Positions 1 to 64,000 are shown, numbered from the stretch's first letter. The stretch: 64,000 nt of DNA from an uncultured Luminiphilus sp. (GCA_963926325.1 CAWUXF010000013.1:28177-92176), one strand, 5' to 3'. Translations and numbers: made by a program. Notes: generated by a model from the sequence alone, not told the origin.

Positions 1-617
1 CCAATAGTGACCACTTCAGCACCTAACTCAGAAAACACCGACGGTGCAATGTGATAAGTCGCACCATGTGCGCAATCGACAACAATCTTAAGCCCCTGCA
101 GGGAAAACCCCTCGGGCAAGGTCGCCTTGCAAAACTCAATATAGCGTCCCGCTGCGTCCACTATGCGTGAAGCCTTACCTAGCTGATCTGAGTCCACAGT
201 GACAATAGGCTGCTCCAACGCAGCTTCAATCGCATACTCAACTTCGTCCGATAGTTTCGTGCCACGATGGCAGAAAAATTTGATGCCATTGTCATAAAAC
301 GGGTTGTGCGAGGCACTAATGACAATACCCGCCGAGGCATTTTGCGTGCGCGTCATTAACGCCACTCCAGGCGTGGGCATCGGGCCGAGTAGCTTAACGT
401 CGACACCGGCAGCCACCAGACCCGCCTCAAGCGCAGACTCGAGCATATAGCCCGACACACGGGTATCTTTACCGATAATCACCGACGGACGACCTGTGCG
501 CTGTTCAGCAAAAACACGACCACAAGCCCAGCCCAAGCGCAGCATAAAATCAGGGGTGATTGGCGCAGTACCCACCCGCCCACGAATACCATCGGTACCA
601 AAATATTTCTTAGCCAT
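1..617 (-). CDS. glmM: Phosphoglucosamine mutase, N-terminal part (gene runs off the left edge)
   Basis: My reverse-strand translation from the ATG at 617-615 reads [24 protein letters not shown]...[19 protein letters not shown] (phosphohexomutase active-site Ser loop). The ATG overlaps the folP stop (TAATG). folP-glmM synteny matches E. coli. Confidence 0.9.
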
Positions 618-1531
618 TATTCAAAGCGCTCCATAGCCGACACCATCGCTAGTGCGTCAGCGGTCTCTGTTACATCATGAACACGAATCAGCCGTGCGCC
701 GGCGTTGGCGGCCAACACAGCCAGCGCCAGACTCGCCGGTAATCGTGCATCCGCCGGTCGATCAATGACCGCTGCAATCATCGACTTTCTAGACAAACCT
801 GCCAAGACCGGCTGGCCAATTGCGACAATTTCGTCTAATCGACGCAACAACTCATAGTTATGCGCTGCAGACTTACCAAATCCGAAACCCGGGTCAAGCA
901 AAATTTTCTGTCGCTCAATACCTGCCAACAAGCAGCTATCGCGACGCGCCATGAGAAACTGAGATACCTCATCCACAACATCTCTATATTGGGGACGTGC
1001 TTGCATGGTGTCGGGCTGACCTCGCATATGCATCAGACACACCGGCAGTCCAGTTTTTTTGGCCGCAGCAATTGCGCCATCGCGCGTCAATGCGCGAACA
1101 TCATTAATTAGCCGGGCACCCAAAACAGCGCCCTGCAACATCACTGCAGGCGAGCTGGTATCTAAAGAGATTACAGTATCAAAGCGCCGCAAAAGCGCTT
1201 CAACCGCGGGAAGAACACGATCGAGCTCTTCTTGCTCAGAAATTTCGGTCGCGCCTGGGCGGGTCGACTCGCCACCGACGTCCAACACTGCAGCGCCGGC
1301 CTTGACCATCGCTTCAGCGCGATGACAAAGCGTATCGAGCGCCAGCTTACCCCCGCTAAATAACTGCCCAGCATCCGAAAAAGAATCTGGCGTCACATTG
1401 AGCACGCCCATAATACGTGGGCGACTCAAATCGAGAGAGATGCCAGCGCAATCGAGCGCTGCGCTGGGCAACTGACTGTCCACTAGCCGATCAATGCTCC
1501 CCGGCAGGGTCGCCAATTGGACCCGCGGCAT
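617..1531 (-). CDS. folP: Dihydropteroate synthase
   Basis: The ORF 617..1645 contains [14 protein letters not shown] and the pterin-binding core. The maximal ORF overlaps ftsH by about 150 nt, so I prefer the ATG at 1531 (MPRVQLATL...). A GTG at 1483, 8 nt after the ftsH stop, is an alternative. Confidence 0.9.
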
Positions 1532-3416
1532 CTTCGGACGCGGCGGAGTCGGTATCATCCGGTTTTTTAGCCTTATCACCGGCTGTCCAATCCGCCGGTG
1601 GCTTAGGCGGTTTACCGGCCATAATATCGGCGATCTGATCCGCATCGATAGTCTCGAAGTCCATTAAAGCGTCGGCCATCATGTCGAGTTTGTCGCGATG
1701 TTCCTCGAGGATCTGACGCGCCTTTTCGTAACACTCATCAATAATCTTGCGCACTTCATGGTCAATGGCTCGCACCGTGTCGTCGGACATCGTTTTGGAT
1801 GACTGGGTCGCCGAGCGGCCCAAGAAGACCTCATCGCCGCTTTCGTCATATAAAAGTGGTCCGAGCGCTTCCGACAGCCCCCATTTCGTCACCATATTAC
1901 GTGCGATCTCTGTCGCGCGCTGAATGTCATTAGAGGCGCCGGTGGTAATACCATCTTTGCCTAAGGTCATCTCTTCAGCGACACGGCCACCAAACAAACT
2001 GGTTACCTGACCAATAATATGACGGCGACTATGACTGTAACGATCTTCCTCAGGCAAGAACATCGTGACACCCAATGCTCGCCCGCGAGGAATAATGGAC
2101 ACCTTGTAAACAGGGTCGTGCTCGGGCATCAAACGACCAACAATGGCATGACCTGCTTCGTGGTAAGCCGTATTTCGCTTTTCCGACTCAGACATCACCA
2201 TCGAGCGGCGCTCTGCCCCCATCATAATTTTATCTTTCGCCAACTCAAACTGCTGCATCGAGACGACCCGCGAGCCCGTTCTTGCGGCAAATAAGGCCGC
2301 CTCATTAACCAAGTTAGCTAAATCAGCACCAGAGAAACCCGGCGTGCCGCGTGCAATTTTTGATGAAACTACATCTTCACCCAGCGGTACTTTGCGCATA
2401 TGTACATTAAGAATTTGCTCACGGCCACGAATATCAGGTAGCCCAACCACCACCTGCCGATCGAAGCGGCCCGGGCGCAACAGAGCCGGGTCTAAAACAT
2501 CAGGACGGTTGGTAGCGGCAATCACAATGACACCGGCATTAGCCTCAAAGCCATCCATTTCCACCAGTAACTGATTGAGTGTTTGCTCCCGCTCATCGTT
2601 TCCGCCGCCTACACCTGCGCCACGATGACGACCCACCGCATCAATTTCATCAATAAAAATAATGCAAGGTGCCTGTTTCTTGGCTTGCTCAAACATGTCA
2701 CGTACGCGCGACGCACCGACACCGACAAACATCTCGACAAAGTCAGAACCTGAAATCGAGAAAAACGGTACTTTGGCTTCACCGGCAATCGCTTTAGCTA
2801 ACAGTGTCTTGCCCGTGCCTGGCTGCCCAACCATCAGTACACCGCGAGGGATTCGTCCGCCAAGCTTTTGGAATCGACTGGGGTCGCGCAAAAACTCCAC
2901 CAGTTCCTGCACATCTTCCTTAGCCTCTTCGACGCCAGCCACATCGGCAAATGTCGTGGTGATTTGATCTTCGCCCAACAGTTTTGCTTTGCTTTTACCA
3001 AAACTCATTGGACCGCCACGACCGCCACCGCCGCCCTGCATTTGTCGCATAAAAAACATAAATACAGCGATGATAATCAGGATGGGGAAGCTGGCGACTA
3101 GCAGCTGCATCCAGACGCTCTGTTGCTCTGGCTTGCGACCTTCGACAACAACGTTGTGCGAAAGCAGATCATCCATCAACTTTGGATCCTCTACCATCGG
3201 CCTAACCGTCTCGAATGTAGACCCATCAATACGCTCGCCATTGATGGTTAAGCCATCAACAACAACCTTTTTGAGGCGGTCGTTCTGCACCTCTTGGATG
3301 AACTCCGAGTAGCCAACCTGCTCCGTGCTGTCCTGCATATTGAAATTATTGAACACAGACAGCAATACAGCCGCAATGACCAGCCAAAGGAGTAAATTTT
3401 TCGCCATATTGTTCAA
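1491..3416 (-). CDS. ftsH: ATP-dependent zinc metalloprotease FtsH
   Basis: 641 aa with N-terminal TM segments, AAA+ Walker [14 protein letters not shown], and the zinc motif HEAGHA. rlmE-ftsH-folP-glmM synteny. Confidence 0.97.
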
Positions 3417-3541
3417 AGCCTCGACCCTCGGTTAAGACAGTATAAAAAGTTTAGTCGCCGCACAGTATAGCGCGCCTATGCTCTAGATATAACGGTGTAT
3501 CAAGAGACCCACATCTGAATATATTAATTGAGCAATAACTA

Positions 3542-3571
3542 ACATGAAGGCGTCCGTGCGATTTTTCAAGG
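3542..3571 (-). promoter_or_regulatory. Possible sigma-32 (heat-shock) type promoter upstream of ftsH
   Basis: The minus strand reads CTTGAAA, then a 13-14 nt spacer, then CCTTCATGT. This resembles the E. coli sigma-32 consensus CTTGAAA-N13-14-CCCCATNT. Hand-matched only, and the -10 element is imperfect. Confidence 0.25.
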
Positions 3572-3675
3572 CGCATTCTGCCAAACCTGACCTCAGACAA
3601 CATCAAGCATCACTAAATTCGCGCAATTACTTGCGAGTAGGTGTGTGAGAATAGACATCTGCCGCAGGCCAATGT

Positions 3676-4305
3676 TTAAGATTTCGGCCTAAAGCCTGTG
3701 GCGACAAGGTACACCTCTCGAGATCTGGGACGAGAAGCCTCTGGTTTGCGCGTCAAAACACGCGAAAAATGTTGCCGACATTGTACCATCAGATCATCAA
3801 ACCCCTCGCCATGAAATACCTTGACCAATAAGGCGCCGTCCACGGGAAGGACACGACAGGCAAGATCGAGCGCCAGCTCAACCAAATACATGGCGCGCGG
3901 CTGATCAACGGCACTGACGCCACTCATATTAGGCGCCATGTCAGATATGACCAAACTCGGCGGATTACGCTCAAGTGCTGTGAGAATTTCAGCAAAGACC
4001 AGGTCCTCAGTAAAATCCCCTTGAATAAACTCAACACCAGCCAACTGATCCATTAATAAGATATCGCTGGCCACCACATAACCGCGGTGTCCAACCAGAT
4101 CGACCGCCACTTGCGACCATCCGCCCGGTGCACTGCCGAGATCTAGCACCGTCATTCCCGGCTTGATCAGCTTGTCGCGATCATTAATCTCCATCAACTT
4201 ATAGCAGGCACGAGAGCGATAACCCTCCTTTTGGGCACGCTGCACGTAGGGATCATCGCGATGCTCTTTTAGCCACGCGCGACTCGATGAACGTTTCTTA
4301 ACCAT
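3676..4305 (-). CDS. rlmE: 23S rRNA (uridine2552-2'-O)-methyltransferase RlmE/FtsJ
   Basis: 209 aa with the SAM-binding motif [13 protein letters not shown]. FtsJ family, located upstream of ftsH and divergent from yhbY as in E. coli. Confidence 0.95.
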
Positions 4306-4367
4306 TTGACCAGCGACTCCTTAACAAAACCCGTATAGACTGCAGAAAATCTTTATAGTGTGACACC

Positions 4368-4703
4368 ATGAACGCAGAATCGAAGAACAACAAGCCGCGT
4401 CTTAGCAACGCGCAAGTCAAGCAATACCGGGCTGTCGCCCATCAGCTCAGCCCAGTTGTCACCATCGCAGGCGCGGGTTTGAGCGAAGGCGTGATGCTGG
4501 AACTCGATCGTGCACTCCGAGATCATGAGCTAATCAAGATAAAAGTGGCCGTTGGCGACCGAGATGCTCGTGATGCAGCTATCGCCGATCTATGCACTCG
4601 CAGCCAAGCAACGCTCATACAACGCATTGGTAACACAGCAACACTGTTGAGGCGCAACTCGCAAGCCGACCCACGTAAGTCAAACTTGATGCGCAGCCCA
4701 TAA
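4368..4703 (+). CDS. yhbY: Ribosome assembly RNA-binding protein YhbY (CRM domain)
   Basis: 111 aa. The stretch LSPVVTIAGAGLSEGVMLELDRALRDHELIKIKV aligns with E. coli YhbY. Divergent from rlmE. Confidence 0.85.
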   Translation: MNAESKNNKPRLSNAQVKQYRAVAHQLSPVVTIAGAGLSEGVMLELDRALRDHELIKIKVAVGDRDARDAAIADLCTRSQATLIQRIGNTATLLRRNSQADPRKSNLMRSP

Positions 4704-4818
4704 GTTGTAATCTGCTTGCGATTATAAGCCGGCACGCTTAATCGGTAGACACATAACGACAAAGCGACAAGCCAAGCTAATGCACACTGCATGCGTATCT
4801 GAAGTCGCAAGGCAGCCC

Positions 4819-6651
4819 TCAGGACAACAAGGTTGCGATATTGAAGACAAGCACGGCTGCCGTGTAAGCCAATATCAAATAGGCCAGCAGCATCTTCAAT
4901 GCAAATTTAGTCGAACCCGACTCACGGGCCAAAATAGCGACTGTCGACACGCACTGCAAAGCAATGGCGAAGAACACCAGTAGCGCCAAACCTGAGCCAA
5001 AGTGCAAACCACTTGCCTGAATTTGATCAACTAGCGGCGCCGCATTGTCTTCGGCACCCTGTATACCGAAAATAGTACCCAGCGTGCCTACAAACACTTC
5101 GCGCGCCAGAAAGGAACTGATAATCGCCACGCCATAACGCCAGTCTAAACCAATGGGCGTAAAAACAGGCTCGATGACCCGGCCTATACTGCCCAACCAA
5201 GAGCCGGCTAAATCAGCGCCATAATTAGGGAAATAACCCAACACCCAAACAACCACCGTCACCGCTAAAATGACCTTGCCAGCCTTGGTCACAAAGTCAC
5301 GACTACGGTGCATGGCATTGCGTAAAATTGGACGAAAACCCGGCAGCCGATACGGCGGCAATTCAAGCACAAACGGTAAATCACTCTTTTCGGTGCGGTT
5401 AAAGCGACTAGCAATACCGGTGACCAATAAACCAAAGAATAAACCGAAGAAATAAATGCCAAACATCGCTAGTCCCTGCCAGCCGAGCAAACCGCCGAAC
5501 AGGGTTTCCGCGGGAATAAATGTGGCAATTAACAGCGCGTAAACTGGCAGGCGCGCCGAGCAGGGCATCAGTGGAATTGCCATATAGGTCATGAGCCGCT
5601 GCCGAGGGGAATCCACCGCACGCGCTGCATATATTGCCGGAATGGCACAGGCAACGCCCGAAAGCATAGGGATAAAACTCTTACCCGTAAGGCCAAAAAT
5701 TCGCAACGGCCGATGACAGATTAGCGCAGCACGCGCGAGATACCCCGAATCTTCGAGCAATCCAATAATGAAGGTCAGGACAAAAATCTGCGGCGCAAAC
5801 ACTAAAAATGCGCCAACCCCACCAAACAGTGCATCGGACACAAAGTCAGCAATCACAGGCTGTCCTATCATGGGCACGATCGCCGCACCGAGATAGCTAA
5901 CCGAGGCTTCAACACCATCCATAACCGGCGCCGACCAACTGAAGATCGCTTGAAATAGCACCACCATAATCGCGAAAAAGGCGATACCTCCCGTCAGCCC
6001 ATTCAAAAAGAAGCGGTCCAACTTAGTCTGGGCATTGACCAGCACATCGCCGCGAGGTCCATATCTGTGTGCGAGTTGGTGGGCCGTACCGCGCAGCAGT
6101 GCGTCGGGGGTATCTGCCCACCGCGGCGTCGTGACATCGTCTCGAATTAACACCTGCCGCAATCGCGCTATCACTGTATCAATACCGCTACCGCTGCGGG
6201 CTGAAACCATCAATATCGGCGCCCCTACTTCTTGCTGCAAACCTTCGACGTCAAAATCTAATTGATTGCTCTGCAACACGTCAGCCATATTGGCCAAAAC
6301 GGTGATCGGCTTACCATGCCGCTGACAATCGCGGATTACTTGCAACGTAAAGTACAGGCTCTTTTCAAGCCGCGTGGCATCGACGACACACAAGACGTGA
6401 CGAACTTCAGAATCTGCCAGCGCACGACGAAAGTACTCAACGGCCACCTCCTCTTCAGCAGAGATGGGCTGCAGAGAATAGGTGCCGGGGAAATCCATCA
6501 GCTCCACATCGGGCATATGCGTCAAAGTACCTGAGGTCACATCGACCGTAATACCAGGAAAGTTCGCAACTTTTTGACTCATACCGGTCAGGCGATTGAA
6601 CAGCGAACTCTTTCCAGAATTAGGGCTGCCAATGAGAAGCACTTTATTCAT
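4819..6651 (-). CDS. feoB: Ferrous iron transporter FeoB
   Basis: 610 aa with an N-terminal G domain (GSPNSGKSSLFN, DFPGTYSL) followed by a polytopic membrane domain. The start overlaps the feoA stop (ATGA). Confidence 0.95.
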   Translation of the reverse strand: MNKVLLIGSPNSGKSSLFNRLTGMSQKVANFPGITVDVTSGTLTHMPDVELMDFPGTYSLQPISAEEEVAVEYFRRALADSEVRHVLCVVDATRLEKSLYFTLQVIRDCQRHGKPITVLANMADVLQSNQLDFDVEGLQQEVGAPILMVSARSGSGIDTVIARLRQVLIRDDVTTPRWADTPDALLRGTAHQLAHRYGPRGDVLVNAQTKLDRFFLNGLTGGIAFFAIMVVLFQAIFSWSAPVMDGVEASVSYLGAAIVPMIGQPVIADFVSDALFGGVGAFLVFAPQIFVLTFIIGLLEDSGYLARAALICHRPLRIFGLTGKSFIPMLSGVACAIPAIYAARAVDSPRQRLMTYMAIPLMPCSARLPVYALLIATFIPAETLFGGLLGWQGLAMFGIYFFGLFFGLLVTGIASRFNRTEKSDLPFVLELPPYRLPGFRPILRNAMHRSRDFVTKAGKVILAVTVVVWVLGYFPNYGADLAGSWLGSIGRVIEPVFTPIGLDWRYGVAIISSFLAREVFVGTLGTIFGIQGAEDNAAPLVDQIQASGLHFGSGLALLVFFAIALQCVSTVAILARESGSTKFALKMLLAYLILAYTAAVLVFNIATLLS

Positions 6652-6929
6652 GAGGTAAGCACTTTTACCGTGGCGCGGACAAAAACTCGGCTAGCGATGT
6701 CGTCATCTAAAGAAAACACAGTGTTGCTCACTCGATAGACTTTGGGCGCACCGAAACCAGGCGCAATCAAGCAAGAAACTGTTTCCCCAGGATGAAAGCC
6801 AAACTCCATCAAGCGCACCCGATAGGGCTCGGGTAAAGCGCTGTCGAAACCAATCACATCGACCTCATCGCCCGGCATGAGCGACCACAAATTCAACGTG
6901 TTTTCAGTAGATGACATAGCGACAACCAT
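6648..6929 (-). CDS. feoA: Ferrous iron transport protein FeoA
   Basis: Small SH3-like FeoA-family ORF translationally coupled to feoB. The start is either the ATG at 6929 or the ATG at 6917 (MSSTENT...). Confidence 0.85.
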   Translation of the reverse strand: MVVAMSSTENTLNLWSLMPGDEVDVIGFDSALPEPYRVRLMEFGFHPGETVSCLIAPGFGAPKVYRVSNTVFSLDDDIASRVFVRATVKVLTS

Positions 6930-6943
6930 GCAAATGAGGGCGA

Positions 6944-6972
6944 ATTTTACTACAAATGAGAACGATTCACAA
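6944..6972 (-). promoter_or_regulatory. Sigma-70 type promoter of feoAB
   Basis: The minus strand reads TTGTGA (6972-6967), a 17-nt spacer, then TAAAAT (6949-6944), just upstream of feoA. Confidence 0.45.
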
Positions 6973-6992
6973 AGGAGAATGATTGATATATC
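6952..6992 (-). promoter_or_regulatory. Two adjacent Fur-box-like sites overlapping the feoAB promoter
   Basis: ACAAATGAGAACGATTCAC (6952-6970) and GAGAATGATTGATATATC (6975-6992) each match roughly 11 positions of the 19-bp Fur consensus GATAATGATAATCATTATC by hand count. They overlap the -35 and spacer. feo operons are classically Fur-repressed. Confidence 0.4.
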
Positions 6993-7059
6993 GGGAAGGC
7001 GACCTCAGTGCAATGCGTGCACGCTAGGGTTGAGGTCGCATGATCAGCTGTCGTTTTTA

Positions 7060-7533
7060 TTAATGATGTACCCGGTCAATTTCATAGCAAATATCACCGC
7101 TAGGCGCCTTCACAACCACTTCATCGCCTTCATGCTTGCCTACTAGGGCGCGAGCAATGGGCGAGTTCACCGAAATGCGATTATTTTTTACATCTGCCTC
7201 ATCTTCACCGACGATACGATAGCTGACAGCTTGCTCAGTATCTAAATTGATCAGATCGACGGTAGCACCAAAGATGACCTTGCCCGTATGCGGTATGGTG
7301 CTGATATCAATAATTTGCGCATAAGATAATTTGTGCTCGATCTCTTTAAGGCGGCCCTCAGCGAAACTTTGCTGCTCACGAGCGGCGTGATATTCCGCGT
7401 TTTCTTTTAAATCACCATGCTCACGCGCATCGGCGATCGCTTGTGAGATTCGCGGGCGATCAACTTTTTTCAACCGCTCGAGCTCCTCACGCAGCGCGCG
7501 CTCTCCGGCAACGGTCATCGGTACTTTATTCAT
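7060..7533 (-). CDS. greA: Transcription elongation factor GreA
   Basis: 157 aa with an N-terminal coiled coil (REELERLK...) and a C-terminal FKBP-like domain. The start overlaps the carB stop (ATGA). carA-carB-greA order matches Pseudomonas. Confidence 0.95.
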
Positions 7534-10500
7534 CGAACAATCCCCTCATGCAAATCTTGTAAGCGACGGACGGTTACATCAGTTTCTTGCTCTAGTGCCA
7601 TACACACAGCTTCCGCAGCTGCTAACGTCGTGGTGTAGAAAACACCATGCTGTTCTGCACTGGATCTTATCGGCGCCGAGTCAAGCGTGGCACGCCGGCC
7701 CTCAGTTGTATTGATTATCATGCAGGCTTCATCATTTTTGATCAAATCTACAATATGAGGCCTACCTTCGGCCACTTTGTTAACGCGACGTACGTCGAGC
7801 CCTGCCGCCTCTAATACCGCCGCAGTGCCCTTAGTCGCCGCCATTGTGAAACCCCGGGCGCATAACTTCTTAGCGACGACAACGGCACCTGGCTTGTCCA
7901 CATCGCGCACGCTGATCAATACTAGGCCCGCGGTCGGCGGCTCATCCCCTGCACCTAACTGCGCCTTTGCAAACGCCGCAGCGAATGTATCGCCAGTGCC
8001 CATAACCTCCCCAGTTGATTTCATTTCTGGACCAAGAATTGGGTCTATACCAGGGAATTTATTAAACGGTAGTACGGCTTCTTTGACGCTGTAATAATTG
8101 GGTATCACCTCTTTGGTAAATCCCTGCGCAACGAGCGACTGGCCGGCCATACAGCGGGCCGCTATCTTGGCCAAGGAAACACCGACGGCCTTGGAGACGA
8201 ATGGTACAGTGCGCGAAGCGCGCGGATTGACTTCGATCACGTAAATCTCGTTGTCTTGATAAGCGAGCTGAACGTTCATCAACCCACACACCTCTAGCTC
8301 AATCGCCATGGCCTTAACAACATCACGCATTTGATCCTGAACATCGGCAGGTAAACTATAAGGTGGCAGTGAACACGCGGAATCACCTGAGTGAACACCC
8401 GCCTGTTCAATGTGCTGCATGATGGCGCCGATAACGACGTCATTACCATCGCTAACCGCGTCGATATCTACCTCTATCGCGGCACTTAAAAAACTATCAA
8501 GCAGTACCGGAGAATCATCAGAGACACGCACTGCGTCGCGCATATACCGGAGCAGATCTTCTTCGCGATAGACGATTTCCATTGCTCGACCACCCAGCAC
8601 ATACGAAGGACGTACTACCAGTGGGTATCCAATAGCGCGCGCCGCCTCGACCGCCTGGTCAACACTGCGCACCGTCGTATTTGCAGGCTGACGAAGTCCG
8701 AGCTTTTGAATCATGTGCTGGAATCGCTCACGATCCTCGGCGCGATCGATCTGGTCTGGGCTAGTCCCAATAATTGGCACACCCGCAGCTTCAAGCGCTC
8801 GCGCCAGCTTTAATGGCGTCTGACCACCAAACTGCACGATGACACCCTCGGGCTTCTCCAGGGTAATAATCTCCAGTACATCCTCGAGTGTTACCGGTTC
8901 GAAATACAGCCGATCAGAAGTGTCATAGTCTGTTGAAACAGTCTCAGGATTACAGTTGACCATAATCGTTTCATAGCCATCCTCACGCATCGCCAACACC
9001 GCGTGTACACAGCAATAGTCGAACTCAATACCCTGGCCAATGCGATTAGGACCGCCGCCCAGCACAATAATTTTTTTACGTGCACTCGGGAGCGCTTCGC
9101 ACTCATCTTCGTAGGTCGAATACATATAGGCCGTTGACGAAGCAAATTCAGCCGCACAGGTATCAACGCGCTTATAAACGGGCTTAATGTTCAAATCGTG
9201 GCGGTAGGTACGCATCTTGGACTCACTGACATCCAACACAGCAGCCAGTCGCGCATCAGAAAAGCCCTTTCGTTTAAGTCGACGCAATTCATCGTGGTCG
9301 ATGCTGTCGAGCTGCCGTCCAGTCAGGCCCTGCTCAGTGGCAACAAGATCTTCTATCTGCACTAAGAACCAAGGGTCAATCCCCGAGTAGCCAGCGACCT
9401 CATCTATAGTGAATCCGGCACGGAATGCATCTGCCAAATACCAAATTCGCTCAGCACTGGGATGTGTCAGATGATCGATAAGCTCTGCGCGCGAGTCCTC
9501 ATCGGTCACCGTCATCACCGACTCTAAACCTGCAGAATCGACCTCTAAGCCGCGAATAGCTTTTTGAAACGATTCTTGAAAGGTACGACCAATCGCCATT
9601 ACCTCACCAACCGATTTCATTTGAGTGGTCAGGCGCGCGTCAGCCGCGGCAAATTTCTCGAAAGCAAAGCGTGGAATTTTCGTGACGACGTAATCAATCG
9701 ATGGTTCGAAGGAAGCCGGCGTTAAACCACCGGTAATATCGTTCGCCAGTTCGTCTAAGGTGTAACCGATCGCCAATTTTGCCGCAACTTTTGCGATGGG
9801 AAACCCGGTGGCCTTTGAAGCGAGTGCCGATGAGCGAGATACCCGCGGATTCATTTCGATAACGACCAGGCGTCCCGTGTCTGGGCACATACCAAACTGC
9901 ACATTTGAGCCGCCGGTTTCAACACCAATTTCGCGCAGCACCGCCAGCGAGGCATTGCGCATGATTTGATATTCTTTATCAGTCAGCGTCTGCGCAGGTG
10001 CAACAGTAATCGAGTCACCCGTATGAACGCCCATGGCATCAAAATTCTCGATCGCACAAATAATAATGCAGTTATCGTTGCGGTCGCGCACCACCTCCAT
10101 TTCATACTCTTTCCAGCCAATAAGTGATTCATCAATCAACAACTCATTGGTGGGCGATAGCTCGAGGCCGCGTGTACAGATGGTCTCGAATTCTTCGCGA
10201 TTGTAGGCAATACCTCCACCCGAACCACCCATTGTGAATGACGGTCGGATAATGCACGGAAAACCCAGTTTTTCAAGAACCTGATTCGCCTGCTCCATAC
10301 TGCGAGCAATGGATGCGCGCGGCGTCTCAAGACCGATACGCTTCATCGCCTTGTCAAAACGCTCGCGATTTTCAGCTTTATCGATCGAATCAGCTTTGGC
10401 ACCGATCATCTCGACACCAAACTTCTCGAGCACCCCGTGATCAGCCAATTGCAGCGCGCAGTTGAGTGCAGTTTGACCACCCATTGTGGGCAAAATAGCA

Positions 10501-10751
10501 TCTGGTCGCTCGCGCTCGATGATACGGGCAACCGTTTGCCATTCGACGGGCTCGATGTAGGTGGCATCAGCCATCGCCGGATCCGTCATGATTGTCGCGG
10601 GATTGGAGTTGACCAGAATGACCCGGTAACCCTCTTCTCTTAAGGCTTTGCAGGCCTGAGCGCCGGAATAGTCAAACTCACAGGCTTGACCAATCACAAT
10701 GGGCCCTGCACCAAGGATCAAAATACTCTTGATATCGGTCCTTCTTGGCAT
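7530..10751 (-). CDS. carB: Carbamoyl-phosphate synthase large subunit
   Basis: 1073 aa with duplicated ATP-grasp halves and a C-terminal MGS-like allosteric domain. The N-terminus reads [30 protein letters not shown]. Confidence 0.98.
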
Positions 10752-10766
10752 CGCATTAACTCCGAA

Positions 10767-11900
10767 TTAGTCGGCGCGGTTAGCGCGCATTGCAGCAATA
10801 AATGGATTAAACAAACAGCCTGCTTCGTGGGGGCCTGGACTCGCCTCTGGATGCCCCTGAAAGCTGTAGGCCGGTACATCAGTGCGCGCAATGCCCTGAA
10901 GCGTCTTGTCAAATAACGACCGATGCGTCACCGACAAATTGCTTGGCAGGTCTTGCTCAGAAACCATAAAACCGTGATTTTGGCTGGTGACCATGACCGT
11001 TCCATCAGCCAGGTCTTGTACGGGATGATTGGCGCCATGATGGCCAAACTTCATTTTCTCAGTACTAGCGCCACTGGCAAGCGCCATAATTTGATGTCCA
11101 AGGCAGATACCAAACAACGGTATACCGCGCGCCATGACTTCTCTCGCCAAAGTAATCGCGTAATCACAGGGCTCTGGATCGCCTGGGCCATTGGATAAAA
11201 AGACACCATCGGGTGCGTAACTCAGCACGGTATCGATGTCAGATTGCGCGGGGACTACCTGCACGTGACAATCACGATCCACCAGCATACGTAAAATATT
11301 GCGCTTGACCCCAAGATCGACAGCGACAACTTTGAGCTGGCCGGTTTCAGGCTCCGAATGACCCACACCGTGGGTCCAGCTACCCTCTACCCATTGATAG
11401 GGCACGGCCGTCGACACTTCTTTGGCAAGATCCATACCCTTGAGCCCGGCAAAAGACTGTGCTTGAGTCAATGCAGCGGCCTCGTCGAGGTTATCCCCAG
11501 CCATCAAACAGCCCGCCTGCGCACCTTTATCACGCAATATACGGGTCAACTTTCGGGTATCAATTTCTGCAATTGCCACCGTATTGGCGGATTGTAGGTA
11601 CTCGCTCAAGGATTGCTCGCAACGGTAACTACTCGCAATCAGTGGTAGATCGCGAATAACCAGGCCCGCCGCCTTAACACCATCGGACTCCTCGTCCTCA
11701 GCGTTGGTACCGGTGTTGCCGATGTGCGGATAAGTGAGGGTGACAATTTGTCGCGCGTATGAGGGGTCGGTCAAAATCTCCTGGTAGCCAGTCATAGCAG
11801 TGTTGAACACCACCTCACCAACAACCACACCTTCAGCACCTACGGATAGGCCGCGAAAAATTGTGCCATCTTCGAGCACGAGGATAGCGGGTGTAGACAC
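10767..11900 (-). CDS. carA: Carbamoyl-phosphate synthase small (glutaminase) subunit
   Basis: Class-I amidotransferase motif GICLGHQ. The maximal ORF starts at 11957, but the GTG at 11900 has a GGAGG 5 nt upstream and gives [13 protein letters not shown]..., matching the E. coli CarA N-terminus. Confidence 0.93.
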
Positions 11901-12246
11901 AGAGACCTCCCAGTCTATTTTTTTATCCGAAGCTTTTGCCGTCTTAGCCTTAAGCACACCTCAGAACAAAACGGAGATGGCGGCAGCCCAAACAGGCGAG
12001 CTTCAAAATTATGATGATGTGAGGATTTCGCTGCCCCTGAAGCTTACTCAGAAAGGGGTTTAACCCAACCTACAGCACCCTGTTGATGAGCGCTCATTTC
12101 GGCTGATTTAGCGGCAGTTAAGCCCGTCACAGGCTGGGACAGTAGTCTATGGTAAGTACCCCTCAGTGTCTACTGAAACGAGGATGTGATTGTGTTTATC
12201 CGGCGATCGGATACGATAGTCAACCCGATTAATCTCAAGGTCTTTC

Positions 12247-13050
12247 ATGAACTACTTTGCACAGAAAAAAGCGGTTGTAACCGGTGCTGGAGATGGTATG
12301 GGTCGACAACTAGCCATTCAACTTAACCGTGTCGGCTGTGAACTATGGCTGTGTGATATTAATGAAGAAAAGCTGGCAGAGACCCTAACCTTGATGGACA
12401 CAGACGGTACCAACTGCCATACAGCATGCGTCGACATGGGAGACAAAGCCGCCGTCTACCTATGGGCGGAGCGCATTAGTCAACAAACGGACAGCCTAGA
12501 TTTAGTGGTTAACAATGCTGGGGTGGCTTACTCAGCCATTTTTGAAGACTCAACCGACCAGAACTTCGAATGGCTAATGAATATAAATTTCTGGGGTGTC
12601 GTCTGGAGTTCTCGTGCTTTTCTGCCACTACTAAAACGCGCTAAAACCGGTCATTTAGTCAACTTGTCATCTGTTTTTGGGATGATTGGTATACCGACCC
12701 AGTCAGCCTATAACGCAGCAAAATTCGCCGTGCGCGGCTTCTCAGAAGCGTTGCAGGCAGAGCATCTCAATGACAACTTAAAAGTTAGCTGCGTCCATCC
12801 CGGCGGCGTCAGTACCAATATCGCGCGTGCGGCACGCAGTGCGGGTAGTGAAACCGCCGATGAACGCGATAGTCAATTCCAAGCACTCACGCGGACCAGC
12901 GCTGCGCAAGCCGCAACAATCATCCTCAAGGGCGCCGCCGCCGGGCGCCGCCGAATTTTGGTCGGCAGTGATGCCTGGCTCGTTGCGATTTTAGTGAAAT
13001 TCTTCCCCACCAGCTATCACCGCTTTATACCTAAGATCCTGGACGAGTAA
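12247..13050 (+). CDS. Short-chain dehydrogenase/reductase (SDR) family oxidoreductase
   Basis: 267 aa with TGAGDGMG, NNAG and YNAAK motifs. The stop overlaps the start of the next gene (TAATG). Confidence 0.85.
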   Translation: MNYFAQKKAVVTGAGDGMGRQLAIQLNRVGCELWLCDINEEKLAETLTLMDTDGTNCHTACVDMGDKAAVYLWAERISQQTDSLDLVVNNAGVAYSAIFEDSTDQNFEWLMNINFWGVVWSSRAFLPLLKRAKTGHLVNLSSVFGMIGIPTQSAYNAAKFAVRGFSEALQAEHLNDNLKVSCVHPGGVSTNIARAARSAGSETADERDSQFQALTRTSAAQAATIILKGAAAGRRRILVGSDAWLVAILVKFFPTSYHRFIPKILDE

Positions 13051-14297
13051 TGGCCTCAGAACACCACGAGGCGTCACTCGACTCAACGATTGAAACCCCT
13101 GCGCCAGCGCTGAGTAGCGGTCAGTTAATGGCACTGACGTTGGCACTGCTGAGCATTGCCATTGTTCAGTCATTTGTTTTTGCGATTTTACCGCCACTGG
13201 GCCGCTCAGTGGGCTTTCACGAAGTCCAAATCAATACCATTATTTCTCTGTCTGCCCTGGTATTTACTATCAGCTCAGCCTATTGGGGCCGCGTTTCAGA
13301 TCGCATGGGAAGAAAACCCGTCATTTTGATTGGCTTGCTCGGCTCGACTTTTGGCACACTCATATTTATCGCGGCGTTTTCTATCGGCATCAATGGCATG
13401 CTCGTTGGTGTACCGCTATTCATGCTTATCATCGCAGTACGCTGCTTAGCCTCGATGACCATGTCCGCCGCAAATCCAGCCTCAATCGCCTACGCCGCCG
13501 ATAACAGTTTACGGGTTAAACGTACCCAAATAATTGCAAGGCTCAGTGCCGCCGGCAGTATAGGTATGATCATCGGCCCAGTCTTCGCCGGATTACTCGT
13601 TGGCTGGGGTTTGTTAGCGCCCATGTATGCCGCAGCAATGCTCACGATGGCCGCCGCCCTATTCATCGCCTTTAAACTACCCGCAGGGGCATCGCATCAC
13701 CACTACGATCGCGCGCTACCGCGCCAAAAGCTCCACGTGCTCGACCCAAGGATTCGCCTCTATCTGATTTGCTCTGTCGGCGTATTTATCGGGTTTTCAG
13801 GTCTGCAACAAACACTTGGATTTCGGCTGCAAGATAGTCTGGGATTGTCGGGGACAGAAACCGCTCGCCACACGGGTTTTTGCCTAATGGCATCTGCTGT
13901 CTCTACATTTATTATGCAAATGACTGTTACGCCACGCTTTGGTGCCACGCCAATTTACTTAGTCAGAGCAGGTGTCTTCAGTCTTGTTATCGGCGCACTT
14001 ATTATTGCCGCAGTGAATGACTTTACAGGCATTTTGATCGGCATGGCCTTTATGGGGGCAGGACTTGGCATGGCGGTTCCAGCCATCGCTTCAGCAGTAT
14101 CCCTCGCCGTCTCGGGCACAGAACAGGGCGGTGCTGCAGGTCTAGTGACCGCATGTCCAGCGGCGGGTTTTATTGCGGGTCCAATTTTGGCTGGGCTGCT
14201 CTACAAGATCTATCCGGAGCTCGCTGCTATTGGTGCGGCTGCTGTTTTAGCGACGGTATTTGTATTTTCTTTTACACAGCGCGCTCAAACACGCTAA
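13050..14297 (+). CDS. MFS transporter
   Basis: 415 aa, multi-TM throughout, with the MFS motif-A-like GRVSDRMGRKP. Coupled to the upstream SDR. Confidence 0.85.
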   Translation: MASEHHEASLDSTIETPAPALSSGQLMALTLALLSIAIVQSFVFAILPPLGRSVGFHEVQINTIISLSALVFTISSAYWGRVSDRMGRKPVILIGLLGSTFGTLIFIAAFSIGINGMLVGVPLFMLIIAVRCLASMTMSAANPASIAYAADNSLRVKRTQIIARLSAAGSIGMIIGPVFAGLLVGWGLLAPMYAAAMLTMAAALFIAFKLPAGASHHHYDRALPRQKLHVLDPRIRLYLICSVGVFIGFSGLQQTLGFRLQDSLGLSGTETARHTGFCLMASAVSTFIMQMTVTPRFGATPIYLVRAGVFSLVIGALIIAAVNDFTGILIGMAFMGAGLGMAVPAIASAVSLAVSGTEQGGAAGLVTACPAAGFIAGPILAGLLYKIYPELAAIGAAAVLATVFVFSFTQRAQTR

Positions 14298-14311
14298 CCA
14301 ACGCAAGTGGC

Positions 14312-14746
14312 TCAAACAATCTTTTCAATAGCCGCACGTATCGCATCGGGTATAAGTGCCGACTCATTGGTGTCTCGATTTACAAAGGCGTGAGTAAATC
14401 TACCCGTGACACAGGAATGGGGGTCATCAGCGACAAACACACCAATCTCCCAAGTGACCGACTTACTGCCTAGGCGCAGAACTCGCAAACCTAAATGCAG
14501 GTCAACCGGATACGCGGCGGGTTTAAAGTAATCACAGCTCGAGTTCACCACATAGCCAACGACTGAATCGATGCCAGGACGAAGACCGCCCTCCTCAATC
14601 AAGTAGCGATTCACCACGCTATCGAAATATGCGTAGTACACAACATTATTAATGTGCTGATAGATATCGTTATCGGCCCATCGCGTGTGCTGTAGGTAGA
14701 ACACCTTGAACGCTTGGCGTGATGCCGGCTGCGGTCGTTCTATCAT
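14312..14746 (-). CDS. Hotdog-fold acyl-CoA thioesterase (4HBT/YbgC-like)
   Basis: Contains DNDIYQHINNVVYYAYFD, typical of 4HBT thioesterases. I prefer the ATG at 14746 because it forms an ATGA overlap with the upstream ADH stop. The maximal ORF reaches 14761. Confidence 0.8.
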   Translation of the reverse strand: MIERPQPASRQAFKVFYLQHTRWADNDIYQHINNVVYYAYFDSVVNRYLIEEGGLRPGIDSVVGYVVNSSCDYFKPAAYPVDLHLGLRVLRLGSKSVTWEIGVFVADDPHSCVTGRFTHAFVNRDTNESALIPDAIRAAIEKIV

Positions 14747-15891
14747 GAGCAGCCAACCCACGCTTGGCGATATAAATTCAGCGCGGTTTGCTCGTCCACT
14801 GGTAGAGGGTTGTTGACCAGCAAGCGCTGCTGGAGCATCGCATCGGCGGCCAGCATGGGTAAGTCAGCCTCAGGAACATGGGCTTCAGCTAACGAGACAG
14901 GCAGCCCAGAATCGATAATTAACGTGTTAAACCACTCAATAAGACCAGCAGCTGTAGCCGGCGCATCGGGTAGAACCGCTGCCAGCTCGGCATATTGATC
15001 GCCCACTGCCGGCGCATTAAACGCTAACACAGCCGGTAGCATGAGCGAATTACTAAGACCATGAGGAATGTGGTAATGCCCACCTAACGGATAGGCAAGC
15101 GCATGCACCGCCGCCACTGGGGCATTGGCAAAAGCCTGCCCCGCAAACATGGCACCGAGTAACATCGACTCCCGCGCGTCCAAATCACTGCCATCGGCCA
15201 GCACTTTGCGAATATTCATGGCTAGTAGCGACAGTCCGCGCAAGGCCAACGCATCCGAAATTGGATTTTTCTTCAGCTTGGTCGTGTAAGCCTCGATAGC
15301 ATGCACCATCGCATCGATGCCCGTCATCGCAGTAATTGCCGGTGGTAGTCCCAGTGTTAGTGCCGCATCAAGCACCGCGACATCGGGTAGCAATACGGGC
15401 GAGCTAACGCCCGCCTTTGTCGTTTCGCCGGTCGTGATAACTGCCACCGGTGTGACTTCTGAACCTGTGCCCGCAGTCGTCGGCACCAAAATCATCGGTA
15501 GTCGACCACCAGTCACCTGATCGACGCCATAAATTTCCTGTAGCACCTGCTGTCCTTTGGCCAGTACCGCCACGACCTTTGCCACGTCCATAGAACTGCC
15601 GCCACCGACGGCAATCAAGCCATCACAGCGGTTTAACAAAAGGGTATTTAATGCCCCCTCAACCACCGATTCAGAAGGGTCAGCCGTCACGTCGTCAAAG
15701 ATCGTCACCTGCTCGCAGTGATTAGCCAGCGCTGCCGCGATCGGCGCAATCATGCCCAGCCCGGTAAGGCCTTTATCGGTGACCAGTAATGGATGACGTA
15801 TATTCAAACGCGCACAAGCCGCGTCTAGGTCAAGGGCATAACCGGCACCAACCGCGATTTGTGGCGCTGTATTAAAGACAAATCGCGTCAT
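14743..15891 (-). CDS. Iron-containing (group III) alcohol dehydrogenase
   Basis: 382 aa with GGGSSMDVAK and a His-rich metal site (...AMVHAIEAY..., HALAYPLGGHYHIPHG). The start overlaps the QOR stop by 1 nt. Confidence 0.9.
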   Translation of the reverse strand: MTRFVFNTAPQIAVGAGYALDLDAACARLNIRHPLLVTDKGLTGLGMIAPIAAALANHCEQVTIFDDVTADPSESVVEGALNTLLLNRCDGLIAVGGGSSMDVAKVVAVLAKGQQVLQEIYGVDQVTGGRLPMILVPTTAGTGSEVTPVAVITTGETTKAGVSSPVLLPDVAVLDAALTLGLPPAITAMTGIDAMVHAIEAYTTKLKKNPISDALALRGLSLLAMNIRKVLADGSDLDARESMLLGAMFAGQAFANAPVAAVHALAYPLGGHYHIPHGLSNSLMLPAVLAFNAPAVGDQYAELAAVLPDAPATAAGLIEWFNTLIIDSGLPVSLAEAHVPEADLPMLAADAMLQQRLLVNNPLPVDEQTALNLYRQAWVGCS

Positions 15892-16874
15892 CAGTTAAAG
15901 GTAAAAATCACTTTGCCGCGAGCGCGACGCTCGATCATCGCTGCGTATCCTGCCTCGTAATCTTCAATGGGGAATACATCTTTAATGATCGGCCTGAGCT
16001 TACCTTCACCAAACATTGTCCACAGCGCCGCAATATTGGCCTGCTGTACCGTCGGCTCTTCCTGCATGAACCGACCCCAAAATACCCCGACGATCGAGCA
16101 CCCTTTGAGCAAGGCCAAATTCAGTGGAATACTCGGGATTGGGCCACTGGCAAAACCAATCACTAGGAAACGCCCATTCCAGGCCATACCACGAATTGCT
16201 TGCTCGCTATAATCGCCACCGACTGGATCGTAAACAACGTCTACGCCACGACCATTAGTGATCTCTTTGATTCGATCCTTAAGAGACTCTGTGCTGTAGT
16301 TAATTGTTTCATCAGCACCTAACTCTCGGCACACCTCGAGCTTCTCGTCAGAACTGGCCGCGGCAATCACTTTAGCTCCCAGTGCTTTACCCAGCTCAAC
16401 CGCACTGGTACCAACACCACCCGCGGCACCGAGGACTAACAAAGTCTCGCCCGGCTGAATATTGGCGCGTTGAACCAGCGCGTGGTAGCTCGTGAAGTAA
16501 GTGATACCAATACCCGCCGCCTGCTCAACACTAAGGCCTTTAGGCATTGGCAGTACCGCAGCCTGGTGAACGACTATTTCTTCGCAAAACCCGCCGACCA
16601 TGCCCATGTGTACCACCATGTCGCCCGCTTTATAACCGGTGACTTTAGCGCCTACCTCAAGAACTTCTCCGGCGCATTCACCACCCGGGACAAAAGGCAT
16701 CTCAGGCTGCATTTGATACTTGCCCTGAATAATCAGTACATCGGGAAAGTTGAGTCCCGCTGCACGAACGCGAATTCTCACATCCTGCTCACCGAGCGAC
16801 GCCACCGGCCAATCGTTAATCAGTTCCAGCTTATCGGGGAGGCCGTGTTCACGGCAAACAAGGGCTTTGGTCAT
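15891..16874 (-). CDS. NADPH:quinone oxidoreductase / MDR-family enoyl reductase-like protein
   Basis: 327 aa zeta-crystallin-like MDR with the GAAGGVG nucleotide motif and no structural-zinc Cys cluster. Confidence 0.88.
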   Translation of the reverse strand: MTKALVCREHGLPDKLELINDWPVASLGEQDVRIRVRAAGLNFPDVLIIQGKYQMQPEMPFVPGGECAGEVLEVGAKVTGYKAGDMVVHMGMVGGFCEEIVVHQAAVLPMPKGLSVEQAAGIGITYFTSYHALVQRANIQPGETLLVLGAAGGVGTSAVELGKALGAKVIAAASSDEKLEVCRELGADETINYSTESLKDRIKEITNGRGVDVVYDPVGGDYSEQAIRGMAWNGRFLVIGFASGPIPSIPLNLALLKGCSIVGVFWGRFMQEEPTVQQANIAALWTMFGEGKLRPIIKDVFPIEDYEAGYAAMIERRARGKVIFTFN

Positions 16875-16962
16875 GACTTAATCCTTTTGTTATTAAAGAT
16901 GATGGCAATACGAAACGTGTAAAGCCAATGCGGGCGATTTCACATCGCCCACACCTAAAGCC

Positions 16963-18141
16963 TCAAAATACTTCAAATAAACCAGCCGCGCCCATACCGC
17001 CGCCGACACACATAGTGACCACAACGTATTTGACGCCGCGACGCTTACCTTCCAGTAACGCGTGACCGACCATCCGCGAACCGCTCATTCCATAGGGGTG
17101 GCCGATAGCAATAGCGCCACCGTTTACGTTCAGCTTATCGGCATCGATACCTAACTGATCACGACAATAAATCACCTGTACAGCAAAAGCTTCGTTCAGT
17201 TCCCATAGACCAATATCATTAACCGACAGGCCAGCCTGCTTCAGTAATTTTGGTATGGCGAATACAGGACCAATGCCCATCTCATCGGGCTCACAACCGG
17301 CAACCGCCATGCCACGGTAGGCACCTAGTGGCTGTAGACCCAATTGCTCGGCCAACTGGGCCTCCATGAGCACCTGAGCCGATGCACCGTCGGAGAGCTG
17401 TGATGCGTTACCGGCGGTGATTGTGCCACCTTCAATAACCGTGCGTAGCCCTTGCATACCCTCAAGCGTGCTGGCACGAACACCTTCATCGGCACTCACA
17501 GTTCCCTCTACAACCGACTGTTCGCCGGTTTCTTTATTGAAGACAAGGCGCTCACAGGTGACCGGTACGATTTCATCTGCAAACTTGCCCGCCTCATAAG
17601 CCGCGATAGTGCGCATCTGCGACTGTAATCCGTACTCATCCATAACATCCCGAGCAATGCCATAACGGCCGGCAACCACTTCAGCGGTTTGCAGCATCGG
17701 CATATAAATATCTTTATGCACTGCGATCAGCTGAGGATCAACCATATGGTGCAGATTCATGTGCTCGTTCTGCACCAGCGAGATCGACTCAACGCCGCCG
17801 CCGACGGTGATATCCATACCATCATGCAAAATTTGCTTGGCGGCGGTCGCTACGGCCATCAGACCAGAAGCACATTGGCGATCCAGTGACATACCCGCAA
17901 CGCTGGCCGGGAGCCCAGCACGCAACGCTGCATTGCGCGCGATATTGCCACCTTGACTGCCCTGCTGCAGCGCAGAACCCATAATTACGTCGTCAACCCG
18001 CCCGCCGTCGATACCAGCCCGCTCTACCGCTGCGCGAATCGCGTGGGACGCAAGTGTGGGTGAAGGTAAGTTATTAAATGCGCCACGATAAGCCTTACCG
18101 ATAGGCGTGCGAGCAGTAGATACAATGACAGCTTCTCTCAT
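16963..18141 (-). CDS. Acetyl-CoA C-acyltransferase (thiolase)
   Basis: 392 aa with the nucleophile Cys in LDRQCASGL and the C-terminal motifs [15 protein letters not shown] and CVGGGMGAA. Confidence 0.95.
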
Positions 18142-18261
18142 GATGAGCTCCTTATAAGCACGCGTTTTCGCGCGCTGAAATAGTGAATAGCTCGGCGCGA
18201 CATTCAGTCGTCGAGCTGAAATATCACCTGATCCTTCTAATCAGGCATCAGGCTTAATACA

Positions 18262-19182
18262 TTAACCGTCTAACTTGATGCCCTTGGCTTCAGCTGCTTT
18301 GCCCACCATTTTAAAAGTCTGCTCAAAGCCGGCATTTAATACTTTTTCGCCACCATTAGAAATTTCGTTCCAGTGTGCAGCAACACCATCCACATCGAGT
18401 TCGTCGTCACCCAGTAACACGCCCTCTGTTTCAACAATTTTAGCAACCGCAAATGCGCCTGCACCTGCCGCCAAGATAGTTCGTGTGGGTGCCTCTTCAG
18501 AGACCAGATATAGCACCGCAGGTGACACGGTTTCAGGGGTTAGCAAGGCATATGCCTTCTCAGGAATCAAACCCTCAGTCATGCGTGTGCCAGCAGTCGG
18601 CGCCAGCGCATTAACACGGATATTATTCTTTGCACCTTCCTGGGCGAGGGTATTCATCAAACCGACCACCCCGAGCTTGGCAGAACCGTAATTGGCTTGA
18701 CCGAAGTTACCGTAGAGCCCGCTGGACGATGTCGTCACCACGATACGACCATAATCCTGCGCTTTCATAATGTCCCAGACAGCTTTGGTACAGTAGACCG
18801 TACCCATAAGGTGAACATCAACGACCAACTGAAAGTCTTCCAGCGAGCCTTTACCAAAGCTCTTATCACGCAGAATACCTGCGTTATTGACCAAAATATC
18901 GATACGCCCCCACTTGTCCATGGTTTGCTGAACCATGTCTTGGACTTGCTCGAAATTAGCAACGTTGGCGCCATGCACCATCGCTTCACCACCCAATGCT
19001 TCGATTTCAGCAGCCACCGAGAGCGCTGCGTCGCTGCTAGCGCCGACGCCATCCTTAGAGACACCTAAATCATTGATCACCACTTTGGCACCGCGTTTAG
19101 CGAGCTCAATCGCATGGCTGCGACCCAAACCCTGTCCTGCGCCGGTGACAATAGCTACCTTGCCGTCGTAACGAATACCCAT
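18262..19182 (-). CDS. SDR resembling the (3R)-hydroxyacyl-CoA dehydrogenase domain of peroxisomal multifunctional enzyme 2
   Basis: 306 aa. It aligns by eye over its whole length with the N-terminal domain of human HSD17B4 (FDGRVVLVTGAGAGLGR.../ ...GRIDVVVNNAGILRDRSF.../ ...SGIYGNFGQANYSAAKLG). Confidence 0.88.
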   Translation of the reverse strand: MGIRYDGKVAIVTGAGQGLGRSHAIELAKRGAKVVINDLGVSKDGVGASSDAALSVAAEIEALGGEAMVHGANVANFEQVQDMVQQTMDKWGRIDILVNNAGILRDKSFGKGSLEDFQLVVDVHLMGTVYCTKAVWDIMKAQDYGRIVVTTSSSGLYGNFGQANYGSAKLGVVGLMNTLAQEGAKNNIRVNALAPTAGTRMTEGLIPEKAYALLTPETVSPAVLYLVSEEAPTRTILAAGAGAFAVAKIVETEGVLLGDDELDVDGVAAHWNEISNGGEKVLNAGFEQTFKMVGKAAEAKGIKLDG

Positions 19183-19206
19183 GATTAAATCCTCTTCAAA
19201 GAAAAA

Positions 19207-19671
19207 TTATGCAATAAACAGCATGCCAAGCCACTCGGCGACAATCGCGGGCGTTTCTTCGCCCTCAATCTCAATAGTGACCAACTGCTTTACCAAGATT
19301 CGGTTCGCATCTTTTTGCTCAACACCTATATATTCAAGGTGCGCCCGAACCCGCTTGCCCGCTCGAACAGGTTTCAAAAACCGAACTTTGTCGAAACCAT
19401 AGTTAACGCCCATTAAAATATTATCTGGGAGAACAGATAAATCTTCGCAAAGCTTAACCAGCAGCGATAGCGTCAAAAAGCCGTGCGCGATGGTTCCACC
19501 AAAAGGTGTCGCCTTTGCAGCTTCTTCATCGATATGGATGAACTGCCGATCGAGCGTGCAATCCGCAAAGGTATTGATCATCGACTGATCAATACATAGC
19601 CATTCGCTTGGTCCAAATTTTGTGCCTGGCAACGACTGCATCTCTTCTGCCTTAATCAGCTTCGGGGCCAT
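19207..19671 (-). CDS. MaoC-like (R)-specific enoyl-CoA hydratase
   Basis: 154 aa single hotdog-fold MaoC dehydratase family protein (...FIHIDEEAAKATPFGGTIAHGFLT...). Confidence 0.88.
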   Translation of the reverse strand: MAPKLIKAEEMQSLPGTKFGPSEWLCIDQSMINTFADCTLDRQFIHIDEEAAKATPFGGTIAHGFLTLSLLVKLCEDLSVLPDNILMGVNYGFDKVRFLKPVRAGKRVRAHLEYIGVEQKDANRILVKQLVTIEIEGEETPAIVAEWLGMLFIA

Positions 19672-19776
19672 ACCTTAACTCCTCATCTATCTGTGAAAAA
19701 AATGGCAACCTAGGGCCGCCTATAAAATCAATCCAACAACCTGCCTTGGCGCATTATTGGATTATCGAGACCGCTA

Positions 19777-21027
19777 TCAGCCGTCGCGAAACGTCGCACT
19801 GGCTGCAGGCACATCGCCTGTATATTGCTTAAGCTCATGGCGGCCAATCACCATACGATGCACCGCATCTGGGCCATCTGCCAATCGCAGCGTACGCTGC
19901 CCAGCATACATTGTTGCTAACGGCGTATCTTGAGAAACACCAATACCGCCGTGCATCTGAATGGCGTCATCTACCACTTGTAACGTCATATTCGGCACAA
20001 CAGTTTTAATCATCGAAATCCAGATACGCGCCTCTTTGGCATCCACGTTATCCATCATCCAGGCCGTCTTGAGAGTCAGTAACCGCGCCTGCTCAATACC
20101 CATACGCGCATTGGCAACGATGTCTATATTGCCACCTAGCCGCGCCAATGGCTTACCGAATGCCACGCGCGACACCGCGCGCTCACACATGAGCTGCAGT
20201 GCTTTTTCTGCGGCCCCAATAGAGCGCATACAGTGGTGGATACGTCCCGGCCCCAAACGACCTTGGGAAATCTCAAAACCACGCCCAGCACCTAGAATCA
20301 TATTGTCTTTGGGTACGCGAACATTGTTGAGCTTCAAATGCATGTGCCCATGCGGCGCATCATCCATATGGAATACCTGTAGCGCACGGATGATCTCAAC
20401 ACCTTTAGCATCCAGGGGGACAAGAATCTGAGATTGCTGCTGGTGCCTGGGCGCATTAGGATCCGTCTTAACCATGCAGATCATAATTTTGCAGCGCGGA
20501 TCACCCGCACCCGAAATCCAATGCTTTTCTCCATTAATCACCCACTCATCACCATCAAGTACCGCAGTGGTGCTGACGTTGGTGGCATCGGAAGACGCAA
20601 CTGCGGGCTCGGTCATACCAAAGCATGAGCGAATTTGACCCGCCATCAAGGGCTCAAGCCACTGCTTCTTCTGGGCTTCGGTGCCATACTTGTGGATGAC
20701 TTCCATATTGCCGGTATCGGGCGCCGAACAATTAAACACTTCAGCGGCGATATGTGATTTACCCATTTCTTCTGCTAGGTAGGCGTATTCAACCGTGTTG
20801 AGACCTGAGCCATGCGGTCCAGTTAAAAAGAAATTCCACAAGCCAACATCACGCGCCTTGACCTTCAACCCTTCCATAATCTCGGTTTGACGTGCTGTGA
20901 ACTGCCAGCGATCACCGGTTCCAATTTGTTCAATATATTCAGCTTCGAGCGGCAGTATCTCCTCAGCAATAAATAGTCTCACTTGCTCTAAGAGCGGCGC
21001 CACACGTGCCGAAATGCCAAGATCCAT
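19777..21027 (-). CDS. Acyl-CoA dehydrogenase (ACAD10/11 C-terminal-domain-like, FadE2-like)
   Basis: ACAD fold (...GMTEPAVASSDATN..., C-terminal ...LRLADGPDAVH...). I prefer the ATG at 21027 (GGAGAA upstream, MDLGISARV...). The maximal ORF extends to 21144. Confidence 0.9.
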   Translation of the reverse strand: MDLGISARVAPLLEQVRLFIAEEILPLEAEYIEQIGTGDRWQFTARQTEIMEGLKVKARDVGLWNFFLTGPHGSGLNTVEYAYLAEEMGKSHIAAEVFNCSAPDTGNMEVIHKYGTEAQKKQWLEPLMAGQIRSCFGMTEPAVASSDATNVSTTAVLDGDEWVINGEKHWISGAGDPRCKIMICMVKTDPNAPRHQQQSQILVPLDAKGVEIIRALQVFHMDDAPHGHMHLKLNNVRVPKDNMILGAGRGFEISQGRLGPGRIHHCMRSIGAAEKALQLMCERAVSRVAFGKPLARLGGNIDIVANARMGIEQARLLTLKTAWMMDNVDAKEARIWISMIKTVVPNMTLQVVDDAIQMHGGIGVSQDTPLATMYAGQRTLRLADGPDAVHRMVIGRHELKQYTGDVPAASATFRDG

Positions 21028-21592
21028 GGTTTTCTCCGGGGTAATTTTTAGTTTTTGGGGCAGACGCGCCGCTGCATTGGCAACGACGGCAAATCCCCTG
21101 CATTGAATACTTTTGAACATACAGTATGTTTTCTTATCGCTCAAGTATGTTTTGGCGGTGGCGCCGTCTCGTCAGGTGCCCAGCTTTAAGATTGGACACC
21201 ATTTTGATGTCATCCGAAACGAAAGGTTTTTTGCGCATTGGTTAAAATTCAGTCACATAGAAGTACAGTTTTAATTGTCAGTGCGGGCCCCAAAAGATCG
21301 CACATAGGCAGTAACCCGCATTGAATATCAGGGTCATTCCGCTACAGGTCAGTCGCGGGTGGCGCCAGCCATTCACACAAGCGCACCTGTCTTACTCAAA
21401 TTTCGGCGCCGTTGATAATAGACACCCCCCTTCGAACTCATCGAGCAGCGGCTTTACCCAGTAATGCACATCTGTCAAATAGTAGGTGAAACGATACAGC
21501 CTGTCGGTGCGCGTTATCTCTGTCGGGGAAACGATGGCAGGCTAGAGTCAGGCATGAGAGACTCGGGTAACTAATGCGAGGAAAAACTCACC

Positions 21593-22144
21593 ATGCGATC
21601 ACACGCCTTAAAGGCTTTTATCTTGGCGATATGCAGCTTGAGCATGATCAATATAGCGCTCGCAGCTGGTCCACAAATGGGGCCGATCATCAAGAATTAC
21701 GGTCCCGTGATGACACCACCAGAGGGCGCATTTAATCTGGCAGTCGACACACATTACAAAGTGTCAATGGATATGGGTACAACGCCAGAATTCCCCGGCG
21801 ACCTTAATCGACACCTGGTGTCTGCTGCGCGCTTCTTAAATATGAGTGCGCAAACTGGGATACCACCGGAGCATGTGGAATTTGCGTTGATCGTCCATGG
21901 TAAAGCCGTCAAAGATATACTCACCGATGCGGCACATCAGGCGCGCTATAACGAGGCTAACCCCAACAGCCAGTTACTGGCAGAACTAAAGGCCGCAGGG
22001 GTTAACATCTACCTCTGCAGCCAAACCTCTGCCTTTCGAGGTTTTGCGCCGGAAGAATTCAATCCAGTGGTAACGATGGCGGTCTCGGCAATGACCGCGC
22101 ATGTCTATCTGCAGCAGAGTGGCTACACGCTGATTCCGTTCTGA
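21593..22144 (+). CDS. Secreted DsrE-family (COG1416-like) protein
   Basis: 183 aa with a Sec-type signal (MRSHALKAFILAICSLSMINIALA|AG). The C-terminal half (GVNIYLCSQTS...VSAMTAHVYLQQSGYTLIPF) resembles DsrE/DsrF-like family proteins. The family call comes from motif recall, not a search. Confidence 0.6.
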   Translation: MRSHALKAFILAICSLSMINIALAAGPQMGPIIKNYGPVMTPPEGAFNLAVDTHYKVSMDMGTTPEFPGDLNRHLVSAARFLNMSAQTGIPPEHVEFALIVHGKAVKDILTDAAHQARYNEANPNSQLLAELKAAGVNIYLCSQTSAFRGFAPEEFNPVVTMAVSAMTAHVYLQQSGYTLIPF

Positions 22145-22203
22145 TATTTCGCGACGCAAGTCCCCAGCGCTACTTAGCATTATGCCCGGCGCAGTGAATA
22201 CAC

Positions 22204-22238
22204 AAAAAAAAGCTGGTGATATCGGCAATATCACCAGC
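22204..22238 (-). terminator. Rho-independent terminator after the YeeE/YedE pair
   Basis: A perfect 10-bp stem GCTGGTGATA / TATCACCAGC (22212-22221 / 22229-22238) is followed on the minus strand by a run of 8 T (22211-22204). It lies immediately downstream of the stop at 22262. Confidence 0.7.
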
Positions 22239-22261
22239 GGCTAAAAAAACAGATCTGAGCG

Positions 22262-22789
22262 CTATTCGTAGCGGTCCTTCAGCACAAAGAACGCCATAAA
22301 CAACAATAAAGCGCTAAAAGGAATGGCGATATAAATGCCGCTAATACCCAGCAGCGACTCCAGTGTGACTTTGCCAAAATTCAAAGGTTCAATGAGTGCG
22401 CTTTCTAGATAGGGAAATGCCAAGGCAAAGATCATTACGCCAACTAAGCCCCCTATTAGGGTAAAAATCGCATCGCCCTTACCTTCCGCGCTTCCGACGA
22501 CACAGGTGCCAGGACAATAACCCGACACGGCCCAGCCAATGCCAAAAATAACGCCGCCGATGGCAACACCGCCAATATATACCGGCTTAATGCTCAGGTT
22601 TGCCAACCCACCAAAATCGAGTAGATAAACGCCCAGTGTGCCAACACCAATCGCAGTCATCATTAACTTGATAATCCACATATCTTTTAGCAACAGCGTG
22701 CCCATGATACGACGGTAACTTGACGCACCACCAAGGAACAAAATAGCGCCAAAGGCGCAGCCTATAAAAAATCCTATAAAGAGTGTCAT
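22262..22789 (-). CDS. YeeE/YedE family sulfur-compound transporter, half-size subunit
   Basis: 175 aa polytopic membrane protein with the conserved Cys motif SGYCPGTC typical of the sulphur-transport (YeeE/YedE) domain. Confidence 0.85.
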   Translation of the reverse strand: MTLFIGFFIGCAFGAILFLGGASSYRRIMGTLLLKDMWIIKLMMTAIGVGTLGVYLLDFGGLANLSIKPVYIGGVAIGGVIFGIGWAVSGYCPGTCVVGSAEGKGDAIFTLIGGLVGVMIFALAFPYLESALIEPLNFGKVTLESLLGISGIYIAIPFSALLLFMAFFVLKDRYE

Positions 22790-22793
22790 TTGA

Positions 22794-23330
22794 TTAGCCT
22801 CGCTTGCGATAGAGAATATGCGCCATCACGATAGCCGCACCAAAAGTAAATATCCCAAAAATGAAAGAGCTCACTGCGAGCTGTGAAATACCGCTGATCA
22901 TATGGCCACTGGTACAGCCGCCCGCTAGGCGCGCACCAAATAGCAGCAACACGCCGCCAAAAAATGCGGTGGCAAATCGCTTAACACGGGAGCTACCAAA
23001 TACGCCTACCCACATTTCCGGCATGCTACCCTTGTCTGCATCAGGTTGTGCTTTACGGAAAATTCGCGCCGTAATCCCGCCCCCTGCAAGCATTCCAATG
23101 ACTAACATCCAGCCGTAGCCCACACCCCAACTTTCCTTTTCACCATACTTCGCTAGGTACGCATTGGCCTCTGCAAAGGCCGGTGCAACTTGGTGAACAA
23201 CAGCCGCGTCTGAGACGACAAACTGTGTCGAAACACCCAGCGGTTTCACCAACGCGGTGGCAATTGTGAGTAAGACCCCCAGCGCAATGCCCGCCACTTT
23301 CCAAGAGATGATCGCTTTTTGTTCTTGCAT
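22794..23330 (-). CDS. YeeE/YedE family sulfur-compound transporter, half-size subunit
   Basis: Membrane protein with the GGCTSGHMISG motif. I prefer the ATG at 23330 (GGAG 8 nt upstream). An in-frame ATG at 23345 is the alternative. There is a 4-nt gap to the downstream partner. Confidence 0.85.
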   Translation of the reverse strand: MQEQKAIISWKVAGIALGVLLTIATALVKPLGVSTQFVVSDAAVVHQVAPAFAEANAYLAKYGEKESWGVGYGWMLVIGMLAGGGITARIFRKAQPDADKGSMPEMWVGVFGSSRVKRFATAFFGGVLLLFGARLAGGCTSGHMISGISQLAVSSFIFGIFTFGAAIVMAHILYRKRG

Positions 23331-23520
23331 GACTTTGACTCCCATTATTAGCTCTGCTTTTCTTTTCTTTTTGGATATTACTAAAGAGAATTAGCATATT
23401 ACCAAAACAAAGGTTAAATCATAGCTTTAACGAAGAACCTTTTCTTATAAAAACCACCATGCTGATAACAACAGCTGCTAGCCTTAGCTATGACCTCGCA
23501 GTCAAATGAGAGAAGAAACA

Positions 23521-24051
23521 ATGCCATCATCCGTCGTCGACCAAACACGCCAGTGGTTACAGCAAGTTGTAGTCGGGCTTGGCCTATGCCCCTTTGCGCA
23601 GCAGGTAATCGATCAAGACAGGGTGCGTTATTGCGTAACCAATGCCTCAGAGACCGAGACCTTGACCGAGGTGCTGCTCGCCGAAATTGAATACCTAACC
23701 CATCATTCAGAGGTCGAAACGACGCTACTCATCCACCCTCGAGTACTCGGAGATTTCGAGGATTATCTAGACTATTTAGATATGGCTAATGCCATTTTGA
23801 CGCACCTCAACTATGAAGGGGTTTATCAAATAGCCAGCTTTCATCCCGCGTACCTATTTGCCGATAGTGACGAAGATGACCCGGCCAACTACAGCAACCG
23901 TTCGCCATACCCAATGCTACATTTACTGAGAGAAAAGAGCGTTGAAGAGGCTATCGCAAGTTATGCAGATATCGATGCTGTACCGGCGCTAAACATTATC
24001 CGTCTGCGTGAAATGGGCCTTGCCCACATTAAACAACTTGCCAAATGCTAA
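23521..24051 (+). CDS. DUF1415 family protein
   Basis: The N-terminal GLGLCPFAQQV motif and overall size match DUF1415. The start is either the ATG at 23521 or the ATG at 23506. Divergent from the YeeE/YedE pair. Confidence 0.7.
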   Translation: MPSSVVDQTRQWLQQVVVGLGLCPFAQQVIDQDRVRYCVTNASETETLTEVLLAEIEYLTHHSEVETTLLIHPRVLGDFEDYLDYLDMANAILTHLNYEGVYQIASFHPAYLFADSDEDDPANYSNRSPYPMLHLLREKSVEEAIASYADIDAVPALNIIRLREMGLAHIKQLAKC

Positions 24052-24642
24052 GCCACAAACACAGCCACTATTGGCTGGTCCCAAGGCGCAACGACCCTAA
24101 GCGAGTGACGCCGTGTTCAGATCACCCGAGCAGACGCAAAACATCGACTGACTAAAATAGTCTTAATCATCAAAGGCTGGGCGGCATGAAGTTCTCGCGC
24201 TACTTGAGCCGTCATCAACCAGGCTAGCGCGCCCTTTAATTGATCGGCACATTCATCTAGGCAGACCTATATACCCAACAGAGACCAAGTCATTGCAGGC
24301 TATTTCTGTGCAACGCGTCTGCCTGTCGGCTGGTTTTCATTTCCATTCATTCAATGCCGGCGATAAATACGCCATTGATCCTAGTCGAGATTTCAGCGGT
24401 GTAGGAATCACCAAAGATAGTGCGCTCACTAGCCGGCAAACCACCATGGATAGAACCCCAAAGAACCTACTGCGCCAACAATTCAGCAAGTTATTCATCA
24501 CTGGCTTACAAAAGTACGTTGCCGTTAAGGTAGACTAGTACCACCACAAATGGCGCGACTAAATAAAATTTATTAAGCAGATATGAAACGGCGCTAGCCA
24601 TGTAGACTGCGAATAATTGTGACCCCAAAGAAGGCAATTTCC

Positions 24643-24963
24643 ATGACTAAAATTATTTTTATCGACAGCAGCGGCAACCGACAGACAGTAGATGCGAAGA
24701 ATGATCAAAGTGTTATGCAGGCTGCGGTAGACAATATGATTACCGGTATTCCCGCTGAATGCGGTGGCTGCTTAAGCTGTGCGACCTGCCACAGCTACAT
24801 TGGAGAAGCGTGGTTGGATATCGTGCCCGCAGCTTTAGATGATGAAACCGCGATGCTTGAGTGCGCTTTTGAGGCTAAAGACAATAGCCGTCTGACTTGC
24901 CAAATCAATGTGACCGATGCGCTTGATGGTCTCGAGGTGCACATCCCCGAGTCGCAATATTAA
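24643..24963 (+). CDS. [2Fe-2S] ferredoxin, adrenodoxin/putidaredoxin type
   Basis: Cys pattern CGGCLSCATCH...C (Cx5Cx2C...C). The ATG at 24643 is preceded by GAAGG. The maximal ORF begins at the GTG at 24619. Confidence 0.9.
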   Translation: MTKIIFIDSSGNRQTVDAKNDQSVMQAAVDNMITGIPAECGGCLSCATCHSYIGEAWLDIVPAALDDETAMLECAFEAKDNSRLTCQINVTDALDGLEVHIPESQY

Positions 24964-25057
24964 ATTCGTCAAACTGGTGTAGTCGGACTTAAATCACGAC
25001 GCGGCCAAAGATGCTTGATCCGCAACCCTCGCCTAAGTACACACACGGAAGTTTTTA

Positions 25058-25585
25058 ATGATTGCGCATGAGGACTTATACACGCTCATCAGAGAGATTC
25101 CGGACTTCCCCGTGCCCGGGATTAAGTTTAAAGATATAACGCCACTTCTCGCGAATCCCGCAGCATTAGCCTTGGCGACTAACGCACTCTGCGAGCCTTT
25201 TAGGGCAGCGGGTATTACCGCCGTAGTCGGTATTGAAGCAAGGGGCTTTATTTTCGGCAGCTTAGTCGCTAACGCGCTACAGGCAGGGTTTATACCCATC
25301 CGTAAAGCCGGCAAGTTACCCGCACCGACGTTTAGTGAGAAATACACACTGGAGTACGGTCAGGACCAACTGCATATTCATCGCGATGCACTCTGCCCTC
25401 AGGACCGCGTGTTGCTTATCGATGACGTCTTGGCCACCGGTGGCACGGCAGCGGCAAGTCTGCGCCTCATCGACAATATGGGCGCGCACATTGTGGGCTG
25501 CGGTTTTTTGATTAATCTCCGTTTCTTAGGCGCTAGGCAGCAGCTTCCAGGCACCAAAATACACAGCGTCTTAAACTTTGATTAG
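25058..25585 (+). CDS. apt: Adenine phosphoribosyltransferase
   Basis: 175 aa with DFPVPGIKFKDITPLL and the PRPP-binding loop VLLIDDVLATGGTA. Confidence 0.95.
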   Translation: MIAHEDLYTLIREIPDFPVPGIKFKDITPLLANPAALALATNALCEPFRAAGITAVVGIEARGFIFGSLVANALQAGFIPIRKAGKLPAPTFSEKYTLEYGQDQLHIHRDALCPQDRVLLIDDVLATGGTAAASLRLIDNMGAHIVGCGFLINLRFLGARQQLPGTKIHSVLNFD

Positions 25586-25670
25586 CCTGCACGGGCGCTC
25601 CCTGGGCAGGGTAGCAGCGGGCTCATAACTGCAGAATATTGAGTGGTAAGGTTTATCCAAAGAGCTGTCC

Positions 25671-25766
25671 AATCCACACCAATCCACACCAATCCACACC
25701 AATCCACACCAAGCCACACCAAGCCACACCAAGCCACACCAAGCCACACCAAGCCACACCAATCAC
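25671..25766. repeat. Perfect 10-bp tandem repeat, 9 full copies in two blocks
   Basis: AATCCACACC x4 (25671-25710), then AAGCCACACC x5 (25711-25760), then a partial AATCAC. Intergenic between apt and the SDR gene, ending 45 bp before the ATG at 25811. Confidence 0.97.
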
Positions 25767-25810
25767 TCGATACGCCATTTATAAAACTAAAATACTAGGG
25801 ACCCAATCAT

Positions 25811-26593
25811 ATGTTTGAAGATCTGTTTTCTATGCGAGACAAAATTTGTGTCATCACCGGTGGTTCGCGAGGCCTTGGTGCTTTTATGGCGCAGGGTTTT
25901 TTGGAGGCAGGTGCAAAGCGGGTCTACATTACTGCACGTAAAGCCCCGGGTTGCATTGCCGCTGCTGAGGAGCTCAGTCAGTACGGAGAATGTATTGCAC
26001 TGCCCGGTGATGCGAGTACCGCCGAAGGGATCAGCGACCTTGTTAAGACCCTTAACGAACGTGAAGACTACATCGATGTTTTAGTGAACAACGCGGGTAC
26101 CGGCTGGGGTGCACAGTTCGGACAAGTACCCGAAAAAGGCTGGGACAAAGTCATGGACGTCAACGTGAAAGGACCCTTCTTTTTAACCCAAGCGCTCGCA
26201 CCACTGCTGACTAAAAATGCAACAGCAGACAATACTTCGTCCATTATCAATATTGGTTCGATCGCGGGCATCGTTGGCAATGCTCTGGACAATTATAGTT
26301 ACGCCGTATCGAAGTCATCTATTCATCAGTTGACCCGGATATTAGCCAATGAGCTTTCAGCGTCACATGTTCGAGTTAATGCCATCGCTCCAGGTCGCTT
26401 CTACTCAAAGCTCACCGAATTTTTGAGTTCCGATAAAGCCGCCTTCGAAGAGGAGCTCAAGACCATTCCAATGCGTCGCTGGGGAGAGCCTACCGATATT
26501 GCCGGCGTAGCGATCATGCTCGCCAGTCAAGCAGGCGCCTTTATTACTGGCCAGATTATTCCAGTAGATGGCGGAACCACCTTAGTTAACTAA
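25811..26593 (+). CDS. SDR family oxidoreductase
   Basis: 260 aa with TGGSRGLG, NNAG and YAVSK (YxxxK). Co-directional with the EutBC fusion gene and 66 bp upstream of it. Confidence 0.9.
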   Translation: MFEDLFSMRDKICVITGGSRGLGAFMAQGFLEAGAKRVYITARKAPGCIAAAEELSQYGECIALPGDASTAEGISDLVKTLNEREDYIDVLVNNAGTGWGAQFGQVPEKGWDKVMDVNVKGPFFLTQALAPLLTKNATADNTSSIINIGSIAGIVGNALDNYSYAVSKSSIHQLTRILANELSASHVRVNAIAPGRFYSKLTEFLSSDKAAFEEELKTIPMRRWGEPTDIAGVAIMLASQAGAFITGQIIPVDGGTTLVN

Positions 26594-26659
26594 GTTGCTT
26601 ACATCGCATGCTGGGTTAGTATACGCTCACAAAGTCGACTCCCAATTAGGCTCAAGCCC

Positions 26660-28927
26660 ATGATCCATAGACGTTTTGTATTAAAGGCAGGAGCAACTGC
26701 AATGCTTTCAGTAACAGCTGGTCAGTCCGCTGCGACAATAGAAAAAGCGGGGCGCTTGTTAGCATCTCCGTCGGACAATGAGTCTCTCCCTGCCTATTTG
26801 CAGCGCGTCCTCACTGACGCCGACCCCATGGCCTATGCGCGATGGCTCGGTGCGGCGAATGACTATAAAGAAGGTGATGAAATAATTGGCGTTGCCGCAC
26901 CAGACGAAGCGACTCGACAGCTCGCCAGAAGATTATTGGCCAACACCACGATCGCCGAAGTCGATGCGAATGCGCCGCACCGTGATCAAGTTTTTTCGCT
27001 GATCGAAGAAACCACTGATGCGAATATTCGCGCCAGTCTCAAGGATATGACATTGGGCCAACTCAAAGCATTTGTTTTGACGCGCTCTGAATCCGATATC
27101 CATACGCTGCGACAGGGCTTATCTAGCGACGTTATTGCGTCACTTGTCAGGCTGATGAATAACGATGAACTTATTACCGTAGGCGCTAAAGTTTTTAACC
27201 CACTACCCGGCAGCGCAATAGGTGCCAAGGGGTATATGGGCGCACGGGTTCAGCCCAACTCACCCACAGATGACCCAGAAGATATTCGTTGGCAGGTCTT
27301 TGACGCCTTTGCTTATGGGGTCGGCGATGTTCTCTTAGGAACCAACCCCGTATCAAGCGAGCCAGAATCGGTTGCTGCGATACAGCAGACCTTAAAAGAT
27401 GTGCTGGACACTTTTGAACTAGACGCACATATCCCCCACTGTGTGCTGTCGCATATCGATGTGCAGGCTGAGGTTGAAAACGACGCACCCGGGCTGACTG
27501 ATCTTTGGTTTCAGAGCATCGCAGGTAACGACGAAGCCAATACCACCTTCGATGTGTCGGTGGAGAAAATGCGCCAGTATGCCAGCGAGCGAACGGGCAC
27601 TTACGGCTTATACTTTGAGACAGGGCAAGGCGCCGACTTTACCAACGGTCATGGCTATGGCGTTGATATGGTGACCTATGAATCGCGCAAATATGGCTTT
27701 GCACGTGCATTGACCGCAGATGTACAGCGCGTGAGCAAAGGTGCAGCCTGGGTGCACCTTAACGATGTGGCTGGGTTCATCGGCCCCGAGGTCTTTAGAA
27801 CCCGCGAGCAGTTAGTGCGCTGTTGCCTCGAAGATATTGTGATGGGCAAGCTACATGGTCTTTGTATTGGTCTCGATATCTGCGCAACATTGCATATGAG
27901 CGTATCGCTAGATGACTTAGATTGGTGTATCGACCAAGTCATGCCTGCCAATCCAGCCTACCTGATGGCACTGCCGACAAAAATAGATCCAATGCTGGGC
28001 TATTTAACTACCGGCTACTTAGATCATGTTCGAATCCGTGAGACGTTTGACTATCGCGTTAACGACCCGATGTGGCAGTTTTTCCAGCGATTAGACGTGA
28101 TCGACAGCCAAGGTAATCCCGGGCCTAATTTCGGCGATCCTATTGCTGTCTATTTGGCCTATCGACGTGCCAAGGGCGACAGACGAGCCGAGGCTGAGCT
28201 GCGCGACGACGCCCATCAGCAACTCACTAGGATTCGTGATCGCGGCGTATTTATCGCCGAGGGTTATGGTGATCGAATTTTTGATCTTGAACCTGCGCTT
28301 GAGCGCAAGGTACGCAGTATTACCGAAGAGGCCCGGGACTGTATCTGGGAGCAGTTCGACGAACCCTTTCGTGCGAAGTGGTCTGCTGATGTATTTGTAG
28401 CGACCCAATCGAGTGATCGCGAAGACTACATTTTGCATCCTGACTCGGGAGAGTCGCTATCGCCAGAATCGATGGCGCAGCTTGCCCAATGGGATCGCGC
28501 CACCGATAACTATGATGCCATTATCGTTATTTCTGATGGGCTCAACGCTCGTGCCCTGAAGCAACAAGATCAGCTCGAAGTCCTGATCACAGAATTACGT
28601 AAAGGGATTAGTGACGCCGGCATGCAAGTCGCCGAACAAAATATATTGGTGGAGTCCGGCCGAGTGCGTGCAGGTTATAAAATTGGCGAGCAGTTATTTA
28701 AAACTAAGCAAGGTCCTCGCAATGTGTTCCATATTGTCGGAGAGCGCCCTGGCACTGGGCACAATACATTGTCCGTCTACTTAACCCGCGCTGACGCCAG
28801 TGTCTGGGCCACACCAAATACAGTTGACCACAACATCACTCGGGTCGTTTCAGGGATTGCACACACAGCGTTACAACCAGAAAAAGCAGCACGCGATGTT
28901 ATGCAAATTCATGGCGCACTAGCCTGA
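26660..28927 (+). CDS. Fused ethanolamine ammonia-lyase large+small subunit (EutB-EutC) with a twin-arginine signal-like leader
   Basis: 755 aa. Residues ~43-498 align with E. coli EutB (GVGDVLLGTNPV, YFETGQGA, AGFIGPEV, LEDIVMGKL). Residues ~575-755 align with EutC (VISDGLNA, GRVRAGYKIGE, IVGERPG). The N-terminus is MIHRRFVLKAGATAMLSVTAGQSAA-T. Confidence 0.9.
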   Translation: MIHRRFVLKAGATAMLSVTAGQSAATIEKAGRLLASPSDNESLPAYLQRVLTDADPMAYARWLGAANDYKEGDEIIGVAAPDEATRQLARRLLANTTIAEVDANAPHRDQVFSLIEETTDANIRASLKDMTLGQLKAFVLTRSESDIHTLRQGLSSDVIASLVRLMNNDELITVGAKVFNPLPGSAIGAKGYMGARVQPNSPTDDPEDIRWQVFDAFAYGVGDVLLGTNPVSSEPESVAAIQQTLKDVLDTFELDAHIPHCVLSHIDVQAEVENDAPGLTDLWFQSIAGNDEANTTFDVSVEKMRQYASERTGTYGLYFETGQGADFTNGHGYGVDMVTYESRKYGFARALTADVQRVSKGAAWVHLNDVAGFIGPEVFRTREQLVRCCLEDIVMGKLHGLCIGLDICATLHMSVSLDDLDWCIDQVMPANPAYLMALPTKIDPMLGYLTTGYLDHVRIRETFDYRVNDPMWQFFQRLDVIDSQGNPGPNFGDPIAVYLAYRRAKGDRRAEAELRDDAHQQLTRIRDRGVFIAEGYGDRIFDLEPALERKVRSITEEARDCIWEQFDEPFRAKWSADVFVATQSSDREDYILHPDSGESLSPESMAQLAQWDRATDNYDAIIVISDGLNARALKQQDQLEVLITELRKGISDAGMQVAEQNILVESGRVRAGYKIGEQLFKTKQGPRNVFHIVGERPGTGHNTLSVYLTRADASVWATPNTVDHNITRVVSGIAHTALQPEKAARDVMQIHGALA

Positions 28928-29070
28928 ACAGGTAACGTTTGTCATTTATTTTTTAACCCTATTTAGCCGCCTATGGGCAGTCTGTTAATTACCAAACACC
29001 CTCTTTTCACTGGGCACCCTAGGATCAACGATATTTGTGCCATCGCTTAGGCGACTCTGCGCCAACATAT

Positions 29071-29667
29071 TCAGTATCCAATCCACAGTTGCGTCAGCGC
29101 CGCGATTAACGCAATGGTTAGCGGACAAATAATGCGTGGCCCACCGAACATGAACCAGGGTGACGCGGGAAAGGCAAAGGTCTTCTCTAGCGCGGCAAGT
29201 TTGAGCCCATGGTGTTCGCTACCAATCGTACTCGGCAACATTTCAAGCAAGTCACGGCGACTCCGATAACGTATCAAACCTGCGGCTGACCATTTGTCTG
29301 CATCATCACAGGCAATGTTTTCAATATAGCCACCGGCTGCGCGGGCGACCAAAACCGGATGTCCAGCTTTACGCAACAACGCACCGAGAAAGATCTTTTG
29401 ATACGTCTCTAACTTGTCGCGCGATTTGTCGAGCGGTGTTTGCAAGCACAGCAAATTAACCATCACAAAATCTTTGCCATCATCATTGGCTAGGAAGTGA
29501 TAAAGGTTATTTTTCTGCTGCTCAGTCACATCACTATTACGCGCCAGAACGGCGATCATGGCACTCGCCTCTTCGGCGGTAACTTTTTTTCTGAAACCGA
29601 TATACCAACCCCAAAAAATGCCGTAACAGAGCACGGCAAAGCCCCAAATAATCACTGTTATCATCAA
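29071..29667 (-). CDS. Hypothetical membrane-anchored protein
   Basis: 198 aa with N- and C-terminal hydrophobic helices flanking a soluble domain. I recognise no family. Located 112 bp downstream of the HD-domain gene on the same strand. Confidence 0.55.
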   Translation of the reverse strand: MMITVIIWGFAVLCYGIFWGWYIGFRKKVTAEEASAMIAVLARNSDVTEQQKNNLYHFLANDDGKDFVMVNLLCLQTPLDKSRDKLETYQKIFLGALLRKAGHPVLVARAAGGYIENIACDDADKWSAAGLIRYRSRRDLLEMLPSTIGSEHHGLKLAALEKTFAFPASPWFMFGGPRIICPLTIALIAALTQLWIGY

Positions 29668-29779
29668 CTAAATTCCACCTACTAGATGGGCCGGTCAATA
29701 CTGGCCGCCACTACAAGGGTTAATAAATGCCTATTATTCGCCGCTAACGACCTATTCATTAATAATCGACAAAAATCGG

Positions 29780-30364
29780 CTAATTGGCCTCAAGCGCCTT
29801 CAAATAGAGTGACTTCTTCGGCGCAGACAGCACCCGCTCAACCATAGGCATAAAAAAGTCCAGTGGCTCGCTGTCATACTCTGTATCAAAACTATTCTGA
29901 TCATAGAGGTCACAAAAATCTGCACACGCCTGGTAATACGGATGATCGACATAAGCGTCACGCACATTTCGGTCCAAACCTAAATACTCAAAAAAATAGT
30001 AGCCTTGAAAAATACCATGGTGTTTTACAATCCAATGATTCTCCTCGCTGACATAGGGTTCCAGTAGTGTTGCCGCTACATCGGCATGATTTGTTGGTCC
30101 TAAAGTGTCACCAATATCGTGTAGCAAAGCGCAAACCACATACTCTTCATCTCGACCTGCACGATGCGCGCGGGTGGCGGTTTGTAAACAATGCTCCAAT
30201 CGATCGACCGGGAAACCACCGCAATCGCCACGCAGCAAGGCGAGATGGGCGAGCATACGCGCCGGGAGCTCTCGACTAAACTCCTTGGCATTGTTGCCTA
30301 TGATTGCCCATTCTTCGGCAGTACTCTCGGTCATAGCTTTAAACTGAGCCTGTTCGCTATTCAT
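29780..30364 (-). CDS. HD-domain protein, COG4341 / PhnZ-TmpB-like putative diiron oxygenase or phosphohydrolase
   Basis: Contains ALLHDIGD plus downstream His residues (NHADV, VKHHG). I prefer the ATG at 30364 (GAGAGGA upstream). The maximal ORF extends to 30409. Confidence 0.75.
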   Translation of the reverse strand: MNSEQAQFKAMTESTAEEWAIIGNNAKEFSRELPARMLAHLALLRGDCGGFPVDRLEHCLQTATRAHRAGRDEEYVVCALLHDIGDTLGPTNHADVAATLLEPYVSEENHWIVKHHGIFQGYYFFEYLGLDRNVRDAYVDHPYYQACADFCDLYDQNSFDTEYDSEPLDFFMPMVERVLSAPKKSLYLKALEAN

Positions 30365-30724
30365 TATTTTTCCTCTCGTAAAAACCAGCCAACTGAAGCG
30401 TAAAAGCATACACCATTAATTCACGCCAAGCCGCTATTGTCGGGCTAGTGCACAGGCGATCAGGAGCCCGATTGAATCCTATAGCCATGCCTACTATCTG
30501 CGTTCGCCCGCGACGTGCTATTGCCGTCGTATCCACTCATCCACACTGCTGTCTGCCTTAGCACAGGATATCAAAACCATCCCGAGTCTAAGCTGGGAAA
30601 ATAGCGTTATCCGGCAATAACATATTCAAGTCATACGTGGTCACTCAACGGCGAGCAGTTTCGGAACACAAAAATCGCTAATTCATGCTAGATTCAAACC
30701 TGCTAATTCGCACAGCTGACCGCC

Positions 30725-31063
30725 ATGGAAGCTCACGAGATAGATGTTTTAAAAAATTTGCTGCTATCGCTTCGAGAGGAGATCGGGCAGCTTACAGCCC
30801 AGAGTGCCGATGCTACGAGCACTGTCGCACTCGATCAGTCAAAGGTGGGCCGCCTGTCTCGCATGGATGCTATGCAAGCGCAGCAGATGGCGCAGGAAAC
30901 CGCCCGCAGAAGGCAGTTACAGCTGCAGAAGATCGATAGCGCCTTAAAGCGCATCGCGCTTGACGATTACGGCTACTGCTATAAATGTGGGGACGAAATT
31001 GAGGCTGCCAGACTTAAATTTGATCCTGCATATACACGATGCGTACAGTGCACCGAAGCCTGA
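30725..31063 (+). CDS. DksA/TraR family C4-type zinc-finger protein
   Basis: 112 aa with a coiled-coil N-terminal half and the C-terminal zinc finger CYKCGDEIEAARLKFDPAYTRCVQC (CxxC-N17-CxxC). Confidence 0.85.
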   Translation: MEAHEIDVLKNLLLSLREEIGQLTAQSADATSTVALDQSKVGRLSRMDAMQAQQMAQETARRRQLQLQKIDSALKRIALDDYGYCYKCGDEIEAARLKFDPAYTRCVQCTEA

Positions 31064-31223
31064 CGGCTTGTTACCAACAACCGTGCCGTCAGCCAGATAC
31101 TGAGCAAACCATTGCATCCAACCACTGCGATTTGATAACCCGGGGGTACCCAATAGACCCTGGATTAGAAATGACACTTTGACTGCTCGATTTTAAAGCA
31201 GTGCAAGGTATGGTCAGGTGCAA

Positions 31224-31256
31224 GACTGTGGCAGGACTGTGGCAGGACTGTGGCAG
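31224..31256. repeat. 11-bp tandem repeat x3
   Basis: GACTGTGGCAG repeated three times exactly. Intergenic between the convergent DksA-like and ADH genes. Confidence 0.9.
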
Positions 31257-31311
31257 GATGCAAGTCGCGCAGACCACAAAATCATAGCCTCCAAATTTTG
31301 AGAAGCGCCCG

Positions 31312-32316
31312 TTACAGCGTGACGCAAATCTTCCCAAAGTGCTTCTGTGAAGCCTGATGATGAAAGGCTGAACCCAGCGCCTCCAATGAAAAAGTACTAT
31401 CAATAACGGGCTGAATATTATGTGCCTCCACCGCCGCTATCATTGCCGCCTGATCGCTATGACTGCCCACAGTGATACCACTGAGACGACCATTTTTTGT
31501 CATGAATGCGGCCGTGGGCATTTCACCTGCAAAGCCGGTTAGCACCCCGATAAGGCTGATACAGCCGTCTACAGCTAAAGCTGCGACCGATTGCGGCAGA
31601 TTGCCCGGGCCACCGACTTCTACGACCAGATCAACACCGCGACCACCGGTCATTTCGAAGGCCGTAGCGCCCCAATTAGCATCATTGCGATAATTGATCA
31701 CGTGTTCTGCACCCAAGGCTTTTAGGCGTGCCAGTTTTTCGTCAGACGATGACGTGGCGATCACGCGACAACCCATAATCCGTTCAAACTGTAAGGCGAA
31801 GACGGACACACCGCCACTACCCTGAACCAGCACCCAGTCACCGGGTTTCAGATGGGTCTCAACCACTAACGCGCGCCACGCCGTAAGACCGGCGCAGCTC
31901 AGGGTTGAGGCAGCGACAAAATCAAGGTTATTCGGCATACGGCTAAAAGCTTGCGCAGACATCGTCACCCGCTCGGAAGCAAAGCCATCAACGTGATCGC
32001 CGGGAACACCTTGCAATACATCAATGTTCGGTCGACCACTTGTCCAGCGGGGGAAAAAGTGACTTATGACATTATCACCTAGCGCAAAGTCGGTCACACC
32101 ATCGCCAACCGCCATCACCATACCTGCGCCATCCGACATAGGGATTCGCCCATCATCAGCAGGGATCAAACCCACCACGACGGCATAGTCATGAAAATTC
32201 AGCGATGTGGCTTTAACTGCGACCTGAATTTCACCGGACGCAGGATCTCGTGGCGTGATTTCAATCATCTTAAGCTGATCAATTCCACCTGGTGCGGTTA
32301 AAGCCATTGCCTTCAT
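31312..32316 (-). CDS. NAD(P)-dependent MDR-family alcohol dehydrogenase / oxidoreductase
   Basis: 334 aa with a GroES-like N-terminal domain and a Rossmann domain (VLVQGSGGVS). Confidence 0.88.
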   Translation of the reverse strand: MKAMALTAPGGIDQLKMIEITPRDPASGEIQVAVKATSLNFHDYAVVVGLIPADDGRIPMSDGAGMVMAVGDGVTDFALGDNVISHFFPRWTSGRPNIDVLQGVPGDHVDGFASERVTMSAQAFSRMPNNLDFVAASTLSCAGLTAWRALVVETHLKPGDWVLVQGSGGVSVFALQFERIMGCRVIATSSSDEKLARLKALGAEHVINYRNDANWGATAFEMTGGRGVDLVVEVGGPGNLPQSVAALAVDGCISLIGVLTGFAGEMPTAAFMTKNGRLSGITVGSHSDQAAMIAAVEAHNIQPVIDSTFSLEALGSAFHHQASQKHFGKICVTL

Positions 32317-32798
32317 AACGTGATCTCCTGTGTGCGCAATATCGCAACATCGTATAACGGACGCAGTCGCCTCACCAAAGGCGTCTGCACGCCAAAGAGT
32401 ACAGATTTGGTATGCGCAAGTAACTTATTTTAATGAAAGGCGACTCCAAATTCTGAAGTTTAATTTGCCGGATTTGTCTGCCTCACACTAACTACCACTG
32501 CGCTGAAGCGCATCAAAAAACAGCGGTATAGCGTAACAAAATAAGATCTAAGCTGAATAGATTGCAGTACGAATAGGTTGATGACGATGCGATCATCGCC
32601 AAAAAAACTCTGCGGGTATTTCGGTGCCAGTTAGCGCGCTGTCCGATGACTTTATCGATACCTAAACTCATTGAGCAAAAAATGAAGATACCCTTTTGCT
32701 AATGGCAAGACCATAATAAAGGTCTAGCCGCATAAACCGTTTAATTTGCTGAAGGTTTAGCACAGTCATAGAATTTTGTAATCCAAAGGGAGAGTTTG

Positions 32799-33263
32799 AT
32801 GCAGTTCCGATGTCAGGGTAAATGCGTTTCCAGCCGGGGGTTTTCTCTAATAGAGATAATGGTCGCCATTGCGATTATCGGAATTCTCGCTGCTGTGGCG
32901 CTGCCTGCTTACCAGAGCTATGTAAAACGTTCGGAATTTGCCCAGGTAATAGAAGATTTTGATGCATTAAAATTAGCCATCGAAATTTGCTGGGAAGTGG
33001 AGGGCGATTTGAGACTATGCGATAAAGCCAATGGTGGCGTAGCCGCCGTCGCCGATGGATTACCCGGTGCGGGTGTGCGCATATTCACGTCAAGCGAAGC
33101 GTATACAACACAAGTCAGATTATACAGCACAGCGGTTAAACTGTCTGACGGGTCAATTACGCAAATACAATACGGCGCTCGGGCCACAAATGGCGGCGCA
33201 TTACAGTGGAGCATCACAGAAAATGCATCCAATTGTCTGACTGAAGGCATCTGCACGCCTTAA
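32799..33263 (+). CDS. Type IV pilin / pseudopilin-like protein (prepilin N-terminal methylation motif)
   Basis: Leader MQFRCQGKCVSSRG, then the cleavage/methylation site G|FSLIEIMVAIAIIGILAAVALPAYQSY, and a C-terminal Cys pair (NCLTEGIC). A strong SD GGGAGAG precedes the ATG at 32799. Confidence 0.85.
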   Translation: MQFRCQGKCVSSRGFSLIEIMVAIAIIGILAAVALPAYQSYVKRSEFAQVIEDFDALKLAIEICWEVEGDLRLCDKANGGVAAVADGLPGAGVRIFTSSEAYTTQVRLYSTAVKLSDGSITQIQYGARATNGGALQWSITENASNCLTEGICTP

Positions 33264-33484
33264 CAGCCTGTCGGTCGCCGATTAACGCGAACTGCGCAGC
33301 CTTAAAAGCCTGAAAAAGAAGTCTGAAAATATGCGTGGACTAGACCCGATGGCATCGCCACACAGCAGCGTTAACGACGCTCATGGCGACGAAGGCGATA
33401 TACGAAGGGGAGTCCGGCACTGGTGGCTCAGACACCAGAAGCTTAACCAGATAACGCGCTAAGCACTTGCCAAAAAACAGAAAA

Positions 33485-33560
33485 TGGTGGGCCGTGCTGG
33501 GTTCGAACCAGCGACCAATTGGTTAAAAGCCAACTGCTCTACCGACTGAGCTAACGGCCC
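33485..33560 (-). tRNA. tRNA-Lys (anticodon UUU)
   Basis: I folded a 76-nt cloverleaf by hand. It has a 7-bp acceptor GGGCCGT/ACGGCCC, a D arm GCTC-AGTCGGTA-GAGC, an anticodon loop CTTTTAA, a T arm GCTGG-TTCGAAC-CCAGC, and an encoded CCA. Confidence 0.95.
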
Positions 33561-33620
33561 GATAGCATCAAATGCGAGCCGCGTATCTTACGGATATTGT
33601 TATCCATTGCAAGCTTTTGT

Positions 33621-34307
33621 CTAAACTGGTCGCACACTGCGGTAACGTGTTGGATCGGGCACCCCTGCAGCGGTAAAACCTTCACGTCTTAAACGGCAAC
33701 TATCGCATACACCACAGGCAGTGCCATCGTCTTCCGCCTGATAACAAGAGACCGTTAGACCGTAATCAACCCCCAATTCAGTGCCCAAACTAATGATCTC
33801 TGCCTTAGTCATATTAATAATCGGGGTGCAAATATCGATCGCCTGCCCCTCTACACCGGCCTTGGTAGCAACAGCAGTCAACTGCCGAAACGCCTCGATA
33901 AATGCAGGTCGACAATCTGGGTAACCAGAATAATCGACAGCATTGACGCCGATATAAATTTCATCGGCCGACAGCACTTCGGCCCATCCTAGGGCAATAG
34001 ATAAAAACACCGTATTGCGCGCAGGCACATAGGTGATGGGAATACCTTCGGTGGGCGATGTTGGCACGTCTATGGTCGAGTCGGTCAACGCTGAGCCACC
34101 AATGGTACTGAGGTCGAGACATACGGTTTTGTGGGTCACACCAGGCAAACTGCGAGCAACAAAATCTGCTGCAATCAGTTCAGCGCGATGGCGCTGTCCG
34201 TAATCGAAGCTCAAAGCAAAACATTCTCGTCCCTGGCTGTGCGCCATGGCCAGCACAGTGGCGGAATCCAAACCCCCCGAGGTCAGTATCACGGCGCGCT
34301 TCTTCAT
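33621..34307 (-). CDS. queC: 7-cyano-7-deazaguanine synthase
   Basis: 228 aa with the PP-loop SGGLDS and a C-terminal zinc Cys cluster (CYQ...CGVCDSC). Confidence 0.95.
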
Positions 34308-34308
34308 A

Positions 34309-34968
34309 TTAATGGCCTGGCTCGTCGTTCCAAAGAAACTTATGCAACTGCAACTGAAGCCGTGCCTCTAGCTTGTCAGCCAGCATCCAGTCGGCAAGCT
34401 CGGTCGGCGATACAACACCATGGGAGGGGGACAGTAAAAGATCTGATACGCGACTGAGCAGCTGATGCTCGTCAATTTTGAAGCGCGCCCAGTCGTAGTC
34501 TTCACGACTACAAATGACAAACTTTAGCTGATCATGCTCGGTCAAATAGGCAATATTCGACCACAGATTGCGATGGCTCTCACCGGAATCGGGTGTTTTC
34601 AGGTCCATCACACGACTGACCCGGGTGTCGATATGCTCAAGCGTCATCGCACCGCTAGTCTCTAATGAGACTTCAAACCCGCTGTCACACAGCAAAGTGA
34701 GCAGCTGGGCACACTCAGGCTGAGCCAACGGTTCACCGCCAGTGACACAGATGCGACGACAACCGAACGCATTGATCTGATCAAAAATTTGGGCAATGGT
34801 ATAAATCTGCCCACCCGAAAAAGCGTACGCGGTATCGCAGTAAACACATCTTAAGGGGCAGCCCGTTAGACGGACAAAGACGGTGGGCAAGCCCACTGTT
34901 CTGGCCTCACCTTGCAGTGAGTAGAAAATCTCAGTGATCCGTAATGACAACTCGGAGAGGTTTGACAA
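34309..34968 (-). CDS. queE: 7-carboxy-7-deazaguanine synthase (radical SAM)
   Basis: 219 aa with the radical-SAM cluster motif CPLRCVYCD, immediately upstream of queC. Confidence 0.95.
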
Positions 34969-34979
34969 GGCTAAGTCGC

Positions 34980-35960
34980 TTAAAAATTCTGATCAATAAA
35001 ATCTTGCGCCAGCTGAGCAGCGGGATGCCCTTGCGCGCCATATTCCTTGATAACACGGTCCAAATATTCACGCGAGCGCTCAGGATTACCCTTCAAGTAA
35101 TATACCCGACCCAGCTTGTAGAGCGCGTCAGGCACTTTGGCGTTATCTGGGTATTGATCGAGCAAAAGCTTAAAACTCTGACGTGCAAGTTCAGCATCGG
35201 CAGGCTCAATAACCAGGTACAACTCACCCAACCAATAATGCGCATTGGGTGCGTATTTACCGAAAGGATAACTATCTAAAAAATCGATAAAACCAGTCAC
35301 CGCACCATTAAAATCACGTCCTTTAACCAACTCGTAGGCGTCTCGGTACATCGCCTCTTCGCCTGGCTGGGCCTCGGCACTCACTGCCGTCGGCGTATTG
35401 ACCTCGGGCACTGCGGGTATACCCGCGGTATTCTGATCAGTACCCACTAACGCGTCTTCAAGGCTATCGCCAACGCCAAAGGCGGCCAAACGCCGATCTA
35501 GATCGATGTAACGCTCAAGACCCTGTTCTTTCAACGTACGAATCTCTTGTGTTTGCTGTTCAACAATACCGTTCAATCGTCGAACTTCTGCTTGCAACTG
35601 TTGCAGCTGAATCACCACACCGCCGGGGCTAGGCATCGGATCGGTTCTGGTAATCACTGGCGCAGGTAACGTAGTGCCGGCATATGGCCGGATGGTCCCG
35701 TCGCCACCAGCGCTGCCACTATAAGGAGTGTTCGGCGTCACAGACTGACCAGAGACCGTACCCTCCACACTATTATCCACGCTATTATTCACGCTATTAA
35801 TAGTGACGGGGATCGACGTACCTGTATTCACAACAACATCGCCACGGCGGGCAGCTTCTCGCTCCGCTTCAACGTCGATATAGTCTTGCGCCACAGATAT
35901 GGTCGTTAAACAAATAGAAAAGCCGGCGACCAGCACCGGCTTGTATTGCATTGCCTTCAA
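34980..35960 (-). CDS. cpoB: Cell division coordinator CpoB (YbgF)
   Basis: 326 aa with a signal peptide, a coiled-coil segment (LQQLQAEVRRLNGIVEQQTQEIRTLKEQ) and C-terminal TPR repeats. Positioned after pal. Confidence 0.9.
   Translation of the reverse strand: MKAMQYKPVLVAGFSICLTTISVAQDYIDVEAEREAARRGDVVVNTGTSIPVTINSVNNSVDNSVEGTVSGQSVTPNTPYSGSAGGDGTIRPYAGTTLPAPVITRTDPMPSPGGVVIQLQQLQAEVRRLNGIVEQQTQEIRTLKEQGLERYIDLDRRLAAFGVGDSLEDALVGTDQNTAGIPAVPEVNTPTAVSAEAQPGEEAMYRDAYELVKGRDFNGAVTGFIDFLDSYPFGKYAPNAHYWLGELYLVIEPADAELARQSFKLLLDQYPDNAKVPDALYKLGRVYYLKGNPERSREYLDRVIKEYGAQGHPAAQLAQDFIDQNF
35765..35800. repeat. 3 x 12-bp imperfect tandem repeat inside cpoB
   Basis: CCACACTATTAT / CCACGCTATTAT / TCACGCTATTAA. 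Encodes the NSVNNSVDNSV stretch of the linker. Confidence 0.8.
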
Positions 35961-35972
35961 GAGAGACCTCGC

Positions 35973-36533
35973 TTATTTGAGCTCTACACGACGATTCTGT
36001 TCCCAGCTAGCTTCGCCGGAACCAAAGGCAACAGGGTTCTCTTCACCGTAGCTAATAGACTCAATGCGATAGCTGGGCACACCATTGGCAACCATATAAT
36101 CGCGAACTGAGTTAGCGCGACGCTCGCCTAAAGCCAAGTTGTATTCGCGGGTGCCGCGCTCGTCGGTATGACCTTCAAGACGGACGCTGCTATCACTGGC
36201 GAGCAATACTGCAATATGCGCATCTACTGCATCGCGGGCGTCTGCCGTCAGGGCAGAACTGTCAAAGTCAAAGTAAAAGACGTTGCCTGCCGCCATTGCG
36301 GCATCCTGCAGGCGCTGTTCTTCGGCCATCGCAGCAGCTTTCGCCTCTGCCTGTGCCGCTTGGGCAGCAGTTTCGGCAGCAGCCTGAGTAGCAGCTTCTT
36401 GCGCAGCAGCATCTGCAGCGGCAGCGGCAGCAGCGTCTGTAGTGTCCATCGTATCGTTGCTTGAGCACGCAGCAAGAATAAGCGTTGCAAAAGCAATTGC
36501 AGTTAATTTACCGGCAGCTGGGAGTACTTTCAT
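35973..36533 (-). CDS. pal: Peptidoglycan-associated lipoprotein Pal
   Basis: Lipobox LILAAC|S after the ATG at 36533, an Ala/Gln-rich linker, and an OmpA-like C-terminal domain (...EGHTDERGTREYNLALGERRA...NRRVEL). The maximal ORF extends to 36590. Confidence 0.95.
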   Translation of the reverse strand: MKVLPAAGKLTAIAFATLILAACSSNDTMDTTDAAAAAAADAAAQEAATQAAAETAAQAAQAEAKAAAMAEEQRLQDAAMAAGNVFYFDFDSSALTADARDAVDAHIAVLLASDSSVRLEGHTDERGTREYNLALGERRANSVRDYMVANGVPSYRIESISYGEENPVAFGSGEASWEQNRRVELK

Positions 36534-36643
36534 CGATTTTGTCCTATCATGTCTAAAGTATTGTTTACCACTGCGTATAATGTATCGCATATCTTACTTT
36601 TTTGTTCACACATTGATGGCTTTTTTTCACCTTCTTGATCATT

Positions 36644-37960
36644 TTATTGATAAATATACGGTGACCACGCGGGCTCCTGCACATTACCATCGCGTGCCGG
36701 CAGACTGAACCTTACTCCGCCATCAACCGCCACAGCGCTCAAAATGCCGACGCCGTTGCGTTTTGTTGCGTACAGTACTATCGATCCATTGGGGGCAATG
36801 CTCGGGCTCTCGTCCAAACTTGTCGCCGTAAGCACCGTCAGCTTGCTCGTCACCAAGTCATGTACAGCAATGTGATACCGACCATCTCGCTGGTGGACCA
36901 AAGCGACATTGCGACCGTCTTGGGCCACGCGAGCTCGGGCGTTATAGGTCCCCTCAAAGGTCACACGCGTGATTTTACCAGTCATTAAATCGTATCGATA
37001 AATCTGCGGCCGCCCACCACGATCCGAAGTAAACAGTAGCGACTTACCGTCGGGCATCCAGGTCGGCTCAGTATCAATGGCATAGTGGCGAGTCAATCGG
37101 GACAACTGGCGACTGGCCAGGTTCATCAGGTAGATATCAGGATTGCCATCTTTGGAAAGCACCATGGCCATAGCATTACCATCCGGCGACCAGACCGGTG
37201 AATTGTTCAAGCCTTTAAAATTAGTCAGCTGTTCGCGGGCACCCGTTTGTAAGTTCTGTCGGTAAATGGCCGGACGAGAAGTCTCGAAAGAGACATAGGC
37301 GACCTCATTACCATTTGGCGACCAAGCGGGGGACATAATCGGATCGCGGCCTTCAAATAGGACAATTGGACGAGCACCGTCGGAGTCCGACAATACTAAA
37401 CGATAGAAATCTTTACCCGTGGGATTACGTGTCACCGATACATATAACAGTCGTGTTGCAAAAGCGCCCGGTATGCCCGTTAGTTTTTCATAGATAGCAT
37501 CGGCCACCCTATGCGACAGCATGCGCGCTTCTTGGGCAGACCCCGAAACGCTGCCCGCTGTAATTTCTATCTGCCGTGTCGTGTCAAACAGCTGATACTC
37601 AATTCGCATCTCGGGACCATCAAATACGCGGCCAATCACGACATAGTCGCTATTAATTGCACGCCAATCACGGAAATAAATATCCGATCCACGACTCGGG
37701 TAGCTGAGCATATCTCGCCGACTCACCGGTGCAAATTGACCGCTGCGCGCAAGATCAGCATCGACGATTTGTGCGACATCTTCAGAGATGGCGCCCGCGC
37801 CTTGCCACGCGAAGGGCACCACCGCGATTGGCGTTGGATTATCGACGCCCTGAGTGACCTCGATGCGAAGCTGGGCGTGAGTCAGGGTACTGAGCAATGA
37901 GAGCAGTACAATAAAGCAGCGAAAGCCAAAAATGGCCGATGGTTTTACAAATTGGTGCAT
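36644..37960 (-). CDS. tolB: Tol-Pal system beta-propeller protein TolB
   Basis: 438 aa with a signal peptide and repeated ...PAWSPDG.../...PVWSPDG... propeller blades. The start overlaps the tolA stop (TAATG). Confidence 0.97.
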
Positions 37961-38661
37961 TAGTATCTCAAATCCTCAGGTCTAAAAATTATCTGGAAAC
38001 GACGGAAATCACGCTCAAATTCAGCCGACGTCAATTGACTGACTTCAGGGAAGCGGCCCGCCTTTTCCACCGCATTAATCGCACTGCGATCAAAGGCCAC
38101 GTTACCACTACTCTCCTCCACGGACACACCCACAACATCGCCGGTCGGTACCAATTGTATCGCTAGCACAGCCACCATACCGTTGCGTGCACTGGGAGGA
38201 CGAGCCCAGGGACTGATAACCGACAAGCGTATTAACGCCGCCACGGTATCGGTGACCGTGCCTTTAGCACCGGCTTCTAACGCTGCATCAGCTTGCAACG
38301 CTTGCGCCATTTCTGCACGCGTGAGCGCCGCGAGTTGCGCTTCAGTCAGCCTAGGCACTGATGACTCGGGCGCAACCTCGGGCACTGCCGGCGCTTTCAA
38401 TACTGGTTTTGGTATGGGCTTAGGTGCTGGCTTGGGTTTCGTCGCAGAGGGCTTGGGTTTGGGCTTGAGTTTGGGTTTAGGTTTGGGCTTCAGGTCCTCG
38501 GCGTTGACCAAGGTCGCCTGAATAGCCACCAGCTTTGGTGTCGCCGCCACAACCGTCTGCGGCGTATCGCTCGGCAGACGAATAACCAGCCATAGCAATA
38601 ATACATGCAGCCCTAAGGTCACTAATATCGGCAATCCCAAATAAGTGACACGATCTAGCAT
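37960..38661 (-). CDS. tolA: Tol-Pal system protein TolA (short form)
   Basis: 233 aa with an N-terminal TM anchor, a Lys/Pro-rich linker ([29 protein letters not shown]) and a TolA/TonB-like C-terminal domain. Positioned between tolR and tolB. Confidence 0.85.
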
Positions 38662-38668
38662 CTCGAAA

Positions 38669-39085
38669 TCAGCCCTTCGGCCCAGACTCAGTGACCAAAC
38701 CTACCGATGGCGCGCCGGCTTCCTGCAAAGTTGACATGACCGTAACCACACGCCCATAAGGTACTGCCTGATCACCCCAAACCAATACGGGCTTTCCCGG
38801 CGAGCGACGCAACACAGCCGCTACACGCTGTCGAATGGTCGCCAGCTCCAACGCCTGTTTTTCATTGCCACCAATGTTGAGGAACAGCTGGCCACTGGCA
38901 TCGACCGACACAATAAGCGGTTCGCTATCTTGATTTTCAACCGGCGCAGAATCGGCATCCGGCAAGTCAACTTTGACGCCCTGCATCAACATCGGTGCCG
39001 TCACCATAAAAATAATCAGCAACACCAGCATAACGTCGATATAGGGAACAACGTTGATTTCAGCAACTGCACGTCGTTTGCGCAC
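38669..39085 (-). CDS. tolR: Tol-Pal system protein TolR (ExbD family)
   Basis: 138 aa with EINVVPYIDVMLVLLIIFMV, typical of ExbD/TolR. Confidence 0.92.
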   Translation of the reverse strand: MRKRRAVAEINVVPYIDVMLVLLIIFMVTAPMLMQGVKVDLPDADSAPVENQDSEPLIVSVDASGQLFLNIGGNEKQALELATIRQRVAAVLRRSPGKPVLVWGDQAVPYGRVVTVMSTLQEAGAPSVGLVTESGPKG

Positions 39086-39090
39086 AGGCC

Positions 39091-39798
39091 TTACCCCTGC
39101 TTGTTACGCGCACGTAGCGCGTAAGTTTGGCGCGCCAAAATGCCCGAGAACTCATCAACAAATGAATCATAGCGACTGATTAAGTTATCGACCTTGGCAG
39201 CAAAACGGTTATAGGCCAGCACCGCCGGGATGGCGGCAAACAGCCCCATGGCAGTAGCAATTAACGCCTCAGAAATACCCGGGGCCACCGTGGCCAAAGT
39301 TGCCTGGGTGGCGTTAGCTAAACCACGGAAAGAATGCATGATCCCCCACACCGTACCGAACAGACCGATGTAAGGGCTGGTAGAACCAACAGACGCCAAA
39401 AAGGGCAGGTTGTGTTCCAGTCGATCGCCCTCGCGCAGGGTCGCTACACGCATCGCTCGCCGAGCACCTTCCAATATGGCATCAGCATCAATATCTGACT
39501 GGTGTGACAGTCGCGAGAATTCCTTAAAACCGGCTCGGAAAATACTTTCCGCCCCGGTAGGTAAATCACCCTCATCAATGGCTTGATTACCCTCACGATA
39601 CAGTTCGGCCAAGTCGACACCGCTCCAAAACCGCTCTTCAAAATCAAGCATCTCGTTGTGGGTGCGTTTGAGCAGTAAATAACGCTGCACAATCATGTAC
39701 CAAGACGTCATTGACGCCAGTAACAGTACTAGCATAACCAGCTGTACCGCTATACTAGCGCCCATCACGAGTTCGAGTAAGCCGAGCTCTTCGTTCAC
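39091..39798 (-). CDS. tolQ: Tol-Pal system protein TolQ (MotA/ExbB family)
   Basis: 235 aa with three TM segments and the conserved ...GLFGTVWGIM... and ...ALIATAMGLFAAIP... segments. Confidence 0.95.
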   Translation of the reverse strand: MNEELGLLELVMGASIAVQLVMLVLLLASMTSWYMIVQRYLLLKRTHNEMLDFEERFWSGVDLAELYREGNQAIDEGDLPTGAESIFRAGFKEFSRLSHQSDIDADAILEGARRAMRVATLREGDRLEHNLPFLASVGSTSPYIGLFGTVWGIMHSFRGLANATQATLATVAPGISEALIATAMGLFAAIPAVLAYNRFAAKVDNLISRYDSFVDEFSGILARQTYALRARNKQG

Positions 39799-39823
39799 TT
39801 AAGCCTCCATTATCCGTTAGTAC

Positions 39824-40231
39824 CTATATCTGAGCTGCTAACAAAGCAGTTCGCAATACCACCGGTAGTCGGCGCGGACGACCACTCAGACGGTGTACCG
39901 CAGCAACCTCAATAAAAGCCGATGAAAGTAACTCACCGCTGCGAAGTACTTGTTGCTCAAACCGCATCGTCGCCGCACCCACATCGACCACTTGCGCGGT
40001 GACCGATACCTCGTCGTCAAGCCCCGCCGAACAGTGGAATTTCGTCTCTACCGAGGTCACAACAAACATCAGTTCGTCGCCAAAAAATGCGCCCTTATCA
40101 AATCCCAAGGCGCGCATAAACTCCGTCCTTGCACGCTCAAAATACTTGAAGTAGTTGACATAATAGACAATACCACCCGCATCGGTATCTTCAATATAGA
40201 CCCTAACCGGTATCGAAAATTCCACCGACAT
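39824..40231 (-). CDS. ybgC: Tol-Pal-associated acyl-CoA thioesterase YbgC
   Basis: 135 aa 4HBT hotdog protein (VYIEDTDAGGIVYYVNYFKYFERAR). The start overlaps the ruvB stop (TAATG). Confidence 0.9.
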   Translation of the reverse strand: MSVEFSIPVRVYIEDTDAGGIVYYVNYFKYFERARTEFMRALGFDKGAFFGDELMFVVTSVETKFHCSAGLDDEVSVTAQVVDVGAATMRFEQQVLRSGELLSSAFIEVAAVHRLSGRPRRLPVVLRTALLAAQI

Positions 40232-41286
40232 TAGCTGTCACCAGTGACAAACTCTACTGCTGCCGATTCAGGCATCAGTGAGGCAGGCGGCTGCAGGCCA
40301 AAATGGGCATAGGCACTGCGCGTCGCCATACGACCACGCGGCGTGCGCATAATATATCCCTGTTGAATCAAGTAGGGCTCGAGCACGTCTTCTAAGGTGC
40401 CACGTTCCTCTGAAAGCGCCGCCGCCAAGCTGTCAATGCCAACCGGCCCACCGTCAAACTTTTCTATCAGCGTGAGCAGTAGCCGTCGGTCGAGATGATC
40501 AAAGCCTCGCTGGTCAACATTCAGTAAATCTAAGGCCTGTTGCGCCACATCAGCGGTGACAACGCCATCAGCTCGCACCTCGGCAAAATCTCGGACGCGG
40601 CGTAACAAGCGATTAGCAATTCTCGGTGTGCCACGTGCGCGTTTCGCTATTTCTCTGGCGCCATCGGCGGCAACACTCAAGCCCAAAATAGTCGCAGAGC
40701 GCGACACAATATGAGCCAGATCATCGACTTCGTAAAACTCTAATCGTTGCACAATGCCAAAACGATCGCGCAATGGCGAGGTGAGCAAGCCGGCTCGTGT
40801 TGTTGCACCCACCAACGTAAATGGCGGTAAATCTAACTTAATAGACCGCGCTGCAGGACCTTCACCTATCATAATGTCGAGCTGATAATCCTCCATCGCC
40901 GGATAGAGTATTTCTTCGACGTAGGGACTAAGACGATGGATTTCGTCGATAAACAACACATCCCCCGGCTCAAGGTTAGTCATGAGCGCCGCAATGTCAC
41001 CCGCTTTTTCCAATACTGGGCCGCTAGTGGTTTTTAGGTCGACGCCCATTTCATGGGCAATGATGCTGGCCAATGTCGTTTTACCTAGCCCAGGCGGCCC
41101 AAAGATCAAGGTGTGATCGAGGGGCTCATTACGGCCTTTTGCAGCCTGTAAAAATATTTCCATTTGCTCACGCACCGCACGCTGACCCACATAATCTGCC
41201 AGCGTTTTGGGACGAATCGCGCGATCAATAGCCTCATCAGACTTGCTCTGGGGCTCGGCGGCAATCAATCGGTCAGTTTCAATCAT
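40231..41286 (-). CDS. ruvB: Holliday junction branch migration ATPase RuvB
   Basis: 351 aa with Walker [12 protein letters not shown] and Walker [10 protein letters not shown]. Confidence 0.98.
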
Positions 41287-41354
41287 CGCTCATCTCTGTT
41301 GGGGCGCCTAACTACCGCGCCAATTCTATCGCTTTTAGCCGGTTACATTGCATT

Positions 41355-41406
41355 TTACCGTCGCGGCTTATCTTCGCTGCTTACCGTCGCTGCTTACCGT
41401 CGCTGC
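41355..41406. repeat. 13-bp tandem repeat (4 copies, 2 perfect) spanning the ruvA stop codon
   Basis: TTACCGTCGCGGC / TTATCTTCGCTGC / TTACCGTCGCTGC / TTACCGTCGCTGC. Each unit starts with TTA (TAA on the coding strand). The last unit carries the real ruvA stop (41394-41396). Confidence 0.85.
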
Positions 41407-42017
41407 TTAGGTGCCGCAGATTTCAGCGCCGCTCGAATAAGCTCAGCGCTGGAACTCATTTCTGAAGTATCGACTGTCGCAACTAACTTCGCAGCCTCGG
41501 GTAACTTATAGCCCAGCGCCACCAAAGCCTGCTCGGCTTCGTCTCGCGCCGCATTGCCTGTGACCGGGCCGGCAGAGGTGGGGAATTCCGCGGTTGGCGA
41601 AAGCTCTTCAAGCCATTTACCCGCTTTGTCACGCATCTCGACTAACAAACGCTCGGCCGTTTTTTTGCCCACCCCCGGTAACGCTACCAAAGTACTAATA
41701 TCGTCCCGTTGAAGGCAACGCGCAAACTCCACGGCATCTAAGCCAGAAAGCAAGGTCAATGCCAATCGTGGTCCAACCCCACTAACTTTGATCAACTCAC
41801 GGAACAAGCGTCTATCCTGCTCCGCAAAAAATCCATACAGCTGCTGGGCATCTTCACGAACAACAAAATGCGTCAATAAAGAAACTTCCGCACCCAATTC
41901 TGGCAATTGAAATAGCGTGGTCATTGGAACCTGCAATTCGTATCCCACTCCGCCCACGTCAATCAGAATATCTGGAGGACGCTTGACCGCCAATATGCCT
42001 CGAATCCGACCAATCAT
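41394..42017 (-). CDS. ruvA: Holliday junction DNA helicase subunit RuvA
   Basis: The ATG at 42017 gives MIGRIRGIL..., the canonical RuvA N-terminus, and forms an ATGA overlap with the ruvC stop. The maximal ORF to 42098 would overlap ruvC. Confidence 0.95.
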   Translation of the reverse strand: MIGRIRGILAVKRPPDILIDVGGVGYELQVPMTTLFQLPELGAEVSLLTHFVVREDAQQLYGFFAEQDRRLFRELIKVSGVGPRLALTLLSGLDAVEFARCLQRDDISTLVALPGVGKKTAERLLVEMRDKAGKWLEELSPTAEFPTSAGPVTGNAARDEAEQALVALGYKLPEAAKLVATVDTSEMSSSAELIRAALKSAAPKQRR

Positions 42018-42544
42018 CGCCGTGTCTCCTGCCAGCGGCCGTGCCGCGTATGGCTTGCACCGGTGCCGCTCATTGTTTGCTGAGTATGCCCATGGCACAG
42101 CGCAGCGGCTAGCGCATCGGCTGCATCTTCTTTGGGTGCCGCTGGCAACTGTAGTAACACTTTAACCATATGCTGGACCTGCGCTTTTTGCGCGCCACCA
42201 GTACCAACAACCGCCTGTTTTATCTGACGAGCCGAGTATTCATGGACGCTCAAACCACGATGCACACAGGCAACCATCGCCGCCCCTCGCGCTTGCCCCA
42301 GCTTTAGGGCTGCATCGGCACTGTGCGCCATAAATACCTGCTCGATCGATAGCTCGTCTGGAGAGAATTCGTCAATGAGTTGATTAAGCGCAGTAAACAA
42401 TACGCCAAGCCGCGGCGCCAATGGCTGATCGACCGGCAAGCGAATGATGCCGCTCGTCATGTAACGAGACTTACCGCGCTGAAAATCTATCACGCCAAAG
42501 CCCGTCTTACGCGAACCCGGGTCAATCCCCAGAATCACTGCCAT
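42014..42544 (-). CDS. ruvC: Crossover junction endodeoxyribonuclease RuvC
   Basis: The ATG at 42544 gives MAVILGIDPGSRKTGFGV..., the canonical RuvC start with the catalytic Asp. The maximal ORF extends to 42601. Confidence 0.95.
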   Translation of the reverse strand: MAVILGIDPGSRKTGFGVIDFQRGKSRYMTSGIIRLPVDQPLAPRLGVLFTALNQLIDEFSPDELSIEQVFMAHSADAALKLGQARGAAMVACVHRGLSVHEYSARQIKQAVVGTGGAQKAQVQHMVKVLLQLPAAPKEDAADALAAALCHGHTQQTMSGTGASHTRHGRWQETRR

Positions 42545-42620
42545 GCCATTATCTCCCACTGTTAGCCCATTCTGACCGAATCCATCGCAGTCGTCATGCA
42601 CAATGGTGAATTAAGACGCA

Positions 42621-43364
42621 TTAAAGCTGCGCGAGCACGTCTTGGGTAATTTCAGCATTAGTAAAAACGTTTTGGACGTCATCTAGGTCGTCGAGCATAT
42701 CAATAAGCGCCATCAGAGACTCTGCACCGGCGACATCGAGCATCACGACGGTGCTTGCCACCATCGTCACCTCGCCCTGCTCGGGGATCAATTCGGCCGC
42801 GACCAAGGCGGCCTTCACTGCGCCAAAGTCCTCCCACGCCGTCGTCACATCAAGTCCACCGGCGTCATCCATGCTGACGTCCTCTGCACCCGCCTCCAGC
42901 GCCACGTCTAAAATGGCATCTTCATTGGCACCGGACGAAAAATTCATTACACCTTTGCGGGCAAACAAATAGGCAACGGAGCCATCGGTACCCAAGTTGC
43001 CTCCACGCTTAGTGAAGGCATGGCGTACATCAGCCACAGTACGATTACGATTATCCGTCATCACCTCGACCAAGACCGCCACACCGCCAGGGGCATAACC
43101 CTCATAGGTGAGCTCATCCATATTATCGGTATCGTTGCTGCCAGCACCGCGCGCAATAGCACGCTCAACGGTGTCGCGCGTCATATTGGATCCAAGCGCC
43201 TTATCGACAGCCGCACGCAAACGCGGATTGTCTTCAACCGCGCCGCCACCCTGTTTGGCAGCGACCATTAGCTCTCGAATTAACTTGGTGAATAGCTTGC
43301 CGCGTTTGGCATCTTGCGCCGCTTTGCGGTGCTTGATATTCGCCCATTTACTATGACCTGCCAT
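42621..43364 (-). CDS. yebC: YebC/PmpR family DNA-binding transcriptional regulator
   Basis: 247 aa starting [23 protein letters not shown]. Positioned upstream of ruvC as in E. coli and Pseudomonas. Confidence 0.95.
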
Positions 43365-43382
43365 CCCGTATGCAACCTAGCG

Positions 43383-45173
43383 CTATTCTGTGGACGCCGC
43401 CTCAATTTTACGCAGGCGAATATTTAACTCTTTGAGCTGCGCATCAGAAACAGCACCCGGTGCATCAGTCATTACACAATGCGCAGACTGCGTTTTAGGG
43501 AATGCGATGACATCCCGAATAGAATGGCCGCCCACCATCAACGTCACTAGTCGGTCTAAGCCGAACGCAAGACCGCCGTGGGGTGGCGCGCCGTGGCGCA
43601 GTGCAGACAGCAAGAAACCGAACTTTTCTTCCTGCTCAGCACTGTCAATTCCAAGAATATCGAATACTGCCGTCTGCATGGACTGGTCACAAATTCGAAT
43701 GCTACCACCACCGACTTCGCTGCCGTTAAGCACCATGTCGTAAGCCCGAGAAATCGCCGAAGCAGGATCTTTTTGCAGGGTAGCTACGTCACAAGCCGGC
43801 GCAGTGAATGGATGGTGCAGCGGTGTTAAGCCACCTTTGCCGTTATCCTCAAACATAGGGAAATCAACAATCCAGAGTGGCGCCCAGCCGTCGCGTACCA
43901 AGCCAAGGTCTTGCGCCACATGTAAACGCAGAGCACCGAGTGCCTCATTTACAATATGACGCTTGTCGGCACCGAAGAAAATAATATCGCCGTCGGCGGC
44001 GCCCAACCGATCAAGTAGCGCATAAATAACGTCGTCGGGCATGAACTTTAAGATTGGCGACTGCAAGCCCTCGATACCCGCAGCACGATCATTGACCTTG
44101 ACCCATGCCAAGCCCTTAGCACCATAGATACTGACAAATTTAGTGTAATCATCAATTTCTTTACGACTGAGCTTGCCTCCACCGGGTACAAGCAACGCTG
44201 CAACACGACCATTGGGGTCATCGGCAGGGCCGCGGAAAACTTTAAACTCCACAGCGCGCATCAAATCATCTATCGACGTTAACTCAAGATCAATTCGAAG
44301 GTCTGGCTTATCTGAACCGAAGCGCTCCATGGCTTCATGCCAGGTCATGTGCGGAAAAGTCGGCAGCGTATCACCAGCATGGCTTTCAACCACCTTACGA
44401 ACCATGCGCTCCGCGATATCCATAATGTCATTCTCTTCCAAGAACGACGCTTCAATATCAATTTGCGTGAATTCGGGCTGACGATCGGCGCGCAAATCTT
44501 CATCTCGGAAACAGCGTGCAATTTGATAATAACGATCAAAACCAGACACCATCAACAATTGTTTGAACAATTGTGGCGACTGCGGCAGTGCAAAAAATTC
44601 ACCCGGATGCGTGCGGCTTGGCACAAGATAATCTCGGGCGCCCTCAGGGGTTGCTCGAGTGAGGATGGGGGTTTCAATATCTAGGAAACCTTCGTTTTCT
44701 AGAAACGAACGTATGACATACGTAATTTTTGAGCGGGCGATCAAATTGGCCTGCATCTCGGGTCGTCGCAGATCCATATACCGGTATTTCAGACGAACTT
44801 CTTCACCAACACTAATGTGTTCATCTAACTGAAACGGCGGTGTAGCGGCCTCATTCAGAATTTCAAGTGTCTTACCCAAGATCTCAATTTTACCCGTCGC
44901 CATAGTGGGATTAACCGTCTCAGGCGTTCGCGCACGAACTCGGCCAGTGATTTTTAGCACATATTCGCTACGAACTTTATCGGCAAGCGCAAAGTGCTCC
45001 TCGGTATCTGGATCAAAAACCACTTGAACAATACCCTCACGGTCGCGCATATCGAGAAATATCACCCCGCCGTGGTCGCGGCGCCGGTCAACCCAGCCGC
45101 AAAGTGTCACTGTTTGGTCAATATGGGCGTCGTTAATCGAGCCGCAATAATCGGTGCGCATGGTGTTATCCAT
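43383..45173 (-). CDS. aspS: Aspartate--tRNA ligase
   Basis: 596 aa class II aaRS (...MRTDYCGSI...[34 protein letters not shown]...). The ATG at 45161 (MRTDYCG) would match the E. coli start exactly and is an alternative. Confidence 0.97.
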
Positions 45174-45212
45174 TGTCGATGGTTTTAATGCTGAAATCGG
45201 TACAAATACCTA

Positions 45213-45506
45213 TCAGCTGTTGTCTGTCTTTTTAGCAGCACTTGAATCGGCAGAGCTGTCGCCCGCAAGCTTTTTACCAGCACTTGAATCGGCAGAGCTC
45301 TCGCCCGCAAGATTCTTTTTCTTACCTGTTTTAAAGTCAGTTTCGTACCAGCCACCACCCTTCAATCGAAATGCGGGCGCGCTTACTTTTTTACGCAAAG
45401 CAGGCTTACCACACTCAGGGCAATCTACCAGCGGCGCATCAGCCAGCTTCTGAATGGCTTCTAGGCTGTGCTGACAATCAACACATTGATAATCGTAAAT
45501 TGGCAC
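45213..45506 (-). CDS. FmdB/CxxC_CxxC_SSSS family zinc-ribbon protein
   Basis: The GTG at 45506 gives (M)PIYDYQCVDCQHSLE...CPECG, the canonical family start. The tail is low-complexity with a 14-aa duplication. Confidence 0.8.
   Translation of the reverse strand: MPIYDYQCVDCQHSLEAIQKLADAPLVDCPECGKPALRKKVSAPAFRLKGGGWYETDFKTGKKKNLAGESSADSSAGKKLAGDSSADSSAAKKTDNS
45236..45311. repeat. 42-bp-period direct duplication inside the FmdB-like gene
   Basis: CAGCACTTGAATCGGCAGAGCT(G/C)TCGCCCGCAAG occurs at 45236-45269 and 45278-45311, differing at one position. Confidence 0.9.
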
Positions 45507-45664
45507 AATAAAATCCCCCCCCAAAATCCCTGAACTTACAGTCTGGAAATCAGGTCGCGTAAAGATAAAAATAAAGGTGCCGAATGTACCTTAATATGCG
45601 CTGAGATTAAAGCTAATAACGCGGCCACCCAATAGCGGAGTAGTGTTTAGGCGGGTATCTAATG

Positions 45665-45697
45665 AAAAAAGCTGACCACCTCGATGATCAGCTTTTT
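45665..45697 (-). terminator. Rho-independent terminator after the HU-like gene
   Basis: The minus-strand RNA reads GCUGAUC-AUCGAGGU-GGUCAGC (7-bp stem with one G-U pair), followed by UUUUUU. It lies directly downstream of the stop at 45703. Confidence 0.6.
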
Positions 45698-45702
45698 CTC
45701 AC

Positions 45703-46170
45703 TCAGGAATTCGCAAATTCCTTAACTTTCTTGAGCGGACGAACTTTCACTGCAATGCTCGCAGGCTTCGCTTTAAATGTTGTCGCCTCACCGGTAAAGG
45801 GGTTGGTTCCTTTTCGGGCCTTAACTGCAGGCTTCCGAACGGTGATAATTTTCATCAAGCCTGGAATGGTGAACTCGCCTACCGCGCGCTTCTTAATGCT
45901 GCCTTCAATGAGCTTTTCGAGCTCACCCATGACATCGCCAACTTGCTTCTTTGTCAAACCGGTATTATCGGCAATAGAGCCAACGATTTGAGTTTTAGTC
46001 AGCTTTTCAGAAATAGCCTTAACTTTAGCTGGCGCTTTCGCCGCTGGCGCTGCTTTTGCCGCTACTTTCTTAGCCGGCGCTTTTTTGGCCACTACTTTCT
46101 TAGCCGGCGCCTTTTTGGCTGCTACTTTCTTAGCCGGTGCTTTCTTCACTGCTGCTTTTTTAGTTGCCAT
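45703..46170 (-). CDS. HU-family DNA-binding protein with an N-terminal histone H1-like Lys/Ala-rich extension
   Basis: 155 aa. The C-terminal ~95 aa form an HU/IHF fold (...RKGTNPFTGEATTFKAKP...). The N-terminal ~55 aa are (KKAPAKKVAA)n repeats. Confidence 0.85.
   Translation of the reverse strand: MATKKAAVKKAPAKKVAAKKAPAKKVVAKKAPAKKVAAKAAPAAKAPAKVKAISEKLTKTQIVGSIADNTGLTKKQVGDVMGELEKLIEGSIKKRAVGEFTIPGLMKIITVRKPAVKARKGTNPFTGEATTFKAKPASIAVKVRPLKKVKEFANS
46061..46150. repeat. 3 x 30-bp tandem repeat encoding the Lys/Ala tail of the HU-like protein
   Basis: The units are GCTACTTTCTTAGCCGGCGCTTTTTTGGCC / ACTACTTTCTTAGCCGGCGCCTTTTTGGCT / GCTACTTTCTTAGCCGGTGCTTTCTTCACT. Confidence 0.9.
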
Positions 46171-46421
46171 GGATTATTTCACCTTTTATTAGTTTGGAAC
46201 GGAGACTCGACGACCGCCGAAAAAACACTTAGAACCACCTTTTCCTGCAGTCACACTGATTAAAGAACAGCAAAACCTTTAAAACAAGGGGCTAAAATCA
46301 ATTTAAACGTAAAATACGGGTTTTTTAGCGTTTACGCTGACTTTAGGCTAATTATTTTATCCTGCTAGCAGACACGCGCCGCCACCATTAGAATAGAAAA
46401 CCTTTTATCCTGGAGTCACCC

Positions 46422-48134
46422 ATGCGCGCTTCTCAGTTTCTGCTTTCAACGCTCAAAGAGACACCCGCCGACGCTGAAGTCATTAGCCATCAGCTCATGC
46501 TGCGCGCAGGCCTGATCCGTCGAATCGCAGCCGGTATTTACACATGGATGCCGCTCGGTCTTCGGGTATTGCGCCGCGTTGAAAATGTCGTGCGCGAAGA
46601 AATGAATCGCGCCGGCGGAATAGAACTGAGTATGCCGGTCGTTCAACCCGCAGAGCTTTGGCAGGAATCTGGACGATGGGAGCAATACGGCCCCGAGCTC
46701 GCGCGACTTCAAGACCGACATCAACGCGACTTTTGCCTCGGGCCCACCCATGAAGAAATTATTACCTTCATCGCCCGCAGTGAAATTAAAAGCTATAAGC
46801 AGCTGCCTTTAAATTTTTATCAAATTCAAACCAAATTTCGTGATGAAATTCGTCCACGCTTTGGCGTAATGCGATCCCGCGAATTCATCATGAAGGACGC
46901 CTACTCTTTCCATATCGATCAAGCCTCGCAAGCGGCAACCTATTGGCGAATGCATGAGGCTTACACCGCTATTTTTACTCGGCTAGGTCTCAACTTTCGG
47001 CCGGTTGAAGCGGACACTGGGTCAATTGGCGGGAGTCATTCACATGAATTCCATGTGCTCGCCGAGTCGGGTGAAGACGATATTGCATTTTCTACAAGCA
47101 GCGACTTTGCTGCAAACATTGAACTTGCTGCCGCATTACCTCCAGTGCAAACGCGCCCCGCGCCGCAAGCTGCACTTGAGAAATTTGCCACACCGAAGCT
47201 AACCACGATTGACGCTCTGATCGCTGCGGGCCACGGGCCAATTGAGCAAACAGTCAAAACCCTATTCGTCATGACTGACGAAGGACAATTAGCGGCGCTG
47301 GTTTTACGCGGCGATCACAGGCTCAACGAGATCAAGGCTGAAAAAATACCCGGCCTGCAAACACCGCTCACAATGGCCGATGAAAAAGCGGTTATAGCGT
47401 CTATTGGCGCAGGGTTTGGCTCTTTGGGGCCAGCCGGCCTATCTGTACGGGTCATCGTTGATCATGCAGCATCAGCGCTGGCAGACTTTATATGTGGCGC
47501 CAATGAAGACGGCTTTCACCTCCGCGGTGTCAACTGGGAGCGCGATACAAATGCCATTGAACTCGCGGACCTTCGCGACGTTGTCGCGGGCGACCCCAGC
47601 CCTTGCGGTAATGGCATACTAGAAATACGACGTGGCATAGAGGTGGGACATATATTCCAGCTAGGCACTAAATATAGCGAGGCTATGGGTGCCTCGGTAT
47701 TAGATGAGAATGGCAAGACTGTGCCAATGGCAATGGGCTGCTATGGCATCGGTGTTACGCGGATTGTGGCGGCAGCAATCGAGCAAAACTGGGATGAAAA
47801 CGGCATTATTTGGCCTGCCGCAATGGCGCCTTTTTCGGTCGCGCTAGTACCGCTAAATATGGCTAAATCAGTTGCCGTCGCCGAGGCAACCGAAGCACTG
47901 TATCAGCAGTGTCAGGCACAGGGCATCGATGTTTTCATGGACGATCGCAACGAGCGCCCAGGTGTGAAGTTTGCTGAAATGGAGCTCATCGGCATCCCTG
48001 TCCGTGTCACTATCGGAGATCGATCACTAGCCGATGGGCAGGTAGAAATTCAAACTCGTCGCGACGGGGAATCGTTACGCATAGATCTCGACAATGCACT
48101 CGCACATATTACCGGGCTACTCTCTGGCAGTTAA
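46422..48134 (+). CDS. proS: Proline--tRNA ligase (bacterial type with INS editing domain)
   Basis: 570 aa starting [30 protein letters not shown], with class II motifs throughout. Confidence 0.98.
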
Positions 48135-48137
48135 TTC

Positions 48138-48773
48138 ATGCGTCGCAGAATCGCGGTAACAGAACTCAAACTACATGCGGAAAATACCCTACGCATTGTG
48201 GCAATCGCCCTCACGATTGTCGCAATACTATTTAACGTGCCGGTGGCAGTTGCGGCAACACGGCCTGATCTTGAGCAGCTACGGCAGTTTCTCGAGGCCA
48301 CCGTAAATGACGCTGACAGCTTTGATGATCGCTACGATGCAGAAGTCTGGTTACTCGACATGCAAACGCGCCTACAACCACTGATGCGCGACCCCAGCGA
48401 AAGGCTTGCGTTGCTGCGCAACGTGCACGCTATTTCTGCAGAAAGTGATCTCTCACCAGAACTAGTGCTGGCGGTGATTGAGGTAGAGAGCAGTTTTGAT
48501 CGGTATGCAGTCTCTACAGCGGGCGCGCAAGGCTACATGCAAATCATGCCCTTCTGGAGACGAGAAATAGGCCGGCCCGATGACAATCTCACACAAACCC
48601 GTACCAATCTGAGTTACGGCTGTCGAATTCTGCAATATTATCTCGATCGCGAAAAGGGCGACTTAAGGCGAGCGTTAGCAGCCTACAATGGCTCGTTGGG
48701 CTCGAGCCAGTACAGCGATAAAGTTTATAAGGCTTGGTCCCAGCGCTGGCGTACTGCACCGCTTGAGTGGTAA
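48138..48773 (+). CDS. Lytic transglycosylase (SLT domain) protein
   Basis: 211 aa with an N-terminal hydrophobic anchor and the catalytic Glu motif VIEVESSFDRYAVSTAGAQGYMQIMP. Confidence 0.85.
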   Translation: MRRRIAVTELKLHAENTLRIVAIALTIVAILFNVPVAVAATRPDLEQLRQFLEATVNDADSFDDRYDAEVWLLDMQTRLQPLMRDPSERLALLRNVHAISAESDLSPELVLAVIEVESSFDRYAVSTAGAQGYMQIMPFWRREIGRPDDNLTQTRTNLSYGCRILQYYLDREKGDLRRALAAYNGSLGSSQYSDKVYKAWSQRWRTAPLEW

Positions 48774-48853
48774 GCCACCTCCCCAAAAGGGGGCATTGCC
48801 AGCGGCCCATTAGCCCTCCAGAATAGCAGCCTAATCAATTACTTGGTTTCGTA

Positions 48854-50206
48854 ATGCCGTCGTCTAAATACCCAGAAATAAAACGCTTTCTTGAGGCCTA
48901 TAGCTCGGTAACTATGATCGAGGCACTGATAACCGATTGCAACGGCATTGCGCGCGGTAAGCTCGTGCCCTCAGCAAAACTTCGCAGCACATTTGAGCCC
49001 GGCTTAAAAATGCCTAAATCTGCCTTGGCCCTCGACATTTGGGGAAGGGACGTTAAAGAACTGGCGTTAGAAAATGGCGATATAGATGGCTACTGTCTTG
49101 CCATACCGAGCTCACTGACGCCGCTACTGACACCCAATGGTATCGATTCGGCGCAAGTCATTATGACCATGCACGACAGCGATGGGCAGCCCTTTATGGG
49201 GGATCCACGGCAGGTATTACAAGTTATTGTTGACCGCTTTAAGGCCTTAGGCCTGCGCCCATGTGTCGCAGCAGAGCTGGAGTTCAGCCTTTTAGTCGAT
49301 CCGGGTCACGACAGACCAATCAGCGATGCGGTGTCCGTAAAGGATGATGTAGGCGGCAATCTTTACGCTTTAGATGCGCTAGACCAGCACCAGCAAATGC
49401 TCGATGAATTGCGTGCCTGCTTCGAGGTCCAAGGTTTGCCCTATGAAGGCATCATCAAAGAATATGCGCCAGCGCAATACGAAATCAATATGGCTCACAG
49501 CGCCGACACCATGGCATTGACCGACCACATAATCCAAATGCAGCGCAGCATTTTCACCACAGCGGCTCGCCACGGGCTAATCGCGAGTTTCATGCCCAAG
49601 CCGATGAGCGATGTCCCAGGTAACGGTATGCACGTGCACTGCAGCTTATTAGATGAACACGACAATAATGTATTTAGCGATGGTACGGCGCTAGGTAGCC
49701 CCCTGCTAAACAAAGCTATTGCGGGCTGTATAAAGTTACTGCCCGAAAGCATGCTGATGTTTGCCCCAAGCTTTAATGCCTATCGCCGCTTCCAGCCGGG
49801 CAACCATGCCCCCACATTTCCTGCATGGGGCTACGACAATCGTACAACGGCACTCCGCATTCCGGAGGGACCAGTCAATGCTATCCGCATTGAACACCGC
49901 GTTGCCGGCGCCGACGCAAATCCGTATTTAGCGATTGCAGCGGTGCTGATGGGTATACTTTACGGGATTGACAATAACTTAGAGGCGCCCCCAGCCATTG
50001 AGGGAAATGCTTATGAGCAGGAACCAGAAGAGCCGGTATTGCCGACGCTAATGGGGGATGCGATCAAGCGATTCAAACGATCTACCACCATTGGTGAGTA
50101 TATGAGCCCAGAGTTTCAGCGTATGTACTGTCTTGTAAAACAGCAGGAGTTAGACGAGTTCAACCACCGCGTAACCGAGTTTGAACTCGAGACCTACCTG
50201 CGCTAG
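48854..50206 (+). CDS. Glutamine synthetase family protein (gamma-glutamyl-amine synthetase, PuuA/GlnT-like)
   Basis: 450 aa with GS catalytic-domain motifs (...AAELEFSL..., ...GNGMHVHCSL..., ...NAYRRF..., ...ALRIP...RIEHRVAGADANPYL). Confidence 0.88.
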   Translation: MPSSKYPEIKRFLEAYSSVTMIEALITDCNGIARGKLVPSAKLRSTFEPGLKMPKSALALDIWGRDVKELALENGDIDGYCLAIPSSLTPLLTPNGIDSAQVIMTMHDSDGQPFMGDPRQVLQVIVDRFKALGLRPCVAAELEFSLLVDPGHDRPISDAVSVKDDVGGNLYALDALDQHQQMLDELRACFEVQGLPYEGIIKEYAPAQYEINMAHSADTMALTDHIIQMQRSIFTTAARHGLIASFMPKPMSDVPGNGMHVHCSLLDEHDNNVFSDGTALGSPLLNKAIAGCIKLLPESMLMFAPSFNAYRRFQPGNHAPTFPAWGYDNRTTALRIPEGPVNAIRIEHRVAGADANPYLAIAAVLMGILYGIDNNLEAPPAIEGNAYEQEPEEPVLPTLMGDAIKRFKRSTTIGEYMSPEFQRMYCLVKQQELDEFNHRVTEFELETYLR

Positions 50207-50316
50207 ATCTTAATCATTTAATTAGGTAATCAATCGTAGAAACTTGCTTTCATAATGACGGGCATTTAGTTTGCAGTCATACAGTAGGTTAAGCTGCGAA
50301 TCTCAGGGGATATCTT

Positions 50317-50796
50317 ATGAATAGCATTTACGATTTTTCAGCCGACAAAGCCGACGGCACCAATGTTGCACTCAGCGACTATCGCGATCGTGTTTTGTTA
50401 ATAGTAAACACCGCCTCGAAATGCGGATTTACGCCGCAATACGATGGGCTCGAAGCACTACAAGCGCAATACCACGAACGTGGTTTTGATGTCCTCGCGT
50501 TCCCCTGCAACCAGTTTGGGGGACAAGAGCCGGGTAGCGAATCAGAAATCGTAGAGTTTTGTAGTCTGCGCTTTAATACGAGCTTTCCGATTTTTGCCAA
50601 AATAGAAGTGAATGGTGCCAACGAACACCCCCTCTATAATCATCTAAAGAACTCAGCTACAGGGGTCTTGGGCACCAAATCGATCAAATGGAATTTTACT
50701 AAGTTTCTCATCAATCGCGACGGTGAAGTTATCGCACGCTATGGCTCAAAGACCAAGCCTGAGGCCATTAGTAAAGATATAGAAAACCTAATTTAG
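50317..50796 (+). CDS. Glutathione peroxidase (Cys type)
   Basis: 159 aa with the NTASKCGFT, FPCNQFG and WNFTKFL signature motifs. Confidence 0.93.
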   Translation: MNSIYDFSADKADGTNVALSDYRDRVLLIVNTASKCGFTPQYDGLEALQAQYHERGFDVLAFPCNQFGGQEPGSESEIVEFCSLRFNTSFPIFAKIEVNGANEHPLYNHLKNSATGVLGTKSIKWNFTKFLINRDGEVIARYGSKTKPEAISKDIENLI

Positions 50797-50801
50797 CGCG
50801 C

Positions 50802-52382
50802 TTAGTGCTCCCGAGTTGCTCGGAAGCGAACATCCGGCCAACGCTCTTCCATCAGCGCCAGATTGACTCGGGTGGGTGCCAAATAGGTTAAAACGCCACC
50901 GCCATCTTCCGATAAATTATCAGAGGCTTTTTTACGGAGCTCTTCAATTTTGCGCGGGTCATCCGCTTCGATCCAACGAGCAGTATGAATATTAACTGGC
51001 TCATAAATCGCCTCAACCTTATATTCATCTTTTAATCGATAGGCCACCACATCAAACTGTAATTGGCCAACAGCGCCGACGATTAAGTCGCTGTTATTTA
51101 AAGGCGAAAAGACCTGTGTGGAGCCCTCTTCTGAAAGCTGTTGTAGACCTTTCTGCAGCGCCTTTAATTTCATCGGATCCCGCAGTCGAATACGCCGAAA
51201 CAACTCAGGTGCAAAGTGCGGAATGCCGGTGTAACGGATATCCTCACCAGCGGTGAAAGTGTCGCCTATTTGGATCGTGCCATGGTTGTGCAAACCAATG
51301 ATATCGCCGGAAACCGCTTCCTCCACAAGTGAGCGCTCACCCGCCTTGAACGTCACCGCATCTGCAATTTTGACATCTTTGCCGGTACGCACGTGGCGTA
51401 TTTTCATGCCTTTTTCGTAACGCCCCGAACACAACCGTACAAAAGCGATTCTGTCCCGGTGCTTAGGATCCATGTTGGCCTGTATCTTGAAAACAAAGCC
51501 ACTAAAGGGGCTTTCAAAGGCACCAACCTCACGAGACGCCGTCATTCTTGGCAGGGGTTCTGGCGCCCATTTGACAAAGTCGTCGAGCATTTCACGCACA
51601 CCGAAATTACCAAGCGCGGTACCGAAAAAGACCGGCGTTAACCTGCCCAATAGAAACTGCTTCAGATCAAATGTGTGGCTCGCGCCGCGAACCAATTCAA
51701 TCTCGGCACAAAATGTCTCGTATTCATCACCGAGCAAGGTGCGCGCTTCATCCGAATCTAGGCCCTCGATGCGGCGATCGGGCGATAAAATGGAACCCGT
51801 GCCAGCGGTGAATAAGTGAAAGGTATCGGTGTAAAGGTTGTAAACACCCTTTAAAAAACTACCCATGCCCACTGGCCAATTAATTGGTGCGGCCTCTATT
51901 CCCAGCACTGATTCAATTTCATCAAGTAGGTCGATGGGATCTCGGATATCGCGGTCGAGCTTGTTTACAAAACTGACAATGGGTGTGTCCCGTAAACGAC
52001 AAACATTCATCAGCTTAATCGTTCGATTTTCAACCCCCTTTGCACCGTCAATCAACATTAACGCAGAGTCTACCGCGGTCAGAGTACGGTAAGTATCTTC
52101 GGAGAAGTCTTCGTGGCCTGGGGTGTCAAGCAGATTGACCGTGCGACCACGATAGGGGAACTGCATAACCGATGAGGTCACCGAGATGCCGCGTTCTTGC
52201 TCTAACGACATCCAATCCGATGTCGCATGGGGACCGCGCTTACCCTTGACCGAACCCGCGATCTGAATCGCACTGCCGAGCAGCAGCAACTTCTCTGTCA
52301 TGGTGGTCTTACCCGCATCCGGGTGAGAAATAATGGCAAAGGTACGTCGGGCGCTAATTTCCCGTGTAAGTTCTGTCGACAT
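50802..52382 (-). CDS. prfC: Peptide chain release factor 3
   Basis: 526 aa translational GTPase ([30 protein letters not shown]). Confidence 0.97.
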
Positions 52383-52844
52383 GATGGCTCCTACTGTGGC
52401 GGAGGATTATGCCAGTCCAGACCGCCAGTGTGCGGTCGTTCAAAAAAATTACTGAAAAATATTTCTCTGAAATAGATGGGCTAAGTTTCAAACCTGATGC
52501 TATGACCAAAAGAAACACTCAGATCCATTGGCATTTGTGGTCAATATGGACAGGCGCTTTAGCCAGTGGGCACTCGCGCTAGGCCAATCGCCGACACAAC
52601 CCAGCCCTGTAACTATAACGCATTAAGGGCAACCTCCCTTGATTTACTGGCGGGTACAGTCTCGACAGTGGCTGATGCCACTTATTTTAAAATACGTATA
52701 CACGCTCGTCCGCCAAAAGCTGTAACGAGATCCAACATCTAATTAATAGTATTCTGGCTAGATTTCGCCTTGCAGTTTGAATTTTGTAAGCTGGCTGGCG
52801 ACTGACGCCCTACGCTGGTCACAAACTAACGATAAGGAAATGAC

Positions 52845-53723
52845 ATGCTGCCTGACGCTATGCCCTACGAAAAGAAATTTACTACTGTCGACGGTCGCAA
52901 AATTGCCTTCGTTGATGAAGGCAGCGGAGACCCCATCGTTCTTTTACACGGGAACCCTACCTCTTCTTTCCTGTGGCGCAATGTCGCGCCGGAATTACTC
53001 AATTCTGGGCGTGTCATCATCCCTGACCTGATCGGTCATGGTGATTCAGAGAAACTGCCCGCGTCACTGGGAGCAGAGCGCTATACCTTAGAAGTCGCCT
53101 ACCACTATATGAGTGGACTGTTACAGACTCTTGACGTGCGTAGCAAAGTCACCTTGGTCATTCACGACTGGGGAAGCGCACTGGGATTTATGTGGGCCAT
53201 GCGTAATTGTGAGGCAGTCAAGGGCGTCGCTTACATGGAGGGGATTGTCTGCCCAATTGCCTGGGAAGACTGGCCCGAGCAAGCTCGGGGTGTTTTCCAG
53301 GGTTTTCGGTCTGCAAAAGGCGAGGACCTTATCCTAAATCGCAATATGTTTATTGAGGCGGTGTTACCCAGCTCGATCATCCGACAGCTAACACAGACGG
53401 AGATGGCGGCCTATCGTGCGCCCTTCGCTTCGCCCGCGGATCGCCAGCCCACACTCAATTGGCCTCGCCAGATACCCATCGACGGTGAGCCCGCTGATAT
53501 CGTGGCGCTCGTGAGCGAATACGGTGCGTTTATGGCCAGCTCAGATTTACCCAAATTATTTATCAACGCAGACCCCGGCTCAATTTTAGTGGGTAAGCAG
53601 CGAGATTTTTGCCGAAGCTGGCCTAACCAGCAGGAATGCACGGTGACAGGCACCCATTTTATTCAAGAAGATTCACCCGTTGAAATTGGTCAGGCGGTCG
53701 CCGCCTGGCTCCAGACCATCTAA
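52845..53723 (+). CDS. Haloalkane dehalogenase (HLD-II, DhaA/LinB-like)
   Basis: 292 aa that aligns with DhaA throughout. Matches include LHGNPTSSFLWRN (halide-binding Asn), VIHDWGSALGF (nucleophile Asp and Trp), YMEGIV (Glu) and GTHFIQEDSP (His). Confidence 0.9.
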   Translation: MLPDAMPYEKKFTTVDGRKIAFVDEGSGDPIVLLHGNPTSSFLWRNVAPELLNSGRVIIPDLIGHGDSEKLPASLGAERYTLEVAYHYMSGLLQTLDVRSKVTLVIHDWGSALGFMWAMRNCEAVKGVAYMEGIVCPIAWEDWPEQARGVFQGFRSAKGEDLILNRNMFIEAVLPSSIIRQLTQTEMAAYRAPFASPADRQPTLNWPRQIPIDGEPADIVALVSEYGAFMASSDLPKLFINADPGSILVGKQRDFCRSWPNQQECTVTGTHFIQEDSPVEIGQAVAAWLQTI

Positions 53724-53750
53724 ACCCACTATTTAAGAGAGAAACTAAAC

Positions 53751-54062
53751 ATGTCAGACATCCCTGTTTATATGATCGCCAATTTGCAGATAAACGATGT
53801 GGAAACCTACCGACACTACGAAAAAGGCTTTTTCCCATTACTGAAAAAGCATGGCGGTACGTTTCTAACCTATGATGACAATACGGTCACCTTTGAAGGC
53901 GCCCACCCCAGAGAAGGCCGAATTGTCATGTTCCAGTTCCCCTCAGAAGTCGCGGCAAAAGCCTGGTTTGCCGACCCTGAATACCAAACTATTTCAGAGC
54001 ACCGTCGTGCCGGTACAGACATGCAATTTCTGACGATGATTCATGGACTTGCACCACGGTAG
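53751..54062 (+). CDS. DUF1330 domain protein
   Basis: 103 aa (...PVYMIANLQINDVETYRHYEKGF...RIVMFQFPSEVAAKAWFADPEYQ...), typical of DUF1330 dimeric alpha/beta-barrel proteins. Confidence 0.8.
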   Translation: MSDIPVYMIANLQINDVETYRHYEKGFFPLLKKHGGTFLTYDDNTVTFEGAHPREGRIVMFQFPSEVAAKAWFADPEYQTISEHRRAGTDMQFLTMIHGLAPR

Positions 54063-54122
54063 ATAACAAACAGCGATACTGGCTAGCAGCGTGAATGCCG
54101 ACAACGGGAGCTTTTAAACCCT

Positions 54123-54611
54123 ATGACGATCAGATTTAGCGAACAACAGAAGTTCATCCAAGGTTGGATACGGTTCATTCTGATTGGTGTGTTCTTGTTT
54201 TCCTTTTACGGCATCTACCAGCAAATCATTGTTGGTGTCCCGTTTGGCCAGCAGCCGATGTCAAATACCGGACTAACACTTTTTTCGCTATTGATGCTCG
54301 GCGTCACCGCGCTATTTTCTATTCTACAACTCAACACTGAAATAGATGACCATGAGATTCGTATCGTATTTGTGCCTTTGATCAAAAGGCGCATTCCTTG
54401 GGACGAGATCAAACGGATAGAGGTTGTCGATTATGGATTCGTTGGCGGCTGGGGTATTAGACCTTGGACACGTTATGGCACGGTTTATAACACCCGCGGA
54501 CGCAACGGCGTAGCGATCGAACTTAACAATGGGAAAAAGTGCCTCATTGGCACCCAGAAAGTTAGTGAACTGACCGCAGCAATCGCAGACCGGGCAGAAA
54601 CTGCGTTATAG
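54123..54611 (+). CDS. Hypothetical membrane protein
   Basis: 162 aa with two N-terminal TM helices and a small soluble C-terminal domain. No family recognised. The call rests on ORF length and position only. Confidence 0.5.
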   Translation: MTIRFSEQQKFIQGWIRFILIGVFLFSFYGIYQQIIVGVPFGQQPMSNTGLTLFSLLMLGVTALFSILQLNTEIDDHEIRIVFVPLIKRRIPWDEIKRIEVVDYGFVGGWGIRPWTRYGTVYNTRGRNGVAIELNNGKKCLIGTQKVSELTAAIADRAETAL

Positions 54612-54699
54612 GCACGACATAGCCCAGCGACAAAGCTTGCTCAAGCAGGACACTAGCTTCCGGCCCCTCGCGTTGCGCTGTAGCTGGCATTCGATGCCA

Positions 54700-55047
54700 T
54701 TAAATGATGTCGAGGAGTTTTTCGTTCGGCCTACCCAATGCCGCATGCTGGCCATTAATACCAATCGGCCGCTGAATCAGTCGCGGATCTGCTGCCATCG
54801 CCGCCAACACTTGATCATCGGAGGCGCTGTCAGCGAGGCCTAATTTTTCGGCATCTTTGCTACGCAAAAACACCCTAGGACTGACATTACCCATTTTCTT
54901 CGCAATATCGCGTAATTCATCTTCACTAAGCATGTCGGTCTTGTTCATATACTTGCGAATCTCGGGCTCAATACCGTTTTCTTGTAACAGCGCGAGACCC
55001 TTCTTTGATGAACCGCAACCTGTGTGGTGGATGAGTAGGTAGGGCAT
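54700..55047 (-). CDS. ArsC/Spx/MgsR-family (glutaredoxin-fold) protein
   Basis: 115 aa with the N-terminal HHTGCGSSKK redox-type motif and the C-terminal ...LIQRPI... typical of the ArsC family. Confidence 0.8.
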   Translation of the reverse strand: MPYLLIHHTGCGSSKKGLALLQENGIEPEIRKYMNKTDMLSEDELRDIAKKMGNVSPRVFLRSKDAEKLGLADSASDDQVLAAMAADPRLIQRPIGINGQHAALGRPNEKLLDII

Positions 55048-55206
55048 GATCAGACTCTTTAATGGCAGGTGAACCGTGATTATTGATCATGAAACGCATC
55101 AGAGGAAGGATTGCGCAGAAAAACCTTTGTATTGATTTACAAAAGCGCGTCATATTCTGCGATAACCGACAGTAGAATGGATATCTTTATCAACAAGGCA
55201 ATCGAG

Positions 55207-56196
55207 ATGAGCACAGCAGGCGCACCGACTTATAGCGATATCAAAGCGGCGGCCAAACGTATCGCCCGTCATGCCCGGCACACACCCCTGCTGCGCAACA
55301 GCTTTCTCGATGAGCATTCACATAGAAAGGTTCTGCTCAAACCAGAAATGTTGCAGGTTAGCGGCAGCTTCAAATTCCGAGGTGCCTACAATCGTATCGC
55401 ACAGCTCAGCGGTGATGAGCGCGATGCGGGGGTTATCGCTTGGTCATCGGGCAACCATGCCCAGGGCGTTGCCGCCGCCGCTCGACTTGAAGGGGTGCGC
55501 GCACGGATAGTTATGCCCAAAGATGCGCCCGCTATAAAGCTTGAGAATACCCGTGCGTTGGGTGCCGAAGTGATTACCTTTGATCGCTACGAAGAAGATC
55601 GTGAGGCCATCTGTTACGCGCTAGCTGCGCGCGACGGCGGTGTCATTATTCCTTCCTACGATGATCGCCATATCATCGCCGGCCAAGGCACCGCAGGTCT
55701 GGAGATCTTCCAAGACGCACAGATCATGGATGAAAAGCTCGACGCACTGTTGATTTGCTGTGGCGGCGGCGGGCTTACTGCCGGCTGTGCTTTAGCCGGC
55801 GAAGCATTAAGCCCTGATACTGCAATTTATTGTGTCGAGCCTGAGCATTACGATGACCATGCAAGATCGTTGCACACAGGGCATCGAGCGCTAGCGGACA
55901 CATCGAGACCCTCGATCTGTGACGCACTTTTATCTCCCACGCCAGGGGAAATGACATTCACTATTAACCAGCGCTTATTAGCTGGCGGGCTAGTGGTGAC
56001 TGAAAGCGAGGTAAAGACCGCAATGCGCTACGCCTTTCGCGTATTGAAATTAGTTGTTGAACCTGGTGGTGCAGTTGCGCTAGCGGCGCTGCTCGCCGGC
56101 AAGGTGGATCCGCAGCACCAAACTGTCGCGTTGATGCTCAGTGGAGGCAATGTAGATCCAACATTTTTTGCCAACACGCTAAACGAAGCTGATTAG
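55207..56196 (+). CDS. PLP-dependent threonine/serine dehydratase (serine racemase / hydroxyaspartate ammonia-lyase-like)
   Basis: PLP-lysine motif [11 protein letters not shown] and glycine loop [10 protein letters not shown] prefer the ATG at 55207. The maximal ORF begins at the TTG at 55111. Confidence 0.85.
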
Positions 56197-56816
56197 ATCC
56201 GTGGCTCAATAAACTGGCCTTCAAGCTGGGCGAGTAACTGCTCACCGACTTTCGACAAATCTACCGTTTGACCTGCCAGCAGCGTCGCCATAGAGACGAC
56301 TTCGAGCCCGGCATAACCACAGGGATTAATGCGCTGAAACGGCGACAAATCCATATCTACATTCAGCGCCAACCCGTGATAGCTGCAACCACGGCTTATT
56401 TTTAGCCCTAGGGACGCTATTTTTCGGCCATCGACATAAACCCCCGGCGCTTTGGGATCTGGGGCGGCGGCAATACCGTATCGGCCAAGCACATCGACAA
56501 TCGCCGCTTCGATCAAGGTGACTAGCTGGCGCACGCCAATACCTGCGCGACGAATATCGACCAGTAAATAGACAACCCATTGACCCGGGCCGTGATAGGT
56601 CACTTGTCCACCGCGATCAATCTGCACCACAGGGACATCACCTGGCGCTAATAGATGCTCCGCTTTACCTGAAATACCCTGCGTAAAAACGGGTGGGTGC
56701 TGCAACAACCAAAGTTCATCTTCGGTATCTCCATCACGCTCACGCGTGAAGCGCTGCATAGCCGCAAACGTGTCAGCATAATCGGCCAATCCCAAATAAC
56801 GCAGCTGCATCGGCAT
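56193..56816 (-). CDS. lipB: Octanoyltransferase LipB
   Basis: 207 aa (...[12 protein letters not shown]..., ...[21 protein letters not shown]...). ybeD-lipB synteny. Confidence 0.95.
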
Positions 56817-57086
56817 TTATATCACCATCGATACCAGCCCAGTTTCCATCAAGTCACTGTGGAGTGCGGAGAGCTGGTCTGGACCGGTAGCTTCGATAGT
56901 TATCGTGAGTGAGGTAAAGAGGCCACCACTGCTCGACTTTGCGGTGATAGTTGTCTGATCAAAACCCGGCGCATGACATTCAAATACACCCATAATAGTA
57001 GGATGGAATTGCTCGTTAGTTCTGCCCAGGACTTTAATCGGGTAGCTACAAGGGAATTCAATTTTTGGCGCTTCAAGTTCGTTCAT
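56817..57086 (-). CDS. ybeD: YbeD (DUF493) family protein
   Basis: 89 aa (FPCSYPIKVLG...). Conserved position between dacA and lipB. Confidence 0.9.
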   Translation of the reverse strand: MNELEAPKIEFPCSYPIKVLGRTNEQFHPTIMGVFECHAPGFDQTTITAKSSSGGLFTSLTITIEATGPDQLSALHSDLMETGLVSMVI

Positions 57087-57089
57087 ATT

Positions 57090-58247
57090 TCACCCTAGCA
57101 GCTGTGCTAGCCACAATAGAAAAGCATCCCAAAGGCGCGCAAAGAAGCCGGCCTCAGGCACGTCTGTCAGCGCCAACAGCGATGTCTCCCTAACGACCTC
57201 GCCGTCGATAATAACCTTGAGCGTACCAATAATATCACCGCGCGCAATGGGTGCGATCAACGGCTCATTGATATGGGTGACTACTTGTGGCGATGATGAG
57301 CCGCGCGGCGCCGTTATAATAAGTGACGTTAAAACACCGCCGTCGATTTTATCAGTCACACCCTGCCATACCCTGACTTGATCTAACGCGACCTCCGCAC
57401 TAACCGGCTCCAAGGTTTCAAAAAAACGAAAACCATAGCTCAGCAACGCCTTGGTTTCACTCTTGCGCGTGCCGGCACTCTCACTACCTAATACAATCGA
57501 AATGAGTCGCATACCATCGCGCTTTGCTGATGCCACCATGCCGTAGCCCGCAACTGAGGTATATCCGGTTTTTAAACCGTCCACAGTTGGATCGTCCCGC
57601 AGCAACAGGTTGCGGTTATATTGCGTGATATCGTTATAGGTATAGGATTTTTGCTTATACACCGCGTAACGATCAGGGTGATTGCGAATAGTGGCTATAG
57701 CAAGCGTCGCCAAATCTCGTGCTGACGTGGTGTGCGCAGGATCTGGCAAACCATGTGAATTGACATAATGAGTCGAGGTGAGACCGAGTGCCTGCGCGTA
57801 GCTATTCATCATACCGGTGAAGGCTGACTCATTCCCTGCGATATGTTCAGCAATCGCCACGGTCGCGTCGTTACCAGAGGAAATGACGATTCCTTTCTCA
57901 AGCTCCCCGACCGTCACCGCTTTACCGGGTTCAATCCACATCAGAGAGGAACCGCGAAACGTGGGGTTTTGTGACCAAGCATTACGGCTAATCAGTACCT
58001 GATCATCTAAGCTCAATCGCCCTGCATCAATTTCCTCCGCTAAAACATAAGCGGTCATAAGCTTCGTTAGACTGGCTGGCGGTAACGGCTGATCGGCGAG
58101 ATGCTCGACCAATACTTCACCGGAATCAAAATCGACTAACAAATAGGCATCGGCACCGATCGTCGGCGGCACGGGTACAATAGTCGTCGCGAACACCGGC
58201 GAACTTAACAGCGTACCCAATACTAATAGCGAGACCATCTTTCGCAT
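57090..58247 (-). CDS. dacA: D-alanyl-D-alanine carboxypeptidase (PBP5/6 class)
   Basis: 385 aa with a signal peptide and the SxxK (PASLTK), SGN (SSGND) and KTG (LKTGYT) motifs. Confidence 0.93.
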   Translation of the reverse strand: MRKMVSLLVLGTLLSSPVFATTIVPVPPTIGADAYLLVDFDSGEVLVEHLADQPLPPASLTKLMTAYVLAEEIDAGRLSLDDQVLISRNAWSQNPTFRGSSLMWIEPGKAVTVGELEKGIVISSGNDATVAIAEHIAGNESAFTGMMNSYAQALGLTSTHYVNSHGLPDPAHTTSARDLATLAIATIRNHPDRYAVYKQKSYTYNDITQYNRNLLLRDDPTVDGLKTGYTSVAGYGMVASAKRDGMRLISIVLGSESAGTRKSETKALLSYGFRFFETLEPVSAEVALDQVRVWQGVTDKIDGGVLTSLIITAPRGSSSPQVVTHINEPLIAPIARGDIIGTLKVIIDGEVVRETSLLALTDVPEAGFFARLWDAFLLWLAQLLG

Positions 58248-58312
58248 TACTTACCTCATTAATAAAAAACATGATGTGATCGGCTGTATTAATAGGCCGG
58301 CAAAAACTGAGC

Positions 58313-59083
58313 TCAAGGTAGCGGCTGACCGGGTGAAAAGCCTGCCGACTGCAATGTCTTTTGGGCGCTTCGTAAGTCCTTCTCGCTCATGAAAGGACCC
58401 GCACGTAATCGGTAGAGACGACCACCAGGGGTGTCTACCGGGCTAACATAAACTGCAATAGAAATAACCGCAGACACTTGCGCCGCTAAACGCTGCGCCG
58501 CATCTGGCTCAGAAAATGCACCCAGTTGCAGATTACGATACGTGCTGCCATCGCTATTTCTACGATCATCAACGCCTGCCAAGTCAATGATCTCGACCCG
58601 TACTCGCGCAGTACCCTGATCCGCGTAACCGAGTTTGACTGCTGCACCGTAAGATAAATCGATAATACGTTTTGAATGGAATGGACCGCGATCATTCACC
58701 CGCACAATAATAGAGCGGCCATTATCGAGATGAGTGACGCGAACATAGCTAGGTAACGGTAATGTCTTGTGGGCAGCGGTCGCGGCGTAGACATCAAAGA
58801 TTTCACCATTTGACGTTTGTCGACCATCGAATTTGGTGCCGTACCATGATGCCAAGCCCTCCTCTTTGTAGCCCGCAGCGGACGCCAAAATTCGATAAGT
58901 GACACCGTTGACGGTATAAGGACTTTTATTTCCTTGCGCCAAAATAGGGTCTGGACGAGGCACAGCATCGATCACTTGGCTCGCATCTATGGGTGGCGGT
59001 GTACCATCTCTCGTCACACGCGGCATTGTCCCTGAGCAGGCGACAATCAGCAGCATAACTACCAGCGTGATACCGCGTAACAT
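58313..59083 (-). CDS. rlpA: Septal ring lytic transglycosylase RlpA (DPBB + SPOR domains)
   Basis: The ATG at 59083 overlaps the mltB stop (TGATG). Contains the lipobox LLIVAC|S, a DPBB core (ASWYG...TASGE...) and a C-terminal SPOR domain. Confidence 0.9.
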   Translation of the reverse strand: MLRGITLVVMLLIVACSGTMPRVTRDGTPPPIDASQVIDAVPRPDPILAQGNKSPYTVNGVTYRILASAAGYKEEGLASWYGTKFDGRQTSNGEIFDVYAATAAHKTLPLPSYVRVTHLDNGRSIIVRVNDRGPFHSKRIIDLSYGAAVKLGYADQGTARVRVEIIDLAGVDDRRNSDGSTYRNLQLGAFSEPDAAQRLAAQVSAVISIAVYVSPVDTPGGRLYRLRAGPFMSEKDLRSAQKTLQSAGFSPGQPLP

Positions 59084-60108
59084 CAATTAATAGCTTCCAA
59101 TTTCAACGCGTCCTTTATACCTAAACTCAACTGCCAAACCGCCATTGCATACATTGCGCTGTGATTGTATCGGGTAATGACATAAAAGTTATCCAGCCCC
59201 AACCAATATTCAGGGGCGTTCTCTCCAGCCAGCATCAGTGCGGTAGCGAGCGCGGTATCAGGCACTTCTTGAGTTGGCCTAAGACCCAAATCTTTTAGCT
59301 CACCGACTGTGAACACAGGCTTTAACCCCGCCTTAAATATTTTGACATCGGGCGCATCGGCGACTGCAGAAATAACAACCGGTCCATCTGTCTGCCAGCC
59401 ATGAGACACAAAGTAATTGGCGACGCTGTATATCGCATCTTCGGGGTTATCCCAAATATCGACGATACCATCGGCGTCATAATCTACAGCGTAAGCACGG
59501 TAGCTTGAAGGCATAAATTGGCCGTAACCCATAGCGCCCGCATAAGACCCTTTAAGTAACAGCGGATCCTTGCCAGACTCCCATGCCAACACTAAAAAAT
59601 GTTCAAGTTCACGCGTGAAGAAAGGCGAGCGTGGCGGATAATCAAAAGCGAGTGTTGCGAGTGCGTCGACCACGCGATAACTACCCGCAATGCGGCCGTA
59701 AAAAGTTTCAACACCAATAATAGAAACAATAACAGAGGCCGGCACACCCGTCTTTTCACTGACGTCCGCTAGAGTCTGCTCATGCGCTTTAGCAAATCCA
59801 ACGCCCGCGTCTATTCGTTTTTGCGTCAGAAAAATTTGTCGATATTCATGCCAAGGTTTAGTTTTCTCCGCAGGCCTTGCGATGGCATCGAGTATCGATT
59901 GCTTGCGCTCTGCATGAGCAATCACCCGCTCTGCCCACTGTCGATCTACGCCCTGCTCAACCGCAGCATCAATCACCGCAGTAACCGCCGGATTTTCGGC
60001 GGAGTTTTTGACATAGTCACCGGCCCACACATTAATAGGAATCAAAACCGTGATGGCGCTCACTGCAAGAACTAAGTGGCGGAAAAACCTATTCAGTACC
60101 ATGATCAT
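59083..60108 (-). CDS. mltB: Lytic murein transglycosylase B
   Basis: 341 aa (...IIGVETFYGR..., ...GSYAGAMGYGQFMPSSY...). Confidence 0.9.
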   Translation of the reverse strand: MIMVLNRFFRHLVLAVSAITVLIPINVWAGDYVKNSAENPAVTAVIDAAVEQGVDRQWAERVIAHAERKQSILDAIARPAEKTKPWHEYRQIFLTQKRIDAGVGFAKAHEQTLADVSEKTGVPASVIVSIIGVETFYGRIAGSYRVVDALATLAFDYPPRSPFFTRELEHFLVLAWESGKDPLLLKGSYAGAMGYGQFMPSSYRAYAVDYDADGIVDIWDNPEDAIYSVANYFVSHGWQTDGPVVISAVADAPDVKIFKAGLKPVFTVGELKDLGLRPTQEVPDTALATALMLAGENAPEYWLGLDNFYVITRYNHSAMYAMAVWQLSLGIKDALKLEAIN

Positions 60109-60145
60109 TCGAACTCCTTACCCAAAAAAGGTTCCTCGTTAAACG

Positions 60146-61285
60146 CTATTGATCAATTACGCGTTTTTCTGTGCTTATGGCCATTAATACACCCAAGCTC
60201 AGCAACAATGTCACCATCGACGTACCGCCAAAACTGACCAGTGGTAGCGGCACACCAACAACGGGCAATATGCCCGCTACCATACCCATATTCACGAACA
60301 CATAGACAAATAACGTCAGCGTAATCGCACCGGCGAGTAAACGGCCAAATCCGGTCTGGGCTTTTAAGCCCACCCAAAAACCCCGTAGGATGATTAGCAA
60401 GTAAATCAACAAGAGCACAAGCACACCACGCAGACCGAACTCCTCAGCTAACACGGCGATAATAAAATCAGTTTGGCTCTCGGGTAAAAAATCCAGGTGA
60501 GATTGGGTGCCCTGCATCCAACCTTTACCTTCCCAGCCACCCGAACCAATCGCGGTCTTAGACTGAATAATATTCCATCCAGCGCCAAGCTTGTCGGATT
60601 CAGGATCAAGCAGTGTCAGCACGCGCTGTTTTTGATAATCCTTAAGCAAAAACAGCCAAGCTGGCCATGCGGATAATGCGAATAAAGCAGCGGCGCTCGC
60701 GAGGTACCACCAACTGAGTCCCGCCATGAAAATCACAAAAAAACCGCTCGCCGCTACTAGCAGTGAAGTTCCCAGATCGGGCTGACTGGCAATGAGAGCA
60801 GCGGGGATTATCACCAAACCCAATGCCCCAAAAAGTGCCGCCGGTTTTGGCGGTATCGTATACCGGGTAAACCATGCAGCGACCATCAGCGGCATGGCCA
60901 GTTTCATGATTTCTGACGGCTGAAAGCGCATCACGCCCAAACTTAACCAACGCTGCGCCCCCTTTGCACCGACACCGAAAAAAGGCACCAAAACCAAAAG
61001 AAAGATACTTGCAAAAAATAGTGCGGGCGCCCAGCGCCGGTAGGTATCCAAGCGGATTTGAGCGGCAAATAACATCGCTAATAAACCCACCGCCTGATTT
61101 CTTATCTGTCGAATCACTGTGCCCGAATCGCCGTCTGAGCCGCTGTATAAAACGACTAGGCCACCGATCATCAATATGAGGACGGGGGTCAGCAGAAGTA
61201 AATCTAAATGTAAAAACTGGCTAATCGTTTTTCGCCGTGAAAATGCCCGCTGAGAACCGGGCAAGTATCGATCATAATCCGCCAT
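60146..61285 (-). CDS. rodA: SEDS-family peptidoglycan glycosyltransferase RodA
   Basis: Polytopic SEDS protein. The ATG at 61285 has GGAGAC upstream and overlaps the mrdA end by 14 nt. The maximal ORF extends to 61309. Confidence 0.95.
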   Translation of the reverse strand: MADYDRYLPGSQRAFSRRKTISQFLHLDLLLLTPVLILMIGGLVVLYSGSDGDSGTVIRQIRNQAVGLLAMLFAAQIRLDTYRRWAPALFFASIFLLVLVPFFGVGAKGAQRWLSLGVMRFQPSEIMKLAMPLMVAAWFTRYTIPPKPAALFGALGLVIIPAALIASQPDLGTSLLVAASGFFVIFMAGLSWWYLASAAALFALSAWPAWLFLLKDYQKQRVLTLLDPESDKLGAGWNIIQSKTAIGSGGWEGKGWMQGTQSHLDFLPESQTDFIIAVLAEEFGLRGVLVLLLIYLLIILRGFWVGLKAQTGFGRLLAGAITLTLFVYVFVNMGMVAGILPVVGVPLPLVSFGGTSMVTLLLSLGVLMAISTEKRVIDQ

Positions 61286-63125
61286 TTTGTGTCTCCGAGA
61301 ACCAGGCATCTAAGACCGCCCGCGCCACAGGATAAGCGGCGCTGCTACCGCCACCATTTTCTGCGATCACTGCAACCACGATCTCCGGGTTTTCCGCAGG
61401 CGCAAATGCAATAAACAACCCATGATTGCGATGACGCTCCAAGATTTCATCCTCGTCGTAGACACCATCTTGTGCAATACCAATAACCTGCGACGTGCCT
61501 GTCTTTCCCGCGATGGTATAAGACAAGTTGCTTCCAATACTGGCAGCTGTGCCAGCCGTCGAGTGGACTACGCCAACCATACCCGCAATGACAGTTGCCC
61601 AATGCTCGGGGCTCGCGACAAGTGGCGGCCTCTCCTCAATATCCACTGGGTTGCCGTTGACACGCCAGACTAGTGAGGGAACGTAGCTGATGCCGCGATT
61701 AGCGAGCACCATCGTTGCTTGAGCGAGCTGCAAGGGGGTTGCCAGCATATAACCCTGACCAATACCGGCGCTTAAAGATTCACCGGGATACCAGGGCTGC
61801 CCCAATACGCGTCGTTTCCAATCTGTATTCGGTAAAATACCTGTCTTCTCACTCGTTATATCGAGCCCGGTAAGTTCCCCAAGACCAAAAGGGGCGAGTG
61901 ACTCGGCCATCGCGTCTATACCCATGCGCCGGGCCAAATCGTAGTAATACACATCACACGATTCAGCTATCGCCATCTGTAAATCAACTTGCGGTGCGTG
62001 CCCAGTACCGCGAATGCGCAAAATCCAATCGCGATAACGGCGTGAGTCACCCGGTAGACTGTACCATCCAGGGTCAGGCACCGTTGTTTCAGCCGTGATC
62101 AGTCCCTGCTCTAAGCCCCCCAAACCGATCATAGGTTTGACCGTCGAGCCCGGCGGATATTGACCTTGCACCGCGCGATTCAGTAACGGTGTATCGCCCG
62201 AATCCCTAAGCCCCGAGTACGCCCTATTGCTAATGCCATTGACGAATAAGTTACTGTCGAATCCAGGCTTTGATACCAGCGCTAAAACACCACCGTTGGT
62301 CGGATCTATGGCGACTACTGCGCCGCGCTGATCACCCAAGGCTTCAAAGGCCGCACGCTGAATATCTAGGTCGAGATGCAATTGCAGATCATCACCGTCG
62401 ACAGGTGGTTCACTATCAAGCACCCGCAATACCCGACCTCGGGCGTTAGTCTCAACGTTTTGCAACCCTACCGTGCCATGCAGTATCTCTTCATACCATT
62501 TTTCCAGTCCAACTTTGCCCATATGCAGCGTACCGCGATACGCTTCCGCATCGATCTCAGCCGTCTCACGCTCATTAATTCGCCCCACGTAGCCAACCCC
62601 ATGGCTAAATAGCTCGCCATAAGGGTAATTACGTGTCAGTTGGGCCTCGATAACAATGCTGGGCAGGATGTGGCGATTCACCGCTATTACCGCCATTTCC
62701 TCTTCGGTTAACTGCAATTTCAGCGGTACCGCGTCATAAGGTCGACGATACTGACGGCGCGCCTCAAATCGTTCAATTGCCTCCTCATCGAGGGCGATCA
62801 AAGTCTTTAGCTTGGTTAGTAATATATCCCAGTCGTTGACACGCTCTACGACCACACTCAAACGATGACTGGGCTCATTGCTGGCCAGCAGCCGCCCTTT
62901 GCGATCAAAAATCAAACCACGTTTTGGTGGAATCGCTTCAAGACGAACACGATTGCGATCAGATTGGGTAAGAAATCGCTCGTATTGAACGATCTGTAGC
63001 GTGTAATACCGCCATGCCAGAGCGGAGAAAGCGAGCACCACAATAAGGATTGCGGTAAACACGCGCACGCCATTGATAACGGTTTCCCGATGGGTGTCTC
63101 TAAGTGCTTCGCGTCCCGCCGACAT
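61272..63125 (-). CDS. mrdA: Penicillin-binding protein 2 (elongasome transpeptidase)
   Basis: 617 aa with an N-terminal TM anchor and the SxxK (GSTVKP) and KTG (GKTGTSQ) motifs. Confidence 0.96.
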   Translation of the reverse strand: MSAGREALRDTHRETVINGVRVFTAILIVVLAFSALAWRYYTLQIVQYERFLTQSDRNRVRLEAIPPKRGLIFDRKGRLLASNEPSHRLSVVVERVNDWDILLTKLKTLIALDEEAIERFEARRQYRRPYDAVPLKLQLTEEEMAVIAVNRHILPSIVIEAQLTRNYPYGELFSHGVGYVGRINERETAEIDAEAYRGTLHMGKVGLEKWYEEILHGTVGLQNVETNARGRVLRVLDSEPPVDGDDLQLHLDLDIQRAAFEALGDQRGAVVAIDPTNGGVLALVSKPGFDSNLFVNGISNRAYSGLRDSGDTPLLNRAVQGQYPPGSTVKPMIGLGGLEQGLITAETTVPDPGWYSLPGDSRRYRDWILRIRGTGHAPQVDLQMAIAESCDVYYYDLARRMGIDAMAESLAPFGLGELTGLDITSEKTGILPNTDWKRRVLGQPWYPGESLSAGIGQGYMLATPLQLAQATMVLANRGISYVPSLVWRVNGNPVDIEERPPLVASPEHWATVIAGMVGVVHSTAGTAASIGSNLSYTIAGKTGTSQVIGIAQDGVYDEDEILERHRNHGLFIAFAPAENPEIVVAVIAENGGGSSAAYPVARAVLDAWFSETQNGGL

Positions 63126-63128
63126 GGA

Positions 63129-63596
63129 TTAGGCTCGATGATAGGGGTGATTATTGTTAATCGACCAAGCACGGTACAGCTGCTCGGCAAGTACCACACG
63201 CACCAAGGGGTGTGGCAATGTAATGCGACCGAACGACCATTTAGCGGAAGCGCGCTTCAAGAGGCTTGGATCTAGACCGTCGGGCCCGCCTATTAATATC
63301 GATACCGGCTGCCCTATCATTTGCCAGTCACAAATTTGTGCGGCCATGTCTTCGGTGGAGACAACGCTACCGGCCACGTCTAACGCGACTATACGTTCAT
63401 CTGCTTTGAGTTGCCGGTTGATAACCTGCGCCTCCTTAGCCATTAGCTTTTCGGCCGAGTCACCCTGTCGTTTTGCAGGTGCTACCTCCTGCCATGTAAC
63501 ACTAAACTCTCTCGGCAGTCGCCGTACATACTCGTCAACGCCTGCGCTAACCCAGCTGGGCATGCGGGTACCAACTGCCAGCACCCTGATTCGCAT
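63129..63596 (-). CDS. rlmH: 23S rRNA (pseudouridine1915-N3)-methyltransferase RlmH
   Basis: The ATG at 63596 (MRIRVLAVGTRMPSW...) overlaps the rsfS stop (TAATG). SPOUT fold, 155 aa as in E. coli. The maximal ORF to 63701 would overlap rsfS. Confidence 0.95.
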   Translation of the reverse strand: MRIRVLAVGTRMPSWVSAGVDEYVRRLPREFSVTWQEVAPAKRQGDSAEKLMAKEAQVINRQLKADERIVALDVAGSVVSTEDMAAQICDWQMIGQPVSILIGGPDGLDPSLLKRASAKWSFGRITLPHPLVRVVLAEQLYRAWSINNNHPYHRA

Positions 63597-63946
63597 TAGC
63601 GTGTTACGGGCGTAGCCCAGAGGCTTTCGAGATCGTACAGACCGCGCATAGCCGGCTGCATCACATGCACGACAATGTCGCCAAAATCGACGATCACCCA
63701 CTCGCCTGGACCGTCTCCCTCCATGCCAATCGGGTTAAAGCCTTCTGCCTTAGCCTCGACGATGACATTATTAGCCAGCGATTTCACGTGTCGACTCGAA
63801 GAACCGCTGGCAATGACCAAGCAATCCATTACCGAAGTCAACTCGCGCACATCAAGAACGACCGGATCCATAGCCTTGAGATCATCAAGGGCCTCCAGAA
63901 CTAATTTAGTTAAAGCAGGGTCTTGTATTGCCATCGTATCGGTCAC
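63596..63946 (-). CDS. rsfS: Ribosomal silencing factor RsfS
   Basis: 116 aa (...DVRELTSVMDCLVIASGSSSRHV...GEWVIVDFGDIVVHVM...). The start is the GTG at 63946 (GAGG upstream) or the ATG at 63934. Confidence 0.93.
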   Translation of the reverse strand: MTDTMAIQDPALTKLVLEALDDLKAMDPVVLDVRELTSVMDCLVIASGSSSRHVKSLANNVIVEAKAEGFNPIGMEGDGPGEWVIVDFGDIVVHVMQPAMRGLYDLESLWATPVTR

Positions 63947-63970
63947 AAATATAAGCCTCGGGACATAGTT

Positions 63971-64000
63971 TTACTCACGGTAGAGATTATGTTGTGCAAT
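63971..64000 (-). CDS. nadD: Probable 3' end of nicotinate-nucleotide adenylyltransferase (gene runs off the right edge)
   Basis: Only 9 codons are visible (...IAQHNLYRE*). The call rests on the conserved nadD-rsfS-rlmH synteny and a NadD-like ...LY C-terminus. Confidence 0.4.
   Translation of the reverse strand: MAQHNLYRE

Follow-up and report, generated by a model that had tools for sequence, protein, structure and literature searches.

A conserved twin-arginine leader predicts export of a fused, solitary EutB-EutC ethanolamine ammonia-lyase in an uncultured Luminiphilus sp.

Adenosylcobalamin-dependent radical enzymes are, to our knowledge, regarded as strictly cytoplasmic or microcompartment-bound because their cofactor relies on ATP-dependent helpers for synthesis, repair and exchange. 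A gene in a 64,000-nucleotide stretch of DNA from an uncultured Luminiphilus sp. (the whole stretch is referred to as the window) raises the question of whether some ethanolamine ammonia-lyases may act outside the cytoplasm, as its predicted product joins both subunits of the enzyme in one chain behind a putative twin-arginine (Tat) signal peptide. The initial annotation had proposed a single 755-aa ORF at 26660-28927, and this was confirmed on the + strand with an ATG start (Table 1).

Table 1. Coordinates of the fused eutB-eutC gene and its features in the window.
Feature	Position	Strand	Basis or remark
Complete ORF	26660..28927	+	ATG start, 755 aa and stop; leader, EutB, joint and EutC in one polypeptide
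Predicted signal peptide, residues 1-25 (MIHRRFVLKAGATAMLSVTAGQSAA), possible signal-peptidase site SAA↓T	26660..26734	+	pLDDT, conservation profile
Twin-arginine motif R4-R5-F-V-L-K9 (consensus S/T-R-R-x-F-L-K)	26669..26686	+	TatP pattern match, invariance
h/c-region, residues 10-25	26687..26734	+	Inside 18-residue uncharged stretch (10-27), Kyte-Doolittle mean ~1.0
Internal AGGAG (26689-26693), 8 nt 5' of Met15 ATG (26702-26704)	26689..26704	+	Start used by public calls
Residues 26-57	26735..26830	+	Poorly conserved spacer 26-40, then EutB N-terminal part outside NCBIfam match
EutB (large subunit) domain, residues 58-506	26831..28177	+	Pfam, NCBIfam, E. coli 3abo_A alignment
Substrate-site residues R196 (27245-27247), Q198 (27251-27253), N229 (27344-27346)		+	EutB, alignment to 3abo_A
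Substrate-site residues E320 (27617-27619), D406 (27875-27877), M436 (27965-27967)		+	EutB, alignment to 3abo_A
Co-varying cysteines C388 (27821-27823), C423 (27926-27928)	27821..27928	+	Neighbouring predicted helices 382-398, 417-430
EutB-EutC joint, residues 507-554 (48 aa), family-specific	28178..28321	+	Replaces free EutC N-terminus
EutC (small, cobalamin-binding subunit) domain, residues 555-750	28322..28909	+	Pfam, NCBIfam, Foldseek

The ORF contained neither an internal stop nor a frameshift, and its EutB-EutC architecture was common to all 120 best database relatives. At least five independent contigs, originating from different samples, encode an identical protein, which excludes an assembly artefact as the source of the fusion. 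The AlphaFold model of the 755-aa protein had a mean pLDDT of 85.7 and a pTM of 0.84. Profile searches placed Pfam EutB (PF06751) at residues 62-486 (E 4.9e-134; 447.9 bits, cutoff 25), NCBIfam EutB (NF011649) at residues 58-506 (573.7 bits, cutoff 554) and Pfam EutC (PF05985) at residues 555-750 (E 6.7e-33; 114.4 bits, cutoff 25.8). The NCBIfam EutC equivalog (NF003971) matched residues 557-750 at 90.1 bits, well short of its cutoff of 230, and the EutC domain is therefore divergent. The limits first assigned to EutB (43-498) and EutC (575-755) were approximately right in comparison with those given by the profiles (58-506 and 555-750). Foldseek comparison of the EutB part to 3abo_A yielded a TM-score of 0.87 (rmsd 2.8), and that of the EutC part to 7xrm_B and 3abo_B a TM-score of 0.71. 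The joint between the domains includes a predicted helix at residues 511-527, and a further helix (545-561) starts in the joint and runs into EutC; column conservation across residues 487-554 was 0.64. The Pfam EutC match begins at profile position 36 of 235, corresponding to residue 555, because the joint replaces the free N-terminus. Within EutC, the motifs SDGLN (625-629), GRVR (667-670) and GERPG (694-698) were invariant in 63 aligned relatives.

Window residues R196, Q198, N229, E320, D406 and M436 align to R160, Q162, N193, E287, D362 and M392 of E. coli EutB, the substrate-binding residues of 3ABO. All six were invariant in the 63 relatives and in the sampled clade, and with its substrate site intact the protein would be a real lyase, best explained as a catalytically competent, adenosylcobalamin-dependent ethanolamine ammonia-lyase with its subunits in one chain, the activity itself being predicted. 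Relative to E. coli EutB, the clade carries an insertion of about 8 residues after residue 350. Positions 388 and 423 were Cys in all sampled leader-bearing members and non-Cys in canonical EutB, and this pair may form a periplasmic disulfide. The substrate-site residues were changed in a divergent Tat-lipoprotein relative (P0134).

Public gene calls for the identical protein choose the Met15 start, giving a 741-aa product, and calls of this kind hide the leader. Counting against a start at Met1, only a weak AGG precedes this codon and the Shine-Dalgarno-like AGGAG sits ahead of Met15. However, the Met15 start was rejected after codon-level comparison with close relatives, where Met15 is replaced by Leu (TTG in L008) or Thr (ACC in L009) and the codons of the arginine pair vary synonymously (AGA CGT, AGA CGC, AGA CGA, CGT CGA, CGT CGG, CGG AGA), unlike the DNA 5' of the ATG, which cannot be aligned among relatives. 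These substitutions show selection on residues 1-14 as protein sequence, and the K-A-G-A codons give rise to the AGGAG incidentally. The possibility raised in the initial annotation, that orthologues consistently begin at M15 or M57 and lack the RR motif, failed in this comparison, and translation would start at 26660.

The leader reads MIH-RRFVLK, followed by a 16-residue stretch rich in A, G, S and T and then by SAA↓T. The RRxFLK-type motif had been located exactly (RRFVLK, residues 4-9), and H-R-R-F-V-L-K at residues 3-9 fits the TatP pattern RR.[FGAVML][LITMVF], a pattern that alone gives 15% false positives on cytoplasmic RR proteins (PMC1182353). The h-region was moderately hydrophobic with a mean Kyte-Doolittle value of 1.01, and its composition across the family (A 25%, G 15%, S 12%, L 10%, T 9%) agrees with the description of Tat h-regions as glycine-rich and leucine-poor (PMC7317946), as does that of the window protein. 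Its uncharged stretch of 18 residues exceeds the minimum of about 13 uncharged, moderately hydrophobic residues that we applied (PMC7317946, PMC1182353). S23-A24-A25↓T26 fits the -3/-1 rule, by which cleavage at this site is possible; the position is not conserved across the family. Residues 1-26 were modelled by AlphaFold as a lone helix with pLDDT below 50. At about 25 aa with an n-region of 3 residues, the leader is shorter than the Tat average of 37, which counts against it. In the alignment, residue 63 of the window protein corresponds to residue 21 of E. coli EutB, so that the extension ahead of EutB amounts to about 40-42 aa, in agreement with the ~42 aa claimed at the outset.

Among the 63 aligned relatives (57-90% identity), R4 and R5 were invariant in every sequence and L8 was more than 90% conserved. 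Column conservation was 1.00 for the RR pair, 0.73 for residues 6-8 and 0.29 for residues 9-25, and outside the leader 0.24 for residues 26-40 and 0.54 for residues 41-61. Retention of the RR pair while the h-region and spacer drift is the pattern expected of a signal peptide, and the alignment indicates that the leader is not due to chance. The 120 best database relatives included 110 with a complete N-terminus, and 103 of these carried the TatP pattern, with the consensus M-[LI]-H-R-R-R-F-L and with F or L at +3 and +4 after RR in 92 and 94 of the 103, respectively. In 76 of 80 species-representative genomes, the leader combined a twin-basic motif with a subsequent stretch that is uncharged and moderately hydrophobic. 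Eight of 10 sampled Myxococcota orthologues had MRRRTFM...LALASC and then a Pro-rich linker (a count that includes one VPGC that the scripted lipobox pattern had not flagged), and Bacteroidota orthologues had R-[RK]-x-F-L...L-N-G-C lipoboxes. A lipobox cysteine together with a twin-basic motif at the leader position in these two phyla is independent sequence evidence of export. Counting against export, a few clade members depart from this pattern, among them L078 and L084, where the leader is absent, and L086, whose leader is Sec-like. Also on this side, the Tat-signal HMMs PF10518 and TIGR01409 did not match the window protein and gave only weak matches in 11 of 63 (best E 0.019) and 8 of 63 (best E 0.0084) relatives, respectively; these models are too insensitive to decide on the leader.

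In the gene neighbourhood, Pfam or tblastn scans of 24 window ORFs revealed no eut, shell or tat genes, the remaining ~40 ORFs being judged from N-terminal sequence and length only, and no cobalamin riboswitch reached the Rfam gathering threshold anywhere in the 64-kb window. The statement that no eutA, eutKLMNS shell genes or riboswitch are visible thus held within these scans; the absence of eutA and shell genes is by itself not unusual because short eutBC loci are common (PMC9397018). No tblastn match to tatA, tatB or tatC was obtained in the 64-kb window with E. coli queries, a result that is uninformative for such a short piece. Neighbours in the window encode a ferredoxin, Apt, an SDR, a hypothetical protein, an HD-domain protein, a DksA-type protein and a Zn-ADH. 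The SDR lies 66 bp upstream as described, and was considered and rejected as a functional partner: it is present in the closest relative only (L007, 90% identical) and absent in L008, L009, L006 and L011. Similarly, the downstream 198-aa gene was rejected as a conserved partner, since L006 has a dissimilar gene in the corresponding place. Promoter and terminator scans around the gene did not rise above shuffled expectation. All-against-all ORF clustering of 80 related loci and the window identified no family in more than 12 of the 80 loci, and those recurring in up to 12 were generic planctomycete families. No eutA, eat or shell genes occurred in any inspected neighbourhood, and no permease or regulator in the 80 loci. 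The gene is solitary, and it is the lack of even a permease that is unusual here.

Several readings of the leader have to be weighed against Tat export. A cytoplasmic enzyme, either started at Met15 or carrying an N-terminal peptide with a role other than export (a microcompartment encapsulation peptide or a regulatory tail, for example), would agree with the ribosome-binding-like sequence and the 741-aa calls discussed above, and every characterised ethanolamine ammonia-lyase is cytoplasmic or housed in a microcompartment. This is the least probable of the alternatives, as it conflicts with the selection on residues 1-14, the loss of Met15 in relatives and an RR pair invariant across phyla, while lipobox cysteines in two phyla would be senseless for a cytoplasmic protein, shell genes were found near none of the 80 loci, and the peptide is uncharged, A/G-rich and not amphipathic. 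Alternatively, Sec (or either pathway) could export an unfolded apo-enzyme that acquires cobalamin in the periplasm, the transit place of imported B12, with RR serving as a mere basic n-region. Bacteroidota sequences with RK or KK in place of RR, the L086 leader and the negative Tat HMMs can be interpreted this way. We nevertheless consider Sec export quite unlikely: Sec n-regions accept any basic residues, so that an invariant RR with F/L at +3/+4 at ~55-60% identity is a Tat signature, and it is in the cytoplasm that adenosylcobalamin, the active cofactor form, is produced. Tat export also tolerates Lys in place of the second Arg (PMC1182353).

If the leader is exported but left uncleaved, the enzyme would be tethered to the periplasmic face of the inner membrane in the manner of Tat-inserted, N-terminally anchored proteins. 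Membrane attachment is common in the clade, the Myxococcota and Bacteroidota orthologues being evidently lipid-anchored, SAA↓T matches the -3/-1 rule only, and many planctomycete leaders lack an obvious AxA. However, an h-region of 16-18 uncharged residues with a mean Kyte-Doolittle value near 1.0 is well below typical transmembrane anchors and small residues occupy -3 and -1, which makes an uncleaved leader unlikely. A different doubt concerns what an exported protein would act upon, as another vicinal amino alcohol (1-amino-2-propanol, 2-amino-1-propanol or serinol-like head groups) could be the substrate, or the protein could mainly bind cobalamin or ethanolamine. The clade insertion, the clade-specific Cys388/Cys423 pair, the altered substrate site of P0134 and the missed NCBIfam EutC equivalog cutoff (90 versus 230 bits) point in this direction; in view of the six E. 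coli substrate-contact residues invariant in the clade and the passed NCBIfam EutB cutoff, we regard such a change of function as very improbable.

The reading that we favour, and consider moderately probable from sequence, is that the protein is a periplasmic ethanolamine ammonia-lyase, exported by Tat with its cofactor loaded, which serves to scavenge nitrogen. The first ~25 residues would act as a twin-arginine signal peptide, and the protein would fold and bind adenosylcobalamin in the cytoplasm, presumably the sole site of cofactor adenosylation. With the cofactor bound between EutB and EutC, the complete holo-site is contained in a single fused chain. The ~80-kDa holo-protein would then be exported by Tat and freed into the periplasm after cleavage near SAA↓T, orthologues from Myxococcota and Bacteroidota probably being lipid-anchored instead. 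Periplasmic ethanolamine, for example from phosphatidylethanolamine head groups, would be converted to ammonium, which would be taken up, and to acetaldehyde, a toxic and volatile product that would arise outside the cytoplasm and would therefore call for no permease, microcompartment or acetaldehyde dehydrogenase encoded alongside. The initial suggestion of an exported B12 lyase, periplasmic or membrane-tethered, is supported by the RR leader and lipoboxes across phyla, with export itself predicted. The ~83-kDa precursor (~80 kDa mature) is within the size range of known Tat cargo. Counting against export, we know of no periplasmic adenosylcobalamin enzyme; ethanolamine ammonia-lyase readily undergoes suicide inactivation, and reactivation by EutA consumes ATP, of which the periplasm has none; adenosylcobalamin breaks down in light, and the likely host (Halieaceae) is an inhabitant of sunlit surface water; and the canonical enzyme is an alpha6-beta6 assembly, too large for export as such. 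In agreement with the claim that an extracytoplasmic form is undescribed, a full-text literature search, part of which missed the unhyphenated enzyme name, found no report of an exported ethanolamine ammonia-lyase. Papers containing both enzyme and export terms mentioned them unrelatedly.

Compared with canonical EutB/EutC of E. coli, Salmonella and Listeria (PDB 3ABO, 2QEZ; EC 4.3.1.7), the window protein has the same domains, fold and substrate-site residues and presumably the same adenosylcobalamin radical chemistry yielding acetaldehyde and ammonia, at an identity of only ~31% for EutB and 24-26% for EutC. The canonical subunits are two separate polypeptides, whereas here they are fused through the joint with an export leader of ~40 aa added, and the N-terminus that in enterobacterial EutC carries a microcompartment-targeting peptide has been replaced by the joint. 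The surroundings of the gene also differ, as they lack a eut operon, the EutA reactivase, shell proteins and a riboswitch, and no components of the eut metabolosome (shell EutKLMNS, EutA, EutE, EutC encapsulation peptide) were seen near the gene in the window or in the 80 related loci. Short eut loci, consisting of eutBC with the eat permease and sometimes eutR, occur in Actinobacteria and most Proteobacteria (PMC9397018). They resemble the present gene in encoding a lyase without microcompartment or eutA, probably mainly for nitrogen, but need two cytoplasmic subunits and an adjoining permease, while here an export signal is present.

Tat-exported corrinoid reductive dehalogenases (RdhA/PceA) are a precedent for a corrinoid enzyme with a twin-arginine signal that is exported with its cofactor. 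Neither their sequence nor their fold is related to that of the window protein, which has no Pfam match of this kind, and they differ in their Fe-S clusters, RdhB anchor and cob(I)alamin redox rather than adenosyl radical chemistry. Periplasmic deaminating enzymes, such as methylamine dehydrogenase, the copper amine oxidase TynA and periplasmic asparaginase, release ammonia and aldehyde outside the cytoplasm. The logic of harvesting amine nitrogen without a substrate transporter while keeping aldehyde outside is the same, by analogy only, as these enzymes use TTQ, TPQ/Cu or no cofactor, have no B12 and share no homology.

The clade was found in at least 553 species, mostly Planctomycetota, with further members in Bacteroidota, Myxococcota, Verrucomicrobiota and marine Halieaceae, and in database annotation its genes appear simply as "EutB", frequently with the start truncated so that the signal is hidden. 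The EutB-EutC fusion noted initially was confirmed in the window ORF and is not unique to this clade, as leaderless fusions occur in bacteria (P0174, P0186, P0189, P0202, P0221) and in the eukaryotes Paratrimastix pyriformis, Andalucia godoyi, Anaeramoeba flamelloides and Blastocladiella emersonii. The eukaryotic proteins are the nearest relatives outside the exported clade (44-51% identity). Leaderless fusions have the same single-chain architecture without the twin-arginine leader, and most are without the Cys388/Cys423 pair.

Taken together, these observations may describe the first extracytoplasmic adenosylcobalamin-dependent radical enzyme: a cross-phylum clade exported by Tat in holo form, in which fusion lets one signal peptide carry the holo-site, the periplasm replaces the Eut microcompartment as protection against acetaldehyde, ethanolamine nitrogen is gained without permease, reactivase or ATP, and Cys388/Cys423 perhaps form a disulfide. 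We hold this combined reading tentatively, at a little short of an even chance. If the clade is truly periplasmic, it would raise the question of how export and continued activity without a reactivase are possible for a radical cofactor that is fragile and sensitive to light and oxygen. It would also represent a second, membrane-based answer to acetaldehyde toxicity beside the Eut microcompartment, and the scoring of ethanolamine in genome-based nitrogen-cycling models would change for the many species that carry these solitary genes.

The gene under study is a single uninterrupted ORF with an ATG start, and Pfam and NCBIfam profiles together with PDB alignment confirmed the single-chain EutB-EutC with an N-terminal extension that the initial annotation had described. 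A PDB sequence search aligned residues 63–494 with residues 21–449 of E. coli EutB (3abo_A) and residues 558–712 with EutC, so that the protein starts approximately 40–42 residues ahead of normal EutB; the 48-residue joint between the two parts lies outside both profiles. At least five contigs, independent of one another and drawn from different samples, carry the identical protein, which rules out an assembly artefact as the source of the fusion. An AlphaFold model (63 relatives; mean pLDDT 85.7, pTM 0.84) was confident apart from residues 1–31, which were modelled as a lone helix with pLDDT <50, and matched E. coli EutB with TM 0.87 and rmsd 2.8 Å and EutC with TM 0.71.

Features of the fused EutB-EutC gene, its neighbours and related loci (window coordinates unless a relative's locus is named)
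Feature	Position (nt)	Residues	Detail
EutB-EutC gene	26660..28927 (+)	1–755	755 aa
RRFVLK motif	26669–26686		
AGGAG and Met15 ATG	26689–26704		from K-A-G-A codons, 8 nt before ATG
EutB domain, Pfam		62–486	E 4.9e-134
EutB domain, NCBIfam		58–506	573.7 bits (cutoff 554)
EutC domain, Pfam		555–750	E 6.7e-33
EutC domain, NCBIfam		557–750	90 bits vs equivalog cutoff 230
C388	27821–27823	388	
C423	27926–27928	423	
Upstream neighbours			ferredoxin, adenine phosphoribosyltransferase, SDR
Downstream neighbours			hypothetical membrane protein, HD-domain protein, DksA-type protein, Zn-ADH, pilin, QueC/QueE, Tol-Pal
Tandem repeat	25669–25762		10-bp CCAAGCCACA, 9.4 copies, 98% matches
DsrE-family, two YeeE/YedE and DUF1415 genes	21593–23345		
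Glutamine-synthetase-like gene	48854–50206		Gln-synt_C, E 5.8e-95
BLUF gene, locus L006	9426–9923		
BLUF gene, locus L009	7156–7680		

Identity to characterised enzymes was only ~31% for EutB and 24–26% for EutC. The residues that we take from the 3ABO literature to be the substrate contacts of E. coli EutB (R160, Q162, N193, E287, D362 and M392) correspond in the PDB alignment to R196, Q198, N229, E320, D406 and M436, which were invariant in 63 relatives and in every clade member sampled, as were the EutC motifs SDGLN, GRVR and GERPG in the 63 relatives. Because of this invariance we conclude that the protein is, as judged from its sequence, a genuine ethanolamine ammonia-lyase (EAL) despite the low identity. 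One divergent fused relative from Pseudomonadota MAGs (P0134; 779 aa, 37% identity), with a Tat leader and a lipobox, carries the substrate-site changes Q198R, N229D, C408S and M436I and is possibly an exported lyase acting on another substrate.

The N-terminus reads MIHRRFVLKAGATAMLSVTAGQSAA followed by TIEK, and its RRFVLK motif lies exactly where the initial annotation had placed it. HRRFVLK matches S/T-R-R-x-F-L-K and the TatP pattern RR.[FGAVML][LITMVF] (PMC1182353). The 18 uncharged residues after the motif have a mean Kyte-Doolittle hydropathy of only ~1.0, too weak for a transmembrane anchor, and are rich in Gly, Ala, Ser and Thr, in keeping with published accounts of Tat h-regions (PMC7317946). 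Across the 63 aligned sequences, R4 and R5 were invariant and L8 was more than 90% conserved, with column conservation of 1.00 for the RR pair, 0.73 for residues 6–8, 0.29 for the h-region, 0.24 for the next spacer and 0.79 for EutB, a profile indicating a signal peptide rather than a folded domain. The TatP pattern occurred in 103 of the 110 N-termini that were complete in the 120 top-ranking database relatives (consensus M-[LI]-H-R-R-R-F-L). The predicted leader has fewer residues than an average Tat signal, and the short curated HMMs PF10518 and TIGR01409 gave no match to the window protein and weak matches in 11 and 8 of the 63 relatives, respectively.

In public annotation the identical protein starts at Met15 and has 741 aa (P0001–P0003, and likewise P0006 and P0008), a choice explained by the AGGAG that precedes Met15, as Met1 is preceded by a weak AGG only. 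Comparison with five Halieaceae/Pseudomonadales relatives showed that the first 14 codons are kept at the protein level, that the Arg-pair codons vary synonymously (AGA CGT, AGA CGC, AGA CGA, CGT CGA, CGT CGG and CGG AGA) and that the sequence 5' of the ATG is unalignable. The initial annotation had allowed that orthologues might start at Met15 without the RR motif; residue 15 in the relatives is instead Leu (TTG) or Thr (ACC) and the RR pair is kept. A Met15 start was thus ruled out, and these codon-level data place the translation start at 26660. The database protein P0050, called from "MKEVALG...", and locus L011 come from the same 58,253-bp contig, on which the frame extends upstream as MQTRRLFMKEVALG. 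Public calls systematically start at the internal Met or otherwise downstream and thereby hide the twin-arginine leader.

When N-termini were re-derived from DNA for 80 species-representative genomes, a twin-basic motif with an uncharged stretch was present in 76; the others comprised one N-terminus cut by a contig end, two leaderless proteins (L078, L084) and one Sec-like leader (L086). Most sampled Myxococcota leaders (MRRRTFM...LALASC, then a proline-rich linker) and the Bacteroidota leaders (R-[RK]-x-F-L...L-N-G-C) combine the twin-basic motif with a lipoprotein lipobox cysteine, and Lys in place of the second Arg is compatible with Tat export (PMC1182353). Since a lipobox would be pointless on a cytoplasmic protein, it provides a second, independent line of evidence for an extracytoplasmic location of the clade. 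The periplasmic or membrane-tethered lyase proposed in the initial annotation is thus supported by RR conservation and lipobox cysteines, strong comparative evidence for a predicted export. Bacteroidota leaders of four loci (L058, L067, L075, L076) end L/F-N-G-C-D or C-N, and Asp often directly follows the lipobox cysteine in orthologues of this phylum (C-D-I-F, C-D-F-W, C-D-L-Q). The Bacteroidota lipoprotein export signal for surface exposure is negatively charged, and the Asp resembles it by analogy.

Several other readings were weighed against a soluble, Tat-exported EAL. That the enzyme is membrane-tethered instead of soluble is unlikely, as the h-region is short and weak. We give still less credence to export of the apo-protein by Sec with cofactor pick-up in the periplasm, given that both arginines are invariant and F/L at +3/+4 nearly so. 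An exported enzyme with another substrate or role is quite improbable in view of the invariant substrate site. The TatP pattern by itself gives 15% false positives on cytoplasmic RR proteins (PMC1182353); a cytoplasmic enzyme, translated from Met15 or bearing a non-export peptide, is nevertheless the least probable reading, as the codon-level start comparison and the lipobox-bearing leaders of relatives both speak against it.

All leader-bearing proteins fell into a single lineage when 1.84 billion cluster representatives were searched and the EutB domains compared in a rough neighbour-joining tree. The closest proteins outside it were fused EutBC of eukaryotes (Paratrimastix pyriformis, Andalucia godoyi, Anaeramoeba flamelloides and Blastocladiella emersonii; P0122, P0125, P0130, P0132, also P0124, P0128, P0146), none with a leader; P0124 (1110 aa) has a ~400-aa N-terminal extension that is C2-domain-like by eye. 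As leaderless fusions also occur in the canonical bacterial EutB clade (P0174, P0186, P0189, P0202, P0221), what is new is that a fused lyase bears an export leader, and not the fusion itself. Cysteines C388 and C423, on neighbouring predicted helices, co-vary and are specific to the leader-bearing clade apart from P0122, the nearest eukaryotic sister, and P0134; in canonical EutB the corresponding residues are A/V/T and L/I/V. The pair is a possible, putative periplasmic disulfide.

Relatives are encoded in at least 553 species genomes of those scanned. The best 80 of these were mainly Planctomycetota, with Halieaceae (Luminiphilus, Haliea), other Gammaproteobacteria, Myxococcota (Myxococcus, Archangium), Bacteroidota (including Saonia flava), Verrucomicrobiota, Gemmatimonadota and Balneolales; the nearest named relative among the matches listed was a Luminiphilus MAG (90% identity), which makes Halieaceae (OM60/NOR5 group) the probable origin of the window. 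Two contigs, binned as the archaeon Nitrosopumilus (L024) and as Limnohabitans (L076) yet with planctomycete-like and Bacteroidota-like gene versions, respectively, are probably mis-binned.

The window gene sits amid unrelated housekeeping genes, and the relatives' neighbourhoods are wholly unlike it; clustering of all ORFs from the 80 loci found no companion family in more than 12. The SDR gene noted initially does lie upstream, but as a partner it was rejected, being common only to the 90%-identical relative. Between the adenine phosphoribosyltransferase and SDR genes lies an intergenic tandem repeat that creates a spurious 63-aa minus-strand ORF. Elsewhere in the window, a DsrE-family gene stands beside two YeeE/YedE sulphur-transport genes of half length, whose separate ORFs encode the N- and C-terminal halves of Sulf_transp, followed by a DUF1415 gene. 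A glutamine-synthetase-like protein consisting of the catalytic domain alone is encoded 20 kb from the EutBC gene; such enzymes include gamma-glutamyl-amine synthetases of an alternative ethanolamine pathway (PMC6529630). In two Luminiphilus-type loci (L006, L009), 67% identical BLUF blue-light sensor genes lie directly upstream of the EutBC gene, on the same strand and 50–80 bp off, at the edge of a bch/puc photosynthesis cluster. Adenosylcobalamin is light-labile, which makes this adjacency curious, although it may be mere synteny.

In the window no eut genes, shell genes, ethanolamine permease or cobalamin riboswitch were seen. The absence of eutA and shell genes is ordinary by itself, since many genomes have a short locus of just eutBC and a permease (PMC9397018). 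Those loci have a permease, whereas the window lyase is solitary without even that, as a periplasmic enzyme would allow.

The proposed mechanism builds on three features: the gene is solitary, its single-chain product contains the whole EAL catalytic unit in conserved form, and the leader, of the twin-arginine type, is conserved as well. Tat carries folded, cofactor-loaded proteins. Because adenosylcobalamin would be made only in the cytoplasm and bind between EutB and EutC, a single signal peptide on the fused chain would suffice to carry the complete holo-site through Tat. The ~80-kDa monomer would fit the Tat size range, which the canonical alpha6-beta6 assembly would not, and any higher assembly would form only after export. 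Ammonium set free in the periplasm would be available for uptake, and acetaldehyde would form outside the cytoplasm, making a permease, microcompartment and dedicated aldehyde dehydrogenase unnecessary. Such an enzyme would have to do without the ATP-dependent reactivase and to withstand oxygen and light. Carrier taxa appear to be largely particle-attached degraders or predators, for which phosphatidylethanolamine head groups of lysed cells would be a plausible nitrogen source.

Databases label these proteins just "ethanolamine ammonia-lyase subunit EutB". A full-text literature search found no EAL with a Tat signal, no periplasmic or lipoprotein EAL and no account of this fused clade, with the unhyphenated spelling poorly covered and a prior mention thus possible; texts with both EAL and export terms used them in unrelated contexts only. 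Overall, the leader-bearing proteins form a large clade that has gone unstudied, in which the enzyme is known but its predicted location and its packaging are new.
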